A stretch of DNA of 64,000 nucleotides from an uncultured Flavobacteriaceae bacterium. Lineage in GTDB: Bacteria; Bacteroidota; Bacteroidia; NS11-12g; UBA955. Positions 1 through 64,000 of this stretch are shown in pieces. Positions within the stretch are counted from its first letter, which is position 1, and each line of letters opens with the position of its first letter. The stretch covers positions 196,852 through 260,851 of the forward strand of contig CAZPHB010000001.1 in the NCBI GenBank assembly GCA_964586595.1. Reading direction: 5' to 3'. The position numbers and the translations under genes are program-made. The notes under the pieces were generated by a model that searched no databases, was not told the DNA's origin, and was given only the letters and a program-made list of their open reading frames with translations.

Positions 1-905
1 CTGCGGAAATAATCGCGCTTTTGCTGGTAAAACTGCGGCAATTGGAGGTAATCATCCACTTCATCCAGATAATCGGCAAGGGCATATTGAATGGGCGTAT
101 TGGCGGCAAAGGCCATGTATTGGTAAATTTTCCGGAATTCCTGGGTCAGGTTTTCAGGAGCCAGCACAAAACCCATCTTCCAGCCGGTATTGTGGTATGT
201 TTTTCCGAAAGAACCTACGATGAAACTGCGTGCAGCCAGCTTCGGAAATCGGGCCACACTTTGATGTTCCAACCCATCGAAGATGATGTGTTCGTACACT
301 TCATCGCTGAGGATGAGTATGTCGGTATGCTCCACCAGCTTTTCCAGTTTGAGCATATCAGCGGCACTCAATACAGCACCAGTTGGGTTATGCGGACTGT
401 TGATGATGATAAGCCGAGTGCGGAAGTTGATCCGGTTTTTCACCTCATTCCAGTCCACCGAAAAATCATGGGGATTGAGTTTTACAAATACCGGCTTTCC
501 CCCGTTCATTTCCACGGCCGGAGCATAGGAATCGTAGGCCGGTTCGATGATGATGACTTCATCGTTTTCGCGCACCACGGCGCTGATGGCTGCATACAAA
601 CCGATGGTTGCTCCCGGCACAATAGTAATTTCCACCTCCGGGTCGTACGATGCAGAATACATCCGGGAAACTTTTTCCGACAGTTTTTGCCGCAGCGCAG
701 GCACACCTGGCATGGGCGCATATTGGTTCAGGCCCTGCGTCATGTAGTGGTTCACCAGGCTGATGAGCTTTGGGGAACAGGGGAAATCAGGAAATCCCTG
801 AGCCATATTCAGGGCCTGATGTTCACGGGCCATGGCCGACATCACTGTAAAGATGGTTGTTCCGGCCAAAGGCAACTTGGTAGAAAGGTTTCCCTGAAAT
901 TGCAT
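1..905 (-). CDS. PLP-dependent aminotransferase, class I/II (methionine aminotransferase YbdL-like). The 3' end runs off the window; the start could be ATG 905 or 908.
   Basis: Manual translation of the reverse strand gives MQFQGNLSTKLPLAGTTIFTVMSAMAREHQALNMAQGFPDFP…SFGKTYHNTGWKMGF…, a typical fold-type I aminotransferase with a PLP-lysine region. The + strand ORF 21..1010 is its antisense shadow. Confidence 0.75.
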   Translation of the reverse strand, partial: MQFQGNLSTKLPLAGTTIFTVMSAMAREHQALNMAQGFPDFPCSPKLISLVNHYMTQGLNQYAPMPGVPALRQKLSEKVSRMYSASYDPEVEITIVPGATIGLYAAISAVVRENDEVIIIEPAYDSYAPAVEMNGGKPVFVKLNPHDFSVDWNEVKNRINFRTRLIIINSPHNPTGAVLSAADMLKLEKLVEHTDILILSDEVYEHIIFDGLEHQSVARFPKLAARSFIVGSFGKTYHNTGWKMGFVLAPENLTQEFRKIYQYMAFAANTPIQYALADYLDEVDDYLQLPQFYQQKRDYFR

Positions 906-944
906 CATTCAAAAATAAACAGCTTCCGCAGCATTTTGTCCGGT

Positions 945-1355
945 TCAGCCCAACAGTTCCTCATCGCGCACCAGCATCAGGATGGCATTTTGAGGTACAA
1001 TGGCATATAGTTCTTTGTTGAACTCCACTTCCCAGGCATTCTTCTGAAGGAATACGGCCAAATCACCTTCCATAGGTTGTAAGGGCAAATACTGCACCTC
1101 CTGATGACGTGGCTTCCAGGATTCTTCAGGATCCATGAGTGCCGGAATGGGATAGCCCGGTCCAACCTTTACCACATAGCCGGAAATAATGGGTTCCTGA
1201 GCAACCACCCCCGGAGGTAAAAACAATCCACTTCCCGTTTTTTCCCTCGGCGCCAATGGCTTGATCAGGATTCGGTCGCCAACCAGTATGATCTTCCTGA
1301 GCGCGTCTGCATCTAGTTCCAGTGACATCCTCGCAAAAATAATCGCTGGAAACAC
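945..1355 (-). CDS. Co-chaperone GroES (Cpn10) family paralog. The start may be M10 at 1328.
   Basis: …RKIILVGDRILIKPLAPREKTGSGLFLP…GYVVKVGPG… matches the GroES mobile-loop and beta-barrel pattern (compare RVIVKR…KSAGGIVL). The gene is stand-alone and no groEL is adjacent. Confidence 0.5.
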   Translation of the reverse strand: MFPAIIFARMSLELDADALRKIILVGDRILIKPLAPREKTGSGLFLPPGVVAQEPIISGYVVKVGPGYPIPALMDPEESWKPRHQEVQYLPLQPMEGDLAVFLQKNAWEVEFNKELYAIVPQNAILMLVRDEELLG

Positions 1356-1404
1356 AGGCGTGGAATATGCTGCAGAAAGCGCTTAATTTTGTGGGCTATT
1401 TCCC

Positions 1405-2037
1405 ATGATTTACCGATTTAAAGTCTGGTTTGAAGAAGATGAAGACATTGTCCGCTGGATTGATGTGCAATCTTCCAACACCTTCCTGGATTTCCACAAC
1501 AGCATCCTGGAATCTATTGGCTTCGACAAAAAAGAGCCCGCCTCATTCTACATGAGCGACGACAACTGGAAGAAGCGTATGGAAGTAACGCTGGTGGACA
1601 TGGGTTTGGAAGAAAGTGATCAGGCAGAACCCAAGCCGCTGATGAAGGATGCGCGCATGCGCGATTACGTGAACGATCCGCATCAGCGCTTCGTGTACGT
1701 GTACGACTTCATCCAGATGTGGACCTTATACTGTGAGCTTACCCAAATTCTGGAAGACGAAAAAGGGAAAACCTATCCCAGCCTGTTTCGTTCCCTGGGA
1801 AAAGCACCCAGACAACACGAAGGCGCCAGCCGCTTCAAAATCGTAGATGATGCAGAGTTTGAAGAGCTTGCTGCCCGGATGATTGCAGGCCGCAAGGGAG
1901 ATGGCCCTGCCGGGGAGGAAGAACTGCTCGTGGATGATGAAGACGACGATGATGATGACGATCTTGGATTCGGCGACAGCGACGAATACGATGAAGGCGA
2001 ACTGGGCGGCGGCTTCCACGAGGAAGAAGAGCGCTGA
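1405..2037 (+). CDS. pRiA4b ORF-3-like protein (NCBI 'IS1096 element passenger TnpR family') with a poly-acidic C-terminal tail.
   Basis: The N-terminus IYRFKVWFEEDEDIVRWIDVQSSNTFLDFHNSILESIGF fits the IYQLK…PPIWRR…LHxxIQxAMGW pattern of PF07929. The C-terminus reads DDEDDDDDDDLGFGDSDEYDEGE. Confidence 0.5.
   Translation: MIYRFKVWFEEDEDIVRWIDVQSSNTFLDFHNSILESIGFDKKEPASFYMSDDNWKKRMEVTLVDMGLEESDQAEPKPLMKDARMRDYVNDPHQRFVYVYDFIQMWTLYCELTQILEDEKGKTYPSLFRSLGKAPRQHEGASRFKIVDDAEFEELAARMIAGRKGDGPAGEEELLVDDEDDDDDDDLGFGDSDEYDEGELGGGFHEEEER
1933..1962 (+). repeat. (GAY)10 trinucleotide tract encoding poly-Asp/Glu inside the 1405..2037 CDS.
   Basis: The sequence gatgatgaagacgacgatgatgatgacgat is read directly from the window. 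Confidence 0.6.
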
Positions 2038-2042
2038 TCCAC

Positions 2043-2957
2043 ATGGCTGAACGGCCTACGCTGTTGCTGATTGCCGGTCCGACGGCCGGAGGAAAAACAG
2101 CACTGGCAGTGACTTTATCGGAACAGCTTGGTGGCATTCCGGTCATTTCCACCGATTCACGGCAGTTTTATCAGGAATTAAACATCGGTGTAGCCCGTCC
2201 GTCTCGGGAAGAATTATCCAGGGCCCCTCATTATTTTGTAGCCGACCGCTCGGTAACAATGCCGCTCAACGCGGGAAGTTTTGCTGCGGAAGCAGGTGAA
2301 CTGCTGGCCAAGTTGTTCGAAAAACATCCGGTGGTCATTGCCGTTGGCGGAAGTGGTTTGTACATCCGCGCACTTACTGAAGGATTTGACGTACTGCCTG
2401 AAATACCGAAAGGCTTGCAAGAAACCATTCGCCATTTGGAGCCGCAGGATCAATTAGCGCTGCTTTTGCGCCGGGATCCGGAAGCTGCTGCACAAGTGGC
2501 CACCGATAATCCACGCAGGGTTCAAAGGGCTTTGGAATTGGTTCTGGCTACAGGAAAACCTTTATCGGCACTGCGGCAGGGCGAACGGAAGGAAACCAAC
2601 TTTCGGGTATTGGGTTTTGGCATCGATCCTGGCCGGGAACGCTTATACGAACACATCGAACTGCGCACAGCCAAAATGCTGCGTGATGGCTTGAAGGAAG
2701 AAGCAGCGGCGGTGAAGCATCTGGCACATTTGCCGGCACTGCAAACTGTAGGTTATACAGAAATGTTTGCGCACCTCGACGGAATCTACGACCTGCAAAC
2801 CACACAAAACCTAATCGCCATGAACACCCGGCGCTATGCGAAACGGCAATACACCTGGTTCCGAAATCAGATGAAACTGGAATGGCTGAATCCAGGCGAC
2901 ATAAATGCCGCTACCGACTTAATTTTGAAACGAATATCACAACCCTATGGAATTTGA
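2043..2957 (+). CDS. miaA: tRNA dimethylallyltransferase.
   Basis: LLIAGPTAGGKTALAVTLSEQLGGIPVISTDSRQFYQELNIGVARP… is the canonical MiaA P-loop and N-terminus. Confidence 0.9.
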   Translation: MAERPTLLLIAGPTAGGKTALAVTLSEQLGGIPVISTDSRQFYQELNIGVARPSREELSRAPHYFVADRSVTMPLNAGSFAAEAGELLAKLFEKHPVVIAVGGSGLYIRALTEGFDVLPEIPKGLQETIRHLEPQDQLALLLRRDPEAAAQVATDNPRRVQRALELVLATGKPLSALRQGERKETNFRVLGFGIDPGRERLYEHIELRTAKMLRDGLKEEAAAVKHLAHLPALQTVGYTEMFAHLDGIYDLQTTQNLIAMNTRRYAKRQYTWFRNQMKLEWLNPGDINAATDLILKRISQPYGI

Positions 2958-3654
2958 AATAAGTACACAAATCCTCCTTGGATTACTCACCCTAACCATC
3001 CTGGAAGTCATTCTGGGCATTGACAACGTCATCTTTATTTCAATTCTTGCCGGGAAATTACCCAAGGAACACCAGGCTGCTACCCGCAGAAATGGTCTGA
3101 TCATCGGCATGGTGGTGCGCATCGTTATGTTGATGGGTATTTCTGTAATTCTGGCATTACAAAAACCATTGCTGCAGGTTTGGGACTATTCATTTACCGG
3201 GAAAGACCTGGTATTGCTTGGCGGAGGTATTTTCCTGATTTATCAGAGCGTACGAGAAATCCACCATAAGCTGGAAACCAGCCGCGATGAAGAAATTGGT
3301 AAGAAAACCAAAGACGTGCGCAACGTGATGTTGCAGTTATTCCTCCTGAATCTGGTATTCTCTATTGATTCTGTTATCACTGCAGTAGGGATGGTCAAAC
3401 AACTTTGGGTGATGATTACAGCCGTAGTTTTAAGTATGGTGGTGATGTTGTTGGCTGCGGGTCCTATTTCCGAATTTGTGAACAAACACCCATCCATTAA
3501 AATCCTGGCACTGAGCTTCCTGATCCTGATTGGCGTTTCGCTGGTGGCTGAGGGATTCCAGGCCCATTTCGACAAAGGTTATATTTACAGTTCCATGGCT
3601 TTTGCTTTTGCTGTGGAAATGATCAACCTGCGCACTACGAGAAAAACTTCCTGA
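2947..3654 (+). CDS. TerC family integral membrane protein.
   Basis: …LGIDNVIFISILAGKLP… and a repeated multi-TM layout with the conserved DN(V/L)IF motif. Confidence 0.85.
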   Translation: MEFEISTQILLGLLTLTILEVILGIDNVIFISILAGKLPKEHQAATRRNGLIIGMVVRIVMLMGISVILALQKPLLQVWDYSFTGKDLVLLGGGIFLIYQSVREIHHKLETSRDEEIGKKTKDVRNVMLQLFLLNLVFSIDSVITAVGMVKQLWVMITAVVLSMVVMLLAAGPISEFVNKHPSIKILALSFLILIGVSLVAEGFQAHFDKGYIYSSMAFAFAVEMINLRTTRKTS

Positions 3655-3683
3655 ATCCTTCCTGTGGATTAAACCACAGGAAC

Positions 3684-3716
3684 AAAAAAAGCCCCGCTGT
3701 TGGCGGGGCTTTTTTT
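3684..3716. terminator. Bidirectional rho-independent terminator between the convergent TerC and M36 protease genes.
   Basis: A7-GCCCCGC-tgttg-GCGGGGC-T7. It is preceded by a second perfect hairpin, CCTGTGG-attaaa-CCACAGG, at 3661..3680. Confidence 0.75.
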
Positions 3717-3730
3717 GTTCGCTTCGTTCC

Positions 3731-6244
3731 TCAATGCTGAACCTGCACTTTGAAGTGGGTGCTTCCATTCACCTGCAGCACATAAATGCCAGATTTCAGC
3801 ACAGACACATCTACAGGAATTTGGGCATCAGATTGGGCAAATCGTTGTTCGAAAACGGTACGACCGCTCAGGTCATTCATGCGAATATGGACGGCACCCT
3901 TGCTGTTGAGTGGTTCCAGATAAAACACCTTATTCGACGGATTGGGATAGATGCGCCAGGCTGCAGCCGCCACTTCCTGCACACCGGTGCCATTGGTGGA
4001 AGGCACGCTGAAGTCTTGCGTTCCATCGGTTACATCATCTTCGTCACCCTGATCGGCCTTCACGCCCAATCCACGGCGCGCAAAGGTTTCCCAGATAAGC
4101 TGACTGTTGGCGCCTTTGTTGTTGATGGAATCTGCTTTGAGGATGGCATTTCGGGCATCGATAAATCCGGGGTTGCATTTCTGAAGTTTCATCCCGTCAA
4201 CCACCAACTGAATACAGATGTTGTTGCCACCTTTGCCGGTGCTCAGAGCTTCATCAAATCCATAGCGCGCAACCAGGTTCCAGTATAAATCCCAAAGCGT
4301 GCTGCACCAGATTTCTCCTACATAATGGGGAGAAACCCTGGTTCCGCTGAGCGCCCTGCTGATGTTGTTGTACGTATGCGGATTCACCGCCATGTTGGTG
4401 CTGTAAGGATAAGTCCGAATGCCTGCGCCGCTCACCGGCTGACCGAGCAAATAGGTTCCAATTCCTCTGGGAGTTGAACCAACATCACCTTTACGGGCGG
4501 TAAAAGACAGAGCAAAGAAATCACTCCAACCCTCTCCCATCTGCTCGTCATTGGTCAGGCCATTGGAATTGGCTGGTCCACAGGTTAGTCTGTTGGAAAC
4601 GCCGTGTCCGTATTCGTGGGTAATCACCCCATGATCAAGGTCTGAATCAAAAGTTTTTCCGGCAGCGCTGCTGTCGTATAAGGTTGCAGTAGCCGTTCCT
4701 GCACTGATGGAAGCAGAGAGGGTGGTTCCATTGGCCTGACTGATCATCAGTGCCGGAATGTTGATACCACTTCCACTGCCACTCATGGCGAAAGGCGCAC
4801 CTGACTGATTGTTCACCACAATTACTGCTTTGGCTCCAGCGTTCTGGGCATTGAGCACTTTGGTTGGAAAAATACAGTCACCGCGATCAACAACGGCAAT
4901 ATTTCCTTTGAGTTCAGCAGCGTTTTGCAAGGCAGCACAGCCGCGACGTGCATTGGCAGAACCGTCATTTACCCACACCAAATTTCCTGTGATGGGCAAT
5001 GCGCTCAGCTTGGGTCCAAAGCCTGCCATTACAGCGGTATAACGACCTTTAACACTGGCCGGACTCAATACTTCAAAAACATTGGAACTGGATCCGCTTC
5101 TCCAGATATACATCTGCATGCGTGGATTGGTTCCTTCAGGTGGTGTGGCGAAGTTGGCGTTATTGGTACCGCTGCCGTCCTGAGCATCGGCAAACACTTC
5201 ATCGCCGCCCAAACCACCACGTCCGTAGTTGTTCACCTGGAAATTCCCGGAAGGCTCATCAAACCCATAGCGCCACAATACATCGTGCACCGTATTGTTG
5301 GCCACAAACAAGTTGGTAATGGCAAAATCGCGGAACGCAACGGGATCACTGCTCAAAGAATCCCAGGGATAATCGAAGAGCAGGTTACTGCCGCCGTCTG
5401 GTGAATAGCCCGGCTTGTTGTTGGCATCGGCATCTTCGCTGGCATAGGCATTGTTTCCACGGGTGATGAAGTACTCACTGCCTGAAATTCCATCGGTATC
5501 GTGCCAGCCATAAGGGGAAGCCTGGTCATCGGGACTGTTGATGAGGGTTACGCGCTTCCCGTGGTTCGGGCTTTCTGAAGGAAAGTTGAACACATGGTAG
5601 TTGTAATTCGGTCCTGCAGCTGCGGGTGCACAATGCAGTGTCCAATTGTGTTCTTCCAGCACTTGTCCGGTTGATGCGTCCAAAAGCAGGTTCCACCAAT
5701 CTGTTCCGTCGGCAGACTGATAGATGATGAGCACTGCGGGTTTAAGCGTACCCTGTAATGGTGCAAATACCTGTTCGGTATAAACTGTTTCAGGATGGTA
5801 TGCTCCGCGATATGCTTCCAGGCCGCTGATGTCCTGAACCTTGCGTGCAGCCAAGTCCGTTTCGTGCAGCAAACCTGCTTTCTGTACCAACACGGCAGTA
5901 GGTAATGCTGTATATGCAGGAATTTGTTCCGGCAGCGAAAGGAAACCTTTGGTCAGGTAAACCGGTTTCCCGTTCCTGTCGAAGTGCACACCGCTGATGG
6001 CATGGTATATTTTCTTTCCATTAAGGCCCTGCTGAACATAAGCATGCGTGATGCCGTTGTGTTTGCTGAAATACAAATCCTGAACAGCGAGTTCCTTTAG
6101 GTCGCTTGCGCGCACACCAAATGCAGCAGGATTGGTCCAAACAGCACGCAGCACAGCATCTTTTGACAAAGAAGCTTCCTGAGCATAGAGCCCGGAAGAA
6201 GACAGGCCGAGGGCAATTATGGAGTAGCGGAGGAAATGTTTCAT
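3731..6244 (-). CDS. Secreted M36 (fungalysin) family zinc metallopeptidase with a PA domain and a C-terminal T9SS sorting domain.
   Basis: Signal peptide MKHFLRYSIIALGLSSSGLYAQ. PA-domain stretch GNIAVVDRGDCIFPTKVLNAQNAGAKAVIVVNN. Zinc motif HEYGHGVSNRL. C-terminus …WRIYPNPSNKVFYLE…GIYVLQVNGSTHFKVQVQH is a T9SS CTD. Confidence 0.85.
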   Translation of the reverse strand: MKHFLRYSIIALGLSSSGLYAQEASLSKDAVLRAVWTNPAAFGVRASDLKELAVQDLYFSKHNGITHAYVQQGLNGKKIYHAISGVHFDRNGKPVYLTKGFLSLPEQIPAYTALPTAVLVQKAGLLHETDLAARKVQDISGLEAYRGAYHPETVYTEQVFAPLQGTLKPAVLIIYQSADGTDWWNLLLDASTGQVLEEHNWTLHCAPAAAGPNYNYHVFNFPSESPNHGKRVTLINSPDDQASPYGWHDTDGISGSEYFITRGNNAYASEDADANNKPGYSPDGGSNLLFDYPWDSLSSDPVAFRDFAITNLFVANNTVHDVLWRYGFDEPSGNFQVNNYGRGGLGGDEVFADAQDGSGTNNANFATPPEGTNPRMQMYIWRSGSSSNVFEVLSPASVKGRYTAVMAGFGPKLSALPITGNLVWVNDGSANARRGCAALQNAAELKGNIAVVDRGDCIFPTKVLNAQNAGAKAVIVVNNQSGAPFAMSGSGSGINIPALMISQANGTTLSASISAGTATATLYDSSAAGKTFDSDLDHGVITHEYGHGVSNRLTCGPANSNGLTNDEQMGEGWSDFFALSFTARKGDVGSTPRGIGTYLLGQPVSGAGIRTYPYSTNMAVNPHTYNNISRALSGTRVSPHYVGEIWCSTLWDLYWNLVARYGFDEALSTGKGGNNICIQLVVDGMKLQKCNPGFIDARNAILKADSINNKGANSQLIWETFARRGLGVKADQGDEDDVTDGTQDFSVPSTNGTGVQEVAAAAWRIYPNPSNKVFYLEPLNSKGAVHIRMNDLSGRTVFEQRFAQSDAQIPVDVSVLKSGIYVLQVNGSTHFKVQVQH

Positions 6245-6325
6245 GTAATTAATCCTTCAAGGATACATTACAAAACGTTTACCTGCGCAAAGCGTTTACA
6301 AACGGCGGTAAAAAATCAAGCGGAC

Positions 6326-7114
6326 TTAATAGGCGCTCCAGCCACCGTCAACAGTGAGTACCGCGGCGTTTACAAAGCTGGATGCGTCAGAAGCGAGGAA
6401 CAGCGCAGCACGGGCAACCTCATCAGCTTCACCGGAACGTGGATTCAAAGCCAGACCGGTCATGATGCGCTCATTGATCAACGGCGTCATTGCCGCAAAA
6501 TCAATCGTTTCTGCAATATTTGTGTTTACAGCACCGGGAGCAATCACATTGCAACGGATGCCCGATTTGGCATACATATAACCCGTATTGCGCGACAGCC
6601 CAATGAGCGCGTGTTTGCTGGCTGTGTAAGCTGCACCTGCCCTCCCCGCCTGAAATCCTCCTACAGAAGCCACATTGACAATCACACCTTTGCCCTTAGG
6701 CAAGAATACCTTCAGCGCACTGCGCATGCAACGAAATGGTGCTTCAGCATTGATGTTCATTACACGCGTCCACGTTGCATCGTCCAAATCACCCACCGGT
6801 GCGAAATTGTCCATGATGCCGGCATTATTCACCAACACATCCAGGGTTTGCCATTGATTCAGGGCTGTTTGAATGACCCGATCCACATCTTCCTGCACGC
6901 TCATATCTGCCGTGCAGGTGATGAGGCTCAAACCTTCTTTGGCGGCCTCATCCAACAATGCATGCAAACGGTCTTCACGCCGATCGGATGCCAACACCCT
7001 GGCACCTTCGCGCGCAAAAAGTAAAGCCATGGCGCGGCCCATTCCGGAGCCGGCACCGGTGATGATACATACCTGATTATCTAAAGTTTTGTTCATGAAA
7101 TAAATTTGTTTCAA
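6326..7114 (-). CDS. SDR family NAD(P)-dependent oxidoreductase. The start may be M7 at 7096.
   Basis: ITGAGSGMGRA glycine-rich motif, NNAG, and a YTASK catalytic Tyr-x-x-x-Lys. Confidence 0.85.
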   Translation of the reverse strand: MKQIYFMNKTLDNQVCIITGAGSGMGRAMALLFAREGARVLASDRREDRLHALLDEAAKEGLSLITCTADMSVQEDVDRVIQTALNQWQTLDVLVNNAGIMDNFAPVGDLDDATWTRVMNINAEAPFRCMRSALKVFLPKGKGVIVNVASVGGFQAGRAGAAYTASKHALIGLSRNTGYMYAKSGIRCNVIAPGAVNTNIAETIDFAAMTPLINERIMTGLALNPRSGEADEVARAALFLASDASSFVNAAVLTVDGGWSAY

Positions 7115-7121
7115 ACTACGG

Positions 7122-7673
7122 TTAATTCCACACTTCAGCTACAATGACCGCAGGGTTGCTGCCAACTTTCTTTGCGCACCCGGGACAATTGGTTTGCCAG
7201 ATAAAGATCTGTTTTGCCCTGAGCTTCTTCACCTTCAAAGCATGTTCAAAATCTTGCATCCAACGGTTCATGTTGCTGTAATCACCATCATATACCCGGC
7301 TGAAATACAATTCGTCGAGGGTTTCATTTGGAACAATCGGATTGGTGGGGGCTGAGGCCCGAAGCAGGTTCATTCGCCTCTTGGGCAGCTGCGCCGCCGG
7401 ATTTAAGTGTTCAGGATGTTTGGCGTTTTTACCGCGCAGGAGCGCTTCCAGCCGGCGCAAGGCTTTCCCAAATCCGATGGGCACATACCATAAGCTGCGC
7501 AGTGTGGTTTTGATGAAGGGTTTATTGCGTCCTGCATGCAACTCATGTTGCCAAGGCTCGGCATTAAAAAGCGGAGCATATTCAATTTCATGTTCCTTGT
7601 TCGATTCCGACATCACTAAAGCGGCACAAAGGTCTATGACAGCCGGAACCCCGGCCACATGATTCAGGTTCAA
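7122..7673 (-). CDS. Hypothetical protein; family not recognised. The start may be M21 at 7613.
   Basis: The reading frame is tightly packed (7–24 bp gaps) between the SDR and FAD-oxidoreductase genes on the same strand. The C-terminus reads FIWQTNCPGCAKK. Confidence 0.4.
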   Translation of the reverse strand: MNLNHVAGVPAVIDLCAALVMSESNKEHEIEYAPLFNAEPWQHELHAGRNKPFIKTTLRSLWYVPIGFGKALRRLEALLRGKNAKHPEHLNPAAQLPKRRMNLLRASAPTNPIVPNETLDELYFSRVYDGDYSNMNRWMQDFEHALKVKKLRAKQIFIWQTNCPGCAKKVGSNPAVIVAEVWN

Positions 7674-7697
7674 CGATTCCTGATATTCCGCAGTTCT

Positions 7698-8942
7698 TCA
7701 GACGCGAAGCATGGCCTCGGCCGCCAACCTTCCGGAGGCAAGGGCAGCGTTCAGCGCACTGTTTGCCAGGGCATCACCGGCCAGCCAAATACCATTCTCG
7801 GTTTGGAGCAGCCTGGGTTCAGCGCTTACCCTTTGCTGCGCGGGAAGCGCCTGTGTGATGGCGTAATGTTTCAGCGGAACTAACGAATCGCCGGGCACAG
7901 AAAGTAACTCAGCCATTTCCGCATGCACCTGATGCTGCAATGTTTCCGTCCAGGAAGCAGCACCCACATGCGTACAACTGAGCAGATGCCTTCCTTGTGG
8001 GGCATAATTGGACGAGACATCAGAAATGAAACAGAAATTCCCAATCAGCGCATCGGGATTGGCATTCAGGCAGAGGATCGGGCGATTGATGAGATTCTTT
8101 TTGGCTTCAAAATAAAAGTTCAGCGCTGACCTCCATGGTTTGTTGATTTCGGGAATGTTTTGTTCCGTGAGGCGTTCATGGGCAGCGCTCACCAAAACCT
8201 GTTTTGCCTTCCATTGAGTTCCGTCGGTGCTGCGCACTTCATGGCGGTCAACGTGCACCACCTGCACACCGGTGATTACGGTACCGGGTTTCAGCGCCTG
8301 CCGCATGGCTTTGGGCAAGGCCGACATGCCGGCAGCGGGAATGGCCGCATCTCCGGCGGAGAAGGCGCGAAACACAAACCGAAACATGGAAGCGCTTACC
8401 TGCTCCGGATCATCCAGAAATATACCGTTTAGGAAAGGCCGGAAGAAAGAGTCGATGTATCGCTTGCTGAAACCCAGGCGCTGCAGGTATTCCAGCGTGT
8501 TCAGCTGTTCAAAAGAAAAACAATCTTCCACAGAACCTTTCAGCACCGAGTTGCGCAACCTGAGCGTATTCCATTTGTCGCGAAAGTTTGCCAGTGGGTT
8601 CAACAAGGTTAATCCCAGGGCGGAAGGCTGCCGCAGCGGATCGGCGAACAGGTATTTCCGGCCCTGTTGAAACACCAGGGCTCCCGGAAAAAAGCGTCGC
8701 AGGTTGAGGGTTTCGAGTGGCACCGGACCGTCTTTGCGGTTCAATTCCGGGTAGGCAGTTTGCAGCACCTGAAATCCACAATCAAACAGAAAGCCGTCTT
8801 CTTGGTCTGTGGCAAGGCGACCACCTTCCATGGTGGCAGCTTCTAAAACCACAACCTTCTTTCCGGCCTGTTGCAAATACCAGGCAGCATTCAGACCTGC
8901 GGCTCCGGCCCCAACAATCACTACATCTACTTGCGGCTCCAT
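7698..8942 (-). CDS. NAD(P)/FAD-dependent oxidoreductase (amine-oxidase/PPOX-like Rossmann fold).
   Basis: VVIVGAGAAGLNAAWYL…VVVLEA…GGR is a dinucleotide-binding GxGxxG…E motif; the protein is about 414 aa. Confidence 0.8.
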   Translation of the reverse strand: MEPQVDVVIVGAGAAGLNAAWYLQQAGKKVVVLEAATMEGGRLATDQEDGFLFDCGFQVLQTAYPELNRKDGPVPLETLNLRRFFPGALVFQQGRKYLFADPLRQPSALGLTLLNPLANFRDKWNTLRLRNSVLKGSVEDCFSFEQLNTLEYLQRLGFSKRYIDSFFRPFLNGIFLDDPEQVSASMFRFVFRAFSAGDAAIPAAGMSALPKAMRQALKPGTVITGVQVVHVDRHEVRSTDGTQWKAKQVLVSAAHERLTEQNIPEINKPWRSALNFYFEAKKNLINRPILCLNANPDALIGNFCFISDVSSNYAPQGRHLLSCTHVGAASWTETLQHQVHAEMAELLSVPGDSLVPLKHYAITQALPAQQRVSAEPRLLQTENGIWLAGDALANSALNAALASGRLAAEAMLRV

Positions 8943-8979
8943 GTGGCAAAATAAATACAGACCGGGAGATGCAAAGGCG

Positions 8980-10299
8980 TTATTGTTTCACCAGCCTGTA
9001 TTGCCGGCGGCCATCATCGGTTTCTGCCCAAATGGTGTACAACCCCGAGGGCAATTCCGCAACCGAAAATGAAGTTTCCGAACATTGCATCACCTGTTGT
9101 CCTGCGTCATTGAACACACTGATGCGCAAAACGGTTCGTCCGGGCACTTTGATGTGCATCCAGTCGTTCGCAGGATTGGGATAGACTTGCAAATATGTTT
9201 GTTCCCCGCTCATTTCAACCACGTTTGTTTTGTGGTTTGCGGCGGTGGAAATCAATATGCGCGCCAACTCAAAAGCCTGAGCGGGCAATTGGTTGATGAG
9301 CACACAAACCACGGCCCCTGAGGCAGAATCATACATCATGGAAGAATTATATCCGCCCCAGATGTTCCCGCCGTGCTGCCAAACGGTTCTTCCGTTTACC
9401 GTTGTTTTGGCGATGCCGATGCCATAGCTGCCCGAACCTACAAAAGTGGTTAGCTCTTTGAGTGACAAGGCTTTCAGTACTTTTCCACCCATCAGGGCCC
9501 TGTACCATTGCAGCATTTCACCGGAAGTGGAATACATGGCGCCGGCGGCCCAGGCTGCGCTGTTCAGCGCCTTGCGCGGTACTACGGAGTTGTCGGTTCC
9601 TGCCTGCCAGGGATGCGCAACCGTAAACAATACGCTGTCGTACACATCCAGAAAGGTACTGTCTAGATTCAGCGGTTGCAGGATGCTGTCGCGCAAAAGC
9701 TGTCCGTAGCTGATTCCGGTCACTTGTTCAGCAATCATGCCGGCCAGCAGGTAATTGGTATTGCAGTAGTTCCAGCTTGTTCCGGGTGCAAACAAGGGCG
9801 GGCCGGCCCAGGAAATCAGTTCACCTGTTTTGAAGATGCGGTTAGGATTGCTCAGGATGGAATCCGGATAACCGGCAACACTGGTTACATCATCCAATCC
9901 GCTGGTATGGTTGAGCAACTGCCTGATGGTAATGTTAGGATTGATGTTTTTGTAGGAAGGAAGATGGGCATACAGGGAATCTTCCAGACGTATGCGGCCC
10001 TGTTCGGCCAGCTTCAGCAGCAGCACGCCCGTAAACAGCTTTGTATTGCTGGCAATACCGAATTCCATGTCGGAAGTAATAGGCACCCCCGGATGCGAAA
10101 TACCACTCACACCTTGCCAGGTACCTTTCCCGGGTATAAATACGCCCACTGAAATACCCTTCAGGTTATTGGCTTTTCTGAAACTGTCTGTGGTGCTTTG
10201 CATTTGGGCCGCCAAAACCTGGTCAAAGTTCTGTGCCGAGCACATGTGCGTGATGACGAACAGTTTGGTTATGCATATTCCAAATTTCCTCATGAGCAT
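8980..10299 (-). CDS. Secreted serine hydrolase of the beta-lactamase/transpeptidase fold with a C-terminal T9SS sorting domain.
   Basis: SNTK (S-x-x-K) active-site motif, an N-terminal signal peptide, and C-terminus …YLQVYPNPANDWMHIKV…GLYTIWAETDDGRRQYRLVKQ. Confidence 0.8.
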   Translation of the reverse strand: MLMRKFGICITKLFVITHMCSAQNFDQVLAAQMQSTTDSFRKANNLKGISVGVFIPGKGTWQGVSGISHPGVPITSDMEFGIASNTKLFTGVLLLKLAEQGRIRLEDSLYAHLPSYKNINPNITIRQLLNHTSGLDDVTSVAGYPDSILSNPNRIFKTGELISWAGPPLFAPGTSWNYCNTNYLLAGMIAEQVTGISYGQLLRDSILQPLNLDSTFLDVYDSVLFTVAHPWQAGTDNSVVPRKALNSAAWAAGAMYSTSGEMLQWYRALMGGKVLKALSLKELTTFVGSGSYGIGIAKTTVNGRTVWQHGGNIWGGYNSSMMYDSASGAVVCVLINQLPAQAFELARILISTAANHKTNVVEMSGEQTYLQVYPNPANDWMHIKVPGRTVLRISVFNDAGQQVMQCSETSFSVAELPSGLYTIWAETDDGRRQYRLVKQ

Positions 10300-10427
10300 C
10301 TTTTCTTATTCTGACGACAACACAGCGATCAGGTTTAACAACAAAGATCTGGCAATAGATGTGCTTCTCCGAACTTCCATGCAACATCAGCAAATCAGAC
10401 CAAATTCATCCATCACCTTGGTTAGGG

Positions 10428-10934
10428 TCAGGATTTATTTATATTTTCTACAATGGAAACAGATTTTTGAAACAATTGTGCATTTGGAATGGTAATGACA
10501 TCTCCCTGTTTGGTTTTCAGGATGATGAAGAAATACGTAAGGTCAGAAACTTCTCCTTCAAAGGGATAATCCTTATCCATCACACGGATGTAATCACCAA
10601 TTTTTATGGGGTGATTGAAAAAGAGCAGCAAGCTGGAAGTAATGTTGGAAAGCAGCGACCATTGGGCAAAAAAAGCGATGCCTAATGCTGTGAGGATGGT
10701 GCCTACGAACATGGCAATTTCTTTTTGTTCCAGACCCCAAACGGCAGCCAATAAAATGGACGCAGTAATCATGGAAAATAAATGCACTGCCTTTACGATG
10801 ATTTTCCGCCGCCCTCTTTGAAGATGTGTTTGCTTGAGGGTATTGTTGATAAAAACGCGTGTGGTGTAATGCGTGATCAAGTATCCGGCCAGCACCAGCA
10901 AGGATTCGATGATTTGTATTCTGAATGCTTCCAT
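10428..10934 (-). CDS. Small mechanosensitive ion channel family protein (MscS-like).
   Basis: TM helices followed by …PIKIGDYIRVMDKDYPFEGEVSDLTYFFIILKTKQGDVITIPNAQLF…, the conserved MscS beta-domain signature. Confidence 0.7.
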   Translation of the reverse strand: MEAFRIQIIESLLVLAGYLITHYTTRVFINNTLKQTHLQRGRRKIIVKAVHLFSMITASILLAAVWGLEQKEIAMFVGTILTALGIAFFAQWSLLSNITSSLLLFFNHPIKIGDYIRVMDKDYPFEGEVSDLTYFFIILKTKQGDVITIPNAQLFQKSVSIVENINKS

Positions 10935-11179
10935 GATTGGGTTTTATTTTCTGCTTATTGAAACAAACGCTGCGTTGAATAGAAACAACGTTCAAAGCTT
11001 GATGTTCGGCAGGCTTTAGAAATCACAGTGTACGGAAGGTGTTGGGTACTTGGGAAATACCTGCCAATCAAACAATGCTGTTTACTTTCACATAACCTTT
11101 TTCGGCATTGTCAACATTGCGGTTTGTCTCAAACCTTCACTGGCTTATTTAAGATGAGTGCAAGGGCAAAAGCAAACGA

Positions 11180-11998
11180 CTAATCCAGCTTTTTCAGCGT
11201 GGTTTTGATGCGGGTAATTTCTTTTTGCAGGTCGAGTACGGTATTGGTCAGCTGATCGCGGTTTGGATTTGGTTCTTCGAATCGGGGATTGATGTAGTGT
11301 ACAAACTTCCAGATTTCAAGCACATCGGCCACCTTTACTTCGTACGGTTGATACTGCGGATTGGTGGAACAAAGCAGCAGCGTACCTTGATCTTCAATCT
11401 GATTGTACACCACTTTAAACACGATACCTTCATCCTGTGTAACCACGATGTAAGGATGACCATTTCGGATGAGGTTCCAGTTTTGCAGGTATTCACCGGT
11501 AACAAAGGCACCATCGCACACAGGCGGCATGCTGTCGCCCGAAATGGGAAACGAACGGTATTTGCGTCCCGGGGTCAGGAATGGGAGGTTGAAGGCCGGC
11601 AGCACCCGGATGAATTCAGGATCGGCGAAGCCATTCACGTATCCGGCCTTGGCTTTTACCGGAACCAGTTCCACCTGATCTTCATTTGACGGGCTAACGG
11701 TTGTGGTCAACACACGCAGTCTGGTGCCGGAAATATCCATATCGTAGCCACGTTCAATTTGCGAGAGGATTCCTTCCGGAAGCGTAGATAAATCTACTTT
11801 AAGCAATTTATCAATAGAGACAGAAAAGAATCCTCCAAGGCGCACCAGGAGGTCAATTCCCGGTTCGGCAATCCCATTTTCATAACTGTTGTAGGCACTC
11901 CGCGTGATGTTCAGCACTCTGGCTACTTCTTCCTGAGAACGCTTTGATCGTTTGCGCAGCAATTTCAGATTGGCGGGCAGTTTATGGTTCTTTTCCAT
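11180..11998 (-). CDS. XRE-family HTH transcriptional regulator fused to an S24 (LexA/UmuD-like) peptidase domain.
   Basis: N-terminal HTH LRKRSKRSQEEVARVLNITRSAYNSYENG. C-terminal …FPISGDSMPP…FKVV… carries the Ser/Lys dyad motifs of S24 autopeptidases. Confidence 0.8.
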   Translation of the reverse strand: MEKNHKLPANLKLLRKRSKRSQEEVARVLNITRSAYNSYENGIAEPGIDLLVRLGGFFSVSIDKLLKVDLSTLPEGILSQIERGYDMDISGTRLRVLTTTVSPSNEDQVELVPVKAKAGYVNGFADPEFIRVLPAFNLPFLTPGRKYRSFPISGDSMPPVCDGAFVTGEYLQNWNLIRNGHPYIVVTQDEGIVFKVVYNQIEDQGTLLLCSTNPQYQPYEVKVADVLEIWKFVHYINPRFEEPNPNRDQLTNTVLDLQKEITRIKTTLKKLD

Positions 11999-12003
11999 GA
12001 TGT

Positions 12004-13419
12004 TCAGTTGATGGGATAAGGCAGTAATTGGTAGGGTTCGGGGTGCATTTGCGCCTGAGTGGTGAAGGCCATGGCGATGGCGCGCAATGAAGGATGATCT
12101 TCAAGCGGGACCAGTTTCTGTTCCAGCTGTTCTGGCTTGGGCAGTTCCTGATGGTTGAGGTATCCGTAGGCCAGAATTCGGCTTTGTTCCACCCAAACAC
12201 ATGAATATTCATCGGGGCTGCGCCCCGGACCTTTCAACACGTATTGAAATGGAGGATGAGCCAATGATTCCAGCAATGACGTCATCCGTTCACGGTGGGT
12301 ATTTTTTTTCACAACTTCAGGTGACCGGCAATAACAGTCTTCCTGGGTGCACTGTGCACTGCTGCTGTGGTTATAGGCTTTGCAGATGGCATTTGTTTTC
12401 AGCAGCTGCAACAAGGCATTTCTGGCGGCTGCCAGGGTGGGAAAGCGCAATAGTGACTGATTGCTGCCCTGCTGCCCGGTAAGAGCCAAAACCGGCATTC
12501 CATCCTGATTGCTGAAGCAACTGATGTTGCATGGATTCGCCTTAAATCTGTCTGCCTTATTGTAAGGCGGCCAATGCTGTCGGATGTAAGCAGATTCGGT
12601 AATCAGGGCCATCAGTTCATTGCCGCAGGGAGTGGTTTTGATGGCACTTACTTCCTGCAATAAAACCTGCCCGCCGCCGCCTTTATAAAAATGCTGCAAT
12701 ACCCGTTTGCGCAGGTTCAGCGCCTTACCAACATACAACACCTTACCGGTATTGTTCATAAACTGATATACCCCGGTAGTTTCGGGAATGTCATCAATGT
12801 CAAGACCGGCAGGCAGGGAAACCTTGTTTTTTTTGGCCGTACCTGCCAGCATTGCATCCACTCCAAGCGTTTCAAACAGTTTATGAAAAAGTATTACCGT
12901 GGCATCTGCATCACCTCCTGCCCGATGTCTGTTTTGAATGGCAATGCCCTTTGAAGCGCAGAGGTTACCCAACGAATACGATTTCAACCCCGGCCAACAA
13001 CGACGCGACAGTCGAACGGTACACAAGGTACGCGTTTTCAAAGGCATCCCGCAGGATGCAAAAGCAGATTTCAGGTGCGCATGATCAAATGCGGCATTGT
13101 GTGCAATAAACACATGCCCCTGGAGCATACGGATGACTTCTTCGGCAACCTCGGAAAATGCTGGCGCGTGTTGGAGCATCTCGTTGTCAATACCTGTAAG
13201 ATTGGTAATGTATTGAGGCACAGGCATTTCCGGGCGAATCAGCCATTCCCGGCTGTCCAACACGGCACTGCCATCGGTAATGCGCACGGCAATTTCAGTG
13301 ATGCATCCCGCTCCCGGACGGCCTCCATTGGTTTCGATATCTACTACGGCGAAGGTCAATTGATTATTTTTTTGACAACCTTGTGCCGTGTAATTTAACT
13401 TATGAACCTGAAACGGCAA
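12004..13419 (-). CDS. DnaQ-like 3'-5' exonuclease domain fused to a GIY-YIG nuclease domain (Cho-like / UvrC-homolog-type). Apparent TTG start.
   Basis: FAVVDIETNGG…HNAAFD… are DEDDh exonuclease motifs. …GVYQFMNNTGKVLYVGKALNLRKR… is a GIY-YIG motif. There is a 5-bp gap to the downstream XRE-S24 gene. Confidence 0.75.
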   Translation of the reverse strand: MPFQVHKLNYTAQGCQKNNQLTFAVVDIETNGGRPGAGCITEIAVRITDGSAVLDSREWLIRPEMPVPQYITNLTGIDNEMLQHAPAFSEVAEEVIRMLQGHVFIAHNAAFDHAHLKSAFASCGMPLKTRTLCTVRLSRRCWPGLKSYSLGNLCASKGIAIQNRHRAGGDADATVILFHKLFETLGVDAMLAGTAKKNKVSLPAGLDIDDIPETTGVYQFMNNTGKVLYVGKALNLRKRVLQHFYKGGGGQVLLQEVSAIKTTPCGNELMALITESAYIRQHWPPYNKADRFKANPCNISCFSNQDGMPVLALTGQQGSNQSLLRFPTLAAARNALLQLLKTNAICKAYNHSSSAQCTQEDCYCRSPEVVKKNTHRERMTSLLESLAHPPFQYVLKGPGRSPDEYSCVWVEQSRILAYGYLNHQELPKPEQLEQKLVPLEDHPSLRAIAMAFTTQAQMHPEPYQLLPYPIN

Positions 13420-13469
13420 AAAAGCCGGACCAAGTTGCCGGAAAAAAATAAAAAGCAGGAAGGGTACGT

Positions 13470-14339
13470 TCAGCCAAAAATGGCGGGCGCGAAGGCCAAG
13501 GCTTTGCGCATGGCATCTTCATTGATTCCTGTTTCCCAGCCACCGGCATGCAGGAAATCGATGAGTGACTCGGTGGGCAGGTTTCCGGTAAGTTGATCCA
13601 TGGCGAAGGGGCAGCCCCCGAAGCCACGCAGGGCTCCGTCAAATCGGCGACAGCCTGCATCCAGCGCAGTTTGTACTTTATTGTGCCAGGAATTTGGTAC
13701 GCTGTGCAAATGAGCGCCAAATTCAATACCGGGAAAGGCTGGTATCAGCGTACTGAATATGGTGTCTATATCTTCTTCTTTTGCGCTGCCAATGGTATCG
13801 CTCAGCGAGATGGTTTTAAAACCGGTATGGATCAAATTGGCAGCCCAATCCATTACTTCCTGCACAGAATAAGGATCACCGTAAGGATTGCCAAAACCCA
13901 TGCTGAGGTAAACCACACATTCCTTACCGGCATCCATTGCAACAAGCTGAATTTCTTTCAATCGTTCAAATGCCTGCTTCCTTCCTGTATTTGTGTTCCG
14001 CTGTTGGAACTGCTCAGAAACAGACAGCGGGAATCCCAGGTATTTTACGTGTGGAAAACGGATTGCTTCTTTTGCTCCGCGCACATTTCCCAAGATGACC
14101 AAAAGATTTGAATCTGAGGAATTTCCATGATTCATACGCTGCAACACTTCAGCTGTATCCGCCAGCTGAGGTACGGCGGTGGCAGAGACAAAGCTGCCGC
14201 AGTCAATGGTATGAAAACCGCAATCCAACAAAAGATTGAGGTACTGAATTTTTAATTCCGTGGGCACCAACTGTTTCAACCCCTGCATGGCATCTCGCGG
14301 ACATTCCACCAGATGCACTTCCTTGCCCGGCTGTTTCAT
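13470..14339 (-). CDS. Hydroxymethylglutaryl-CoA lyase.
   Basis: …VHLVECPRDAMQGL… and a TIM-barrel DRE-TIM metallolyase pattern; about 289 aa. Confidence 0.88.
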   Translation of the reverse strand: MKQPGKEVHLVECPRDAMQGLKQLVPTELKIQYLNLLLDCGFHTIDCGSFVSATAVPQLADTAEVLQRMNHGNSSDSNLLVILGNVRGAKEAIRFPHVKYLGFPLSVSEQFQQRNTNTGRKQAFERLKEIQLVAMDAGKECVVYLSMGFGNPYGDPYSVQEVMDWAANLIHTGFKTISLSDTIGSAKEEDIDTIFSTLIPAFPGIEFGAHLHSVPNSWHNKVQTALDAGCRRFDGALRGFGGCPFAMDQLTGNLPTESLIDFLHAGGWETGINEDAMRKALAFAPAIFG

Positions 14340-16486
14340 CAGAGGAAATCGAAAAAATATTGCGAAACTTTCTTGTACAAATGCACCCGATCAGGCCCTA
14401 TCACATTGTGTTTATGACCGGGGTAAATAAAGTAATCGAGGGCGGCATTTCTTGACTTCACGGCCTGCGCCACATACAACATGCTGTGTTGCCACAGCAC
14501 CACATCGTCATCGGTACCGTGAATCATCAACAGGCGTCCATTCAGCTTATCGACGTAGCGCAACAGATTGGCTTTCTCGTAACCCTCCTTGTTTTCCTGG
14601 GGTTTGTCCATGTAACGCTCGGTGTACATGATTTCGTAATAATTCCAATCGATGACCGGACCTCCGGCAACACCCACTTTAAATACGCCGGGATAACGCG
14701 ACATAAGGCTGGTGGTCATAAATCCGCCGAAGCTCCATCCATGCACGCCAATACGCGCGGTATCTACAAACGGGAACTGACGGAGGTAGCGTACGCCGGC
14801 AAGCTGATCTTCCATTTCTACCGTTCCAAGGTTGCGGAATATGGCACTTTCAAACTCAAATCCCCGGTTGGCCGAACCGCGGTTATCCAGGGTAAACACG
14901 ATGAATCCCTGCTGTGCCATGTAGTGCATCCACAAGTTGGCACCGCCCAGCCATGATTCCGTTACCATCTGCGCATGAGGGCCTCCATACAGATACACCA
15001 CCACAGGGTATTTTTGTTTGGGGTTGAAGTCGGGAGGATAAATCATCCTGCTGTGCAGCAGGGTTCCCTGGTTCAGGATGGGAAAAATATCGGTGCGACC
15101 CATGCGCATGTCGGCAACAGGATTGGGCGCGGTGAATAAATTCGAACTGATGTCGCCGTCGGTTTTAATCACCTGAATCACCCGCGGTGTTTTGCGGTTG
15201 CTGTACACATCAATAAACAAGGTATTGTCAGAAGAAGGTTGAATCTGATGTACCCCCTGTACCGCGGTAAGTCGCTGCACATTGCCGTTATTCATCTTCG
15301 CCGAGTACAGATGTTTTTCAAGTGGAGCATCTTTGGTTGCGGTGAAGTAAATCAGATCCGTACTCTTGCTGAAGCCGATGAATTCATTCACCATCCAGGG
15401 GCCTGAGGTCAATTGCCCAATCAGCTTACCGTCTGTTTGGTACAGATACAGGTGATTCCAGCCATCGCGTTCACTATGCCAAATGAATCGGTCTTTATTG
15501 TTGGGAAGGAAGATGGGCCCATGTTCCGGCTCCACCCACTTTTCAGAACGTTCTTCAAAAAGCACCAGATCCTGTTTGCCGGTAAATGCATCATAACGAA
15601 TAAGGCGCATGTGGTTTTGCTCCCGATTTACCCAAGCCACGTAGATAAATGCATCATCGGGCGACCAGGTGATGTTGGTCAGGTATTGATCGTAAGGTCC
15701 GTCGGTTTGCAGGTAATTGAGCTGTCCGGTTTCGGTATCGTACACCCCTATGCTCACTGTATGACTGCTGTCGCCGGCACAGGGATAACGCAATTCGGTA
15801 TGTCCGGCGGGGCGCTTCCCCAAATCATATACCGGATAAGGCGTAACACGACGCTCGTCTTGACGGTAAAAAGCCAATCTGGTTCCTGAAGGACTCCAGA
15901 ATAAGCCTTTGTCAATGCCAAATTCATTGCGGTGTGCTGCTTCACCATATACGATGCCATTGCCTCCGTCGTTGGTAATCCGGCGGTCTGAATAACCGGT
16001 AACAACGTACAGATTGTTGTTGGCTATCGCAGCGGCATTTAAGGTTTTGGCTGAAATTTCCCGCGTTTCAGTTCCTTCCGGCAGTACGCGACGGATTTCC
16101 ACAGCGCGGGTGGTCAAATTATACTGAAGTACTTTTTGATCATAAACAAACCACAGGCTTTGTTCCTCTTTCCAATGCAACTCTGGAAATGAGATTATTT
16201 TCTTGTTTTCCAGTCCGGTTTCGCCGACCGCCTGCTTCAGCTGCGCCAGCTGCAAAACAGTATCACTCACGCGGTTGTAGGCATCATAAACAACCAATTT
16301 GGGCTGACTGCTGCTGTTCACCACATAAGACAATTTTGACGTTCCGGGAATCCAGCGAAGCTGCGCCAGTCCTTTGGGTGCGTATGCAGGACTAAAAGCA
16401 TCTTCGATGCTGAAGTTTCGGGTTTGGGAATGTGCACTTGCCGCGGCAAGGAACAACAGACTGCAAAACGACAGGGTTTTGTACAT
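14339..16486 (-). CDS. S9 family peptidase, dipeptidyl-peptidase IV-like. Start chosen at MYKTLSF; the track ORF extends further to 16777.
   Basis: Signal peptide MYKTLSFCSLLFLAAASAHSQ. C-terminal alpha/beta-hydrolase catalytic region GWSFGG…D…H. The stop overlaps the HMG-CoA lyase start (ATGA). Confidence 0.85.
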   Translation of the reverse strand: MYKTLSFCSLLFLAAASAHSQTRNFSIEDAFSPAYAPKGLAQLRWIPGTSKLSYVVNSSSQPKLVVYDAYNRVSDTVLQLAQLKQAVGETGLENKKIISFPELHWKEEQSLWFVYDQKVLQYNLTTRAVEIRRVLPEGTETREISAKTLNAAAIANNNLYVVTGYSDRRITNDGGNGIVYGEAAHRNEFGIDKGLFWSPSGTRLAFYRQDERRVTPYPVYDLGKRPAGHTELRYPCAGDSSHTVSIGVYDTETGQLNYLQTDGPYDQYLTNITWSPDDAFIYVAWVNREQNHMRLIRYDAFTGKQDLVLFEERSEKWVEPEHGPIFLPNNKDRFIWHSERDGWNHLYLYQTDGKLIGQLTSGPWMVNEFIGFSKSTDLIYFTATKDAPLEKHLYSAKMNNGNVQRLTAVQGVHQIQPSSDNTLFIDVYSNRKTPRVIQVIKTDGDISSNLFTAPNPVADMRMGRTDIFPILNQGTLLHSRMIYPPDFNPKQKYPVVVYLYGGPHAQMVTESWLGGANLWMHYMAQQGFIVFTLDNRGSANRGFEFESAIFRNLGTVEMEDQLAGVRYLRQFPFVDTARIGVHGWSFGGFMTTSLMSRYPGVFKVGVAGGPVIDWNYYEIMYTERYMDKPQENKEGYEKANLLRYVDKLNGRLLMIHGTDDDVVLWQHSMLYVAQAVKSRNAALDYFIYPGHKHNVIGPDRVHLYKKVSQYFFDFL

Positions 16487-16532
16487 TGGAATTTGTAAAA
16501 GCGTTCGCAAATTTGCCATAAATATTGAGCCA

Positions 16533-17348
16533 ATGCAAAACCTCGAGGAATTGATCACCAGGGTATGGGAAGAGCGTAGTTTACTGGAACAGGAAGCGGT
16601 GCGCCACGCCATTCGGGAAACCATTTCCATGCTTGACTCCGGAAGTCTGAGGGTAGCAGAACCTATGGCTGACGGAAGCTGGAAGGTAAATGACTGGGTA
16701 AAGAAGGCAGTCATTATGTACTTTCCCATCAGCGGGATGCAGACCATGCATGCCGGTCCGATGGAATTCCACGACAAGCTTCCGCTGAAAACAGGATACG
16801 AAGCCCTGGGCGTGCGTGTAGTTCCTCATGCTGTGGCCCGTCATGGTGCGTATTTAGCTCCTGGTGTCATCATGATGCCATCGTATGTAAACATCGGCGC
16901 CTGGGTTGGATCAGGAACCATGGTGGACACCTGGGCTACGGTTGGCAGCTGTGCACAAATCGGAAGAAACGTTCATCTGAGCGGTGGAGTGGGCATTGGC
17001 GGGGTTCTGGAACCTGTTCAGGCTGCTCCCGTCATTATCGAAGACGGATGTTTTGTCGGATCGCGTTGCATTGTGGTAGAAGGAGTTCATGTAGGTAGTG
17101 AAGCTGTTCTGGGCGCAGGCCTGACCCTGACCATGAGCACGCACATCATTGACGCCAACAGTGGCGAAGAACTCCCCAAAGGATATATTCCTCCCCGCAG
17201 CGTAGTTATACCGGGGAATTACAAGAAAGATTTCCCCGGAGGAACCTTTTACGTTCCCTGCGCATTGATCATCGGACAGCGCAAAGCCTCTACCGATTTA
17301 AAAACCAGCCTTAACGACGCCCTGAGGGATTACGGCGTATCTGCCTGA
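16533..17348 (+). CDS. dapD: 2,3,4,5-tetrahydropyridine-2,6-dicarboxylate N-succinyltransferase.
   Basis: Hexapeptide-repeat left-handed beta-helix …GAWVGSGTMVDTWATVGSCAQIGRNVHLSGGVGIGGVLEP…. The start at MQNLEELI avoids overlap with the divergent DPP-IV gene. Confidence 0.85.
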   Translation: MQNLEELITRVWEERSLLEQEAVRHAIRETISMLDSGSLRVAEPMADGSWKVNDWVKKAVIMYFPISGMQTMHAGPMEFHDKLPLKTGYEALGVRVVPHAVARHGAYLAPGVIMMPSYVNIGAWVGSGTMVDTWATVGSCAQIGRNVHLSGGVGIGGVLEPVQAAPVIIEDGCFVGSRCIVVEGVHVGSEAVLGAGLTLTMSTHIIDANSGEELPKGYIPPRSVVIPGNYKKDFPGGTFYVPCALIIGQRKASTDLKTSLNDALRDYGVSA

Positions 17349-17351
17349 ATT

Positions 17352-18434
17352 GTGCGCATCGCCTTCGACGCCAAACGATATTTCTTTAACCGCACAGGAC
17401 TGGGCAACTATTCTCGTCGCTGGGTGCAATTATTGGCCGGGCGCAGCGCGGGAAACGATATCTTATTGTGCACACCCAAAAAACCGGAACCAATACCTGT
17501 TCTGCCTCCACAGTGCAGGCTGTTGGGCCCTGAACAATTTGCCTTGGGCTATCGCGCGTGGTTTATTGGAACGCAACTCAATAAACAATCCGTAGATCTG
17601 TACCATGGACTGAGCAACGAATTGCCATTTTCTGCTTCATCCATGCGCTGTCGCAAGCTGGTGAGCATCCACGATTTAATCTTCAAACGCTATCCGGGGT
17701 TTTACCCCATGCTTGACCGCATGATTTACGACATCAAAAGTCGTTTTGCCTGTAAGCATGCGGATTTGATCATTGCCACCAGCGAAACAACAGCTGCGGA
17801 TATTCAGACTTTTTACGGCATTCCTGCCGCACGGATCAGGGTCGTTTATCAGGATGTGGCACCGGAATTTTTCCAATTACCACAAAGCGTTCAGCCCCGA
17901 TTGCTTGATGCGCCCTACTTCCTGTTTGTTTCCAGCTTCACCGAAAGGAAAAACCATGCGTTGCTGATTGAAGCCCTGCACCGCATCCACAAGCAAACCG
18001 CACATCATTTGGTACTTGCCGGTGCACACGGGCCCACACTGGAAATCTGCAGGCGGCTGGCACAGTCATTGGGCATTGGGGCGCGTGTACATTTTTTTCC
18101 AAACATTGACCAGAAATCGTTGATGCAACTATACCGCCATGCAGACGGATTTCTGCTGCCCTCTTCGTTTGAAGGTTTTGGGATTCCGCTGGCAGAAGCC
18201 ATGGCGGCAGGCGTTCCAAGCGCGGCCAGTGACATTTCAGTTTTCCGGGAAGTTGGGCGCGATGCCTGTTTGTATTTCCACGCTGGCGATCGAGATGCTG
18301 CCGCAGAATCCATGCTGCGCCTGCTGATGCCCGAGCAGCGTGCACAGTTGCTGCCCAGGATGAGGCAGGCATCGGAGTTATTCAGCGCCGATACACTTTG
18401 GCAGCAGGTCAAAGATATTTACGGGCTTGCCTGA
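17352..18434 (+). CDS. Glycosyltransferase family 4 (GT-B fold, GT1-clan). GTG start.
   Basis: …FLFVSSFTERKNHALLIEA… and the E-x7-E motif region …PSSFEGFGIPLAEAMAAGVP…. Confidence 0.8.
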   Translation: MRIAFDAKRYFFNRTGLGNYSRRWVQLLAGRSAGNDILLCTPKKPEPIPVLPPQCRLLGPEQFALGYRAWFIGTQLNKQSVDLYHGLSNELPFSASSMRCRKLVSIHDLIFKRYPGFYPMLDRMIYDIKSRFACKHADLIIATSETTAADIQTFYGIPAARIRVVYQDVAPEFFQLPQSVQPRLLDAPYFLFVSSFTERKNHALLIEALHRIHKQTAHHLVLAGAHGPTLEICRRLAQSLGIGARVHFFPNIDQKSLMQLYRHADGFLLPSSFEGFGIPLAEAMAAGVPSAASDISVFREVGRDACLYFHAGDRDAAAESMLRLLMPEQRAQLLPRMRQASELFSADTLWQQVKDIYGLA

Positions 18435-18495
18435 ATCTGTGTACAAGATGTCCAAAAACAGCAGCGCCGCGTGGCCTAAAGGCCACTTGCTTCGG

Positions 18496-18503
18496 TAATT
18501 TTG
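18496..18503 (+). promoter_or_regulatory. Candidate Bacteroidetes-type -7 promoter box (TAnnTTTG) upstream of purH.
   Basis: taattttg lies 8 bp before the purH ATG and is preceded by the perfect palindrome GTGGCCTAAAGGCCAC at 18470..18485. Confidence 0.3.
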
Positions 18504-18510
18504 CGGACCC

Positions 18511-20010
18511 ATGAGCGCTTTACCCATACGCAGTGCCCTGATTTCCGTTTTTTACAAAGACGGCATTGATTCCCTTTGCAAAGCACTGCATGCCCAAGGG
18601 GTGCAGATTTACAGCACCGGTGGAACTCAAGAATACATTGAAAAATTGGGCATACAGGTGATTCCGGTGGAAGACGTTACCGGTTTCCCTTCCATCCTGG
18701 GTGGCAGGGTTAAAACCCTGCACCCCGCGGTTTTCGGGGGCATCCTGGCCCGCCGCGACCTGGAAAGCGACCGCCAGGAAATGGAACAACACCAACTCCC
18801 CTATGTTGATTTGGTTGTGGTTGACCTCTACCCTTTTGAAGAAACACTGTCCCAAACCGACGACGCTTCCGCCATCATCGAAAAAATAGATATTGGCGGC
18901 ATTTCACTGATCCGTGCCGCAGCAAAAAACCATAAATACACCGGCATCATTGCTTCCAAAGACGATATTCCCGGCTTTGTAGCGCATTACCTGCAACACA
19001 AAGGAACAACCGAAGACTTCCGAAAGGTGCTTGCCGGTAAAGCCTTCAGCATCAGCAGCAAATACGACGCACTGATTGGCGCGTGGATGCAGGATTCAAA
19101 TCCCAAAACGCCGCTGCGCTACGGAGAAAACCCACATCAGGAAGCCTGGTTTGAAGGCGATTTACATGAGTTGTTCGACAAAATCCAGGGCAAGGAACTT
19201 TCCTACAACAATCTGTTGGACATTGATGCGGCCGTTCAGCTGATGCACGACTTCAGCACAGATTCAGGTATAAGCTTTGCCATTCTGAAACACAACAATG
19301 CCTGTGGCATGGCCACCCGTGCTTCAGCTGCCGAAGCCTACCTCAGCGCTTTGCAGGCCGACCCGGTTTCTGCCTTTGGCGGCATCCTGATATGCAACAG
19401 CACCATTGACCTGGCGGCTGCACAGTCTATGAACGATCTGTTTTTTGAAGTGCTCATCGCACCGGATTTTGCGCCTGAGGCACTGGCGTTGCTGGGCGGA
19501 AAGAAAAACCGCATCATCCTGCGCCAAAAAAACGGCAGCTTCCCAACGCGCATGGTTCGCAGCGCATTAAACGGAATTCTGGTCCAAAAGCGCGATGAAA
19601 CTGCGGAACAGCGCCATCAGTTTCAGTATGTTACCGAACAGAAACCCGGCGATGCGCAACAAGCAGACCTGGAATTTGCCATCCGCTTGGTGAAACATAC
19701 CAAAAGCAACGCCATTGTGCTGGTAAAAAACCGACAACTCCTGGCCAGCGGAACCGGACAAACAAGCAGGGTTGATGCCTTAGAACAAGCCATTGCCAAA
19801 GCCAGGAAATTCGGGTTTGATTTGCACGGCGCGGTGATGGCCAGCGATGCCTTCTTCCCGTTCCCCGACTGCGTGCAAATTGGCGCGGCCGCCGGAATTT
19901 CAGCCATCGCCCAGCCGGGAGGGTCCATCAAGGATTCCGACAGTATTGAAGCCGCCAATCAGGCACATATTTCGATGGTGCTGACAGGTGTGCGTCATTT
20001 CAAACATTAA
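18511..20010 (+). CDS. purH: Bifunctional AICAR formyltransferase / IMP cyclohydrolase.
   Basis: ALISVFYKDGIDSLCKAL…YSTGGT… MGS-like domain followed by an AICARFT domain; about 499 aa. Confidence 0.92.
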   Translation: MSALPIRSALISVFYKDGIDSLCKALHAQGVQIYSTGGTQEYIEKLGIQVIPVEDVTGFPSILGGRVKTLHPAVFGGILARRDLESDRQEMEQHQLPYVDLVVVDLYPFEETLSQTDDASAIIEKIDIGGISLIRAAAKNHKYTGIIASKDDIPGFVAHYLQHKGTTEDFRKVLAGKAFSISSKYDALIGAWMQDSNPKTPLRYGENPHQEAWFEGDLHELFDKIQGKELSYNNLLDIDAAVQLMHDFSTDSGISFAILKHNNACGMATRASAAEAYLSALQADPVSAFGGILICNSTIDLAAAQSMNDLFFEVLIAPDFAPEALALLGGKKNRIILRQKNGSFPTRMVRSALNGILVQKRDETAEQRHQFQYVTEQKPGDAQQADLEFAIRLVKHTKSNAIVLVKNRQLLASGTGQTSRVDALEQAIAKARKFGFDLHGAVMASDAFFPFPDCVQIGAAAGISAIAQPGGSIKDSDSIEAANQAHISMVLTGVRHFKH

Positions 20011-20124
20011 CACCCGGGAAAAATCCAGTTTCTTTCATGAAAGCACTTAGGGAATCCGTTCCAAACACATAACTTCGCAAGTTGTTCAATCAACGCACAT
20101 TTTAAGGCAAATAGGGGAATACGC

Positions 20125-21150
20125 ATGAGCATTTTCAAATTCCTGACACAGGAACTGGCCATAGACTTGGGGACCGCAAATACCCTGATTATTCACAAAG
20201 ATCGGGTGGTGGTTGACGAGCCTTCCATCATCGCAATGGAAAAATCCACCGGTAACGTCATTGCGGTGGGCAAAGAAGCCATGCAGATGTTTGGCAAGGA
20301 AAACGAAGGCATCAAGACCATTCGTCCGCTGAAAGACGGTGTCATCGCCGACTTCCAGGCCGCCGAGCACATGATTCGGGGCATGATCCGGATGATGAAC
20401 AACAACAAAAGCAGTTTTTCGCCCCAGTTGCGTATGGTTATTTGCATTCCCTCCGGAATCACAGAAGTGGAGAAGCGCGCGGTGAAAGACAGTGCCGAAC
20501 GTTCCGGTGCCAAGGAAGTTTACCTGATTCACGAACCCATGGCTGCAGCCGTTGGCATCGGCATTGATGTCACCGAACCTATGGGCAATATGATCATCGA
20601 CATTGGCGGAGGAACCACAGAAATTGCGGTAATCGCACTTGGCGGAATTGTTTGCGACGAAAGCATCCGTGTGGCCGGTGACGAATTTAATCTGGACATT
20701 GTAGAGTATATGCGCCGGGAGCACAACCTGTTGATTGGCGAACGCACGGCCGAAAAAATTAAAATCAACGTAGGCTCAGCCCTTCAGGAACTGGATATGC
20801 CCATGGAAGAATATCCGGTTTTTGGCCGCGACCTCATGACTGGCATTCCAAAGCAAATCAATGTGTCGTACGGCGAGATTGCACGTTCTTTGGACAAATC
20901 CATCACCAAAATTGAAGATGCCATTCTGCGCGCGCTGGAAAACACACCACCGGAACTTTCTGCAGACATCCTTCAAAGCGGATTGTGGCTGACCGGAGGT
21001 GGCGCCTTGCTCCGCGGACTTGACAAACGCCTTTCTCAAAAAACAAAACTGTCTGTCCGTGTGGCAGAAGACCCGCTCCGTGCCGTAGTGCGCGGAACAG
21101 GAATTGCGCTGAAGAACATTGGAAAATTCAAATTCCTAATGACCGCTTAA
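20125..21150 (+). CDS. mreB: Rod shape-determining protein MreB.
   Basis: LAIDLGTANTLI…EPSIIA… actin-fold ATPase; 341 aa. Confidence 0.92.
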   Translation: MSIFKFLTQELAIDLGTANTLIIHKDRVVVDEPSIIAMEKSTGNVIAVGKEAMQMFGKENEGIKTIRPLKDGVIADFQAAEHMIRGMIRMMNNNKSSFSPQLRMVICIPSGITEVEKRAVKDSAERSGAKEVYLIHEPMAAAVGIGIDVTEPMGNMIIDIGGGTTEIAVIALGGIVCDESIRVAGDEFNLDIVEYMRREHNLLIGERTAEKIKINVGSALQELDMPMEEYPVFGRDLMTGIPKQINVSYGEIARSLDKSITKIEDAILRALENTPPELSADILQSGLWLTGGGALLRGLDKRLSQKTKLSVRVAEDPLRAVVRGTGIALKNIGKFKFLMTA

Positions 21151-21166
21151 TTGCAAAGGCCTGACC

Positions 21167-22006
21167 ATGAATGTGATCATTCGTTTCATCCAGGCCAATG
21201 CTTTTTATTTCTTTTTTGGCCTGCTTCAACTGATTTGCCTGTTGCAGGTACTGCGTTTTAATTCCTACCAGAGAACATTTTATTTCAATACCTCCAGAGG
21301 AATTGCGGGAACCGTTGTCGCTATGCGACAGGACGTGATTGATTATTTTTATCTTAAAACCGCCAACGCGGAACTGCTGCGTGAGAATTTAGCACTGCGC
21401 AAAAAACTCAGCGAGAACTTCATGCTTCGCGACACTGCTTCGCATCTTGTGCGCCGTGACAGCGCTGCAGCGGTTCGCTACACATACATCACTGCGAAAG
21501 TGGTACAAAACAGCACCAACAGGATGAACAACTTCCTCACCCTGAATGCCGGATCGGATGCAGGAATAGCACCCGGCATGGCGGTATTGGCTCCAACAGG
21601 AATTGTGGGTGTGGTGTTCGATGTTTCTCCCGGATTCAGCCTGGTATTGAGCGTACTCAATTCCAAATTTCGTGTTTCACCCATGATCAAAGAGCTGGGA
21701 TTTAGGGAAGGATTTATTTCCTGGGATGGAAAAGACCCGAATTATGTGCAGCTCAATGGTGTGAATAAATTTGAGAAGCTGAGAAAAGGCCTGAAAATTT
21801 ACACCAGTCAGTATTCACCCAATTTCCCCGATGGTATTGAAATTGGAAGCATTGCCGACTTCAGCATACCCGGGAACAGCAGCTTTTATGAAATCAATGT
21901 AAAGCTGAGCACTACGTTCTCGCGATTGGGCAGCGTTTACATCGTTAAAGATATTTATCGGCCGCAGATTGATTCCCTGAACAACCGAATTGAAGCATTT
22001 GATTAA
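21167..22006 (+). CDS. mreC: Rod shape-determining protein MreC.
   Basis: N-terminal TM and coiled-coil (LLRENLALRKKLSE), then a beta-domain. Position is immediately after mreB. Confidence 0.8.
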   Translation: MNVIIRFIQANAFYFFFGLLQLICLLQVLRFNSYQRTFYFNTSRGIAGTVVAMRQDVIDYFYLKTANAELLRENLALRKKLSENFMLRDTASHLVRRDSAAAVRYTYITAKVVQNSTNRMNNFLTLNAGSDAGIAPGMAVLAPTGIVGVVFDVSPGFSLVLSVLNSKFRVSPMIKELGFREGFISWDGKDPNYVQLNGVNKFEKLRKGLKIYTSQYSPNFPDGIEIGSIADFSIPGNSSFYEINVKLSTTFSRLGSVYIVKDIYRPQIDSLNNRIEAFD

Positions 22007-22514
22007 GAACCTTTTCAAATACAGCCTTATTGTATTGCTGCTGCTGATGCTTCAGCTGTTGGTTTTTTCCAGGTTGAACCTTGGGTATATGTTCAAACCC
22101 TTCCCATATATCTGGTTCATCTTTTTGCTGCCATTCAGCACCAACAGATATATGTTCCTGTTGTTGGGCTTTGTCACAGGATTCATCCTGGATTTCTTTT
22201 CAAACACCTATGGCTTGCATGCTGCAGCAACGACCATGCTGGCCTTTTTACGGGTTATCAATGACCGCCGGCTGGACATTGAAACGGCACAGCGCGAAGG
22301 ATATGACAGACCGAAAATTTCCATGTTGGGCTGGGGGAATTTCCTCTTCTACATATCAGTGATGAGCTTCATGCATCACACGATGCTGTTTTTATATGAA
22401 TCCTTTAGATTCAGTTTGTTGCCCCAGATCTTATTGACCGCGTTGCTGAGCACCGGTGGCACTGTTGCGGCAATCATTTTGCTGGAAGCTGTATTTGCCA
22501 AACGTCGATCCTGA
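21990..22514 (+). CDS. mreD: Rod shape-determining protein MreD (polytopic membrane protein).
   Basis: About 170 aa, 4–5 TM helices, located between mreC and mrdA, overlapping mreC by 17 nt. Confidence 0.6.
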   Translation: MKHLIKNLFKYSLIVLLLLMLQLLVFSRLNLGYMFKPFPYIWFIFLLPFSTNRYMFLLLGFVTGFILDFFSNTYGLHAAATTMLAFLRVINDRRLDIETAQREGYDRPKISMLGWGNFLFYISVMSFMHHTMLFLYESFRFSLLPQILLTALLSTGGTVAAIILLEAVFAKRRS

Positions 22515-24385
22515 TGAATCCGCTAAGCAACCGACGATATGCATTCTATTTCATGTTTTCGCTGCTCGGGCTGGTTTTTCTTGCGCGTATTTTTTCGTTG
22601 CAGGTTTTGGATGAAGGCAACTATAAAAAGGCCGTAAACAATGCCCTGAAAAAAATCACCATTTATCCTTCCAGGGGGATCATCTATGACCGAAACGGCA
22701 ATTTATTGGTGTACAATGGACCTGTATATGATCTGATTGTATTTCCCGGGGCGTTAAAAGGCCTGGATACTGCCGGCATCTGTGCATTGCTGCGCATGGA
22801 TCGGAAGGAGTTTGACAAACGACTGGAACAGGCACGTGTCAAGGCCAAAACACAAAGGCGACGAGACAACTCTTTCAACCGTTCTGCCACCTTTTTGTCC
22901 AACCTGCCCATTGCCGATTACACCCGCATTCAGGAAAATTTATACCGTTACAAAGGGTTTTATCTGGAACAAAAAACAGACCGCCTGTATGGGAATCAGG
23001 CTGCTGCCCATTTGGTCGGCTATATCGGTGAAGTCACTGAGAAGATGCTTGCCCGCGACCCCTACTACAAAAATGGAGATCTTGCCGGAATAACGGGTAT
23101 TGAGCGCGGATATGAGAAATACCTGCGTGGAAAAAAGGGTGTGCGCACGGTATTACAAGACCGTTTTTACACCGAGAAAGGCAGTGCCGAGGGTGGAAAA
23201 TTCGACAGCAGCGCCATGGCCGGTCCGGATATTTTTTCCAGTATTGATCTTAGTTTACAACAGTTTGGCGAACAATTGCTGCACGGCAGAATTGGAAGCA
23301 TTGTAGCCATTGAACCAGCCACCGGTGAAATATTGGCATTGGTGAACAAACCAGATTACCGGCCGGATTTGCTTATTGGTCCGAACAGGAATAAACATTT
23401 TCAGGAATTGATTCGCGACCAGAGCAAACCACTTTACAACAGGGCCATCCGTGGTGTTTATCCTCCGGGATCAACGTTCAAACCTGTCATTGCTTTGATT
23501 GGACGTCAGGAAGAAGTTTTGGCACCGACCACCACACATAGCTGCGCCGGAGGTTACCGCATGGGCAGCCTCACGGTAGGTTGTCACCCGCACGGATCAC
23601 CCATCAACCTGGCGCAAAGCCTTGCCATCAGTTGTAATGCCTATTACTGTGAGGTATTCCGAGACATCATCGACAATCCGAAATACAACAGTGTGCGCGA
23701 TGGCTGGACAAAATTGGAATCTTACCTGAACAGTTTCGGATTGGGCATCAAGATGGGCATTGACATCCCCGGTGAAGTATCCGGGAACATACCAAGTCTG
23801 GCCTACCTGGACAAACGACACGGCAACAAGTGGCGCAGCAGCACCATCATTTCACTGGCCATCGGACAGGGTGAAATATTACTCACGCCGCTGCAGATGG
23901 CCAATGTAGCAGCCATCATTGCCAATCGCGGCTATTTCTACACGCCGCATGCCATCCATGGCATCGGCCCTCAAAAATTCAAACCTGAAGCATTTTTAGT
24001 TCGCCGCAGCACCATGATAGATACCGTGTACTTTGAAAGCGTTATTGAAGGAATGGCTGATGTGATGGTTCCCGGCGGCACTGCATGGAGCGCCGCCATC
24101 CCCTCCTTATCCATTTGCGGTAAAACAGGTACTTCCCAAAATCCTCATGGCGAAGACCATTCCCTATTTATCGGATTTGCGCCCAGGAACAACCCCAAAA
24201 TTGCCATTGCCGTTGTCGTTGAAAATGCGGGCTACGGCGCAACCTGGGCAGCACCTATTGCCACCCTGATGATGGAACATTACCTGAAAGCGGAGCAAGA
24301 ACCCAGTAAAGCACCGCACCTGTTGAAAAAGTTGCTCATAATGCCCGAACAAAATGCCAACATCACGCAACCAAAAAACCCTTAG
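22514..24385 (+). CDS. mrdA: Penicillin-binding protein 2 (peptidoglycan D,D-transpeptidase).
   Basis: N-terminal membrane anchor, PBP dimerisation domain, and transpeptidase motifs STFK…SCN…KTGT. Confidence 0.9.
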   Translation: MNPLSNRRYAFYFMFSLLGLVFLARIFSLQVLDEGNYKKAVNNALKKITIYPSRGIIYDRNGNLLVYNGPVYDLIVFPGALKGLDTAGICALLRMDRKEFDKRLEQARVKAKTQRRRDNSFNRSATFLSNLPIADYTRIQENLYRYKGFYLEQKTDRLYGNQAAAHLVGYIGEVTEKMLARDPYYKNGDLAGITGIERGYEKYLRGKKGVRTVLQDRFYTEKGSAEGGKFDSSAMAGPDIFSSIDLSLQQFGEQLLHGRIGSIVAIEPATGEILALVNKPDYRPDLLIGPNRNKHFQELIRDQSKPLYNRAIRGVYPPGSTFKPVIALIGRQEEVLAPTTTHSCAGGYRMGSLTVGCHPHGSPINLAQSLAISCNAYYCEVFRDIIDNPKYNSVRDGWTKLESYLNSFGLGIKMGIDIPGEVSGNIPSLAYLDKRHGNKWRSSTIISLAIGQGEILLTPLQMANVAAIIANRGYFYTPHAIHGIGPQKFKPEAFLVRRSTMIDTVYFESVIEGMADVMVPGGTAWSAAIPSLSICGKTGTSQNPHGEDHSLFIGFAPRNNPKIAIAVVVENAGYGATWAAPIATLMMEHYLKAEQEPSKAPHLLKKLLIMPEQNANITQPKNP

Positions 24386-25640
24386 TCCCAAATTGGATTT
24401 TACCAGCGTGATCTTGTTCACGCTGTTGGTATTTTTTGGATTTCTGAATATTTATTCAGCTTCATCCGGCGGCCAATCCGGTTTTTCACTGCAGGTGAAT
24501 CAGGTACATACGAAACAATTGATTTGGATGACCGGGGCATTTTTACTCATCATACTGGTTACTTTTTCCAATCCCAACTTCTTTGAATTCACAGGTTATT
24601 TGTTTTACGGCATTACGGTTTTGCTTTGCCTGGCAGTTTTACTGGTTGGTCGCGAAGTTTCGGGAGCCAAATCGTGGTTCGGGTTTGCAGGTATTGGCAT
24701 TCAACCCAGCGAATTCGCCAAATTTGGCACCTCGCTGGCGCTTGCAAAGTTTTTAGGAACCTACGGAGTTCGTTTCAAAGGCTGGAAAAACATTGGCATC
24801 AGTCTGGCTATTTTCCTGGTTCCCATGGCCATTGTATTGAAGCAGAACGACACTGGCTCTGCCCTGGTATTCCTCAGCTTTTTCCTGGTTTTATATCGTG
24901 AAGGGTTGCCGGGTTATGTGCTGTTGGCAGCCATTTGGTTGTTGATTTTGGCCGTTTTATCCATCGTGCTGCTCGCCTATCAGCTCAGCCTGATATATTG
25001 GATCTTGCTTCCACTGTCGGGCATTGCCCTGGTGTTTTTGTATTTGTTTCGGAAATCCAGATTCTGGATGGCCGTAACCGTGGTTTTGGTACTGGCTTCA
25101 TGGGGCTTCACCAAAGTGGTTTCGTTTACATATAAAAACGTGCTGTACGATTACCAGCGCGACCGCATAGAAATCATCCTCAACCTAAAAAAAGATGACA
25201 AAGGCGTAGGGTTCAACCTCATTCAAAGCAAAATTGCCATAGGTGCCGGCAGGTGGACCGGCAGAGGATTCATGGAAGGTACCCAAACCAAAATGGGTTT
25301 TGTACCGGAACAACATACCGATTTCATCTTTTGTACCATTGGTGAAGAATGGGGATTTGTTGGTGTATTGCTTTTTCTGTCGGTTTATTTCGGTTTACTG
25401 TTCCGTTTGGTGGTGCTTGCAGAACGCCAAACCACCAACTTCGCCAGAGTATTCGGCTACAGTGTAATCAGCATTCTTTTTTTTCACCTGTGTATCAATA
25501 TTGGCATGACCATCGGACTGGTGCCCATCATTGGCATCCCCTTGCCCTTTGTGAGTTTTGGCGGATCAAGTTTATGGGCATTCACCCTGCTTCTGTTTAC
25601 CTTCCTGAAGTTGGATGAACGACGTTTAAGTTACGCATGA
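24354..25640 (+). CDS. rodA: Rod shape-determining protein RodA (SEDS family peptidoglycan glycosyltransferase).
   Basis: FtsW/RodA/SpoVE polytopic membrane protein …GFVPEQHTDFIF…GEEWGF… directly after mrdA. Confidence 0.9.
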   Translation: MPTSRNQKTLSPKLDFTSVILFTLLVFFGFLNIYSASSGGQSGFSLQVNQVHTKQLIWMTGAFLLIILVTFSNPNFFEFTGYLFYGITVLLCLAVLLVGREVSGAKSWFGFAGIGIQPSEFAKFGTSLALAKFLGTYGVRFKGWKNIGISLAIFLVPMAIVLKQNDTGSALVFLSFFLVLYREGLPGYVLLAAIWLLILAVLSIVLLAYQLSLIYWILLPLSGIALVFLYLFRKSRFWMAVTVVLVLASWGFTKVVSFTYKNVLYDYQRDRIEIILNLKKDDKGVGFNLIQSKIAIGAGRWTGRGFMEGTQTKMGFVPEQHTDFIFCTIGEEWGFVGVLLFLSVYFGLLFRLVVLAERQTTNFARVFGYSVISILFFHLCINIGMTIGLVPIIGIPLPFVSFGGSSLWAFTLLLFTFLKLDERRLSYA

Positions 25641-26320
25641 ACCATGTGCGCATCAAAACTGCGGATGGGAGCAGCACCCTCCTGCATGAAGTTTTGGGAG
25701 AAACCTACCATTCTGCCAAAGGTGCTGTTGAAGAATCCGTTCACGTGTACATCAATGCCGGATTAAAACATCTTCAGGCACAAAGAAAAAACACCAGCCT
25801 GCACCTGTTGGAAGTAGGTTACGGAACAGGACTAAATGCTTTGCTTACCATGATTCACTCCATGGGCGTAGTTCATTACACAGCCATCGAACCATTTCCC
25901 TTACCCCAAGAGGAACAATATACCTCCCGCGAATTGCAGGCCATGGGTTACCAAATACCTGAGGATGTAGCCGCGCTCCAATGGACAGCTCCGTTGGCTG
26001 CAAAGCAGGAGGTATTCCAACGGATTACGGCACATTTTTTCCTGAGAAAGCTCAAATGTTCCTTAAATGAATTGCATGCCCCACAAATGTTTGACTTGGT
26101 GTATTTCGACGCCTTTGCACCTAAGTATCAACCGGAAATGTGGACGGCCCAAAGCTGGAACTACTTGAAAACCCTGATGAAACCAGGATCTGTTGCTGTA
26201 ACTTATTGCGCGCAGGGCGCCTTCAGGAGGATGCTGCAACTAGAACATTGGCAGGTTGAACGGCTGCGCGGAGCTAAAGGTCATAAACGAGAAATGATTC
26301 GCGCAACCGTGCCTGGTTAG
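25637..26320 (+). CDS. mnmD: tRNA (5-methylaminomethyl-2-thiouridine)(34) methyltransferase, the stand-alone MnmD (MnmC methyltransferase half).
   Basis: …LEVGYGTGLNALLT… SAM-binding motif and …VYFDAFAP…; about 227 aa. The start overlaps the rodA stop (ATGA). Confidence 0.72.
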   Translation: MNHVRIKTADGSSTLLHEVLGETYHSAKGAVEESVHVYINAGLKHLQAQRKNTSLHLLEVGYGTGLNALLTMIHSMGVVHYTAIEPFPLPQEEQYTSRELQAMGYQIPEDVAALQWTAPLAAKQEVFQRITAHFFLRKLKCSLNELHAPQMFDLVYFDAFAPKYQPEMWTAQSWNYLKTLMKPGSVAVTYCAQGAFRRMLQLEHWQVERLRGAKGHKREMIRATVPG

Positions 26321-26364
26321 TTTTCAGCACGTTGGCACTTTTGGCCAATGTGCATTCCCAATGC

Positions 26365-28062
26365 TTATTGCACGTAGTTCCGTGGCTCGATGTTCAGGCG
26401 CATTCCCACTGTGAACATTTGCTCTTTACCAGGCTCCATCCATGGCTGATTGTATTTGGTTTGACGCAACAGCCAGCGCATATCGATGAACAAATTGTGC
26501 CGCAGCATATAGCTTAGTGTCACCTGGGCATTGTTGATGTGCTGTGTGGCATAGCCCTGATGCATGCGCTGGTTGAAGTTTCCGGCGCGGGTGCTATAAT
26601 TCAAACGGATGTCATTCCCGTAATTCTTGCCGTTGAGGCTGTCGAGGCCACGGGTAGCCAGCATCACATCCAGCTTAACAAACAAACCGGGCAACACCTT
26701 CGGCTGGTACTGGATGGCAAAAACATATTCGGTGAAATTGCTTCCCAGCGGATGTGCCAGCGGCTGATTGTAATGCGTGTAGGATTGCAGCGGCAGGTAA
26801 TGCGTATAGGTGTAAGGACGCACCCGATTCCATTCAGCCTGTACGAACAACCAACCGAAGTTGGGCTGTGCCACGGTGTATTTCAAGCCCGTTTGCAATC
26901 CGTATTTATTGCCCCACCAGCCACTGCGCTGGCGCATAAACTCCAGGCGAAATTCATCCAACATCACCTGCCCGTACCATTGGAACCGATTGATAAAATT
27001 CCATTTCCAGTCCAAGGCAAGCATGGCATTGTCGCGGCTGCCATTGTGTATTTCCACGGCGCGATACAGAATCACGGGATTCAGGTAATCTACGTCGAAG
27101 CCGCGTTGCCGCGAACTGTCGCTGCGGTCAAAAATCACCATTTCGCTCAGCCCCAGTTCCAGGTTTCGGGTAACCTGCACCGAAGCCCTGTGGATGGCCA
27201 TGTATTTGATCGGTTGCAACCGGTCGCCCGTATTCGGTGTATAACCATTGAGGCGCGCAAAAATATTCTGGTAACGAAATGGCCCCAGACTGGTATGCAA
27301 GCGGAGGTGCAGAAATTCACGGGAATGGTCGGAAAGTATCAGGCTGCGTATGCCATTACCGATGAACATTTTATCGTGTCCGGCCTGGACACGCACCCGA
27401 TTTTTCAACGCGCGCAATGTGAGGTAGCCTCTGGCCTGGAGAAAATCGGCACCTGTTTTTTTGAATGGTGTGATGAATCCTTCCCCGGGAACAACGCCAT
27501 ACTTTCTGCGGATGGTGTCGATGAATTGGGGCAGATACACTTGGTTTTCTGTAACCAGGGAATAAAACGACAGCTTGGAAGTGATGTTGCCACGAAATTC
27601 CGCCCCGCGGGTATTCTGTTGCAGCATATTCGCTGCTCCTGGCTGCAACTGCACGTTCAGCACCGGATTCACCATAAATGCGTCGCCGGAATCCTGCCAG
27701 TAAAGAAGCTGAGCCGGTGTTTTATAAAATGGGCCAACACCTTTACGTCTTGATGCCATGGGCCCGTACCTGTCCGGATTATCCGTGCTCAGATACTGAT
27801 TCATGAAGCGAAGTGGGTCTGCTTTTCCACTTCCATAGAAATAGCGATCGGCAACATCCGCCCGGGGATAAAACCTGTTGCCGGTATTGGCATGATTGGG
27901 TAAAGTTACTTCCCTACCCGGCAAGTTCCAGATATCCAAAGCCTGAACATAACGGTCGGCAAATCCATTCGGTACGTACAATGCATCCTGGCCATGAAGC
28001 AATGAAGCAGATGCAGCCAAAAAGAACCCAAACAAGATGCAGCGCATGAGTGCAAATAACAC
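26365..28062 (-). CDS. Secreted outer-membrane beta-barrel-type protein, possibly of the capsule-assembly Wzi family.
   Basis: Signal peptide MLFALMRCILFGFFLAASASLLHGQ. The 565-aa protein is rich in aromatics and Gly with alternating hydrophobic residues. The family call is from memory and not confirmed. The + strand ORF 26539..27753 is its shadow. Confidence 0.4.
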   Translation of the reverse strand: MLFALMRCILFGFFLAASASLLHGQDALYVPNGFADRYVQALDIWNLPGREVTLPNHANTGNRFYPRADVADRYFYGSGKADPLRFMNQYLSTDNPDRYGPMASRRKGVGPFYKTPAQLLYWQDSGDAFMVNPVLNVQLQPGAANMLQQNTRGAEFRGNITSKLSFYSLVTENQVYLPQFIDTIRRKYGVVPGEGFITPFKKTGADFLQARGYLTLRALKNRVRVQAGHDKMFIGNGIRSLILSDHSREFLHLRLHTSLGPFRYQNIFARLNGYTPNTGDRLQPIKYMAIHRASVQVTRNLELGLSEMVIFDRSDSSRQRGFDVDYLNPVILYRAVEIHNGSRDNAMLALDWKWNFINRFQWYGQVMLDEFRLEFMRQRSGWWGNKYGLQTGLKYTVAQPNFGWLFVQAEWNRVRPYTYTHYLPLQSYTHYNQPLAHPLGSNFTEYVFAIQYQPKVLPGLFVKLDVMLATRGLDSLNGKNYGNDIRLNYSTRAGNFNQRMHQGYATQHINNAQVTLSYMLRHNLFIDMRWLLRQTKYNQPWMEPGKEQMFTVGMRLNIEPRNYVQ

Positions 28063-28114
28063 CTAAAAATTGAAAAAGCACTTTTATGACGGTGTGGGAA
28101 AACCGGTACTTACC

Positions 28115-29419
28115 TCATCCAAGTGCTGCCTTATACACCTCAAGACAACGTTTCCGCGTAGCGGCAAAATCCACCATAGGCCGAGGATACGCCGGCGTTC
28201 CGTATTCAGGAACCCATTGCCGGATGTATTTACCCTGAGGATCAAAACGCTGTGTTTGCAAGGTTGGATTGAACACACGGAAATAAGGCGCAGCATCTAC
28301 CCCGCTGCCTGCAGCCCACTGCCAGCCTCCATTGTTCGAAGCCAATTCAAAATCCAATAGTTTCTCGGCAAAGTAATCTGCACCCCAGCGCCAGTCGATG
28401 AGCAGGTTTTTACAAAGAAAACTGGCCACAATCATGCGCACCCGGTTGTGCATGAATCCGGTGGCGTTCAGTTCGCGCATGCCAGCATCCACAATTGGAT
28501 AGCCCGTAGTTCCTGTGCACCAACGCCGGAATTGTTCTTCATTGTTGACCCATTCAATCCGGTCGTATGCCGGTTTAAAAGCGCCATGCAACACATGCGG
28601 GAAATGCCATAAAATCTGCATGTAAAACTCACGCCAGATGAGTTCATTCAGGTACGATTCACTCAGCGGCTGCGCCCTGCGTGCCAAATCACGCACACTG
28701 ATGGTTCCAAAGCGCAGGTGTACGCTCAGCCTGCTGGTTCCGTGCACTGAAGGAATGTCGCGGCGTTGCCCGTAATTCAGGATTAGATCGTCGCTTACGT
28801 TCTTATTGGGAAAGTTGGCAGTCGGCGCGATAAAACCGAGCTCTTGCAGCGTTGGCAATTGCTGACCCGGCCACTTCCACAAAGCTGATAGATGCGCTTC
28901 CGAAGGAAACGCCGGAATGCCTTCCTGCTGCAACCTCAACTTCCACTTTTTGCTGAACGGTGTGAACACGGTATATGGCAATCCGTCGTCTTTAACTACT
29001 TCATTCTGTTCGAAAATCACCTGATCTTTGAACGTGTAAAATGCTACACCCTGCTTGTTCAGCAATTCCTGAATGGCGGCATCTCTGTTTCGGGCATACG
29101 GTTCATAATCGCGGTTGGTATAAACGGCCTTGATGGAAAACCTGCTGCACAGCTCCTGCCATGCGTCTTCAGGTTTGTGATGCAGCACCAGCAAACCGCT
29201 GCCCAGGCTGCGAAAGTGTGCATCCAGTGCAGTCAGTTGCTCGTGGATGAAGGCAACCCTGGCGTCGCTTCGATCTTGCAAAGGTTCCAAAATGGAAGGG
29301 TCGAAGATGAAGATGGGCAAAACGGGCAAACCCGATTGCAGGGCTGCCGCCAGAGCGGCATTGTCGTTGTATCGCAAGTCGCGTCGGAACCAGAAAACCG
29401 CGAGGCTATTTTGGGGCAT
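28115..29419 (-). CDS. phr: Deoxyribodipyrimidine photolyase (class I CPD photolyase/cryptochrome family).
   Basis: LAVFWFRRDLRYNDNAAL…WREFY…NGGWQWAAGSGVDAAPYFRVFNP… are signature motifs. Confidence 0.9.
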   Translation of the reverse strand: MPQNSLAVFWFRRDLRYNDNAALAAALQSGLPVLPIFIFDPSILEPLQDRSDARVAFIHEQLTALDAHFRSLGSGLLVLHHKPEDAWQELCSRFSIKAVYTNRDYEPYARNRDAAIQELLNKQGVAFYTFKDQVIFEQNEVVKDDGLPYTVFTPFSKKWKLRLQQEGIPAFPSEAHLSALWKWPGQQLPTLQELGFIAPTANFPNKNVSDDLILNYGQRRDIPSVHGTSRLSVHLRFGTISVRDLARRAQPLSESYLNELIWREFYMQILWHFPHVLHGAFKPAYDRIEWVNNEEQFRRWCTGTTGYPIVDAGMRELNATGFMHNRVRMIVASFLCKNLLIDWRWGADYFAEKLLDFELASNNGGWQWAAGSGVDAAPYFRVFNPTLQTQRFDPQGKYIRQWVPEYGTPAYPRPMVDFAATRKRCLEVYKAALG

Positions 29420-30317
29420 AAATCTGTGCTAATGCTTCTGCTAAAGTGGGATACTTGAAAACAAAGCCCTGCTGTAAAAGTTTCTCAGGCACCACCTGCT
29501 GGTCGCTGAGCAACAAAGCCGACTGCTCGCCAAAAATCAGGCGCACCAAAAAAGGCGGAATGCCCGGATAAAGGCATTTTTTCCCTGCCGTGGCGGCCAG
29601 TGTTTTCAGAAACACATCCTGCGCACAAGAAGCCGGAGCAGCAGCATTGTAGATTCCGGGTGCCAGTTTGTCTTCTACCAGATCCGCATACATGCGCACC
29701 ATATCGTCAATATGCACCCAGCTGAGCTGTTGCTTTTTGAGCCCAAGCACGGGTAAAATCCCGAATTTCATGGAAGTTCGGAACGGATCCAGAAAGCCTC
29801 CGGATTTAGACAAAACCACAGAAGTGCGCAGCGCAGAAACCTTGCTGCCTATGGATCCGAACTGCTGCGCGGCTGCTTCCCATTGAACGCATACATCGCT
29901 TAAAAAATCAGTGCCGCTTTGGAATTGCTCGTTTAATGGCTGTCCGGTTCCGGATGGATATATGCCCACACCTGAGGCACTGATGAAATGTAAAATGTGC
30001 TGTTGTTTTTTAATTGCCAGTTGTAACAGCAATTGGGCGCCTTTTACCCGAGAATCCAGAATCTCTTTTTTATATGCTTTTGTCCAGCGACGGGCTGCAA
30101 TACCTGCGCCGGCAAGATGGATGATCACGGTTACACCGTCCAGACATTGTTCATCAATAATTCCATTCAGCGGATCCCAATAAAACCGATGTTCCTGATT
30201 TTTTTGTTTTTTATTTGCGGTCAGTACAGCACACAGATGGCCTTGTTCTTCAAGGTGGCGCTTTAATGCACTTCCAATAAGACCTGAAGCTCCTGTGATC
30301 AGTATTTTTTTTGTCAT
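29406..30317 (-). CDS. TIGR01777 (YfcH/SDR39U1) family NAD-dependent epimerase-like oxidoreductase. Start chosen at MTKKILITGASG; the track ORF extends to 30434.
   Basis: ILITGASGLIGSAL Rossmann motif; about 300 aa. Overlaps the photolyase start by 14 nt. Confidence 0.8.
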   Translation of the reverse strand: MTKKILITGASGLIGSALKRHLEEQGHLCAVLTANKKQKNQEHRFYWDPLNGIIDEQCLDGVTVIIHLAGAGIAARRWTKAYKKEILDSRVKGAQLLLQLAIKKQQHILHFISASGVGIYPSGTGQPLNEQFQSGTDFLSDVCVQWEAAAQQFGSIGSKVSALRTSVVLSKSGGFLDPFRTSMKFGILPVLGLKKQQLSWVHIDDMVRMYADLVEDKLAPGIYNAAAPASCAQDVFLKTLAATAGKKCLYPGIPPFLVRLIFGEQSALLLSDQQVVPEKLLQQGFVFKYPTLAEALAQIYAPK

Positions 30318-30330
30318 GGATGTAGCAAAG

Positions 30331-31284
30331 ATGGCGAATACCGAGGAGTTGGTATCAGAGGAACACAGAAAAGGAAAAGGATTTTTCCGAGATAAGTACT
30401 TCATCAAAGACATTGAAAACATCACGGGCATCAAAGCCTACACGCTGCGCATCTGGGAACAACGCTATGGCCTGCTGAAACCCAAACGCACCGAAACCAA
30501 CATCAGGTATTATGAAGAAGACGACCTGAAGTACATGTTGAACGTGGCCATTCTGACCAGCAACGGGATTAAGATTAAAACCATTGCGCAGATGACCCGT
30601 GAAGAGGTGCAGAAGCGCACCTTGGAAATTCACGAGAACCACACCCAATATGAAGGCCAAATCCAGGCGCTGGTAGCCACGATGATGTCTTTCGACGAGC
30701 GGGAGTTCAACAAAACCCTGGCGGTCAACGTACTTAAAATTGGCATGGAAGAAACCATGAGTCGGATCATTTTCCCATTCATGGAACACATTGGGCTTTT
30801 GTGGCTGGGCGGCAGCATCCATCCGGCCCACGAACACTTCATCACCAACCTGATCAGGCAGCGTTTGTATGTGGCCATCGATCAATTGAATCAGGTTCCT
30901 GCACCCGGCGCCCGGCGCTACCTGCTTTTTGTTCCGGCCGGCGAACCGCATGACCTGAGCCTCCTTTTTGCCAACTACATCCTGCGCGCCCGTTCACAAA
31001 GCGTTATTTATCTGGGCACTTCCACTCCGCTGGAAGACCTGAACAGCATATTCTCCATGCATGTTCCAGACTTTATTTTCTGCACCCTTACCGCCGCAAA
31101 CACCAATCTGCCCACACAGATTTTCATCAATGCCATGAGCAAAAGCTGGCCACATACCAAAATACTGCTTACAGGCATGCAGGTGGTGAAACGCAAGGAT
31201 TTGCATTTCCCCTCTAACGTGCTGGTGATGAACAACCCGGCAGAGTTTGTTTCTTTTATTGAACAGGAATCCCAGAAGGCTTAA
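30331..31284 (+). CDS. MerR-family transcriptional regulator with a C-terminal cobalamin (B12)-binding domain (CarH/LitR-like light-responsive regulator). The start could also be 30316.
   Basis: MerR HTH IKDIENITGIKAYTLRIWEQRYGLLKPKRTETNIRYY, followed by a helical-bundle and Rossmann-like B12-binding domain (…LFVPAGEPHDLSLLFANYIL…). It is divergent from the epimerase–photolyase operon. Confidence 0.72.
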   Translation: MANTEELVSEEHRKGKGFFRDKYFIKDIENITGIKAYTLRIWEQRYGLLKPKRTETNIRYYEEDDLKYMLNVAILTSNGIKIKTIAQMTREEVQKRTLEIHENHTQYEGQIQALVATMMSFDEREFNKTLAVNVLKIGMEETMSRIIFPFMEHIGLLWLGGSIHPAHEHFITNLIRQRLYVAIDQLNQVPAPGARRYLLFVPAGEPHDLSLLFANYILRARSQSVIYLGTSTPLEDLNSIFSMHVPDFIFCTLTAANTNLPTQIFINAMSKSWPHTKILLTGMQVVKRKDLHFPSNVLVMNNPAEFVSFIEQESQKA

Positions 31285-31329
31285 AAAAAGTCGTGTGGCT
31301 GTCGCAGCGATTGTCAGATCTTTACCGCT

Positions 31330-32910
31330 GTGAAGGAGCAGCAGCTGTTAACGCTTCAGTCATGGAGCATTGCTTCAGAAGAGCGCATCCTGGTGCAGCC
31401 GATCAGCCTGTCGGTTTCCCGTGGTGCCATTGTGGGTATTGCCGGTGAATCCGGTTCCGGCAAAACCCTGTCCCTGCTTTCACTGGCCGGCCTGTTGCCC
31501 AAGAACCTGAAGGCCTCCGGCCAGATGCACTTTTCCGGCAACAGCGAAACCAGCCTGTGGACAGGTACTGAATCAGGTGATCGCTGGCGGAAATTCCGAA
31601 GGAAGCGCATCGGCTTCATTTTTCAGGAACCTATGAGCGCGCTGAATCCAACCATGCGCTGCGGCGCGCAACTGCTGGAATGTATGGATGAACCGAGTCG
31701 GCAGCGCCGCCAGGAACGGGCCCTGGAGCTGCTTCATGAAACCGGACTTCCGGATCCAAAACGCATCATGAAGGCTTACCCGCATGAAATCAGCGGTGGA
31801 CAACGCCAACGCCTGATGATTGCCATGGCCCTGGCCAACAATCCCGAATTGCTGCTGGCCGATGAACCCACCACCGCGCTGGATGCAGCGCTGAAGCATC
31901 AGGTTTGTGCTTTAATGACCAACCTGTGCCGAACCCGCGGTGTTTCACTCCTGCTGGTTTCTCACGACCTGGAACTGCTGGGGGCCTATTCCGATCAGCT
32001 GCTGGTGATGCAGCACGGCCAAGTGGTGGAACAAGGCCATGCCGCCGACATGCTCCGCCAACCGAAACACGAATACACCAAAATGCTGTTGGATTGCCGA
32101 CCCACCTTGGAGAAAAGGCAACAAACGCTGCCGGTGCCCAACGAAGAACCGCAGGCACGTGAGGAGTTTCAACCCAACACTTCACCCGTTCAACTTCATA
32201 TTCAGGTAAGGCAAAAGCAATTCAGAAATACATCCCGCCCGGTGCTGCACGATGTTCAGTTCGACCTGCACCGCGGCGAAACCATCTGCGTTCTGGGCCA
32301 GTCGGGCAGCGGGAAATCAACCCTGGCCAGAATCATCTGCGGGCTGGACAAGGATTACCAGGGGAACATCCGTCCGGCAGCGCAGGACAAGCTTCCACAG
32401 GGCGTGGTTCAACTGGTTTTTCAGGATCCTTTTGCGGCACTCAATCCACATCAGAATGTGCTGGAAACCCTGGAAGAAGCGCTGAAATATGGCGGAAGGC
32501 AACCACACAAAAACAGCAGAATCCGGGAAGCAGCCGAGCAGCTCCTGCGCGACGTGCGCCTTCCGGAACACACCTGGAATGCGTATCCGCATGAGTTGAG
32601 CGGCGGACAATGCCAACGGGTTTGTGTTGCCAGAGCGCTGTGCGCCCATCCGGAAGTCATCATCCTTGACGAATCCGTTTCTGCCCTGGATCCCAGTGTG
32701 CAGGCCTCCGTGCTGAACCTGCTGGCCCGCCTTCAATCTGAAAAACAACTCAGCTACCTGTTCATCACCCACGACCTGGATGTGGCGGCCTGGATCAGCC
32801 ACCGTCTGTTGGTGCTGCATGAAGGCAAAACCGATGCCTTCGGACCAACCGTTGGGCTGTTTCAAAACCCGCCAACGGATTACACAAAATTCCTGTTCAG
32901 CTTCCGCTGA
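31330..32910 (+). CDS. ABC transporter ATP-binding protein with two tandem ABC ATPase domains (YejF/DppDF-like duplicated ATPase). GTG start.
   Basis: Two Walker A motifs ([17 protein letters not shown]), two LSGGQ signatures ([16 protein letters not shown]) and two Walker B/D-loops. Confidence 0.85.
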
Positions 32911-32916
32911 GCCGAC

Positions 32917-33477
32917 TCAGAACAGGTTGGCGCGGAAAATCTTCACGGCTATGGCCAGCAAGATGACGCCGAAAAACTTGCGCATCACTTCCAGTCCACT
33001 GCGACCCAGGTTTTTCTGGATGTAGCGCGTGCTTCCCACCACCACAAAAATAACCAGCAGGTTGAGCACTATTCCGGTGCTGATCACCAGGTTGGAATAG
33101 GTGCTTTTCAATGACATGATGGTGGTTAAGGTTCCGGATCCGGCGATGATGGGAAACGCCACAGGAACGATGTTGCCGGTATTCAGATCCGGATCGTGTT
33201 TGAACACATGGATGCCCAGCACCATTTCCAGTCCGAGGATGAACATCACGATGCTGCCCGCGATGGCAAACGACTGCACATCCACACCGAGGTAGCGCAG
33301 GAACGGTTCACCGGCAAAAAGAAATCCCAGCATGAGGATGGCTGAGGCCATAGTGACCTTCAGCGCGTGGATGCCGGGAATTTTCTCTTTGAGCGTAACG
33401 ATGAGCGGCACCGCTCCAATCATGTCGATCACCGCAAACAGGGTAAAACTCACGGTCAGCACTTCATGCAATTTCAT
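32917..33477 (-). CDS. MarC family (UPF0056) integral membrane protein. Start at MKLHEVL; the longer track ORF is an upstream in-frame extension.
   Basis: About 186 aa with 6 TM helices, …NIVPVAFPIIAGSGTLTTIM… typical of MarC/YhgN. Confidence 0.75.
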   Translation of the reverse strand: MKLHEVLTVSFTLFAVIDMIGAVPLIVTLKEKIPGIHALKVTMASAILMLGFLFAGEPFLRYLGVDVQSFAIAGSIVMFILGLEMVLGIHVFKHDPDLNTGNIVPVAFPIIAGSGTLTTIMSLKSTYSNLVISTGIVLNLLVIFVVVGSTRYIQKNLGRSGLEVMRKFFGVILLAIAVKIFRANLF

Positions 33478-33597
33478 GGGGCAAAGGTATCGGCAAGGTG
33501 AAGGATTTATTGGAACAATAGGAAAATGCATCCCAAAAGGCAAAGTAGTTGATGTGCCTCGCCCTATTTTCCCACCAACAACATCCACTTCGGCAAA

Positions 33598-36486
33598 ATG
33601 GGCGTAATTTCGCGCGCCCCGCTGACCATGCCTGAAGTTCCAGAAGATACCGGTTCCATTGATGTGTTTGGTGCCCGTGAGCACAACCTCAAGGCGCTGG
33701 ACCTCAGCATCCCCAGAAACAAACTCATCGTTTTTACCGGCGTAAGCGGCAGCGGCAAGTCCAGCCTGGCCTTCGACACCATTTTCGCCGAAGGTCAACG
33801 CCGCTATCTGGACAGTTTCTCAGCCTATGCCCGGCAGTTCATTGGCGACATGAAGCGGCCGGACGTGGACAAAATTCATGGACTGAGTCCGGTGATCAGC
33901 ATCGAACAAAAAACCGTGAGCCGCAACCCGCGCAGTACGGTGGGCACCATCACCGAAGTATATGACTTCCTGCGCCTGCTGTTTGCCCGTGCCGGCGATG
34001 CATACAGCTACGAAACCGGGGAACGAATGGTGCGCTTCACCGAAGGCCAGATCATCGAAGCCATCGAACAGCGCTATTTCGGGAAAAAGATTGCCATCCT
34101 GGCGCCTTTGGTGAAAGGCCGGAAAGGACATTATCGGGAACTGTTTGAATTGTACCACAAACGCGGCTTTCAGCGCATGCGCGTAGATGGCGTGATGGTG
34201 GAAATTCAACCGGGCATGCAGTTGGATCGCTACAAAATCCACGACATTGAACTGGTGATTGACCGCATGGATGCCGGCGCTACCGCAGCGGCAAGAATGG
34301 CAGACTCCGTGCGCACAGCCCTGAAAATGGGCAAAGGAACCATGATGGTGCTCGACACCAGCGACCAAAGCCGGCAGTTGTTCAGCAAATTCCTCATGGA
34401 TCCGATAAGCGGTCTGAGCTACGACGAGCCCAACCCCAACTCGTTCTCCTTCAACTCGCCATACGGCGCCTGTCCTACCTGTGAAGGATTGGGTGAAATA
34501 TCCGTAGTTTCTGAGGAATTAATCGTTCCCGACCCATCAAAAAGCATCAACCGAGGCGGCATTTTGCCCTTGGGAGAAATCAAAGAAAACTGGACCTTCA
34601 CCCAGTTACGCGCCATGGCCCGACATTATAAATTCAGCCTTGCCGACCCTATTGGCAGCCTGACACTTGAGGTCCGGAAGATGATTCTTCATGGTACTGA
34701 AGAAGGCTTCCCGCTGGAACAAGTAAATGAGCGCGGAAAGAAAACAAAGGTCCAAACCAATTTCAAAGGTGTGGTACATTTTGTTCAGGAACAGTTTTTT
34801 GAAAGCGATGATGAAGAGATGCGCAACTGGGCCGAACAGTTCATGCTCAATACGCATTGTCCGGATTGTGAAGGCAGCCGACTGAAAAAGGAAGCCCGTT
34901 TTTACAAAATAGCCGGCAAGAACATCGCCGACCTGGCTTCCATGAACATCGGCGCACTGCTGCAGTGGCTGGAATCCGTACCCGAGGAGCTCAGCGAACG
35001 CCAAAAAATCATCGCTACCGACCTGCTGAAGGAAATCCATGCCCGCGTATCGTTTCTGCAGGGCGTGGGCCTCTCCTACCTCAACCTGAACAGTCCGGCG
35101 CGCACCCTCAGCGGCGGAGAAGCCCAGCGCATCCGTTTGGCTACCCAAATCGGATCCAGGCTCACCAATGTATTGTATATCCTCGATGAACCCAGCATTG
35201 GCTTACATCAGCGCGACAACGAGAAACTCATTTCGAGTTTGAAGGAACTGCGCGATCTGGGCAATACCGTTTTGGTGGTAGAACACGACCGCGACATGAT
35301 GCTGGAAAGCGACCATCTGGTGGAAATCGGACCTGGTGCCGGTGTGCATGGCGGGCGCATCGTGGCGCAGGGCGACCTGAACACCTTTGCTTCCTTCGAA
35401 ACCACCACGGCAAAATTTCTGTCGGGAACCCTGGAAATTGCTGTTCCCGAGCAACGCCGCAAAATCGGCAAAGAGTATATTGAGCTGCAGGGCTGTTCCG
35501 GCAACAACCTGAAAAACGTAACGGTGCGCTTCCCGCTGGGCTGTTTCATCTGCGTTACCGGAGTGAGCGGAAGCGGAAAGTCCACACTCATCAACGAAAC
35601 CTTGTTTCCGCTGCTTTCCAACCATATTTACGGAACACATTACAAAAACCTCGGCCTGAAAGCGGCAAAAAACGTAGAACTGGTTGACAAAGTGATCCGC
35701 ATTGATCAGTCGCCCATCGGGCGCACACCGCGAAGCAATCCTGCCACTTATGTGGGCGTGTTTACAGAAATCAGAAACCTGTTTGCCAACCTTCCGGAGG
35801 CAAAAATACGTGGCTATAAGCCCGGACGGTTCTCCTTCAACGTGAAGGGTGGCCGCTGTGAGACCTGCGGCGGTGCAGGCAGAAAAGTCATCGAAATGAA
35901 CTTCCTGCCGGATGTGGAAGTTCCCTGCGACACCTGTCACGGGCGTCGTTACAACCGGGAAACGCTGGAAGTTCGTTACAAGGGAAAAAGCATCACCGAC
36001 GTGCTGGAAATGAGCGTGGAACAGGCTGTGACGTTCTTTGAACACATCCCGCTCATCCGCCGGAAAATCATCACCATGCAGCAGGTTGGCCTGGGGTACA
36101 TCACCCTTGGACAAAGCAGCACCACGCTGAGTGGCGGAGAAGCGCAGCGGGTGAAGCTGGCAACTGAACTCAGCAAACGCGATACGGGCAAAACCTTTTA
36201 CATCCTTGATGAACCAACCACCGGTTTGCATTTCGACGACATCCGGCTGCTGCTGGAAGTGCTGCAGGAACTGGTAAACCGCGGCAATACTGTTTTGGTG
36301 GTAGAACACAACATGGACGTGATCAAGGTGGCCGACCATGTGATTGACCTTGGGCCGGAAGGCGGTTCGGGCGGTGGCACCATCTTGGTAAGCGGCACCC
36401 CTGAACAGGTGGCTGCGCATAAAAACAGCCATACCGGTCGCTTCCTGATCAAAGAACTAAAGTCCGTTTCCAGGAAAAAATCGTAA
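33598..36486 (+). CDS. uvrA: Excinuclease ABC subunit A. The start may be M11 at 33628.
   Basis: IDVFGAREHNLK…LIVFTGVSGSGKSSLAFDTIFAEGQRRYL…, two ABC modules, zinc-finger Cys clusters (CPTCEG, CETCGG…CDTCHG); 962 aa. Confidence 0.95.
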   Translation: MGVISRAPLTMPEVPEDTGSIDVFGAREHNLKALDLSIPRNKLIVFTGVSGSGKSSLAFDTIFAEGQRRYLDSFSAYARQFIGDMKRPDVDKIHGLSPVISIEQKTVSRNPRSTVGTITEVYDFLRLLFARAGDAYSYETGERMVRFTEGQIIEAIEQRYFGKKIAILAPLVKGRKGHYRELFELYHKRGFQRMRVDGVMVEIQPGMQLDRYKIHDIELVIDRMDAGATAAARMADSVRTALKMGKGTMMVLDTSDQSRQLFSKFLMDPISGLSYDEPNPNSFSFNSPYGACPTCEGLGEISVVSEELIVPDPSKSINRGGILPLGEIKENWTFTQLRAMARHYKFSLADPIGSLTLEVRKMILHGTEEGFPLEQVNERGKKTKVQTNFKGVVHFVQEQFFESDDEEMRNWAEQFMLNTHCPDCEGSRLKKEARFYKIAGKNIADLASMNIGALLQWLESVPEELSERQKIIATDLLKEIHARVSFLQGVGLSYLNLNSPARTLSGGEAQRIRLATQIGSRLTNVLYILDEPSIGLHQRDNEKLISSLKELRDLGNTVLVVEHDRDMMLESDHLVEIGPGAGVHGGRIVAQGDLNTFASFETTTAKFLSGTLEIAVPEQRRKIGKEYIELQGCSGNNLKNVTVRFPLGCFICVTGVSGSGKSTLINETLFPLLSNHIYGTHYKNLGLKAAKNVELVDKVIRIDQSPIGRTPRSNPATYVGVFTEIRNLFANLPEAKIRGYKPGRFSFNVKGGRCETCGGAGRKVIEMNFLPDVEVPCDTCHGRRYNRETLEVRYKGKSITDVLEMSVEQAVTFFEHIPLIRRKIITMQQVGLGYITLGQSSTTLSGGEAQRVKLATELSKRDTGKTFYILDEPTTGLHFDDIRLLLEVLQELVNRGNTVLVVEHNMDVIKVADHVIDLGPEGGSGGGTILVSGTPEQVAAHKNSHTGRFLIKELKSVSRKKS

Positions 36487-36492
36487 TCCGTT

Positions 36493-37638
36493 TCAGCCCC
36501 AGGCTCGGGCCTGTTCCATCACCTGAATCAAGCGGGCCGCATTATTGCTGTTGTTGAACTGCTGTTGCAGCACTTGCCTGCGCAAAGCAATATCGGCTTC
36601 AGTAAAGGGCTGTTTCATGAGTTCGGTAATCATGGATCTAAGTACCTGCGGGTCGTCGCTGACGCGGCATAAAGATTCCAGACCCGTATGGTGCACCATC
36701 ACATGATTGGCTACGCAGTGTCTTCCGCGGTTCAGGGCATTAATGAGTTTTAATTTGATGCCTGTTCCCTGAAAAGTACACAGCACATTCACCTGCGCAG
36801 CACCAATGAGCCGCAATACTTCCTCAGAATCCAATTGTTCTTCCAGGCTGATGTTTGAATGTCGGGCAACGGCCTGTTTCAATTGGGCAGAAGGATGATT
36901 GCCTGCAATGACACATGGAACCTCGAGTTTGCTGAATACTTCATTCACCAGAAACAAAGCTCCCTGATTGTTTTCTGCAACGGCCAGATTCCCGTGATAC
37001 AGCACAAAAGTCCCGGTTCCGGTGGCAATATCCACCTGTTCATTGGGATGAAAAGCCGGTATGTATTCCGTATGCCCGTATAATCGGGAGAAATATCCGG
37101 TATCGTCCGGTGAAATGGCTGCAATCAGACTGGCCTTTTTCAGAATCGGCTCGAACTGTCGCAGGCGTTCCGCTTCCACCCGGAAGAAGTACTTCTTAAA
37201 AAAATTCGTTTCGGCAGCCTCCAGATTCGCGTAGTAATCGTGCTCGATGTTGTGGGTGCGCACCACTTTGTAGCGGTTTGCCAGTGCCGGGTGGTTCAGC
37301 CAATAGCAGGAATGCAGGCCTTCAAATAAAATGGGCGCCTCTGTTTCGATCAGCTGTTCCAAAAGTTCAGTACTGTCGCGGCTTCCGCTGATGTACGGAA
37401 TATCGCCATAAAAAGGGTTTTTAAACGTGCGCCGCTTGTACAGGTGTACCTTATGGCAGATTTGGTTCAGGGCAGCAACCTTCCCGCGCTTTCCGTATTC
37501 GAAGGCGTGCAGGATGACGGAAATACCGCAGCGCTGTAGTGCTTTTATCTTGTAGAAAATATCGATAACACCTCCATAGTCGGCTGGTTCGGGAATGTCA
37601 AAAGCTACCAGGTGGAGGAGTCGTTCAGAGTTGGGCAT
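36493..37638 (-). CDS. Glycosyltransferase, GT-B fold (family 1/4-like).
   Basis: About 381 aa with a C-terminal GT1 region; overlaps the upstream GT4 gene by 14 nt. Confidence 0.7.
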   Translation of the reverse strand: MPNSERLLHLVAFDIPEPADYGGVIDIFYKIKALQRCGISVILHAFEYGKRGKVAALNQICHKVHLYKRRTFKNPFYGDIPYISGSRDSTELLEQLIETEAPILFEGLHSCYWLNHPALANRYKVVRTHNIEHDYYANLEAAETNFFKKYFFRVEAERLRQFEPILKKASLIAAISPDDTGYFSRLYGHTEYIPAFHPNEQVDIATGTGTFVLYHGNLAVAENNQGALFLVNEVFSKLEVPCVIAGNHPSAQLKQAVARHSNISLEEQLDSEEVLRLIGAAQVNVLCTFQGTGIKLKLINALNRGRHCVANHVMVHHTGLESLCRVSDDPQVLRSMITELMKQPFTEADIALRRQVLQQQFNNSNNAARLIQVMEQARAWG

Positions 37639-38713
37639 AAATATCGATGAGCTGTTCGGCTTCGCGCTGCCAATTTAGGGTTTTCGCTGCTTCCAGGCAG
37701 TTTTGTTCCAGGCGCGCATATAATTCCGGATCTTCCTGCAGACGCTTTACGGCAGCAACCAGCTGATCCGCATCTGCATCCACGGCAAGTCCAACTTCCC
37801 ATTGTTGCATCAAACTCAGGTACTCCGGAAAAGCATTGATCAATGAAGGCAACCCGGCGTGGATGTAATCGAAAAACTTATTGTTCAGGGAGTAGTAATA
37901 GCTCAGCCCTTGATTTTCGCTAACATTCAGTCCGAGCCATGCTTTACAGGTTTGGTATTTCAGCTGATCGGGTGCAATCCAGCCGGCAAAATGCACTTTG
38001 TGTTCCAGGCCTTCTTCCCGAACCATGCGGCGCAATGGTTGCGATAAATCACCTTCACCCACCAGTACCAGTCGGATGTCTAAATGATGCAATGCCCGGA
38101 TCATGGCTTCAATACCTCGGCCCTGATTAAGCGCGCCCTGATACAGGATAAATGGCGGCGATTCCGGCTGATGCGGCGGATGCATTGCATCCAAAGGAGG
38201 TGCGTTCATCACCACGCGGAAAGGCACGCCACTCAATTTTGTATAGTGTTCGGCGATGGCGCCACAAACGGTGTAGGCAGCGTCAGCGCTGGGGATTAAC
38301 CTGCGTTCTACCCATTCCCAAACACGCTGCACCCGCGGCCTGACAACCACTTCCGGAACCTGACTGAACCACTCATGGGCATCGAACACCAGTTTGATGG
38401 GTTTCAGCTTCCGCAGCATCCAACCGGCGGGAAGTGTGTCCGCATCCACTGTTCCCAGGATGTCAAAGCGCTTAAAGCAGAGAAACAGCAACAGCCTCAG
38501 GTTGTATTCCAGATAAAAGAGCTTTCCCTTATGAAACCGGCAACGCAGCCGGCGTGTGCGGTAGGCGCGCTGCGGAAGCGCCCGGCTTTCCGGCAACAAG
38601 CGCCCAATGAGCGTAACCTCGTGGCCGGCTTCTGCCAGGGTGCTGCAAATCCGCTCCATCCTGCGGTCTGTATGCAGGTCGTTGATTACCGTAAAGATGA
38701 TCCGCTTTCCCAT
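37625..38713 (-). CDS. Glycosyltransferase family 4.
   Basis: …FILYQGALNQGRGIEAMIRAL…HKVHFAGWIAPDQL…, a GT4 C-terminal domain pattern; overlaps the recQ 3' end by 28 nt. Confidence 0.75.
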   Translation of the reverse strand: MGKRIIFTVINDLHTDRRMERICSTLAEAGHEVTLIGRLLPESRALPQRAYRTRRLRCRFHKGKLFYLEYNLRLLLFLCFKRFDILGTVDADTLPAGWMLRKLKPIKLVFDAHEWFSQVPEVVVRPRVQRVWEWVERRLIPSADAAYTVCGAIAEHYTKLSGVPFRVVMNAPPLDAMHPPHQPESPPFILYQGALNQGRGIEAMIRALHHLDIRLVLVGEGDLSQPLRRMVREEGLEHKVHFAGWIAPDQLKYQTCKAWLGLNVSENQGLSYYYSLNNKFFDYIHAGLPSLINAFPEYLSLMQQWEVGLAVDADADQLVAAVKRLQEDPELYARLEQNCLEAAKTLNWQREAEQLIDIYAQL

Positions 38714-40593
38714 GCCAAATTTCCTTCTTCATTGATGATGACCGTTCCTGAATCCAGCAGGTTTCTGAGCTCATGCCGGAATGCTGCCGCATCTGTAAAG
38801 CCAAAATGGGCCATCAGCGTCGCGATGTTCATGGGCCCGGATTGCAATAAGGCAATCACGCGTTCCGGATCAATGCTTTTGGACGCATCCGTTTCATGAG
38901 CGCGCCTGCAGTTGTCGCAATGCCCGCAGGGAGCTGCATCCACTTCGCCAAAGTAATGCCGCAGATATTGGAGGCGGCATCCACGGGTGGCCACAAATTC
39001 CAGAACCGCATCCAATGCTTCCCTGCGGCGTTCTTTAATGGATGTGATGAGCGGCTCATTCAACGATACCGGAAGCTGATAGTCGCAGCGCAGCGTGATG
39101 CCCGGCTTGTTGCGCAGCGGAATATAATCTACCACGCCTGCCTTGTGCAAAGCGGTAAGCAGTCGGACCACTTCCGGTTCAGGACAACCCATGAACATGG
39201 CCAATTGCTGTTCGTTGAGGTTGATGTAATGGTCGAAGATGCCCGGATAGGTGCGCAGCAGCGCGTTGATGATTCCGTCGTACATCGGGTGGTCGAGCTT
39301 AAACTCGTACACATCCGGATATGGAAATATGAAGCGGAGTCGGGCCGGAATGCGCACCGATTCGGAAACCTTCAGCAAGCCGCTCCATTCCAGCATGGAA
39401 AGTGCGTAATGCAGTTCCTTCTGCTGAAAACCGAAGGCTTTGCAGAACAAGGCTGCATCAAAAGGGAAAAATCGGTCGGCGCCCGTGCCTGTAGGCAAGG
39501 CAAAATGATTCATCAATGCTGTGTAAACCCGTTTGGCAAATTCGAAGGGAGGAAAAGCTTCTTCCAGCTGGTCCAACAATTTCTTTCGGTCGGAAGGATA
39601 CCAAAGGATTCCGGCCGCGGCCTTTTTCCCATCGCGTCCTGCCCTGCCTGATTCCTGATACAGTGCTTCCGGCGACATGGGCAGGCTGGTATGAACCACA
39701 AAACGCACATCCGGTTTGTCCACACCCATCCCGAATGCGTTGGTGCACACCATGATGCGCGAACGGCCCTGCATCCAGTCTTGTTGTTTGCGCACGCGCA
39801 CTTCCGGCGCCAGACCGGCGTGGTAAAAATCTGCACGCTGCCCGCGTTCCTGCAACAGATGACAGGTTTCCAGGGTATCGCGGCGTGTGGGTACATACAC
39901 CAGTCCGCAGCTTTTCACCCCTGCCAGATGCTGCTGCAGCCATGCCGGCTTGGATTCCACCTCATGCACCGAAAAATCCAGATTGGGTTTGTCGAAGCCT
40001 GCGGAATAGATATATGGTTCATGCAAATTCAGCTGCATGTGTATATCCTGCTGCACCTTTGGCGTAGCAGAAGCCGTTAAGGCCATGCAGGGAACCTTAG
40101 GCAGCAAGGTTCTGGCTTCTTTGATGCTTAAGTATTCCGGTCTGAAGTCATAGCCCCACTGACTGACGCAATGCGCTTCATCCACCACAAGCCTGTCCAC
40201 CTGAAGGTACGGCAGCCATTCACGAAAAGACGCAGAGGCCAGTTTTTCCGGAGAAAGATATAAAAGGCGCACGTGCAGGTCGCGGGCCAGCGACAGGTAG
40301 CGTTCCTGTTCTTTACGTGTGTGGTGGCTGGTGATGGCAGCCGCTGCAATCCCCCGGCGGTGCAGACCTTCCACCTGATCTTTCATCAGTGCAATGAGCG
40401 GAGAAACCACCAGTGTTAGGCCGGGAACAACAAGCGCAGGAACCTGAAAGCAGAGTGATTTTCCGCCACCTGTGGGCAGCAGTGCCAGCACATCGCGGCC
40501 GGCAACAAAGGCATCTGCAAGTGATTCTTGTCCGGGGCGGAACGATGCATAGCCCCAGAAACGGGTTAATATCTCCCGGGTTTCAGCACTCAT
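38686..40593 (-). CDS. recQ: RecQ family ATP-dependent DNA helicase.
   Basis: FWGYASFRPGQESLADAFVAGRDVLALLPTGGGKSLCFQVPAL…DEAHCVSQWGYDFRP…, DEAH box, RecQ-Ct zinc-binding region (C…C…C…C) and HRDC-like tail. Confidence 0.9.
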   Translation of the reverse strand: MSAETREILTRFWGYASFRPGQESLADAFVAGRDVLALLPTGGGKSLCFQVPALVVPGLTLVVSPLIALMKDQVEGLHRRGIAAAAITSHHTRKEQERYLSLARDLHVRLLYLSPEKLASASFREWLPYLQVDRLVVDEAHCVSQWGYDFRPEYLSIKEARTLLPKVPCMALTASATPKVQQDIHMQLNLHEPYIYSAGFDKPNLDFSVHEVESKPAWLQQHLAGVKSCGLVYVPTRRDTLETCHLLQERGQRADFYHAGLAPEVRVRKQQDWMQGRSRIMVCTNAFGMGVDKPDVRFVVHTSLPMSPEALYQESGRAGRDGKKAAAGILWYPSDRKKLLDQLEEAFPPFEFAKRVYTALMNHFALPTGTGADRFFPFDAALFCKAFGFQQKELHYALSMLEWSGLLKVSESVRIPARLRFIFPYPDVYEFKLDHPMYDGIINALLRTYPGIFDHYINLNEQQLAMFMGCPEPEVVRLLTALHKAGVVDYIPLRNKPGITLRCDYQLPVSLNEPLITSIKERRREALDAVLEFVATRGCRLQYLRHYFGEVDAAPCGHCDNCRRAHETDASKSIDPERVIALLQSGPMNIATLMAHFGFTDAAAFRHELRNLLDSGTVIINEEGNLAWESGSSLR

Positions 40594-41249
40594 GCATCAG
40601 CCATCATGCCATCCTGCATCCGTATGATGCGGTTCCCCAGGCCTGCCAGCGTATCGTTGTGTGTAACCACTATGAACGTTTGTTTGCGCTCATCGCGGAG
40701 GCGTATAAAGTAGTCATGCAGTTCGGCTGCATTTCTTGAATCAAGATTTCCGCTCGGTTCATCGGCAAAAACCACTGAAGGTTTATTGATGAGTGCGCGC
40801 GCCACGGCAACCCTTTGTTGTTCGCCACCGGAGAGCGCACCGGGCTTATGCGTCATGCGGTGTTCCAGCCCTAAAAATTGCAGTAAGGAGGCTGCTTCCT
40901 CCTTCACCGTTGCTTTAGATCTTCCCGCAATCCATCCGGGAATGCATACGTTTTCCAAAGCGGTAAATTCAGGCAGCAGCTGGTGAAACTGAAAGATGAA
41001 GCCAATATGGCGGTTTCTGAACGCGGCCAGGGCTTTCTTATTTAGGGCGAACATATCCTGGCCATTGAGCAAAACAGTGCCCGAACTCGGTTTATCCAGG
41101 CTGCCCAAAATTTGAAGCAAGGTAGTTTTTCCTGCACCAGAAGCCCCGGTAATACAGACCATTTGCGCCTCCGGAATATCCAGGCTGATGCCCCTTAACA
41201 CTTCCAGGCTTCCAAACTTTTTTGTGATGTTGCGTGCACTGATAACCAT
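40590..41249 (-). CDS. ABC transporter ATP-binding protein, LolD/MacB-ATPase-like.
   Basis: GASGAGKTTLLQILGSLDKPSSG…LSGGEQQRVAVARAL…VVFADEPSGNLD; the stop overlaps the recQ start by 4 nt. Confidence 0.82.
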   Translation of the reverse strand: MVISARNITKKFGSLEVLRGISLDIPEAQMVCITGASGAGKTTLLQILGSLDKPSSGTVLLNGQDMFALNKKALAAFRNRHIGFIFQFHQLLPEFTALENVCIPGWIAGRSKATVKEEAASLLQFLGLEHRMTHKPGALSGGEQQRVAVARALINKPSVVFADEPSGNLDSRNAAELHDYFIRLRDERKQTFIVVTHNDTLAGLGNRIIRMQDGMMADA

Positions 41250-41324
41250 AAAGCCGGTAACTTACAAAAAGCGGCATTCAAAGATATGCCAGCGCCTATT
41301 AACTTCGCGGCTCTAAATTCAACC

Positions 41325-42557
41325 ATGAACATACACGAGTATCAGGCCAAAGAAGTATTGAAAAAATACGGTGTGGCCATCCAGGAAGGATATGTGGCTG
41401 AAACGCCCGAACAGGCACATGAAGCAGCTTTAAAAGTTAAAGAACAATCCGGCAGCGACTGGTGTGTAGTGAAAGCCCAGATTCATGCAGGCGGTCGTGG
41501 CAAAGGCAAAATTGAAGGTACCGAACACAGAGGCGTTCAGGTGGCTAAAAATGCCGACATGGCCCGAGACATTGCACAAAACCTCCTCGGTGGAAACCTG
41601 ATCACCATTCAGACCGGTGCCAAAGGAAAAATTGTAAATAAGGTATTGGTTGCTCAGGATGTTTTTTACCCCGGTGCTTCCGAACCCAAAGAATACTACA
41701 TGAGTGTATTGTTGGATCGCGGAACCAAAACCAATGTCATCATTTACACCACCGAAGGCGGTATGGACATTGAACAGGTTGCCGAAGAACATCCGGAGAA
41801 AATCTTCAAAGAGTGGGTGGATCCTAAAGTAGGCTTTCAGGCATTTCAGGCCAGAAAAATTGCCTTCAACCTGGGCCTGTCAGGAAAAGCCTTCAAGGAA
41901 ATGGTCAACTTCGTTACCGCACTGTATAAAGCTTACGAAGAAACTGATTCCGCCATGTTCGAAATCAACCCGGTGTTGAAAACCAGCGACGACCGGATCA
42001 TTGCCGTTGATGCCAAAGTGAACCTCGACGACAATGGCCTGTACCGCCACCCCGACCTGTTTGGTTTGCGCGACCTTGCTGAAGAAGATCCTACAGAAGT
42101 TGAAGCCGGCAAATACAACCTGAACTTCGTGAAACTTGACGGCAACGTAGGCTGTATGGTGAACGGCGCCGGATTGGCCATGGCAACCATGGACATCATC
42201 AAACTGTCGGGTGGCGAACCTGCCAACTTCCTCGATGTGGGCGGAACTGCCAATGCCGAAACGGTAGAAGCAGGTTTCCGAATCATCATGAGCGACCCGA
42301 ACGTAAAAGCGATCCTGATCAACATTTTCGGTGGCATTGTTCGTTGCGACCGTGTGGCCAATGGTGTGGTGGAAGCGTACCGCAAAATTGGCGACATCAA
42401 AATCCCGATCATCGTGCGTTTGCAGGGAACCAATGCTGAAGAAGCCAAAAAAATCATCGATGAAAGCGGTTTGAAGGTGTACAGCGCCATCATGCTGAAA
42501 GAGGCTGCCGATTTGGTGAAAAAACTGTTGGTGGAACAAGGGAGCGCACAGCCATAA
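41325..42557 (+). CDS. sucC: Succinate--CoA ligase (ADP-forming) beta subunit. Start at the canonical [10 protein letters not shown].
   Basis: [17 protein letters not shown]… ATP-grasp domain followed by a CoA-ligase domain …[18 protein letters not shown]…. Confidence 0.92.
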
Positions 42558-42582
42558 AAATCCTATTTTCACATCCAAAAAA

Positions 42583-42912
42583 ATGGGACTCGTATCAGAA
42601 TTCAGAGAGTTTATCACCAAAGGCAGTGTGTTTGACCTGGCCGTGGGTGTGGTTATTGGTGCAGCATTCCAAAAAATTGTGGACTCGCTGGTCAGTGACA
42701 TCATCATGCCGATTATTGGCATCATCACCGGCGGCATCAACTTCAGCACCCTTTCGTTGAAGGTAGGCGAAGCCGAACTGAAATATGGAAACTTCATTCA
42801 GCAGACCATCATCTTCCTGCTTGTGGCGTTTGTTCTGTTCGTATTCATCCGCACCTATAACCGAACCAAACGAAAACTGGCGGAAGTCGTTTCCGCTGAA
42901 CTGAAAAAATAA
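42583..42912 (+). CDS. mscL: Large-conductance mechanosensitive channel.
   Basis: [41 protein letters not shown] is the canonical MscL N-terminus and TM1. Confidence 0.9.
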
Positions 42913-42913
42913 C

Positions 42914-42946
42914 GAAACGGGGAGCCATAGGTTCCCCGTTTCATTT
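42914..42946 (+). terminator. Rho-independent terminator after mscL.
   Basis: Perfect 10-bp stem GAAACGGGGA-gccataggt-TCCCCGTTTC followed by aTTT. Confidence 0.7.
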
Positions 42947-43038
42947 AATAAATCCGGACCCCTGTTTGCGCATGTTCCGCGTGCTGTTCCATCGGCGGCC
43001 CCCACAGGCATCACCGAAGGTGAATATCTTTGCAGCGC

Positions 43039-43926
43039 ATGAACAAGCTGGCTGTATTAACGATGATGCTTGCCTCATTTACAAATGGCAAAACCGTGAA
43101 GGCAACAACAGCAAAATCGGACAGCTCCGGCTGGACCAGAAATGTAGAATTGGGGTTCAGCGCTGCACAGGCTACCTTCTCCAGCAATTGGAAGAGCGGT
43201 GGCACCAACAACCTGAGCGTATTAACGTACGTAAACCTTAAAGGAAAATTGAGCAGTGGCAAGCACAGCTGGGAACAAAAATTCAACCTCTTATACGGCC
43301 TCATAAAAAATCAGGGTGAAATGATGCGCAAAAGCCAGGATTTGTTGCTCATCACCAGTGATTACAACTTTGGCATTTCTCCAAAGCTGCAGGTCTTTGC
43401 CGGCGTTACCTTTCAATCGCAGGCCGACAGAGGGTTTGAGTATAAAACTGATTCATCAGGATTTCCTGTAAAAACCCTGATTTCCGGATTCATGAGCCCG
43501 GGACAGCTGATTGAAGCTTTTGGATTAAAACTTTCACCCGTGCCATTTTGGTGGGTAAAGTTCGGCCTCGGCGCTACGCGTCAAACCTTCATGCTCAATC
43601 AGCGCATTTATGAAGAAACCGGAAAAGCACTAATTTCAAATGTTCCCCGCGGACAAAAAGTCATCAACGAAGCAGGTTTGCAAATCCAAAGTGAATTAAG
43701 CAAAGACCTGAAACCAAATATTCGCATCACGGCGCGTTACCTGGGATTTGGCCCGTTCAATTATTTGGAGGGTGGTTTCGACAGTCGTTTAGACTTCATG
43801 GCCACGGCAAGACTTACAAAATTCCTGACAACAAACGTTACGGCTGTGGCTATTTTGGATAAAAACCAACACAAAAACTGGCAGCTGTCGCAGATTTTCG
43901 GCATCGGACTGGCTTACAAACGCTGA
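43039..43926 (+). CDS. Secreted outer-membrane-type protein, probably a DUF3078-family beta-barrel. Start at MNKLAVL; a TAtcTTTG -7-like box sits at about 43018.
   Basis: Signal peptide MNKLAVLTMMLASFTNG. An alternating beta-strand pattern ends in a C-terminal aromatic (…GIGLAYKR). The DUF3078 family call is from memory. Confidence 0.45.
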   Translation: MNKLAVLTMMLASFTNGKTVKATTAKSDSSGWTRNVELGFSAAQATFSSNWKSGGTNNLSVLTYVNLKGKLSSGKHSWEQKFNLLYGLIKNQGEMMRKSQDLLLITSDYNFGISPKLQVFAGVTFQSQADRGFEYKTDSSGFPVKTLISGFMSPGQLIEAFGLKLSPVPFWWVKFGLGATRQTFMLNQRIYEETGKALISNVPRGQKVINEAGLQIQSELSKDLKPNIRITARYLGFGPFNYLEGGFDSRLDFMATARLTKFLTTNVTAVAILDKNQHKNWQLSQIFGIGLAYKR

Positions 43927-43935
43927 ACGCAGAAG

Positions 43936-44547
43936 ATGGACCGGATAGAACTACCCGAATATTACCTGGATCCAAAACTGTTGAAGTTGGTGGCCAACCG
44001 CCTGCATGCCGGCGCAGTTGTTGTTGTTCCCACCGACACGGTGTATGCCTTGGTATGCGACCCGGGCAATCAGGCTGCTGTAGAGCGGATGTGCGCGCAA
44101 GTGGGCAAAAAGGCCAACACCGCGTTGCTTTCGCTTCTGTGCCGGGATTTCAAACAGATTGCCGCCTTTACCGCGCCCATCCCACAACCGGTTTTCAGGG
44201 TGCTTCGCGCAAAGCTGCCGGGTCCATTCACCTTCATACTCAAAGCGGCTGCATCGGTAGAAAAACAATTCAACAACCGACGAAAAACCATTGGTGTGCG
44301 CATACCTGATCATCCCGTTTTGTTGGGCATTCTGGAAACATTTGGTGGTCCACTGATGGCTACTTCCCTGCACAGCGACGACCACATCATGGAATACGCG
44401 CATGATCCCGATGAAATTGCCCAAACAATGACACATCTGGCAGACCTGCTCGTGGACAGTGGACCGTGCGGCATCATACCTTCAACGGTGGTTGACTGCA
44501 GCAACGGTGAACCTGAACTGTTGCGCGAGGGCAAGGGCATTTGGTAA
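43936..44547 (+). CDS. tsaC: L-threonylcarbamoyladenylate synthase (YrdC/TsaC domain protein).
   Basis: …GAVVVVPTDTVYALVCDP…IGVRIPDHP…; about 203 aa single-domain YrdC. Confidence 0.85.
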   Translation: MDRIELPEYYLDPKLLKLVANRLHAGAVVVVPTDTVYALVCDPGNQAAVERMCAQVGKKANTALLSLLCRDFKQIAAFTAPIPQPVFRVLRAKLPGPFTFILKAAASVEKQFNNRRKTIGVRIPDHPVLLGILETFGGPLMATSLHSDDHIMEYAHDPDEIAQTMTHLADLLVDSGPCGIIPSTVVDCSNGEPELLREGKGIW

Positions 44548-44552
44548 ACACC

Positions 44553-45002
44553 TTACCAGGATTCCGGCCCGGGAAGCTCATCCAATTCACTTGGCATGGC
44601 CGTCTTCATGCTCCAAAGCCTGTTTTCTACCCCATTGGTCAACCATAAAAACCGAACACCTGCTTCCATGTTGTATTTCAATGCCTGTTCGACCACTTTC
44701 TGGTTGATGGGAATATGAGGCGCCTTGCACTCAACCAGAATAATAGGCTCGGCTTGTCTGTTCATCACAAGAACATCCGTACGGCGCTTCAATCCATTCA
44801 GGAGCAAAGCGCGTTCCAGGGCAATCCATCCTTCGGGAACTTTAAATTCGTCAAGCAACCAGAATACCACATGTTGCCGCACCCATTCTTCCGGAGTGAG
44901 GGCTACATATTTTTTTCTGATTCTGTCAAAAATATAGTTTTTTTGCCCCTGACTGCGCAGCTGGAACGTATAGGCCGGAAAGCTCAGCATTAACCTCCGC
45001 AA
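44553..45002 (-). CDS. Type I restriction enzyme HsdR N-terminal domain-like protein (PD-(D/E)xK nuclease fold), stand-alone.
   Basis: About 149 aa; …EEWVRQHVVFWLL…DVLVMNRQAEPIILVECKAP… resembles a D…(E/D)xK nuclease core. The family call is from memory. Confidence 0.55.
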   Translation of the reverse strand: MRRLMLSFPAYTFQLRSQGQKNYIFDRIRKKYVALTPEEWVRQHVVFWLLDEFKVPEGWIALERALLLNGLKRRTDVLVMNRQAEPIILVECKAPHIPINQKVVEQALKYNMEAGVRFLWLTNGVENRLWSMKTAMPSELDELPGPESW

Positions 45003-45010
45003 TTTAGTCG

Positions 45011-46033
45011 ATGAGTACCATACCGGTGTTCCAAGTTTATGAGAAAATCCTCGCGGACATCCAAAAACGCGCGTTTGAACCGGTGTACCTGCTGCAAGGG
45101 AAAGAGCCGTTTTTTATAGATAAAATTACCGAAGCGCTGGAAGCAACCGTACTGCAAGAGCACGAAAAAAGCTTCAACCAAACCATTTTCTACGGAAAAG
45201 AAACCAATACCATGAACCTGCTGATGGCGGCACGCAGGTATCCAATGGGCGCTACACATCAGTTGATTGTGGTGAAGGAAGCCCAGCACCTGCAGGACCT
45301 CGAAAAGCTTGAAGCGTACCTGGAAGCACCACAACCTTCCACCATTCTGGTTTTGTGCATTAAATCTGAAAAAAAGCTGGACAAGCGCACCAAGCTGGCA
45401 AAGTTGTTCGGGAAATACTGCATCTTCGACTCAGACCCTCTGAAGGATTTCCAGATGAAACGATGGCTGGACAACTGGACCAGAACCCAGGGAAAAACCT
45501 TGGATGCACTGGCTGCAGAAATGGTTACCGATTATCTGGGTACAGATTTGAGTTTGGTGGTGAATGAATTGAGCAAGCTGTTTATCAATGTTAAAGATGC
45601 CTACATCAGCGCACGACACATTCAGGAACATATTGGACTGAGTAAAGAATTCAACGTTTTTGAATTGCAAAAAGCACTGGGCGCCAGGAACTTTAACAAA
45701 TCGATTCAGATAGCCCACCACCTAAGTTCTGACATGAGTGGGAGGAACCACAGCAGCGTGTTGCTCGGAGCGCTGGTGCAGTATTTCAACAAAGTGCTGC
45801 TCACGCATGGACACAAAGCCAAAGACAAAGATGCGCTGGCGAAAATCCTGGAAGTACATCCATTTTTTGTGCAGGAATACCTTGCCGCAGCCGGTAAATA
45901 CAGTCCGGCGGCTATTGAGAAGGTGCTCGGCTACCTCAAATACTTCGACCTCAGGTTTAAGGGAGTAAACAAGGGCGGTGCTTCAGACAATCAATTGTTC
46001 GTGGAACTCATTGTAAACATTCTGAAAAACTGA
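45011..46033 (+). CDS. holA: DNA polymerase III delta subunit.
   Basis: …VYLLQGKEPFFIDKITEAL… AAA+-like N-terminal domain plus the delta C-terminal helical domain; about 340 aa. Confidence 0.82.
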   Translation: MSTIPVFQVYEKILADIQKRAFEPVYLLQGKEPFFIDKITEALEATVLQEHEKSFNQTIFYGKETNTMNLLMAARRYPMGATHQLIVVKEAQHLQDLEKLEAYLEAPQPSTILVLCIKSEKKLDKRTKLAKLFGKYCIFDSDPLKDFQMKRWLDNWTRTQGKTLDALAAEMVTDYLGTDLSLVVNELSKLFINVKDAYISARHIQEHIGLSKEFNVFELQKALGARNFNKSIQIAHHLSSDMSGRNHSSVLLGALVQYFNKVLLTHGHKAKDKDALAKILEVHPFFVQEYLAAAGKYSPAAIEKVLGYLKYFDLRFKGVNKGGASDNQLFVELIVNILKN

Positions 46034-46103
46034 ATCTTTGGGGTCCATCAATATTTTATCACTATTGTTTAATTTGCACGTCACATCTGATACACATCAT
46101 ACC

Positions 46104-48056
46104 ATGAAGAAACACATACCATTAACCATGTTGTTCCTGGGTGCCTGTGGCCTAACCGCTCAGGTTCCTTTTGGAAACGTTCGTGTGGGAAACCCCTCTG
46201 GACCCGCAGTGAAATCCACTTTTTACGTTACTTCTGATCGGGCCGCTGCCGGTGCAGTGTACAGTTCCGGAAAAACCAATAAAAATCAGGAATACCTGCT
46301 GCGCAGGGGAATTGTTCCTTACGACTTTGTGGAAATAGGCAGCACCTGGTATGACCTGCAGTCAAATGCTTCTGTAGGCAACAGGGTAGTGCTTTATCCT
46401 GATGGAAGCGTTTCAGCAACATGGACCACTAGTGCCGATGAAGGATCTTCCAGCTTTCCAAATCGCGGCAGCGGTTTCAACCATTACAATAAAACAACAT
46501 GGGGGCCTTCTAAAGCCGACCGTATTGAAACTGCCCGCCTCGGCTGGCCAAGCATTGGCGTGCTGTCTGACGGTACCGAATGGATTATGGCCCATGATGC
46601 TGCCCTTGGCGGCTTCGTGCTTTCAAAAAACGGAGGCAAAGGCCAGACAAACTGGACCGGAACTGCTGTATTGAAAGAGAATAACCTGCGCCCACTGTGG
46701 GGACGTGCCACTTCTTCAGGCAACTACATCCACGCCATTTATACGTATGCCGACAGCTCACAGCCCGGTGAACCACGCGCCCCAACACGCAATGGTGTTC
46801 TGGCACCCATGGTGTACAGCCGCTCTACCGATGGTGGTATGACCTGGGACCAGCAAGCCGTGATGCTGCCCGGTTTTGATACCAGCCGCATTACTAATGG
46901 CGGTGGCGATCAATATGCCATTGCCTGCCGCGATTCAATAGTGGCCATCATATTCGGCGGTTTGGCCGATGACGTTTCTGTTTGGAAATCAACCAATAAC
47001 GGAACCGACTGGACCAAAATGATTGCGGATTCTTTCAAATACGCGCCATATAATTCAACCAAACTGATGCTCGACACTCCGTTTACAAACGACGGAACTG
47101 TGCAGGTGTTGATTGACCGCAATGGCCAGGTTCATGCCTTCTGGGCAGGCAGCCGCATGCTCGACGACGACAATACCGATCAGTCGTTCTCTTTCTTCCC
47201 CGGTTTCCAGTTTATTGGTTACTGGAATGAGAACACCAAGCAGAGTCAAATCATCGCCTCCGGTGCCGCTTTTGACCGCGACGGTGACAATGCTAACGCG
47301 CTCAGCGCTGCAACTACCGCGTTCCTGAGCAATGGCCAGGTTCCTTCTACCCTGAATACCGTAGCGCGCCTGGGCAATACTTCTGCCATGAGGCAACCTT
47401 CTCCAACCATCGATGCCGCAGGTAACATCTACGTAACTTTCTCTGTGCCGATTGAAGGTGACCTGAGTGATCTTGATGCGAACTACCGCGACATCGGACT
47501 GGTTTATTCTACCGATGGAGGCGCTACCTGGAAAACCGGCCAAAACCTGACCCAGACCATGATGGTTGAGGACGACTTCGCCAGTGTTGCTCCAGATGCC
47601 GACGACTTCGTGCACATGGTATGGCAACGCGACGGAATCCCCGGAACAAACCTGCAGAACAACTCTACATCTACCAACAACCATGAGCCTGTGAAAAACC
47701 AGATCATGTATGCAGCCATCCCAACTGCCAAGATCTTGTCTGATGCCATTGGACATCAGTGGGGTCTGGGCGTGAACAAAATGAACCAGCCTGCAGAAGT
47801 ATTTGTGGTTTCTCAGAACTATCCTAACCCATTCAGCAGCAAATCTGAAGTACTGGTGTTCATGGATGAACCAGGCACCCTGAAGGTGGACATCATCACC
47901 CTTGATGGTAAAGTTGTTCGCAGCAGCAGCCAGAAAATGATTTCCCGCGGAAACCAAATCGTTCAACTGGACGGAACCGGTTTGAATGCAGGCATGTACC
48001 TGTATCGTTTCACTGCCGGCAAGAACGTGGTGACCAAGAAAATGACCATTCAATAA
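46104..48056 (+). CDS. Secreted BNR/Asp-box repeat protein (sialidase/glycoside-hydrolase-like beta-propeller) with a C-terminal T9SS sorting domain. Start at MKKHIPLT; the track ORF begins at a TTG at 46038.
   Basis: Asp-box motifs STDGGMTWD, STNNGTDWT, STDGGATWK. Signal peptide MKKHIPLTMLFLGACGLTAQ. C-terminus …NYPNPFSSKSEVLVF…GMYLYRFTAGKNVVTKKMTIQ. Confidence 0.7.
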   Translation: MKKHIPLTMLFLGACGLTAQVPFGNVRVGNPSGPAVKSTFYVTSDRAAAGAVYSSGKTNKNQEYLLRRGIVPYDFVEIGSTWYDLQSNASVGNRVVLYPDGSVSATWTTSADEGSSSFPNRGSGFNHYNKTTWGPSKADRIETARLGWPSIGVLSDGTEWIMAHDAALGGFVLSKNGGKGQTNWTGTAVLKENNLRPLWGRATSSGNYIHAIYTYADSSQPGEPRAPTRNGVLAPMVYSRSTDGGMTWDQQAVMLPGFDTSRITNGGGDQYAIACRDSIVAIIFGGLADDVSVWKSTNNGTDWTKMIADSFKYAPYNSTKLMLDTPFTNDGTVQVLIDRNGQVHAFWAGSRMLDDDNTDQSFSFFPGFQFIGYWNENTKQSQIIASGAAFDRDGDNANALSAATTAFLSNGQVPSTLNTVARLGNTSAMRQPSPTIDAAGNIYVTFSVPIEGDLSDLDANYRDIGLVYSTDGGATWKTGQNLTQTMMVEDDFASVAPDADDFVHMVWQRDGIPGTNLQNNSTSTNNHEPVKNQIMYAAIPTAKILSDAIGHQWGLGVNKMNQPAEVFVVSQNYPNPFSSKSEVLVFMDEPGTLKVDIITLDGKVVRSSSQKMISRGNQIVQLDGTGLNAGMYLYRFTAGKNVVTKKMTIQ

Positions 48057-48077
48057 TCAACACCAACCCAAAAACAA

Positions 48078-48109
48078 AAAGCCTCGATAAATCGGGGCTT
48101 TTTGTTTTT
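48078..48109. terminator. Bidirectional terminator between the convergent BNR protein gene and the FAD-oxidoreductase gene.
   Basis: A-rich run, then GCCTCGA-taaa-TCGGGGC (one G·U pair), then TTTTTGTTTTT. Confidence 0.6.
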
Positions 48110-49157
48110 ATGTGTTCCAATACAGCACGGGATCTGTTTCCGGATGCACCGGTTTTCCCTGCAACATACAGGCAATCAACTCCTTCACCAGTAAAGGTCC
48201 CATAGATGCACCCTTACTTCCCCAACCATTGCAGATGTAAAGCTGACGATGCTCCGGATGTGGCCCCATGTACGGGCGGCGGCGCCCAACAGTTGGCCTC
48301 ACTGCCGTTTCATGAGCAAGAATTTCATAGGATAAAGACTGAGGCAATAACTCGCTGAGTTGCTGCAATAAGGTTGCCCTGCCGGATTCCGTGGGTTCCG
48401 GAATCAGGTTCTTCCAGTCATAAGTAGAACCAATACGGAATACGCCCGAACCAAGTGGAATGGAAAAAACCTTCTTTTTTACGATGTATGAAGGAAGTCC
48501 GGAAGGATCCGACAAACGGATGCTCAGCAATTCACCACGCGTAAGGTGAAAAGGTAAAGATTCCAGTGGTTGTTGTTCATAGGCAAATGCACCCTGAGCA
48601 AAAACCACATACTTGGCTTTGATGTCGCGCCAAAACCAATAGCCCTGTTCAAAATGGAGCGCGTTCCAAAGAACGGCTTCGTTACTGAAACGCCCCTGCC
48701 CAGTCCACAATGCGCGATGATACCTACATAAAGCAGCCATATCCAATCGGCCGGACTGACGTGTCAAGGCTCCGCTTCGGCCATGCAATTCCGGAAGTTC
48801 TTCCATCCATTCCAGCCACTGCGGGCCTAATTGTTCCGCGGCGCGTGTCCAGTGTTGTCGATCTTGAGCCGTATCTGCCAAAAACGCCATGGGCATGGCA
48901 TGAAAAAACACCTGACCTGTTGCTGCTTCCAGTGCACGGTAGTAATGCGCTGAAGCTGGAAACAGTTCCGCAGCACGCCAGGTTAATCCGCCGGTTCTTG
49001 GCACCAAAGGATGCATCAGCCCGGCAGCAACCCGAGAAGATGTGGGCGAGATCTCCGGATCTGCAACATGCACTTCCAGGCCTTGCAGCAACAGTTCACG
49101 GGCAAGGAGTGTGCCGGCAATCCCTTGGCCGGCCACCAAAACATCAACGCAGGCCAT
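48108..49157 (-). CDS. FAD-dependent oxidoreductase of the DAO/glycine-oxidase fold; candidate stand-alone MnmC oxidase domain.
   Basis: VDVLVAGQGIAGTLLARELLLQGLEVHVAD is a dinucleotide-binding motif. About 349 aa, similar in length and fold to the C-terminal FAD domain of MnmC. Confidence 0.65.
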   Translation of the reverse strand: MACVDVLVAGQGIAGTLLARELLLQGLEVHVADPEISPTSSRVAAGLMHPLVPRTGGLTWRAAELFPASAHYYRALEAATGQVFFHAMPMAFLADTAQDRQHWTRAAEQLGPQWLEWMEELPELHGRSGALTRQSGRLDMAALCRYHRALWTGQGRFSNEAVLWNALHFEQGYWFWRDIKAKYVVFAQGAFAYEQQPLESLPFHLTRGELLSIRLSDPSGLPSYIVKKKVFSIPLGSGVFRIGSTYDWKNLIPEPTESGRATLLQQLSELLPQSLSYEILAHETAVRPTVGRRRPYMGPHPEHRQLYICNGWGSKGASMGPLLVKELIACMLQGKPVHPETDPVLYWNT

Positions 49158-49184
49158 GAAGGCAAATCTCCTATTTTTGTTCTG

Positions 49185-49793
49185 ATGAAGCGACTCTTCT
49201 TATGCGCGGCAAGCTGTTTTTTTCTGACGCTGAACCTCATGGCACAACAGGAATTTCGCATGAACCTTTGGTCCGGATTGAATTTTTGTCAAATAGACGG
49301 CGACCAGGAAAGCGGATACAACAAATTGGGATATAGCGTTGGCGTAGAAGTTTGGCGTGGCTTCAACGATAAATTAAATTGGCATACCGGCGTTCAGTAT
49401 AGCCAACGGGGCAGCAAAAGTTACAACGACCCGGAACAGCCCAACCCCTTCCCTTTTCACTATGTGATGAACATGGTGGAAATACCTTTTTACGTTAGCG
49501 CAGCCACCAAGTGGAAGCATACCAGGGTCATTGCCGGGACTCAGGCAGGTTACCTCTTTGATGCCCGCGATAAATTGGGGAGCTATTCCCAGCTGCAGGG
49601 CGATCTCCGAACATTGCACCTTTCAGGCATGGCCGGAATACAGCATCAGTCAAAAAAACTGACCTTCCGCCTCAGCTTTCAGTACGGCCTCAATTCCATG
49701 CGGAAACCCGTTGTTTTGCGTTATTTCGTGCGAAACGGAGTATTCCACAACAATGTGCAATTCGCAGTGCTGCTGCCTTTAAACCGGCCTTAA
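49185..49793 (+). CDS. Outer-membrane beta-barrel protein (OmpA-like/porin-family small barrel). Start at MKRLFLCAA.
   Basis: Signal peptide MKRLFLCAASCFFLTLNLMAQ, about 200 aa with alternating hydrophobic strands, and C-terminal …FAVLLPLNRP. Confidence 0.5.
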   Translation: MKRLFLCAASCFFLTLNLMAQQEFRMNLWSGLNFCQIDGDQESGYNKLGYSVGVEVWRGFNDKLNWHTGVQYSQRGSKSYNDPEQPNPFPFHYVMNMVEIPFYVSAATKWKHTRVIAGTQAGYLFDARDKLGSYSQLQGDLRTLHLSGMAGIQHQSKKLTFRLSFQYGLNSMRKPVVLRYFVRNGVFHNNVQFAVLLPLNRP

Positions 49794-49799
49794 AACATC

Positions 49800-50312
49800 A
49801 TGAGCATCATACGCTTCCTTGTCCCAATCATGATCAGAATCTTACGCTTCCTTGTCATCATCGTTGCGATTGTTGCCATTGTGTACAAATTCAAAAGCAA
49901 CCGCACACCAGCACCTGCCCCACCGAATGCCGCAGATGTTCAAAACATCAAAATGCTCCTGCAGCAACAGCAACAGGACTGGAACAATGGAAACCTTGCT
50001 GGATTTATGGATGGTTACTGGCAGGATGACTCCATGCGATTCATCTCATCTAAAGGCACACGCTACGGTCATAACAACACGTTGAAAGCCTATCAGAAAC
50101 ATTATCCAACAAAAGCGGCCATGGGACAACTGAAGTTCGACCTTGAACATGTTGGGGCACTCGCCGAAGGTGCTTCATTGGCTATGGCCAGCGGGCGCTG
50201 GGAAATCACCGGAAGTCCCGAAGCCGGACGGGGTTACTTCTCTTTAATCCTGAAGCAATTCAACGGTAGCTGGAAAATCATTGCCGACCATACCTGGGCG
50301 GATGCTCCTTAG
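49800..50312 (+). CDS. NTF2-like / SnoaL-like (DUF4440-type) domain protein with an N-terminal membrane anchor.
   Basis: …GNLAGFMDGYWQDDSMRFISSKG…WKIIADHTW… is the NTF2-fold pattern. The N-terminus contains a 14-bp direct DNA repeat (tacgcttccttgtc ×2). Confidence 0.5.
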   Translation: MSIIRFLVPIMIRILRFLVIIVAIVAIVYKFKSNRTPAPAPPNAADVQNIKMLLQQQQQDWNNGNLAGFMDGYWQDDSMRFISSKGTRYGHNNTLKAYQKHYPTKAAMGQLKFDLEHVGALAEGASLAMASGRWEITGSPEAGRGYFSLILKQFNGSWKIIADHTWADAP

Positions 50313-50395
50313 ATTCAGATACGCCTTTCAAACACCTTCCGAGGCATCATTTCAAACCCTGAACAAGGTTTGCCTCATGCAGCTGTGCACGCTGA

Positions 50396-52153
50396 TTAGT
50401 TCAGGCTAAGGTCAAAAGGCATACGCATCTGCATGCCCTTCATTCGTTCGGCCTGCACGGCGCGTCTGTAAATTTCGTATTGCGCGCCAAGCGCCTCTTT
50501 CAGCGCGAGTTCCGAATCATTCAGACTTCCAAAAAACGATGAAAGTGAAAACTTCGGTTCGGGATAGGATACCACACGGTATTTGGAAATCTTTGCCTTG
50601 GCAGCCGCCATCTTGATGGCCTCCTGAAAACCGCCATGCACATCGGCAAGCTTTAGGTTCAGTGCATCAGTTCCGGGCCAAACTCGTCCCTGAGCAATGC
50701 TGTGCACATATATGCTGTCCAACCTACGTCCTTGCGCAACAATGCTCAAAAAATCCCCATAAATTCGATCTACGGCATGTTGAATGTAGGCGCTTTGCGC
50801 GGCATTCAACGGACGGTCGGGTCGCGTAAAATCACTATGCTCACCGGTTGGAACAGATTCATAATTCAATCCCAGATGAGTTTCAAACAACTTTTGGGTA
50901 TTGGGATATAATCCGAACACCCCAATGGAACCTGTGATGGTTTGAGGCAAACACAAAATGGTATCGGCCATACAGGCGATGTAGTACCCGCCTGAAGCAG
51001 CAACATCACCAAAACTGGCAATAATGGGCTTCACTTTGCGGGTAAGGGCAACTTCTCTGGCAATAATATCGGAAGCCAGGGAGCTGCCACCCGGGCTGTT
51101 GATGCGCAGCACAATGGCCTTCACCTGCTTGTCCTCACGCGCTTTGCGGATGGCGTCGGCCAGGGTTTTGCTATGTATTTGTTCGGGTTCGTTGTTGCTC
51201 CCGTATTGAATTTCGCCGCTGGCATAAACCACGGCAATCTTTTCCCGTGCGTATTCCTTTTCGGCTTTTGAAACTTCATGATAATCTGAAAAAGCCACCC
51301 AATTTTTCTGGGATGCTTCCTTCTGTCCAATACGTTGCGAAACCATGGTGTTAAACTGGTGGTAAGGCATTACGGCATCAATAAGTTTCAACTGTTTTGC
51401 CGCCATTGGGCCTTCCACCTTCAACTGATGCGCGTAATTCACCAGCAAGGATGAATCTATACCTCTGGATTTCGAAATATCCCGAATGAACACGGCGTAC
51501 ATGCTTTGCACCAGGTGTGCAACCTGTTCCCGATTTTCAGGACTGAGTTCCTTTTGCACATAAGGCTCTACCGCACCTTTATATTTTCCCGCCCGGAATA
51601 CCTGAAAGGAAATCCCCGCTTTATCCAGCAATCCTTTATACATCACCACACCGCCGGCAAAACCATCAAACATCATTTCACCCGAAGGATTCATCACCAC
51701 CAAATCACAGGCAGATGCAAGGTAATAGCCGATTTCTGTAAGGAAGTCGGCGTAGCAGTAAACAAACTTTCCGGATTTGCGGAATTGAAGGATTTTTGAA
51801 CGTACCTCAGCAACCGAAGCCATTCCGGATATGAGCTGCTCGGGCCGAATCACGATCCCCTTCACCCTGGAATCGGCAGCTGCCTGGTCCAGTGTTTGCA
51901 GGATGTCCAACAATCCCAGCGATTTCTGATCAGAAGCTGATGCTTTAAGCACCGCAAAGGGGTTGTATGGAGTTCGCTCCGGAAAGGCCATGGGTATTTT
52001 GAACTCCAAAACCGCGTTTTCCGGAACCTTCAATGCTTCTTTATCACCGGAGAATGCCATTCCCGCAACCGCCAGAAGCAACACAAAGAGCATCAAGCCC
52101 GTGAGCAGCATCCCAAGCATGGTTGCGAAAACAATCTTAAAAAACGACTTCAT
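50396..52153 (-). CDS. sppA: Signal peptide peptidase SppA, 67K type. The start may instead be 52186.
   Basis: Two tandem ClpP/crotonase-like S49 domains …IAREVALTRKVKPIIASFGDVAASGGYYIACMAD… and an N-terminal membrane anchor. Confidence 0.85.
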   Translation of the reverse strand: MKSFFKIVFATMLGMLLTGLMLFVLLLAVAGMAFSGDKEALKVPENAVLEFKIPMAFPERTPYNPFAVLKASASDQKSLGLLDILQTLDQAAADSRVKGIVIRPEQLISGMASVAEVRSKILQFRKSGKFVYCYADFLTEIGYYLASACDLVVMNPSGEMMFDGFAGGVVMYKGLLDKAGISFQVFRAGKYKGAVEPYVQKELSPENREQVAHLVQSMYAVFIRDISKSRGIDSSLLVNYAHQLKVEGPMAAKQLKLIDAVMPYHQFNTMVSQRIGQKEASQKNWVAFSDYHEVSKAEKEYAREKIAVVYASGEIQYGSNNEPEQIHSKTLADAIRKAREDKQVKAIVLRINSPGGSSLASDIIAREVALTRKVKPIIASFGDVAASGGYYIACMADTILCLPQTITGSIGVFGLYPNTQKLFETHLGLNYESVPTGEHSDFTRPDRPLNAAQSAYIQHAVDRIYGDFLSIVAQGRRLDSIYVHSIAQGRVWPGTDALNLKLADVHGGFQEAIKMAAAKAKISKYRVVSYPEPKFSLSSFFGSLNDSELALKEALGAQYEIYRRAVQAERMKGMQMRMPFDLSLN

Positions 52154-52262
52154 GAAGCCGCAAAATAGCACCTCTTTGGAAAGCACCGTGGTCAGATATC
52201 GACAAATTCGAGGATTCAGTCCCTAAACAAGCAAAGCCAGAATACAGTAATAACTTTGTGCT

Positions 52263-53306
52263 GTGAGTTTCCGCGCCCGAATACTACTCAACTTATTTTC
52301 GGCCTTATTGGGCTTGTTGTTGTTGAATTTCCTCTGGCATTACTGGACAAAAGAACCCTGGTTTCAAAACCAATACATCAATTTGGGTACCCTTTTGGCC
52401 GGCACATCATACCTAATCGCAGCGCTGGTTAGTGCCCGTTCCTTGTGGAAAACACTGAGCAAACTACATTCATATCTGTTGCAATTAGAAGTACGCCAAG
52501 ACCATGAAGCAGAAGTAAAACTGCCCGACAGTGCTCCGGAAGTGGTTAAAATTGAAGACACCCTTGAACGAATTCTGGAAAAAAGACGTGCCGAAACAGA
52601 ACGTCTGCGGCAATTAGAAGATTACCGAAAGGAATTTCTGGGAAATGTTTCGCACGAATTGAAAACACCTATTTTCAACATCCAGGGATACATTTCAACC
52701 CTGCTTGACGGCGGCCTCGAAGATTCGGCCATCAATAAGAACTTCCTTCAAAAAGCCGATAGGAACGTTGATCGATTAATTGGCATCGTTTCCGACCTCG
52801 AAACCATTACCCAATACGAAGCCGGCGAATTGGAATTGCAACGCAGCGAGTTTGACATCTCCGGACTGATGCGCGAAGTAGTGGAAAGCCTGGAATTTCA
52901 GGCAGGAAAAGAACGCATCAGTCTGCAGTTTCAAGATCCGGGGAAGGCTGTTACGGTTTGCGGAGACCTGTTCCGCATCAGGCAGGTTTTGACCAACCTG
53001 GGCACCAATTCCATACGCTACGGAAAAGAAAACGGCACCAGCCGCTTCCGGATTTTACCCATGGGAAATAAGGTGCGTGTGGAAGTGTCCGATACCGGCC
53101 TGGGCATCCCGGAAAAAGATCTGGGTCGGATTTTTGAACGCTTTTACCGCGTAGATAAAAGTCGATCGCGACATAAAGGGGGCAGTGGCCTTGGACTGGC
53201 CATTGTAAAACACATCATTGAAGCCCATGGAGAACAAATAGATGTGATGAGCACCGAGGGCGCAGGCAGCGTGTTTGGTTTCACCCTGCCTGCCGGCCCT
53301 TGTTGA
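52263..53306 (+). CDS. Sensor histidine kinase (two N-terminal TM helices, HisKA + HATPase_c). GTG start; a TAacTTTG box lies immediately upstream.
   Basis: H-box FLGNVSHELKTPI, N-box …LTNLGTNSIRYG…, G-boxes …DTGLGIP… and …GGSGLGLAIVK…. Confidence 0.88.
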   Translation: MSFRARILLNLFSALLGLLLLNFLWHYWTKEPWFQNQYINLGTLLAGTSYLIAALVSARSLWKTLSKLHSYLLQLEVRQDHEAEVKLPDSAPEVVKIEDTLERILEKRRAETERLRQLEDYRKEFLGNVSHELKTPIFNIQGYISTLLDGGLEDSAINKNFLQKADRNVDRLIGIVSDLETITQYEAGELELQRSEFDISGLMREVVESLEFQAGKERISLQFQDPGKAVTVCGDLFRIRQVLTNLGTNSIRYGKENGTSRFRILPMGNKVRVEVSDTGLGIPEKDLGRIFERFYRVDKSRSRHKGGSGLGLAIVKHIIEAHGEQIDVMSTEGAGSVFGFTLPAGPC

Positions 53307-53332
53307 TTTTATCTAACGTTCATCGAAAACTA

Positions 53333-53362
53333 TGGAAACTTTTGTTGCGATGAAAGTTTCCA
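53333..53362. promoter_or_regulatory. Perfect 10-bp inverted repeat TGGAAACTTT-N10-AAAGTTTCCA; candidate TetR operator 38 bp upstream of the TetR start.
   Basis: Read directly from the window: tggaaacttt tgttgcgatg aaagtttcca. Confidence 0.45.
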
Positions 53363-53399
53363 AGGTTTCCGTACAGTTATTTCGCAGGCGCATTTACCT

Positions 53400-53999
53400 G
53401 TGGAGGCCATCAGAAAAATATTAAGTACGGCAGAACGCATGTTTATGCGCTTTGGTATTCGCAGTGTTACGATGGACGACGTGGCGCGCGAGACCAGCAT
53501 CAGCAAAAAAACCTTGTACCGCTGTTTCCGCGACAAGAATGATTTGGTCCAAAAAACCATTGAACAACATCTGAAAGCCATCGAGGAAAAAATGGATGAG
53601 CTTGACCGTTTGGAAGGTGATGCTGTTTCAGCCACCATGGCTATTGCCAACTTCATTTGCAGCGACCATCGGGAATTGAACCCGGCGCTGATTTTTGACC
53701 TGAAGAAATATCATTCGGACAGCTACGCCATGTTCACCAGGCAACGTGATCAAATCATCAGCACCAGGGTTTTAGACAATTTACAGAAAGGGATAGAGGC
53801 CGGATTGTATCGCAAAGACATCCATCCGGAATTGATTTCCCGCTTCTACATCAACAGCGTGGGAAGCTTGTTTGATCCGGACAGCTTTCCCGGTATGGAA
53901 TTCGATTTTGTAAGCAGGTATCGCGAATTGATTCGCTACCACTTGCACGGCATCGTTACCCCTGAAGGAAAAAAATTACTCGACAACATTCAAATATGA
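53400..53999 (+). CDS. TetR/AcrR family transcriptional regulator.
   Basis: N-terminal HTH …RFGIRSVTMDDVARETSISKKTLYRCFRDKNDLV…. Confidence 0.88.
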   Translation: MEAIRKILSTAERMFMRFGIRSVTMDDVARETSISKKTLYRCFRDKNDLVQKTIEQHLKAIEEKMDELDRLEGDAVSATMAIANFICSDHRELNPALIFDLKKYHSDSYAMFTRQRDQIISTRVLDNLQKGIEAGLYRKDIHPELISRFYINSVGSLFDPDSFPGMEFDFVSRYRELIRYHLHGIVTPEGKKLLDNIQI

Positions 54000-55366
54000 A
54001 AGGCAAAATCCTTGTTTTCCTGGCAACAGTGCTAAGCCTGCAGGCTGCCAGGGCGCAATCAAACACCGATACCCTAAAGCTGACCATGCTCCAGGCCATT
54101 GACTTGGCGCTGAAAACCAGCAGGCAGGTGCAGAATGCTTCCGCCGATATTCGTTTGGCCCAACAAAAAGTACGGGAAATTCAAAGCATTGGGCTTCCTC
54201 AGGTAAATGCAACCGGTGGATTTACCCAGTACGTGCAGATTCCGGGCAGCTATGTACCCAACTTTACCGGTCAGGGCCCTGACTTTCTGTTCATCAAATT
54301 TCAGCAGAAATACACTTCAAACCTGAATATTCAGGCCAGCCAGTTGCTTTACGACGGCACGTATTTATTGGGTTTGCAGGCTGCCAAATCATTCGTGGAA
54401 ATCAGCCGCCTGCTTGAATCAAAAAGCGAATACGATTTGAGCTTTGCCGTTGCAAAATCTTATGCCCTCTGCCTGAACACTTCCAGAAACCTGGAACTGC
54501 TGGACCAAAACATGGCCACCCTGAAGAAAACGCTGGAGGAAGTGCGCGAAATATACAATGCCGGTTTCGCCGAAAAACTGGACGTTGACAGGCTAAGTCT
54601 GAGCCTCGCTTCGCTGGGTGTGCAACGTGACAAACTGCTTGCAGGCGTGGAAATGACCCAAAATGTGTTGAAACTAACCATCGGGTTGCATCCGGCCCAG
54701 CCACTCATGCTGACAGATAACCTTGAAGACCTGAGCAAAGAACTTCATGTGGTGCTGCCCATTGAACAAGGTATGAGCATTCCAAAACCAAACAACAGGA
54801 TCGAATACCAACTGTTGCAGCAAAACCTGAAAATGAATGCCTTCGATGAAAAACGCTATAAAGTTGGATACACCCCAAACCTGGTTGGCTTTATGGCCTA
54901 TCAGCGCACCACCAACCGCTCTGAGTTCAATTTCCTTGACGGCAACCTTCCCATCAACAACACCTGGGTTCCGGCAACGCTTTGGGGACTGAACCTGAAC
55001 GTGCCCATTTTCGACGGCTTCCGCAAACAAAGTCAGATCCGGCAGGTGCGCATCAACAGGGAAAAAACCCTGAACGACCTGATCAGCTTTGAACATGCAG
55101 CGGGGATGGAATACCTCAATGCGCGACAGGCGTACCTGAGCAGCCTGAAAGCTCTGGAACTGCAAGCCCAAAACAGCGCGCTGGCAGAAACCATTTACAA
55201 CAACGTAAACACCAAATTCAAAGAAGGTGTGGGCAGCACCATTGAAATCCTGTCTGCCGAGAATGAATTAAAAAGCGCCCGGGTGAATTACCTCGGCGCC
55301 TTATATGACCTCAGCATTGCCATCATGGACCTCAAAAAAGCCCTTGGCGAAAACATCACTCCATAA
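53996..55366 (+). CDS. TolC family outer-membrane efflux protein.
   Basis: Signal peptide and two tandem OEP repeats. The start overlaps the TetR stop (ATGA). Confidence 0.85.
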   Translation: MKGKILVFLATVLSLQAARAQSNTDTLKLTMLQAIDLALKTSRQVQNASADIRLAQQKVREIQSIGLPQVNATGGFTQYVQIPGSYVPNFTGQGPDFLFIKFQQKYTSNLNIQASQLLYDGTYLLGLQAAKSFVEISRLLESKSEYDLSFAVAKSYALCLNTSRNLELLDQNMATLKKTLEEVREIYNAGFAEKLDVDRLSLSLASLGVQRDKLLAGVEMTQNVLKLTIGLHPAQPLMLTDNLEDLSKELHVVLPIEQGMSIPKPNNRIEYQLLQQNLKMNAFDEKRYKVGYTPNLVGFMAYQRTTNRSEFNFLDGNLPINNTWVPATLWGLNLNVPIFDGFRKQSQIRQVRINREKTLNDLISFEHAAGMEYLNARQAYLSSLKALELQAQNSALAETIYNNVNTKFKEGVGSTIEILSAENELKSARVNYLGALYDLSIAIMDLKKALGENITP

Positions 55367-55378
55367 GACCATCATCAA

Positions 55379-56521
55379 ATGAAAAACCGCAATACGATCA
55401 TCCTCTCTATCCTGACCCTTGCAGTAAGTGCATGTGGTGGCAAAAAAGCCGGAAACCTGGAAGAGAAAAAAGGGGAATTGGCCTCGATCAGAAAAGAAAT
55501 TTCAAGCCTTCAGGAGCGTGCCCGCGCACTGGAAACAGAAATTGCAACGCTTGACACCACAGCCACCGATGGAAAACTGAAACTTGTTGAAGTACTCGAT
55601 ATAAAACCGGAGCTATTCCAAGGTTATGTGGAAGTTCAGGGAACAGTAGATGCTGAGCAAAGTACCATTGCCACCGCCCAAATGCCGGGTGTAATCACCC
55701 GTGTTGCCGCATCCGTTGGGCAACAGGTAAGCGCTGGTCAGGTTTTGGCAGAAATAGACAACTCTTTGATGAAGCAACAGGTGGCGCAGGCACAACAACA
55801 ACTCGACTTCCTCACAACCTTGTACCTCAAGCAAAAAAGCCTGTGGGAAAAAGGAATTGGAACAGAAGTGCAATACCTGTCAGCGAAGAACCAAAAGGAA
55901 GCCATGGAGAAAAACCTGGCTGCGGCAAAAGAACAGCTGAACATGACCTACATCAAATCACAAATCAGCGGAACCATTGAATCTGTGGATGTAAAAATTG
56001 GTCAAACGGCCGCTCCCGGTATGCCGCTGTTTCGTGTAGTGAACATGAGCGGCGTGAAAGTAGTGAGTTCCATCGCTGAAACATATGTTTCCAAAATCAA
56101 CAAAGGCGATGCTGTGAAGATTCACTTCCCGGACCTGAAAAAAGATAAAGTAGGATTTGTCTCTTTTGTGAGCCGTGTAATTGATCCCATGAACCGCTCC
56201 TTCCGTTGTGAGGCCAAACTGACTGATGTTACCGACCTCAGGCCAAACATGCTGGCCGTGGTAAAAGTTACCGATTACGAACAAAAAAATGCCATCGCTG
56301 TGCCCGTAAACGTGATTCAGAACACCGGCAGTGGCGCTGAACTTTTTGTGATAGAAAACCAAAAAGGCAATCAATGGACCGCAAAGCACCGCAGCGTGAA
56401 AATTGGACGCAATTCCGGTGAGAAGGTAGAGATACTGGAAGGTTTGAAGGCCGGTGACCGAATCATTACCAACGGCTTCCAGGGCTTGTCTGATGGCCAG
56501 TTAGTGCAGATTATCGAATGA
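55379..56521 (+). CDS. Efflux RND transporter periplasmic adaptor subunit (HlyD/MFP family lipoprotein).
   Basis: Lipobox …LAVSACGG, coiled-coil hairpin, lipoyl-like and beta-barrel domains. Confidence 0.9.
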   Translation: MKNRNTIILSILTLAVSACGGKKAGNLEEKKGELASIRKEISSLQERARALETEIATLDTTATDGKLKLVEVLDIKPELFQGYVEVQGTVDAEQSTIATAQMPGVITRVAASVGQQVSAGQVLAEIDNSLMKQQVAQAQQQLDFLTTLYLKQKSLWEKGIGTEVQYLSAKNQKEAMEKNLAAAKEQLNMTYIKSQISGTIESVDVKIGQTAAPGMPLFRVVNMSGVKVVSSIAETYVSKINKGDAVKIHFPDLKKDKVGFVSFVSRVIDPMNRSFRCEAKLTDVTDLRPNMLAVVKVTDYEQKNAIAVPVNVIQNTGSGAELFVIENQKGNQWTAKHRSVKIGRNSGEKVEILEGLKAGDRIITNGFQGLSDGQLVQIIE

Positions 56522-56534
56522 GGTCCACACAACC

Positions 56535-59500
56535 ATGAATCAGAAATTCAAAGAATTCAAACCCACCAGCTGGTCAATCGACAACAAGACCAGCATTTTC
56601 GTGGTGACCCTGATTGTTACCCTTACCGGCATCATCAGCTACATTGGCCTTCCCAAGGAGAAATTTCCGGATATCGTTATTCCCACCATCTATGTACAAA
56701 CCATTTATCCGGGTTCCGCGCCAAAAGACATAGAAAACCTGATTACCAAACCCATTGAAAAGAAAATCAAAGGCATCAATGGATTGAAAAAACTTACCAG
56801 TCAGAGTGTGCAGGATTTCAGCATCATCGTGGCTGAATTTCAAACAGATGTTTCGGTAGACCAGGCCAAGCAAAAAGTTAAAGATGAAGTTGACAAGGCA
56901 AGAAGCGAACTTCCGTCGGATCTGAAGCAGGAACCTACGGTACAGGAAATCAACTTCGCCGATTTACCCATCCTGAACATCAACATTGCCGGAGATTTTG
57001 AGTTGAATAAGCTCAAAGAATACGCCGAACAGGCCAAAGACCGTATTGAAAGCCTGAAAGAGATCACGCGTGTGGACATCATCGGTGCCCTGGAACGCGA
57101 AATTCAGGTGAATCTAGACCTCTACAAAATGGAGGCCGCGGGCATTGGCATGGACGACGCCATTCGCGCCATACAGTATGAAAACGTGCGCATCGCAGGT
57201 GGAAACATCGATGTGGCCAACATGAAACGAAGTTTGAGTGTGGTTGGAGAATTTAAAAATCCCGCCGACGTTCAGAACATCATCATCAGGGCACAATCGG
57301 GTGCTACCGTGTATCTTAGAGACATCGCAGAGGTAGCCGATGGTTTTAAAGAGAAAGAAAGTTATGCGCGTTTGGGCGGAAAGAACGTAATCACCCTGAA
57401 CGTCATCAAAAGAGCCGGGGAAAACCTGATTGATGCCAGCGATAAATGCCGCAACATCATGACAGAACTTGGGGAAACCTCCTATCCCAAGAACCTGAGT
57501 GTGGTGCTTACCGGCGACCAAAGCACGCAAACGCGAGTTACCCTGCATGACCTCATCAACACCATCATCATTGGCTTCATTCTGGTAACCATCATCCTGA
57601 TGTTCTTCATGGGTGCCACAAATGCCATTTTCGTTGGACTCTCCGTTCCACTGAGTATGTTCCTGGCCTTCATGGTGATGCCGGCATTGGGCTTCAGCCT
57701 CAACATGATTGTTTTGTTCAGCTTCCTGCTGGCACTTGGCATTGTGGTGGACGACGCCATTGTGGTGATTGAAAACACCCACCGCATTTTCGCAAACGGT
57801 AAAATGCCCATTGTGGATGCCGCAAAGAAAGCAGCCGGAGAAGTGTTCCTGCCTGTATTCAGTGGAACCATGACCACCCTTGCGCCTTTCGTGCCCCTCG
57901 CCTTCTGGCAGGGCATCATTGGAAAGTTTATGTACTTTTTACCGGTTACCCTGATCATTACGCTCTTGGCATCACTGTTGGTAGCGTACATCATCAACCC
58001 GGTTTTTGCAGTTCAGTTCATGAAGCCACATCATGCCGATGGAAATAAGGCCGGCAGAAAACGCATGTTCCGAAATGTGAGCATCATTGCCATTGGTGTG
58101 GCCGTAATTGCCTACGCCAGTGGGGCAGCAAATGGCTTTTGGGGCTCTACCGGTTTTGGTGTTGGCAACTTCGTGCTCCTGATGTACGGCATTTTTTCGC
58201 TCCATCACTTCTGGCTGGAACGTGTCATCCGTAATTTCCAGGAGCGCTCCTGGCCCAATTTTCAGCACAAATTCAAGATGCTGCTGATTTGGTGCCTCAA
58301 GGGCAGCCGCCCCATTTGGCTGCTGGTATTTACCATTGGTTTGTTCTTCTTCTCTATCGTACTCACCGCCATCAGAAAGCCCAATGTGCTCTTCTTCCCT
58401 GTTTCGGAACCCAACTTCGTGTACGTGTATCTGAATGTTCCGGTTGGAAGCACGCCTGCCTATACCGACAGCATTACCAAAATTGTTGAAAAACGGGTCT
58501 ATAACACCTTAGGTACCAAAAATCCCATCGTAGAAAGTGTTATCAGCAACGTAGCCGTGGGGGCCAATGACCCTCAAGGTGGTGACCGAACCGTGGCCTC
58601 ACACCGGGCAAAGGTGACCATTGCCTTTGTTGAGTTCAGCAAACGCAATGGCGCAAGCACTTCCGAATACCTGGAAAAGATCCGTAAATCACTGAAAGGC
58701 ATCGCCGGAACAGAGATTTCAGTAGAACAGGAACGCGCAGGACCGCCTACGGGAAAACCCATCAACATAGAAATAAGAGGTGATGCATTTGAAGAACTGG
58801 TGCGCACCGCAGGAGGCCTCAAGCGCTTCATCGAGGATAAAAAAATTGCCGGTGTCGAGGAGTTGAAATCAGACTTCGTTTCCAGCAAACCCGAAATTGT
58901 GGTGAATATTGACCGAGAGCGCGCCAACCGGCAAGGAATCAGCACCGGGCAGATTGGCATGGCACTGCGCAACAGCATCTATGGTGCTGAAGCAAGCAAA
59001 TTCCGCGACAACAATGACGATTATCCCATTCAGGTTCGCATCAAAGCAGATCAGCGAAACGACGTGAATGCGCTGATGAACATGAAAATTGGCTACCGCG
59101 ACATGAACATGGGCGGCGTATTTCGTCAGGTTCCTTTGTCGGCAGTAGCTGATATATCCTACACCAATACCTTTGGAGGCATCAACCGTATCAACCAAAA
59201 AAGGGTGATTGTTTTGGGGTCCAACCTGTTGAGTGGTTACAGCCCCAATGAAGTCATTCCACAGATTCAGCAGGCGGTAAAAGAGTTCAGCGTTCCTTCC
59301 GGCATTGAGGTAGCCTTAACCGGTGAACAGGAACAACAAGCCGAAACACAGTCGTTCCTGGGCAAAGCCATGGGTATTTCGCTGGCCATCATCCTGTTGA
59401 TTCTGGTGACCCAGTTCAACAGCATCAGCAAACCAATCCTTATTCTTTCTGAAATTATCTTCTCCATTATCGGCGTATTGTTGGGTTTGAGCATCTTCAA

Positions 59501-59978
59501 CATGAGCATTTCCATCGTGATGACCGGTGTTGGCATTGTTGCACTTGCCGGAATAGTGGTGCGAAACGGCATCTTGTTGGTAGAATTTACTGAATTGCTG
59601 CGCAGCCATGGGGTTCCGCTAAAGGATGCCATCATTGAGGCCGGCCGCACCCGTATGACTCCGGTGCTGCTCACAGCTTCTGCAACCATCCTTGGACTGA
59701 TTCCACTGGCGGTGGGTTTGAACATAGATTTTGCCAAACTGTTTACCGAATTAAATCCGCATATTTTTATGGGCGGAGACAGTGTTGCCTTTTGGGGCCC
59801 ATTAAGCTGGACGATGATTTTCGGCCTCAGCTTTGCCACCTTCCTCACCCTGATCCTTGTTCCGGCGATGTATTTACTGAATGAACGCATGAAACAAAAG
59901 GTATTTGGATGGTTCGGGAAAACCTATGACCCGGATGCCGGCACCCAGCCGGATGCACTCAGCAAACTGGATATTTAA
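56535..59978 (+). CDS. Efflux RND transporter permease subunit (AcrB/CzcA family, HAE1-like).
   Basis: 1147 aa with a 12-TM layout, large periplasmic loops, and …ALGIVVDDAIVVIENT…. Confidence 0.93.
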   Translation: MNQKFKEFKPTSWSIDNKTSIFVVTLIVTLTGIISYIGLPKEKFPDIVIPTIYVQTIYPGSAPKDIENLITKPIEKKIKGINGLKKLTSQSVQDFSIIVAEFQTDVSVDQAKQKVKDEVDKARSELPSDLKQEPTVQEINFADLPILNINIAGDFELNKLKEYAEQAKDRIESLKEITRVDIIGALEREIQVNLDLYKMEAAGIGMDDAIRAIQYENVRIAGGNIDVANMKRSLSVVGEFKNPADVQNIIIRAQSGATVYLRDIAEVADGFKEKESYARLGGKNVITLNVIKRAGENLIDASDKCRNIMTELGETSYPKNLSVVLTGDQSTQTRVTLHDLINTIIIGFILVTIILMFFMGATNAIFVGLSVPLSMFLAFMVMPALGFSLNMIVLFSFLLALGIVVDDAIVVIENTHRIFANGKMPIVDAAKKAAGEVFLPVFSGTMTTLAPFVPLAFWQGIIGKFMYFLPVTLIITLLASLLVAYIINPVFAVQFMKPHHADGNKAGRKRMFRNVSIIAIGVAVIAYASGAANGFWGSTGFGVGNFVLLMYGIFSLHHFWLERVIRNFQERSWPNFQHKFKMLLIWCLKGSRPIWLLVFTIGLFFFSIVLTAIRKPNVLFFPVSEPNFVYVYLNVPVGSTPAYTDSITKIVEKRVYNTLGTKNPIVESVISNVAVGANDPQGGDRTVASHRAKVTIAFVEFSKRNGASTSEYLEKIRKSLKGIAGTEISVEQERAGPPTGKPINIEIRGDAFEELVRTAGGLKRFIEDKKIAGVEELKSDFVSSKPEIVVNIDRERANRQGISTGQIGMALRNSIYGAEASKFRDNNDDYPIQVRIKADQRNDVNALMNMKIGYRDMNMGGVFRQVPLSAVADISYTNTFGGINRINQKRVIVLGSNLLSGYSPNEVIPQIQQAVKEFSVPSGIEVALTGEQEQQAETQSFLGKAMGISLAIILLILVTQFNSISKPILILSEIIFSIIGVLLGLSIFNMSISIVMTGVGIVALAGIVVRNGILLVEFTELLRSHGVPLKDAIIEAGRTRMTPVLLTASATILGLIPLAVGLNIDFAKLFTELNPHIFMGGDSVAFWGPLSWTMIFGLSFATFLTLILVPAMYLLNERMKQKVFGWFGKTYDPDAGTQPDALSKLDI

Positions 59979-59995
59979 ACCAAAACACAATAATC

Positions 59996-60024
59996 AAAAG
60001 AGGAGCACACGCTCCTCTTTTGAT
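59996..60024 (+). terminator. Rho-independent terminator after the RND permease.
   Basis: AAAAGAGGAGC-acac-GCTCCTCTTTT perfect 11-bp stem, then TGATTATT. Confidence 0.75.
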
Positions 60025-60053
60025 TATTGCCGTTGCCTGCGTTATTTTGAATC

Positions 60054-60470
60054 ATGTTTTCAGACAACTGGCTGCTAGGAATCATTGCATTATTTCTGGG
60101 CATCAATATTTTCACAGCCATCAAAATGCGCGGCGCCACTGAACTGCTCAGCACCGAACAAAAGGCCCAATTGTTTAAGCTCTTTGGCAGTATGCGTATT
60201 TATTCCCTGTTACTTCTGAGTGCCGTAATTGCAGCTTTCCTTTATTTCTCACAAAAAGGCGCACAAAATCAAGAAGCCATCACCCTCATTTATTTCATTG
60301 CCTTGATCAGCATCACCCTGGGTATTGTATGGATGAGTGTGCGTAAACTGAAACAACATGCTTATCCTGCGGCATACATTAAGACCTATTTTATGGCACA
60401 TGCCCTACGCAATTTAGGTTTGCTCGCCATGCTCGCGTATCTGCTTTTAATAGGAAGATCCAGCTTTTAG
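60054..60470 (+). CDS. Hypothetical small membrane protein (about 4 TM helices).
   Basis: 138-aa ORF with hydrophobic segments. Follows the terminator, 71 bp upstream of the lipoprotein gene. No recognisable family. Confidence 0.4.
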   Translation: MFSDNWLLGIIALFLGINIFTAIKMRGATELLSTEQKAQLFKLFGSMRIYSLLLLSAVIAAFLYFSQKGAQNQEAITLIYFIALISITLGIVWMSVRKLKQHAYPAAYIKTYFMAHALRNLGLLAMLAYLLLIGRSSF

Positions 60471-60541
60471 ACCCTTGAATTCTCGCTGCGTTTGCTGAAG
60501 AAGCAATAAATGTTTCTTTTATTTGCGCTTTACGCATCAAG

Positions 60542-62155
60542 TTGAGGAACGGAAGGATCTTAGGGATTTTATCTGCCGTAGTCTTTTTTTCGGCATGCAT
60601 GAAGGATTCAGTGGATCAATTAACTTCACTGAAGGGCGCTTCATGGAACGGAACCTATGCCGTCCCATTAATCAATGCAGTGTTGGCGCCGGAAGATGCG
60701 CTGAAATTTACCGACGAATTCAGCAATATTGCCGCCTACCCTGATGGGCAGATGTTTGTTGCCTATGAACGAAAATCATTTTCCATCAGAGGACAAGATT
60801 ACTACAAACCATCATCGATAAACAATACGTTCAGCTACCGTTTGAACAGTGCCGAACAACAATTGCTGGAAGGCGGCTCTGTGGTGATGGAACGCGATCA
60901 AATCATCGACTGGTATCAGGGTGGAGCCACTATAGACTCCATTCAGTTCAAATCCGGCAAGTTGCGCGTGGAAGTAGAAAATTACATCCAGCACCAATTA
61001 TCCATTACCATACTCATTCTTGGAACCAAACCGGAAGGATTGCTCAGCAAAACGGTGGAAGTACCATGGAAAGGACCCGGAACCAAGGGTGGATTGGAAA
61101 TCAACCTGGCCGGACTGCTTGCCGACTTAACACGCGGACCGAAGGGCAACAATCAGTTTAGGGTGCGCATTCGGGCGGTGTTCAACAATACGCATGGCGG
61201 TGCCATCAATGGAACCGACCCGTTGAACCTGAACATCATTGCCAATGATTTCACCTGGATGCGTGCGCATGGTTTGTTTGCCGAAAAGAACATCCTTTCC
61301 AAAACTGAAGACTTGAGGCTTGGCTTGCTCTCCTCCGATTTTCTTGCACGCGGCACCAAATTCAAAGACGCACGATTAAAACTGAAGTGGCAGAACTCCT
61401 ATGCCCTTCCCTTGCAACTGAATGTAAACAGCCTGGGGTTCATTTTTGGGGATGGAAGCAGAAAACTGATTACCGGATTTGCCCCAAGTTACGAGGTCCC
61501 TGCTGCAAACAATCAAATCCTTTCCGCACAAACGGATTCTGTATATCTGAATGAAGGTAATTCCAATGTTTCAAACCTGGTTGATGCGCAACCTCATTAC
61601 CTGTTTTGGAATGAAGCCATCCTGGTAAAATCCGGTGCCGGCAGCAGCCGTCATACCATTTGGGCCGAAAGCGTGTGTACCTTTAGTGTTTCCCTGGAAT
61701 TGCCTTTGTACGTTGCATCCGAAGAAATGATACTCAGCGGTTCCACCGATATTAAAGCGGAATGGAAGGAAGAAGTTGCCAAGGCCAATTGGATCAACCT
61801 GCGTTTTCAAATCAAAAACCAGATTCCGCTGTCGCTGCAGCTTCAGGCCTACCTGCTCGATGCACAAAACAACATTCTTGATTCCCTGATCAAACCCAGC
61901 CAGGAACTCTTCCCTTCTGCATATACTGATTCATTGGGAAATGTGGTAAAGGACAAGGAGCAAATCTTGGATGTGCGGTTGGATCAGACAGGGTTGCAAC
62001 GATTCCTGCAAGCTAAGAGCATCCACCTGAAGGCAATAACAAATACAGGAAATTATTTAGGAAGGCCTCTAGGATTGAGCAAAATCATCAAAGGGCAACA
62101 ACTGTTCATCAAACTTGGTATTCAATCCAGTTTAAACCTGCACTGGAAGTTTTAA
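60542..62155 (+). CDS. Hypothetical lipoprotein (537 aa), family not recognised. TTG start.
   Basis: MRNGRILGILSAVVFFSAC carries a lipobox Cys. Predicted beta-rich. A 6-bp gap to the next gene suggests translational coupling. Confidence 0.55.
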   Translation: MRNGRILGILSAVVFFSACMKDSVDQLTSLKGASWNGTYAVPLINAVLAPEDALKFTDEFSNIAAYPDGQMFVAYERKSFSIRGQDYYKPSSINNTFSYRLNSAEQQLLEGGSVVMERDQIIDWYQGGATIDSIQFKSGKLRVEVENYIQHQLSITILILGTKPEGLLSKTVEVPWKGPGTKGGLEINLAGLLADLTRGPKGNNQFRVRIRAVFNNTHGGAINGTDPLNLNIIANDFTWMRAHGLFAEKNILSKTEDLRLGLLSSDFLARGTKFKDARLKLKWQNSYALPLQLNVNSLGFIFGDGSRKLITGFAPSYEVPAANNQILSAQTDSVYLNEGNSNVSNLVDAQPHYLFWNEAILVKSGAGSSRHTIWAESVCTFSVSLELPLYVASEEMILSGSTDIKAEWKEEVAKANWINLRFQIKNQIPLSLQLQAYLLDAQNNILDSLIKPSQELFPSAYTDSLGNVVKDKEQILDVRLDQTGLQRFLQAKSIHLKAITNTGNYLGRPLGLSKIIKGQQLFIKLGIQSSLNLHWKF

Positions 62156-62161
62156 ATCAAC

Positions 62162-63586
62162 ATGAATTGCAGGCTGCTGGTTTCTCTGAGTACGATATTT
62201 TGTATCCTAACCCAAATCAAGGCCCAGGAAGCATTCGGTTTGTATCATGCTGCTCAGGTACCTCAACAAAACTTGTTAAACCCGGCAACACGCAATAAGG
62301 CAGGTACTGTTTTGGGAATACCTGCATTAAGCGCAACGGAATTTATTTATTTCAACAGCAGCTTTACCCTGCGCGATTTGTTGGGCAGCGTGGATCGACA
62401 ACCTGATTCCGCCACCCTGAACCTGAATAAGGTGGTTGATTTGCTTCAGAACAAAAACCTGATCACCGCCAAATTAAACCAACAATGGCTTTATGCATCG
62501 TTCAGAAAAGGCCCGAATCAATGCACATTCCACGCAGGCGAACGGGCCCTTTTCAGGTTAAAATACCCTAAAGACTTATTCGACCTGATCATTAATGGAA
62601 ATGGTGCTGACAAGCTCGGATCTACCTTTAACCTGAAAAGTTCATTTAGTGCATTGCACTACCGTGAGTACGGTATTGGATATACGCGTTACATCAATGA
62701 CCAATTGTCCTTGGGTGCTAGGATAAAGTTTCTTAAAGGATACTCCATCGTTGATGCATCCCAATTGCAATTGAATCTTAATACGGGTTCTGACATATAC
62801 ACCTGGACGGCTACATCAAACATCAATATCCGTGCTGCGAGCACCGCATTCTCAGCCACCGAAACCAATGCACAAATCGAAGTTGCAAATCTGTTCAGAA
62901 ATTCAACAAACCCGGGAATGGCCCTTGACATCGGCATCGTTTGGCAGGAACACCCCAGAATAACACTTTCGGCATCATTACTCGACTTCGGTTTTATCAA
63001 TTGGAAAACCAATGCCGTGCGCTTGAGAAGCACAAAACCCAACGCCTCATTCAGCTTTGAAGGGCTTCCAATTACCTCTACAGAAGATGACCTCAACGCA
63101 TACCTGTTAAAAATCAGGGACAGCATCAACCTGAGCCTGGGCCTGGACACCATCAATGCGAGTTTCAACAAAGCCCTGGCGGCGCAGTTCCTCGGAGGAG
63201 TTCAGTACCAGATTCATGAACGTTTTGCCATAAATGGACTGTTTTATTGTGATATCATGAATCAGGCGGTGAATCCCGCTGTGCACACGGGCATCAGGTG
63301 GCAACCGGTATATTGGCTCTACCTGATGGCACACAATACTTCATTCAACAAAACTCTACTGAACCCCGGATTTGGGGCCACTGTTCAGGTCGGAAAGTTG
63401 CAATGGTACGCCTCGACAGAGCAGGTACTTGGACTGATGATGCCAGACCAATACAAAAACTTCACATTTCGCTGTGGGGTGAATGTCTTAATTCAGAAGG
63501 ATGAGCGCAGTTTGAAACGCATCAAAGACCCTGAACAACTGAATCTGATGAATGGTATTCAGGAAATGGAACAATGGGGCCGTTGA
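62162..63586 (+). CDS. Hypothetical secreted outer-membrane-type protein (474 aa), possibly a beta-barrel; family not recognised (it may be a DUF5723-like Bacteroidota family).
   Basis: Signal peptide MNCRLLVSLSTIFCILTQIKAQEA; rich in aromatics, Gly and Asn with alternating strands. Confidence 0.55.
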   Translation: MNCRLLVSLSTIFCILTQIKAQEAFGLYHAAQVPQQNLLNPATRNKAGTVLGIPALSATEFIYFNSSFTLRDLLGSVDRQPDSATLNLNKVVDLLQNKNLITAKLNQQWLYASFRKGPNQCTFHAGERALFRLKYPKDLFDLIINGNGADKLGSTFNLKSSFSALHYREYGIGYTRYINDQLSLGARIKFLKGYSIVDASQLQLNLNTGSDIYTWTATSNINIRAASTAFSATETNAQIEVANLFRNSTNPGMALDIGIVWQEHPRITLSASLLDFGFINWKTNAVRLRSTKPNASFSFEGLPITSTEDDLNAYLLKIRDSINLSLGLDTINASFNKALAAQFLGGVQYQIHERFAINGLFYCDIMNQAVNPAVHTGIRWQPVYWLYLMAHNTSFNKTLLNPGFGATVQVGKLQWYASTEQVLGLMMPDQYKNFTFRCGVNVLIQKDERSLKRIKDPEQLNLMNGIQEMEQWGR

Positions 63587-63599
63587 TGGATGCCCTGCA

Positions 63600-64000
63600 T
63601 CACTGAGTATCGTATGCCCAGCGGATATACAGGCTTCCCCAGGTGAAACCACCTCCAAAGGCAGCTAAAATCAAATTATCACCTTTCTTCAATTGACGTT
63701 CATAATCCCACATCAACAGCGGAAGCGTTGCAGATGTAGTGTTTCCATAACGTTCAATATTCATGAGCACTTTTTCTTCAGGAAGACCCATGATTTCGGC
63801 GGTGTAATCAATGATTCGCTTATTGGCCTGATGTGGAACCAGCCATTGCACATCGTCGGCGGTCAGGCCATTGCGATCCATGATGCGTTTGGAAACATCG
63901 GCCATGTTGGAAGTAGCGAATTTGAATACTGTTTTACCTTCCTGATAAACGAAATGTTCCCTGGCATCTATGGTTTCATGCGTTGGCGGCTTCAAACTTC
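63600..64000 (-). CDS. fabH: Beta-ketoacyl-ACP synthase III; the C-terminal part only, as the 5' end lies beyond the window.
   Basis: …[69 protein letters not shown]… is the canonical FabH C-terminus. Confidence 0.85.

What the first reader, a model, noticed from the sequence alone, without database searches (positions are those of the whole stretch)
11180..13419. Candidate Bacteroidota SOS-type operon: Cho-like DnaQ-exo/GIY-YIG nuclease followed by a LexA-like XRE-S24 repressor
A 471-aa protein combines a DEDDh 3'-5' exonuclease domain (FAVVDIETNG…HNAAFD) with a GIY-YIG nuclease motif (GVYQF…VLYVGKA). That is the same architecture as the LexA-controlled Cho/UvrC-homolog proteins of Actinobacteria and Firmicutes. 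Five base pairs downstream, on the same strand, is an HTH-XRE protein carrying a complete S24 self-cleaving peptidase domain (GDSM…K). This is the LexA/CI architecture, although the protein is longer than canonical LexA. A repair nuclease sitting with an autoproteolytic repressor points to a damage-inducible unit. uvrA, recQ and a photolyase are elsewhere in the window but not adjacent.
Basis: partly seen in the sequence, partly recalled or inferred. Interest (0 to 1): 0.5.

Follow-up and report, generated by a model that had tools for sequence, protein, structure and literature searches.

The report
Bacteroidota SOS repressor with repair nuclease
This two-gene unit pairs a DNA-repair nuclease with the self-cleaving "non-canonical LexA" repressor that runs the DNA-damage response in Bacteroidota. 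That system was published in 2021, so this is a new lineage-specific example and not a new kind of system.

Summary
Both ORFs are real, co-oriented on the minus strand and 5 nt apart. The nuclease starts at TTG 13359 (451 aa), not 13419: the first 20 reported codons are promoter and operator DNA.

The 272-aa HTH_3 + S24 protein belongs to the "non-canonical LexA" family of Bacteroidetes (Sanchez-Osuna et al. 2021, PMC8565304). Its C-terminal 160 residues align without gaps at 49% identity to the EMSA/RT-qPCR-validated Pontibacter actiniarum regulator. Ala118-Gly119, Ser156, Lys195 and the family-specific terminal helix are all conserved. That paper already lists a "GIY-YIG exonuclease (COG0847)" among genes predicted to be under this regulator.

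The published operators (CTAA-N5-TTAG, GGA-N5-TCC) are absent here. The window's clade has a different recognition helix (ITRSAYNSYEN) and a 19-bp dyad, TTGWYAA-N5-TTRWCAA. A matrix trained only on distant repressor-first loci puts its best hit in all 64 kb (17.7 bits; next 8.8) at 13360-13378, between the -7 box and the nuclease start.

uvrA, recQ and the photolyase have no such site. Nothing points to a prophage. Novelty is modest: a new member with a shifted operator and a nuclease-repressor operon.

The parts
13417..13420 (-). -33 promoter element TTTG (Bacteroidota type)
   Evidence: Sequence read. It lies 19 nt upstream of the -7 box and is conserved in L002-L004, L085, L081 and L082. 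Promoter function is inferred from the known Bacteroidetes consensus TTTG-N19-21-TAnnTTTG (my own knowledge).
13390..13397 (-). -7 promoter box TAAATTAC
   Evidence: A TAAWTTRM box is found 37-45 nt upstream of the nuclease start in all 11 exo->rep loci examined. It is conserved even where flanking DNA is unrelated (L004, L085).
13360..13378 (-). Predicted operator TTGTCAA-AAAAA-TAATCAA (19-bp, 7-5-7 dyad), directly abutting the start codon
   Evidence: It is the top hit of the whole 64-kb window for a matrix trained only on repressor-first loci (17.7 bits; next best 8.8). It is also the top hit for the Bacteroidales-derived matrix (9.2 bits, 0.2 expected per window). An equivalent site lies at -18 to -26 in 10 of 11 exo->rep loci. 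Binding has not been tested.
12004..13359 (-). Exonuclease/GIY-YIG nuclease gene (451 aa, corrected start TTG 13359)
   Evidence: The AlphaFold model has mean pLDDT 89.5.
12886..13347 (-). DEDDh 3'-5' exonuclease domain (residues 5-158)
   Evidence: Pfam RNase_T 6.9e-27. D7, E9, D92, H145 and D150 are invariant in 46 homologs. Best structural match is the S. aureus DinG exonuclease domain 8zef, rmsd 1.3 A, 33% identity.
12559..12774 (-). UvrC-type GIY-YIG nuclease domain (residues 196-267)
   Evidence: Pfam GIY-YIG 8.5e-7. TIGR00194 uvrC residues 5-87, 5e-17. UvrC N-terminal domain 1yd6, E 2e-7. G196, Y198, Y209, G211, R219, E248, E255 and N267 are invariant.
12328..12384 (-). Cys cluster CKAYNHSSSAQCTQEDCYC (residues 326-344), the likely counterpart of UvrC's Cys-rich middle region
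   Evidence: C326 and C337 are conserved in at least 90% of homologs. Relatives carry the precomputed Pfam hit PF27096 UvrC_M. The NCBIfam Cho model aligns through this region. Its function is inferred.
12007..12327 (-). C-terminal domain of unknown function (residues 345-451) with conserved GR...E...G.GY
   Evidence: G379, R380 and E384 are invariant or nearly so. The model is confident here. No Pfam or PDB sequence match was found.
11180..11998 (-). Non-canonical LexA-type repressor gene (272 aa)
11804..11968 (-). N-terminal penta-helical HTH_3 DNA-binding domain (residues 11-65); recognition helix ITRSAYNSYEN
   Evidence: Pfam HTH_3 3.7e-14. Model pLDDT is about 92 with five helices. Structural matches are ImmR, CylR2 and SinR. 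The helix variant is clade-specific.
11642..11647 (-). Predicted self-cleavage site Ala118-Gly119
   Evidence: Aligns with the Ala-Gly of the published family alignment. Invariant in 40 homologs. Coordinates verified. Cleavage has not been tested.
11312..11575 (-). S24 peptidase domain (residues 142-229) with Ser156 (11531-11533) and Lys195 (11414-11416)
   Evidence: Pfam Peptidase_S24 2.1e-6. S156 and K195 are invariant. Superposes on the LexA C-terminal domain at rmsd 2.2-3.5 A over about 94 residues.
11186..11266 (-). Family-specific C-terminal alpha-helix (residues 245-271)
   Evidence: Predicted helix H245-271. VLDLQKEITRIK aligns with VLDLQKEVQKLK of the P. actiniarum regulator. The feature is described in PMC8565304.

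Best explanation
This is a chromosomal, autoregulated DNA-damage (SOS-type) operon of an uncultured freshwater Bacteroidia bacterium.

Proposed mechanism:
1. One promoter (-33 TTTG, -7 TAAATTAC) drives the nuclease gene and then, 5 nt later, the repressor gene.
2. The repressor is a non-canonical LexA: a phage-CI-like HTH joined to a LexA-like S24 self-cleaving domain plus a terminal helix.
3. As a dimer it binds the 19-bp dyad TTGTCAA-N5-TAATCAA, which fills the short leader between the -7 box and the start codon. This keeps both genes low.
4. After DNA damage, RecA-ssDNA filaments stimulate self-cleavage at Ala118-Gly119 by Ser156/Lys195. The DNA-binding domain separates from the dimerisation domain and the operon is derepressed.
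5. The induced nuclease nicks damaged DNA with its UvrC/Cho-type GIY-YIG domain. Its fused DEDDh domain then resects 3'->5' from the nick.
6. Newly made repressor resets the switch.

Shown here: the gene pair, the domains, conservation of catalytic residues, homology to validated regulators, and a conserved, statistically exceptional operator-like site. Inferred: binding, RecA-dependent cleavage, damage induction, and the nuclease's substrate.
For: Homology. The repressor's C-terminal half is 49% identical, ungapped over 160 aa, to P. actiniarum WP_025606010.1 (E 7e-57 in a small database). It is 40-44% identical to other CTAA-cluster members and about 30% to the GGA cluster. EMSA and mitomycin-C RT-qPCR for that reference protein are reported in PMC8565304.

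Domains and residues. HTH_3 plus S24. A118, G119, S156 and K195 are invariant in 40 homologs. The model shows an HTH, a disordered linker, an S24 barrel and a terminal helix, and its top PDB matches are LexA, UmuD' and a lambda-186 repressor.

Operator. 78 TTGATTA-N5-TAATCAA sites occur in 45 Bacteroidales-type promoters. The clade-specific TTGWYAA-N5-TTRWCAA sites occur whether the nuclease or the repressor is the first gene. The independently trained matrix gives 17.7 bits at 13360-13378, the best hit in 64 kb. The same position is occupied in 10 of 11 exo->rep loci.

Nuclease-repressor linkage. The two genes are adjacent in two different orders: exo->rep in the window's clade, including different genomic contexts (L165-L167), and rep->exo in Bacteroidales-type loci. 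The paper predicts the nuclease family as a regulon member. The Pedobacter ortholog has CTAATTTTATTAG at -42, and the Arachidicoccus ortholog follows dnaE2.

SOS context of the family. A divergent Y-family polymerase lies upstream of the repressor in 48 of 52 Bacteroidales-type loci.

Nuclease. All DEDDh and GIY-YIG catalytic residues are invariant, and the model is confident.
Against: The published operators are absent: there are 0 exact CTAA-N5-TTAG in the window, and GGA-N5-TCC occurs only at chance level.

The proposed operator is only half-palindromic. The left half matches the clade consensus, while the right half (TTGATTA) differs at 3 of 7 positions. One relative (L081) has only a 3-bit site.

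No second regulated promoter was found in 64 kb (uvrA 1.2, recQ -3.6, photolyase -2.0 bits). A genome-wide SOS role is therefore unproven here.

RecA-dependent cleavage has not been demonstrated for any member of this family; the paper says so itself.

The nuclease's last ~107 residues (345-451) match no known domain; a search with the last 177 residues found nothing. A UvrB-dependent, Cho-like mode of action is therefore conjecture.
Confidence: 0.8

Rival explanations
1. The pair is a local, self-contained two-gene module, not part of a genome-wide SOS network. The repressor would control only its own operon, so the nuclease is its sole effector in this lineage. This would be a contracted regulon, as the 2021 paper describes for some clades.
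For: The only strong operator-like site in 64 kb is at the operon's own promoter. In 134 kb of clade loci, strong sites lie almost only in exo/rep promoters. The window's clade lacks the divergent Y-family polymerase that accompanies the repressor elsewhere: 0 of 16 loci versus 48 of 52. The paper notes that regulon size varies and is very small in some clades.
Against: Only about 1-2% of a genome was examined. recA, dinB/umuC, imuAB-dnaE2, ssb and other usual targets are not in the window, so their promoters could not be checked.
Confidence: 0.35
2. The S24 protein is a prophage or mobile-element CI-type lysogeny repressor, and the nuclease is element cargo.
For: The N-terminal domain is of the phage-repressor HTH_3 type. 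PHROG transcriptional-repressor families hit at 1e-14. NCBIfam's best hit for the repressor is the phage RstR subfamily, below its cutoff. The family is thought to descend from phage repressors.
Against: Flanks are housekeeping genes: HMGL-like, S9 peptidase, MscS-like channel, beta-lactamase-fold protein. The same synteny holds in relatives whose repressor is 82-84% identical. There is no integrase or phage structural gene nearby, and GC content is flat. The best matches among 50,697 phage genomes are only 26-36% identical, whereas chromosomal homologs across Bacteroidia orders are 50-70% identical.
Confidence: 0.03
3. The pair is an anti-phage defence or toxin-antitoxin-like system, in which an HTH-peptidase regulator holds a nuclease effector in check.
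For: PADLOC gives domain-level hits: the exonuclease domain to candidate PDC-S48 (6e-37), and the HTH to capH-like models at 1e-4. The nuclease diverges much faster than the repressor (67% vs 97% in L004; 43% vs 82% in L081). Such a pattern is sometimes seen in conflict systems.
Against: The hits cover single generic domains only, and no defence system shares the full architecture. The nuclease has a UvrC-type GIY-YIG domain, and its relatives have a UvrC middle region. Orthologs sit under the SOS operator or beside dnaE2. The repressor family pairs with translesion polymerases elsewhere.
Confidence: 0.05

Closest known systems
Non-canonical LexA proteins of Bacteroidetes (Sanchez-Osuna, Cortes, Lee, Smith, Barbe, Erill, NAR 2021; PMC8565304), CTAA-N5-TTAG cluster, e.g. 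Pontibacter actiniarum WP_025606010.1
   Same: Same architecture: HTH_3, linker with Ala-Gly, S24 with a Ser/Lys dyad, and a terminal helix. Identity is 49% over the C-terminal 160 residues. Both are restricted to Bacteroidota and both have a dyad operator with a 5-bp spacer in their own promoter. A GIY-YIG/DnaQ-type exonuclease is predicted as a regulated gene.
   Different: The operator half-sites are TTGTCAA / TTGATWA, not CTAA, and the recognition helix ITRSAYNSYEN is clade-specific. The repressor is the second gene of an operon led by the nuclease. No wider regulon is visible in the sequence available. The host is an uncultured freshwater lineage that the paper did not sample.
Elizabethkingia anophelis WP_078407279.1 and the 'divergent palindrome' paralogs (Table S10 of PMC8565304)
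   Same: These are family members whose promoters lack CTAA-N5-TTAG but carry another dyad with a 5-bp spacer. One of them (TTAC-N5-GTAA) was validated by EMSA. Motif drift within the family is therefore documented.
   Different: Those cases were linked to paralogy in Weeksellaceae and paired with a divergent error-prone polymerase. Here the divergent motif belongs to what appears to be a single-copy regulator paired with a nuclease.
Cho+Exo and Cho-like+Exo subfamilies of UvrC-like GIY-YIG nucleases (Dunin-Horkawicz et al. 2006, PMC1564403); NCBIfam PRK07883 'DEDD exonuclease domain-containing protein' of Actinobacteria
   Same: The domain order matches: epsilon-type DEDDh exonuclease, then a UvrC/Cho-type GIY-YIG domain, then a Cys-containing region. 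The proposed logic also matches: nick 3' of the lesion, then resect 3'->5' through it.
   Different: The protein is shorter (451 aa, against model lengths of 563-642). It scores far below the family cutoffs (221 bits against 495; Cho PRK10545 47.5 against 367). Its C-terminal domain is neither a recognisable UvrB-binding domain nor a Cho-CTD. Those subfamilies were described from Actinobacteria and Betaproteobacteria, not Bacteroidota.
Canonical LexA (COG1974) and lambda CI
   Same: The S24 self-cleaving C-terminal domain fold matches LexA (rmsd 2.2-3.5 A). The logic of an autoregulated repressor is also shared.
   Different: The N-terminal domain is an all-helical HTH_3 like CI, not LexA's winged helix. 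There is an extra terminal helix, and the protein is 272 aa against about 200. It is not in a prophage, unlike CI.

Membership tests
Non-canonical LexA (Bacteroidetes SOS regulator, PMC8565304) | N-terminal multi-helical HTH_3 (PF01381) domain instead of a winged helix | tested here: met
   HTH_3 3.7e-14, residues 11-65. Five-helix domain with pLDDT about 92. Structural matches are ImmR, CylR2 and SinR.
Non-canonical LexA (Bacteroidetes SOS regulator, PMC8565304) | C-terminal S24 domain with a scissile Ala-Gly bond and a Ser-Lys dyad | tested here: met
   Peptidase_S24 2.1e-6. A118-G119, S156 and K195 align with the published alignment, are invariant in 40 homologs, and their coordinates were verified.
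Non-canonical LexA (Bacteroidetes SOS regulator, PMC8565304) | Terminal alpha-helix after the S24 domain | tested here: met
   Helix 245-271 in the model. VLDLQKEITRIK aligns with VLDLQKEVQKLK.
Non-canonical LexA (Bacteroidetes SOS regulator, PMC8565304) | Significant sequence similarity to validated members, closer than to LexA, CI or UmuD | tested here: met
   49% identity and E 7e-57 to WP_025606010.1; 30% and E 1.5e-18 to WP_075324850.1; E > 0.3 to the E. coli LexA and lambda CI C-terminal domains.
Non-canonical LexA (Bacteroidetes SOS regulator, PMC8565304) | Own promoter carries CTAA-N5-TTAG or GGA-N5-TCC | tested here: not met
   There are 0 exact CTAA-N5-TTAG in the window, and none with one mismatch near the promoter. 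GGA-N5-TCC occurs at chance level and not in the promoter. The paper accepts members with other dyads (Table S10), so this feature is typical but not strictly required.
Non-canonical LexA (Bacteroidetes SOS regulator, PMC8565304) | Own promoter carries a dyad operator with a 5-bp spacer (autoregulation) | tested here: met
   TTGTCAA-AAAAA-TAATCAA at 13360-13378. It scores 17.7 bits with an independently trained matrix and is the best hit of the window. It is conserved in position in relatives. This is computational evidence only.
Non-canonical LexA (Bacteroidetes SOS regulator, PMC8565304) | Controls a multi-gene network of DNA-repair and mutagenesis genes | tested here: inconclusive
   Only the exo-rep operon has a site in the 64 kb. 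uvrA, recQ and the photolyase do not. The rest of the genome was not available.
Non-canonical LexA (Bacteroidetes SOS regulator, PMC8565304) | Induced by DNA damage; specific DNA binding; RecA-stimulated self-cleavage | not testable with these tools
   These need RT-qPCR or RNA-seq, EMSA and cleavage assays. Cleavage has not been shown for any family member.
Canonical LexA (COG1974) | Winged-helix LexA DNA-binding domain; matches LexA family models | tested here: not met
   There is no LexA_DNA_bind Pfam hit and no LexA NCBIfam hit. The N-terminal domain is HTH_3.
Prophage CI-type lysogeny repressor | Encoded within a prophage or mobile element; close homologs in phage genomes | tested here: not met
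   Housekeeping flanks and conserved synteny. Best phage matches are 26-36% identical.
Cho+Exo / Cho-like+Exo UvrC-like nucleases (PMC1564403) | N-terminal epsilon-type DEDDh exonuclease fused to a UvrC/Cho-type GIY-YIG domain | tested here: met
   RNase_T 6.9e-27 and GIY-YIG 8.5e-7. uvrC TIGR00194 N-terminal region 5e-17. 1yd6 E 2e-7. Catalytic residues are invariant.
Cho+Exo / Cho-like+Exo UvrC-like nucleases (PMC1564403) | Cys-rich (C4) region after the GIY-YIG domain | tested here: inconclusive
   The window protein has four Cys at 326-344, but only C326 and C337 are conserved in at least 90% of homologs. UvrC_M (PF27096) is on record for relatives, not for this protein.
Cho+Exo / Cho-like+Exo UvrC-like nucleases (PMC1564403) | C-terminal Cho-CTD or UvrB-binding (UVR) domain | tested here: not met
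   There is no Pfam or PDB sequence match for the last 177 residues. Scores are far below the NCBIfam cutoffs for PRK07883 and Cho. A fold-level comparison of this domain alone was not possible.

The most novel reading that the evidence does not exclude
In this freshwater Bacteroidia clade the non-canonical LexA may have been re-specified and re-wired. A changed recognition helix (ITRSAYNSYEN instead of MKRSTLSGYEN) would have co-evolved with new operator half-sites (TTGTCAA/TTGATWA instead of TTGATTA or CTAA). The core partner would also have switched, from a translesion polymerase to an Exo-GIY-YIG nuclease fused into the same operon. The result would be a minimal SOS circuit of a nuclease plus its own repressor. 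If so, the family offers a natural series for reading helix-operator co-variation directly from genomes, and the nuclease, not mutagenic polymerases, would be the conserved core SOS effector in this lineage.
Probability: 0.35. Interest if true: 0.45.

Novelty: new member of a known kind. Interest (0 to 1): 0.3.

Why it matters
The finding extends the recently discovered Bacteroidota SOS system to an abundant, uncultured freshwater lineage. It shows that the regulator's operator and recognition helix have drifted together. It also shows the regulator physically fused into an operon with the Exo-GIY-YIG nuclease, which the original study flagged only as a predicted target.

That gives a simple, testable minimal circuit: one promoter, one operator, two genes. 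It is also a handle on the biochemically uncharacterised Bacteroidota Exo-GIY-YIG nuclease. It does not change the overall picture of the SOS response.

Tried and rejected
1. Published operators. Exact and 1-mismatch searches for CTAA-N5-TTAG, GGA-N5-TCC and TTAC-N5-GTAA found nothing at any relevant promoter.

2. GTCAA-N12-TTGAC inverted repeat. I first read this repeat, and the TCAATTGA palindrome at the start codon, as the operator. I rejected both because the spacing changes (a 1-nt indel) in L002 and L003.

3. Direct RTCAA repeats at 11-12-nt spacing. I considered these, but the 7-5-7 dyad explains more loci. It also accounts for sites in the opposite orientation (L006, L082) and at different promoter positions.

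4. None was found. The 8.8-bit hit upstream of holA has only one good half-site and was treated as chance.

5. Prophage reading: rejected.

6. Defence-system reading: only generic domain hits.

7. Classifying the nuclease's C-terminal domain. Pfam and PDB sequence searches gave nothing. The Foldseek list was saturated by the exonuclease domain. The afdb50 library was unavailable.

8. Regulon scope in relatives. A scan of 134 kb of clade loci found only a few isolated 11-15-bit sites with no consistent gene association.
Full report
**Observation.** The two minus-strand ORFs are present as reported: 12004-13419 (471 aa as listed) and 11180-11998 (272 aa). The junction is AAC TGA acatc ATG, a 5-nt gap. 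Pfam finds RNase_T/DEDDh (6.9e-27) and GIY-YIG (8.5e-7) in the first protein, and HTH_3 (3.7e-14) and Peptidase_S24 (2.1e-6) in the second. NCBIfam places the first protein nearest the actinobacterial PRK07883 "DEDD exonuclease domain-containing protein" models, UvrC's N-terminus and Cho. All of these score well below the family cutoffs.

One correction is needed. An alignment with close relatives shows a 1-nt indel inside the supposed first 20 codons, and non-coding-type conservation up to a TTG at 13359. Homologs and gene calls are 451-455 aa. The nuclease is therefore 451 aa (13359-12004). The TTG at 13419 lies in the -33 promoter element.

**What the repressor is.** A literature search found Sanchez-Osuna et al. 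2021 (PMC8565304). That study reports that Bacteroidetes lack canonical LexA. Instead they use S24 repressors with a CI-like HTH_3 N-terminal domain and an extra terminal helix. These bind CTAA-N5-TTAG or GGA-N5-TCC and control SOS genes. Two proteins were validated by EMSA and mitomycin-C RT-qPCR.

I took reference sequences from the paper's Supplementary Data S5. The window protein's residues 106-265 align without gaps at 49% identity to the validated P. actiniarum regulator. Identity is 40-44% to other CTAA-cluster members and about 30% to the GGA cluster. Similarity to the E. coli LexA and lambda CI C-terminal domains is negligible.

The scissile Ala118-Gly119, Ser156 and Lys195 are invariant in 40 homologs (coordinates checked). 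An AlphaFold model shows a confident five-helix HTH, a disordered linker, an S24 beta-domain and a helix at 245-271. The C-terminal domain superposes on LexA at 2.2-3.5 A, and UmuD' chains also appear among the fold hits. The N-terminal domain matches ImmR/CylR2/SinR-type HTHs.

The family is large (5,463 hits at E <= 1e-5), and all named hits are from Bacteroidota. It is conserved at 50-70% identity across orders.

**What the nuclease is.** All DEDDh residues (D7, E9, D92, H145, D150) and GIY-YIG residues (G196, Y198, Y209, G211, R219, E248/E255, N267) are invariant in 46 homologs. The model is confident, with mean pLDDT 89.5. The exonuclease domain is closest to that of S. aureus DinG (rmsd 1.3 A). 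The GIY-YIG domain matches the UvrC N-terminal domain (1yd6, E 2e-7).

A Cys cluster follows, and relatives carry Pfam UvrC_M. No known domain was found in the C-terminal region: a search with the last 177 residues gave nothing. The domain order matches the "Cho+Exo / Cho-like+Exo" subfamilies of Dunin-Horkawicz et al. 2006. For those, a nick-then-resect mechanism was proposed (PMC1564403). The defining C-terminal domain could not be confirmed here.

[quoted passage not shown] I checked orthologs directly. Pedobacter faecalis has a perfect CTAATTTTATTAG 42 nt upstream. The Arachidicoccus gene follows dnaE2 by 10 nt.

**Operator.** The published motifs are absent from the window. Comparative analysis of 171 related loci resolved this.

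In Bacteroidales-type relatives the recognition helix is MKRSTLSGYEN. Their promoters carry one or two copies of TTGATTA-N5-TAATCAA, with 78 sites in 45 loci.

The window's clade comprises all relatives down to about 64% identity, 22 loci in total. It has a different helix, ITRSAYNSYEN. Its promoters carry TTGWYAA-N5-TTRWCAA. This holds whether the first gene is the nuclease or the repressor, and the sites occur in either orientation and at different promoter positions.

I trained a matrix only on the repressor-first loci, which are at most 68% identical to the window and have a different gene order. Its best hit in the whole 64-kb window is at 13360-13378 (17.7 bits; runner-up 8.8). The Bacteroidales matrix also ranks this site first, at 9.2 bits with 0.2 expected. 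The same position, 18-26 nt before the start codon and about 10 nt after a TAAWTTRM -7 box, is occupied in 10 of 11 exo->rep loci.

Window coordinates are: -33 TTTG 13420-13417, a 19-nt spacer, -7 TAAATTAC 13397-13390, operator 13378-13360, start TTG 13359. The site is only half-palindromic, which suggests a weaker operator. Binding is inferred, not shown.

**Linkage and context.**
- The nuclease and repressor are adjacent in two gene orders: exo->rep, only in the window's clade and in at least three different genomic neighbourhoods; and rep->exo in Bacteroidales-type loci.
- L005 and L165 share flanking genes but differ in whether the nuclease is present.
- In Bacteroidales-type loci the repressor is divergently paired with a Y-family polymerase in 48 of 52 cases. 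In the window's clade this is 0 of 16. The paper validated that divergent arrangement in Elizabethkingia.
- The window's flanks are housekeeping genes, with synteny kept in relatives whose repressor is 82-84% identical.
- Phage genomes contain only 26-36% identical matches. PADLOC gives only generic domain hits.
- uvrA, recQ and photolyase promoters score 1.2, -3.6 and -2.0 bits. No wider regulon is visible in 134 kb of clade loci.

**Conclusion.** The object is a member of an already published system: non-canonical LexA plus its predicted Exo-GIY-YIG target. The lineage-specific points not described in the paper are the operon fusion, the shifted helix/operator pair and the absence of a polymerase partner. 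Whether the repressor here is a global SOS regulator or controls only this operon remains open.

Noticed in passing
window 13360-13419: The first 20 codons of the reported 471-aa ORF are not coding. They overlap the -33 element, the -7 box and the operator. A 1-nt indel in L002 and L003 breaks the frame there.
   Followed up: yes
window 12004-13359 vs 11180-11998; L004, L081, L082: The nuclease diverges far faster than the adjacent repressor: 67% vs 97% identity in L004, and 43% vs 82% in L081. This could reflect relaxed or diversifying selection, or recombinational replacement of the nuclease gene.
   Followed up: partly
L165:5260-5433 and L166:5371-5586: A small ORF (57-71 aa) overlaps the repressor's stop codon by 4 nt in two distant exo->rep loci. 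The two ORFs share a C-terminal motif, (Q/K)EI(M/L)xKMGL. No equivalent ORF lies downstream of the repressor in the window (10935-11179).
   Followed up: partly
L028:3714-3907, L035:3724-3904, L004:2527-2565: Short tandem repeats with 7-8-nt (and 14-25-nt) units, whose sequence differs between genomes, lie just upstream of the repressor or nuclease promoter in many relatives. None is present in the window's promoter.
   Followed up: partly
L028:4937-6280: In a Bacteroidales-type locus the gene directly downstream of the repressor encodes a 447-aa protein with a weak Peptidase_M48 match. Only one locus was checked.
   Followed up: no
window 44923-44941: The second-best operator-matrix hit (8.8 bits, CTGTCAAAAATATAGTTTT) lies in the intergenic region upstream of holA (45011-46033). 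It has only one good half-site and is probably chance.
   Followed up: partly
window 48042-48060: ATGACCATTCAATAATCAA scores 7.0-7.4 bits with both matrices. It straddles the 3' end of a T9SS-sorted protein gene (46038-48056), just before a convergent FAD-oxidoreductase gene (48108-49157), so it is not a promoter position.
   Followed up: partly
L011, L013-L016, L053 (upstream of the repressor gene): Other clades, with helices IKRTTLSGYEN or IKRTSLTGYEK, show yet another dyad of the same 7-5-7 geometry, e.g. ATGTCGG-GAATT-AAGACAT and ATGTCGA-TATTT-TTGACAT. This suggests repeated re-specification of half-sites within one family.
   Followed up: no
L025-L080, L092-L164 (records labelled Bacteroidales, Rikenellaceae, Lentimicrobiaceae): Many environmental MAGs labelled Bacteroidales encode this regulator, with strong operators and a divergent Y-family polymerase. 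The 2021 study, based on complete genomes, reported the family absent from the order Bacteroidales. The MAG taxonomy labels were not verified.
   Followed up: no
L171:1-3892 (Arachidicoccus, CP015971.1): The nuclease ortholog lies 10 nt downstream of a DnaE2-type polymerase gene and is followed by a phage-type integrase on the opposite strand.
   Followed up: no

What the first reader, a model, noticed from the sequence alone, without database searches (positions are those of the whole stretch)
60054..63586. Uncharacterised three-gene envelope module: small membrane protein, 537-aa lipoprotein and 474-aa secreted outer-membrane-type protein
After a strong terminator at about 60.0 kb, three same-strand ORFs with no family I can recognise form a compact unit. 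The lipoprotein and the secreted protein are separated by only 6 bp, which suggests translational coupling. One is a lipid-anchored large protein with a MRNGRILGILSAVVFFSAC lipobox and a TTG start. The other is a signal-peptide-bearing protein rich in aromatics and Gly, probably a beta-barrel. That pairing resembles known outer-membrane two-partner modules such as SusC/D, Slam and PorP-type pairs, but it matches none of their sequence signatures. The region also looks slightly AT-richer than the flanking core genes.
Basis: partly seen in the sequence, partly recalled or inferred. Interest (0 to 1): 0.55.

Follow-up and report, generated by a model that had tools for sequence, protein, structure and literature searches.

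The report
Conserved lipoprotein plus FadL-like barrel pair
This is a two-gene outer-membrane unit, a lipid-anchored protein followed by a FadL-shaped barrel protein, that recurs across the phylum Bacteroidota; both belong to 'unknown function' families, so its architecture is now clear but its job has never been tested.

The parts
59987..60030 (+). Terminator hairpin closing the upstream TetR-OEP-MFP-RND efflux operon. It marks the boundary and is not part of the module.
   Evidence: 20-pair stem followed by a T-run on either strand. The RND gene stops at 59978.
60054..60470 (+). Small inner-membrane-type protein (138 aa, four hydrophobic segments). It is a real gene but a clade-specific neighbour, not a conserved part of the module.
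   Evidence: 57-88% identical in seven syntenic loci. Absent beside the pair in every other context. No significant Pfam or NCBIfam hit. Four TM-like windows.
60513..60527 (+). Conserved non-coding box TTTCTTTTATTTGCG, 16 nt upstream of the TTG start. It probably contains a Bacteroidota -7-type promoter element (one mismatch to TAnnTTTG) for the two-gene operon.
   Evidence: The core CTTTTATTTGC is invariant, or differs at one base, across six orthologous loci whose flanking non-coding DNA has diverged (alignment A6). No exact TANNTTTG lies in this spacer; the nearest is at 60415-60422, inside ORF1. Promoter function is inferred.
60542..62155 (+). Lipoprotein of 537 aa: signal peptide, lipobox Cys19, a conserved tail (C-x-K-D-x-x-D ... 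W-N-x-x-x-A-x-P-L), three or four beta-sandwich domains and a conserved C-terminal domain (about residues 385-535). It is an enlarged remote relative of DUF4621.
62162..63586 (+). DUF5723 outer-membrane beta-barrel of FadL fold (474 aa). It has a signal peptide cleaved after IKA21, an N-terminal hatch with the NPA motif at 40-42, and a C-terminal periplasmic helix.

Best explanation
The unit is a self-contained two-gene outer-membrane operon found across Bacteroidota. The second gene encodes a FadL-fold beta-barrel (DUF5723). The first encodes its cognate lipoprotein, a member of a DUF4621-like superfamily.

I propose the two are made in fixed proportion from one tightly coupled transcript and form a stable 1:1 barrel-lipoprotein complex. 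The lipoprotein's lipidated N-terminal tail (C-x-K-D-x-x-D ... W-N-P-x-x-A-x-P-L) and its conserved C-terminal beta-sandwich would dock on the barrel. The variable central beta-sandwich domains would project from the membrane, most probably on the cell surface, as a binding or shielding module.

Because the barrel keeps the FadL hatch hallmarks (a short N-terminal plug with an aromatic residue near the mature N-terminus and an NPA motif), the most likely activity is passage of a hydrophobic or amphipathic molecule through the barrel. The lipoprotein would then act as an extracellular cap or ligand-capturing partner, as SusD does for SusC and BtuG for BtuB.

Shown: gene order, coupling, conservation, folds, motifs and remote homology to DUF4621.
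Inferred: physical complex, surface exposure, docking regions and substrate class.
For: Pairing:
- The lipoprotein ORF is immediately followed by a DUF5723 ORF on the same strand in all loci with room: the window and L001-L014, L016-L020; L021-L023; L026; L105-L107.
- The contexts differ: RND/fabH, mutS, uvrD, kdsA/mgsA, pheT/yebC, nuo and others.
- Nothing else is conserved around the pair.

Coupling:
- Stop-to-start distances are -14 (six loci), -4 (five), 0, +4, +6 (seven, including the window) and +9. Only four are longer, at +36 to +81.

Docking regions:
- Minimal 206- and 233-aa partners keep only profile positions about 9-50 and about 400-535.
- DUF4621 shares the lipobox, a W-x-A-P-L motif and the ELPL...N-x-x-P...D-E-N-N motifs.

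Barrel:
- FadL fold. N40 is invariant and P41 nearly invariant.
- The NPA hatch motif is essential for FadL's substrate-induced opening (PMC8407342).

Surface exposure:
- The window protein has two acidic residues within six residues of the Cys, as do 72% of 150 family members.
- PMC12578637 uses this same criterion for surface lipoproteins.

Precedent:
- FadL-fold BamG holds the conserved lipidated N-terminus of the surface lipoprotein BamH, and BamG2/BamH2 are encoded in one operon (PMC12611786; PMC12578637).

Binding rather than catalysis:
- The invariant residues across 35 diverse lipoproteins are only Pro, Gly and Asn.
Against:
- The window's post-Cys sequence is K-D-S, not the K-(D/E)2 minimal export signal, and K-D alone was a weak signal in C. 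canimorsus (PMC5080379). The lipoprotein could therefore face the periplasm.
- In some lineages the barrel is fused to TSP3 repeats and an OmpA peptidoglycan-binding domain. This fits a static anchoring role at least as well as transport.
- FadL-fold proteins in this phylum (PorV, BamG) have repeatedly been recruited to non-transport roles.
- The barrel does not hit the Pfam FadL model (Toluene_X) at E <= 1, and the lateral opening (S3 kink) was not examined.
- One locus (L024) has tandem DUF5723 genes with no lipoprotein.
Confidence: 0.6

Rival explanations
1. The barrel is a structural anchoring platform rather than a transporter. It serves only as a membrane socket that holds the lipoprotein, and in some lineages ties it to peptidoglycan through an OmpA domain. 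The lipoprotein would be a surface coat, adhesin or shield component.
For: DUF5723-TSP3-OmpA fusions occur next to family lipoproteins (L001, L023, and P0033/34/40/41). BamG and PorV show that FadL-fold barrels in this phylum act as attachment platforms. The central lipoprotein domains are variable and dispensable. The beta-sandwich/CBM-like folds are typical of surface binding modules.
Against: The hatch NPA motif and the N-terminal sequence are among the most conserved parts of the barrel. That is not expected if the lumen had no role, although a plug may be kept simply to seal the barrel.
Confidence: 0.25
2. The lipoprotein faces the periplasm and plugs or regulates the barrel from inside, as in LptD/LptE-type arrangements. 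The pair would then export a hydrophobic envelope component.
For: The window lacks a strict K-(D/E)2 export signal. The pair sits among envelope and lipid housekeeping genes (fabH/plsX, kdsA, lpxD).
Confidence: 0.1
3. The pair is an accessory or alternative BamG/BamH-type unit of the Bacteroidota BAM complex, or a Slam-like dedicated device that delivers this lipoprotein to the surface.
Confidence: 0.07
4. The pair is linked to type IX secretion. The barrel would act like PorV or PorQ, tethering secreted cargo, and the lipoprotein would be an adaptor.
Against: No CTD gene lies beside the pair in the window or in most loci. The lipoprotein has no Por_Secre_tail domain. No NCBIfam PorV, PorQ or PorP model hits. 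CTD proteins are numerous in these genomes, so proximity may be chance, and L105 and L019 may represent a single lineage.
Confidence: 0.06

Closest known systems
Pfam DUF5723 (PF18990), uncharacterised outer-membrane barrel family of Bacteroidota and some spirochaetes
   Same: The 474-aa protein is a full-length member: E 7.6e-63, 213.9 bits against a cut-off of 26.8, covering profile positions 1-375 of 376.
   Different: Nothing differs at family level. The family has no assigned function. In the searchable literature it appears only in an OMV proteome table and in a Brachyspira modelling preprint.
Pfam DUF4621 (PF15414) / PDB 4H3W, BDI_1231 of Parabacteroides distasonis
   Different: The window protein does not hit the DUF4621 model, even at E <= 1 for the full protein and E <= 10 for the C-terminal domain. 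It is about 185 residues longer, with extra central beta-sandwich domains. hhalign detects only about 70 aligned columns (probability 78%). DUF4621 itself has no known function.
FadL / TodX long-chain fatty acid and hydrocarbon channels (Pfam Toluene_X)
   Different: No sequence-level hit to Toluene_X. The hatch is shorter: by my recollection, NPA lies 19 residues from the mature N-terminus here against 33 in E. coli FadL. Classical FadL has no dedicated lipoprotein partner.
BamG-BamH (and BamG2-BamH2) of the Bacteroidota BAM complex
   Same: A FadL-fold barrel holds a lipoprotein whose conserved lipidated N-terminus is gripped by the barrel, and BamG2/BamH2 are encoded in one operon. This is the closest analogue for how the pair probably works.
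   Different: The families differ (Toluene_X against DUF5723). No profile match was found to BamG or BamH chains in the PDB. The barrel lacks BamG's N-terminal extension. Association with BamA is unknown.
SusC/SusD-type and BtuB/BtuG-type barrel-surface-lipoprotein transporters
   Same: The general logic is the same: an outer-membrane barrel with an adjacent, co-expressed lipoprotein cap.
   Different: Those barrels are 22-stranded TonB-dependent transporters with plug domains, and SusD is helical (TPR-like). No SusC, SusD or TonB-receptor models hit. The gene order is also reversed, with the lipoprotein first here.

Membership tests
DUF5723 (PF18990) | Score above Pfam's gathering threshold over the full model | tested here: met
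   213.9 bits against 26.8; profile positions 1-375 of 376. All 33 homologues carry PF18990.
FadL family (Toluene_X, PF03349) | Sequence match to the family model | tested here: not met
   No Toluene_X hit at E <= 1. No FadL, TodX, PorV or BamG chain found by the A2 profile in the PDB at E <= 1.
FadL family (Toluene_X, PF03349) | 14-stranded barrel fold with an N-terminal hatch | tested here: met
FadL family (Toluene_X, PF03349) | Conserved NPA motif in the hatch | tested here: met
   N40-P41-A42 in the window. N40 is invariant and P41 at least 90% conserved in 28 homologues. The motif also appears in most orthologues listed. Its role is described in PMC8407342.
FadL family (Toluene_X, PF03349) | Lateral opening (S3 kink) in the barrel wall and transport of hydrophobic substrates | not tested
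DUF4621 (PF15414) | Score above Pfam's gathering threshold | tested here: not met
   No hit for the full protein at E <= 1, nor for the C-terminal domain or the mini versions at E <= 10.
DUF4621 (PF15414) | Remote homology: shared fold, motifs and genomic partner | tested here: met
BamG (Bacteroidota BAM subunit) | Toluene_X membership plus a conserved 10-12-residue N-terminal extension that passes through the lateral opening | tested here: not met
   No Toluene_X hit. The mature N-terminus QEAFGLY... reaches NPA after 19 residues, so there is no extension. The defining features are from PMC12578637.
BamG (Bacteroidota BAM subunit) | Physical association with BamA | not testable with these tools
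   Requires co-purification.
PorV / PorQ / PorP-SprF (T9SS barrels) | Match to the curated NCBIfam or Pfam models | tested here: not met
   No NCBIfam hit of any kind for the barrel. Pfam gives only DUF5723.
SusC/SusD pair | TonB-dependent receptor plug and barrel domains, with a SusD/RagB lipoprotein | tested here: not met
Slam (DUF560) plus surface-lipoprotein substrate | DUF560 barrel with an N-terminal TPR domain | tested here: not met
   No DUF560 or TPR hit. The barrel's N-terminus is a short hatch.
Bacteroidota surface-exposed lipoprotein | [quoted passage not shown] | tested here: inconclusive
   The window sequence is C-M-K-D-S-V-D. It has two acidic residues in six, which meets the criterion of PMC12578637, but K-D-S is not K-(D/E)2 (PMC5080379). 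[quoted passage not shown]

The most novel reading that the evidence does not exclude
The DUF4621-like lipoprotein and the DUF5723 barrel form a previously unrecognised, phylum-wide core component of the Bacteroidota outer membrane. It would be a third class of FadL-fold barrel-lipoprotein machine, beside BamG-BamH and the PorV/PorQ complexes, with its own essential or near-essential envelope function. Possible functions include trafficking a lipid or other hydrophobic envelope constituent, or assembling a surface layer.
Probability: 0.25. Interest if true: 0.75.

Novelty: new variant of a known kind. Interest (0 to 1): 0.5.

Why it matters
Outer-membrane barrel-lipoprotein complexes are the defining feature of the Bacteroidota cell surface. 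Examples are the Sus systems, the vitamin B12 systems, the extended BAM complex and the T9SS attachment complexes.

This work links two 'domain of unknown function' families, DUF4621 and DUF5723, into one conserved operon. It also adds a large lipoprotein family with no Pfam or NCBIfam model, represented by at least 1,467 sequence clusters. The operon was seen in MAGs labelled Flavobacteriales, Saprospiraceae and Porphyromonadaceae, in Parabacteroides distasonis, and in many other uncultured Bacteroidota.

The result gives an orphan crystal structure (4H3W) a genomic partner and a testable role. It identifies which parts of the lipoprotein are core and which are variable. It also points to tractable organisms for experiments, such as P. 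distasonis and probably other gut Bacteroidales that carry DUF4621.

A practical point: public gene calls for this lipoprotein start one codon after the lipid-anchor cysteine. As annotated, the protein therefore looks cytoplasmic.

Tried and rejected
- Word-indexed homology searches badly under-reported the lipoprotein family: 10-11 hits against 1,467 in the exhaustive HMMER search.
- Genome scans with diverse alignments (A3, A1) failed for lack of a conserved 7-10-residue stretch. The narrower A4 worked but reached only uncultured MAGs, so presence in F. johnsoniae and other cultured model species was not established.
- The AlphaFold-database fold search (afdb50) was unavailable. No named UniProt relatives could be retrieved.
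- Source names for ten distant lipoprotein members were all absent or 'hypothetical protein'. None of ten distant members hit Pfam.
- Literature searches for DUF5723, DUF4621 and BDI_1231 found no functional study.
- Horizontal acquisition was rejected. GC3 is normal, synteny holds down to 53% identity, and the flanks are housekeeping genes.
- An exact Bacteroidota -7 promoter motif (TANNTTTG) is absent from both intergenic spacers. Only a conserved one-mismatch variant is present.
- The sigma-70 and terminator scan found nothing above shuffled expectation inside the module.
Full report
**1. What is in the sequence**

- 60054-60470: 138 aa, ATG start.
- 60542-62155: 537 aa, TTG start.
- 62162-63586: 474 aa, ATG start.

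Upstream is a TetR / outer-membrane factor / membrane-fusion / RND efflux operon (53400-59978). It ends in a 20-pair hairpin with a T-run at 59987-60030. Downstream, fabH converges on the minus strand, 13 bp after the barrel's stop.

The module has 45.6% GC against 49.7% for the window, which is the 0.3rd percentile of equal-sized windows. Third-position GC of the two large genes (0.52) is within one SD of the window's genes (0.554 +/- 0.039). The same gene order is kept in relatives with only about 53% protein identity. The composition shift is therefore real but does not indicate recent acquisition.

**2. Start codon and lipobox of the 537-aa protein**

- The public gene call identical to this protein (P0001, 518 aa) begins at the ATG one codon after Cys19. 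That removes the signal peptide.
- Homologues with a complete N-terminus carry a hydrophobic leader ending in ...S-A-C, Q-S-C or A-S-C. One orthologue has Leu in place of that internal Met.
- Of 160 family members examined, 150 have a signal peptide plus Cys. The other ten have no such N-terminus and look like truncated or fragmentary gene calls.
- At DNA level the TTG is invariant in six orthologous loci. A non-coding box (CTTTTATTTGC, around 60513-60527) 16 nt upstream is also conserved, although the surrounding spacer has diverged.
- That box is one mismatch from the Bacteroidota -7 promoter consensus TAnnTTTG, as I recall it. No exact copy lies in the spacer.
- I infer that the lipoprotein and barrel genes have their own promoter and a short leader. 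This was not tested.

**3. The 474-aa protein**

- It is a full-length member of Pfam DUF5723 (E 7.6e-63), so the 'no recognisable family' claim is wrong for this gene.
- At sequence level it does not hit Toluene_X/FadL, PorV or any NCBIfam model. Its profile finds no PDB chain.
- The mature N-terminus (QEAFGLYHAAQVPQQNLLNPATR) is one of the best conserved parts of the family. It contains N40 (invariant), P41 (at least 90% conserved) and A42. An NPA motif in the N-terminal hatch is a FadL hallmark required for substrate-induced opening (PMC8407342).
- The barrel is not notably rich in Gly or aromatics.

**4. The 537-aa lipoprotein**

- It hits nothing in Pfam or NCBIfam, and neither do ten distant relatives.
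- The word-indexed search suggested a tiny family of 10 hits. The exhaustive HMMER search found 1,467 cluster representatives at E <= 1e-3 and 574 at E <= 1e-10, most of the 150 listed being 500-580 aa.
- The model (pLDDT 78.8) is all-beta: a disordered lipidated tail followed by several beta-sandwich domains.
- The family profile's only PDB sequence hit is again 4H3W. It is marginal (E 0.31) but falls on the family's most conserved motifs: ELPL ... N-x-x-P ... Q-x-Y-F-x-D-x-N-N-I-L-D.
- That fragment identifies 4H3W as Pfam DUF4621 (E 9e-43). hhalign of the family against BDI_1231 gives 78% probability and E 1.8e-5 over the C-terminal domain.
- BDI_1231 also has a lipobox (LAAC), acidic residues after the Cys, and a W-V-A-P-L motif matching the family's W-N-P-x-x-A-x-P-L.

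**5. A prediction that held**

If the lipoprotein is a DUF4621 relative and the pairing matters, DUF4621 genes should also precede DUF5723 genes. I fetched P. distasonis contigs around BDI_1231. The gene 36 bp downstream is a DUF5723 protein (E 2.9e-116). hhalign against the window's barrel family gives probability 100% and E 1.3e-48. Its neighbours are pheT, yebC, a GT87 glycosyltransferase and an S41 peptidase. None of these is related to the window's context.

**6. Conservation of the pair**

- With HMMs of both families, every locus holding a lipoprotein homologue and enough downstream sequence has a DUF5723-type barrel ORF immediately after it on the same strand. This covers the window and L001-L014, L016-L020, L021-L023, L026, and L105 and L107. 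In L106 the truncated downstream gene is assigned only by 28% identity to the L105 barrel.
- The record titles label these loci Flavobacteriales, Saprospiraceae, Porphyromonadaceae and unclassified Bacteroidia or Bacteroidota MAGs; L026 matches P. distasonis BDI_1231.
- All-against-all clustering of flanking ORFs shows that only the pair is shared between contexts. The flanks are housekeeping genes: mutS, uvrD, kdsA-type, mgsA, fabH/plsX, lpxD, nuo and pheT.
- Stop-to-start distances are -14 nt (six loci), -4 (five), 0, +4, +6 (seven, including the window) and +9. Four are longer, at +36 to +81. This tight coupling fits co-translation and a fixed stoichiometry.
- One exception was seen: tandem DUF5723 genes with no lipoprotein (L024).

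**7. Anatomy of the lipoprotein family**

- Two distant DUF5723 genes are preceded by proteins of only 206 and 233 aa. These match the family profile at positions about 9-50 (lipobox plus tail motif) and about 400-535 (C-terminal domain), and nothing in between.
- DUF4621 (about 330 aa) is intermediate in size, and members of up to 692-722 aa exist.
- The constant core is therefore the lipidated N-terminal tail plus the C-terminal sandwich. The central domains are a variable insert.
- Across 35 diverse members the invariant residues are only Pro, Gly and Asn. This argues for a structural or binding role rather than catalysis.

**8. The small membrane protein**

It is a real gene: 57-88% identical across seven loci, with four hydrophobic segments. 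It occurs only in the clade that also shares the RND pump, always between the pump's terminator and the lipoprotein gene. No other context has it. It is a lineage-specific neighbour of unknown function. With no terminator between it and the lipoprotein gene, co-transcription cannot be excluded. It is not part of the conserved module.

**9. How it most likely works**

The best precedent is the extended BAM complex of Bacteroidota:
- FadL-fold BamG anchors the surface lipoprotein BamH. BamH's conserved lipidated N-terminus runs in a groove of, or is wedged into, the barrel.
- A paralogous BamG2/BamH2 pair is encoded in one operon (PMC12611786; PMC12578637).

By analogy, I propose that the DUF5723 barrel and its lipoprotein form a stable 1:1 complex through the lipoprotein's tail and C-terminal domain.

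Surface exposure is likely but unproven:
[quoted passage not shown] This is the criterion used in PMC12578637.
- However, K-D-S is not the strict K-(D/E)2 signal, and K-D alone was weak in C. canimorsus (PMC5080379).

Because the hatch and NPA motif are conserved, I favour a FadL-type passage for a hydrophobic molecule with the lipoprotein as cap or ligand catcher. A purely structural anchoring role is a strong rival. It is supported by the variants in which the barrel is fused to TSP3 repeats and an OmpA peptidoglycan-binding domain.

**10. What it is not**

- Not SusC/D, Slam or PorP/SprF: none of those models hit.
- Not BamG. BamG belongs to Toluene_X and has an N-terminal extension, whereas this barrel hits only DUF5723 and has a short hatch. 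Profile searches do not find BAM chains in the PDB.
- A T9SS link is weak. PorV is a close fold match. In one divergent lineage a conserved CTD protein follows the pair (L105 and L019, 38% identity). But no CTD gene is next to the pair in the window or in most loci.

**11. Novelty and verdict**

The unit is ordinary in kind: a barrel-lipoprotein complex, the signature architecture of this phylum. Its particular families are uncharacterised. DUF5723 and DUF4621 have no functional literature in the searchable library. The window's lipoprotein subfamily has no Pfam or NCBIfam model. I found no published mention of the link between the two DUFs, although I could not search neighbourhood databases.

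I rate it a new variant of a known kind, with moderate interest (0.5). Interest would be higher if the pair proves to be a core envelope machine.

Noticed in passing
window 60542-60601: The public gene call identical to this protein (518 aa) starts at the ATG one codon after the lipid-anchor Cys19. This deletes the signal peptide and lipobox. The TTG at 60542 is invariant in six orthologous loci. Several relatives in the databases appear to be truncated in the same way.
   Followed up: yes
window 60513-60527: A conserved non-coding box (core CTTTTATTTGC) lies 16 nt upstream of the TTG start. It is kept across orthologues whose surrounding spacer has diverged. It is one mismatch from the Bacteroidota -7 promoter consensus.
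   Followed up: partly
whole window: The motif TANNTTTG (Bacteroidota -7 consensus) is under-represented: 21 matches against 37 +/- 5.8 in dinucleotide-preserving shuffles. All 100 shuffles had at least 21.
   Followed up: no
window 53400-59978: A complete TetR / outer-membrane factor / membrane-fusion / RND efflux operon lies directly upstream and ends in a strong hairpin terminator. It is syntenic with the module in the closest relatives only.
   Followed up: partly
L105 3893-5389; L019 10265-11791: Homologous T9SS C-terminal-sorting-domain proteins of about 500 aa (38% identical) lie downstream of the lipoprotein-barrel pair in two divergent loci: 1 nt after the barrel in L105, and after a kdsA-type gene in L019. 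In P. gingivalis an OMV proteome table lists DUF5723 protein Q7MT24 next to T9SS-CTD protein Q7MT25.
   Followed up: partly
L021 4374-4994; L022 4258-4959: Minimal 206- and 233-aa lipoproteins lie upstream of DUF5723 genes. They retain only the N-terminal tail and the C-terminal domain of the 537-aa family.
   Followed up: yes
L001 9611-11836; L023 1714-3966: In some lineages the DUF5723 barrel is fused at its C-terminus to thrombospondin type-3 repeats and an OmpA peptidoglycan-binding domain. It is still preceded by a family lipoprotein.
   Followed up: partly
L024 3380-6521: Two DUF5723 genes sit in tandem with no lipoprotein gene upstream. This was the only exception to the pairing that I saw.
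   Followed up: no
window 63587-63599: The barrel gene and the convergent fabH gene are separated by only 13 bp, and the scan found no terminator-like hairpin between them.
   Followed up: no
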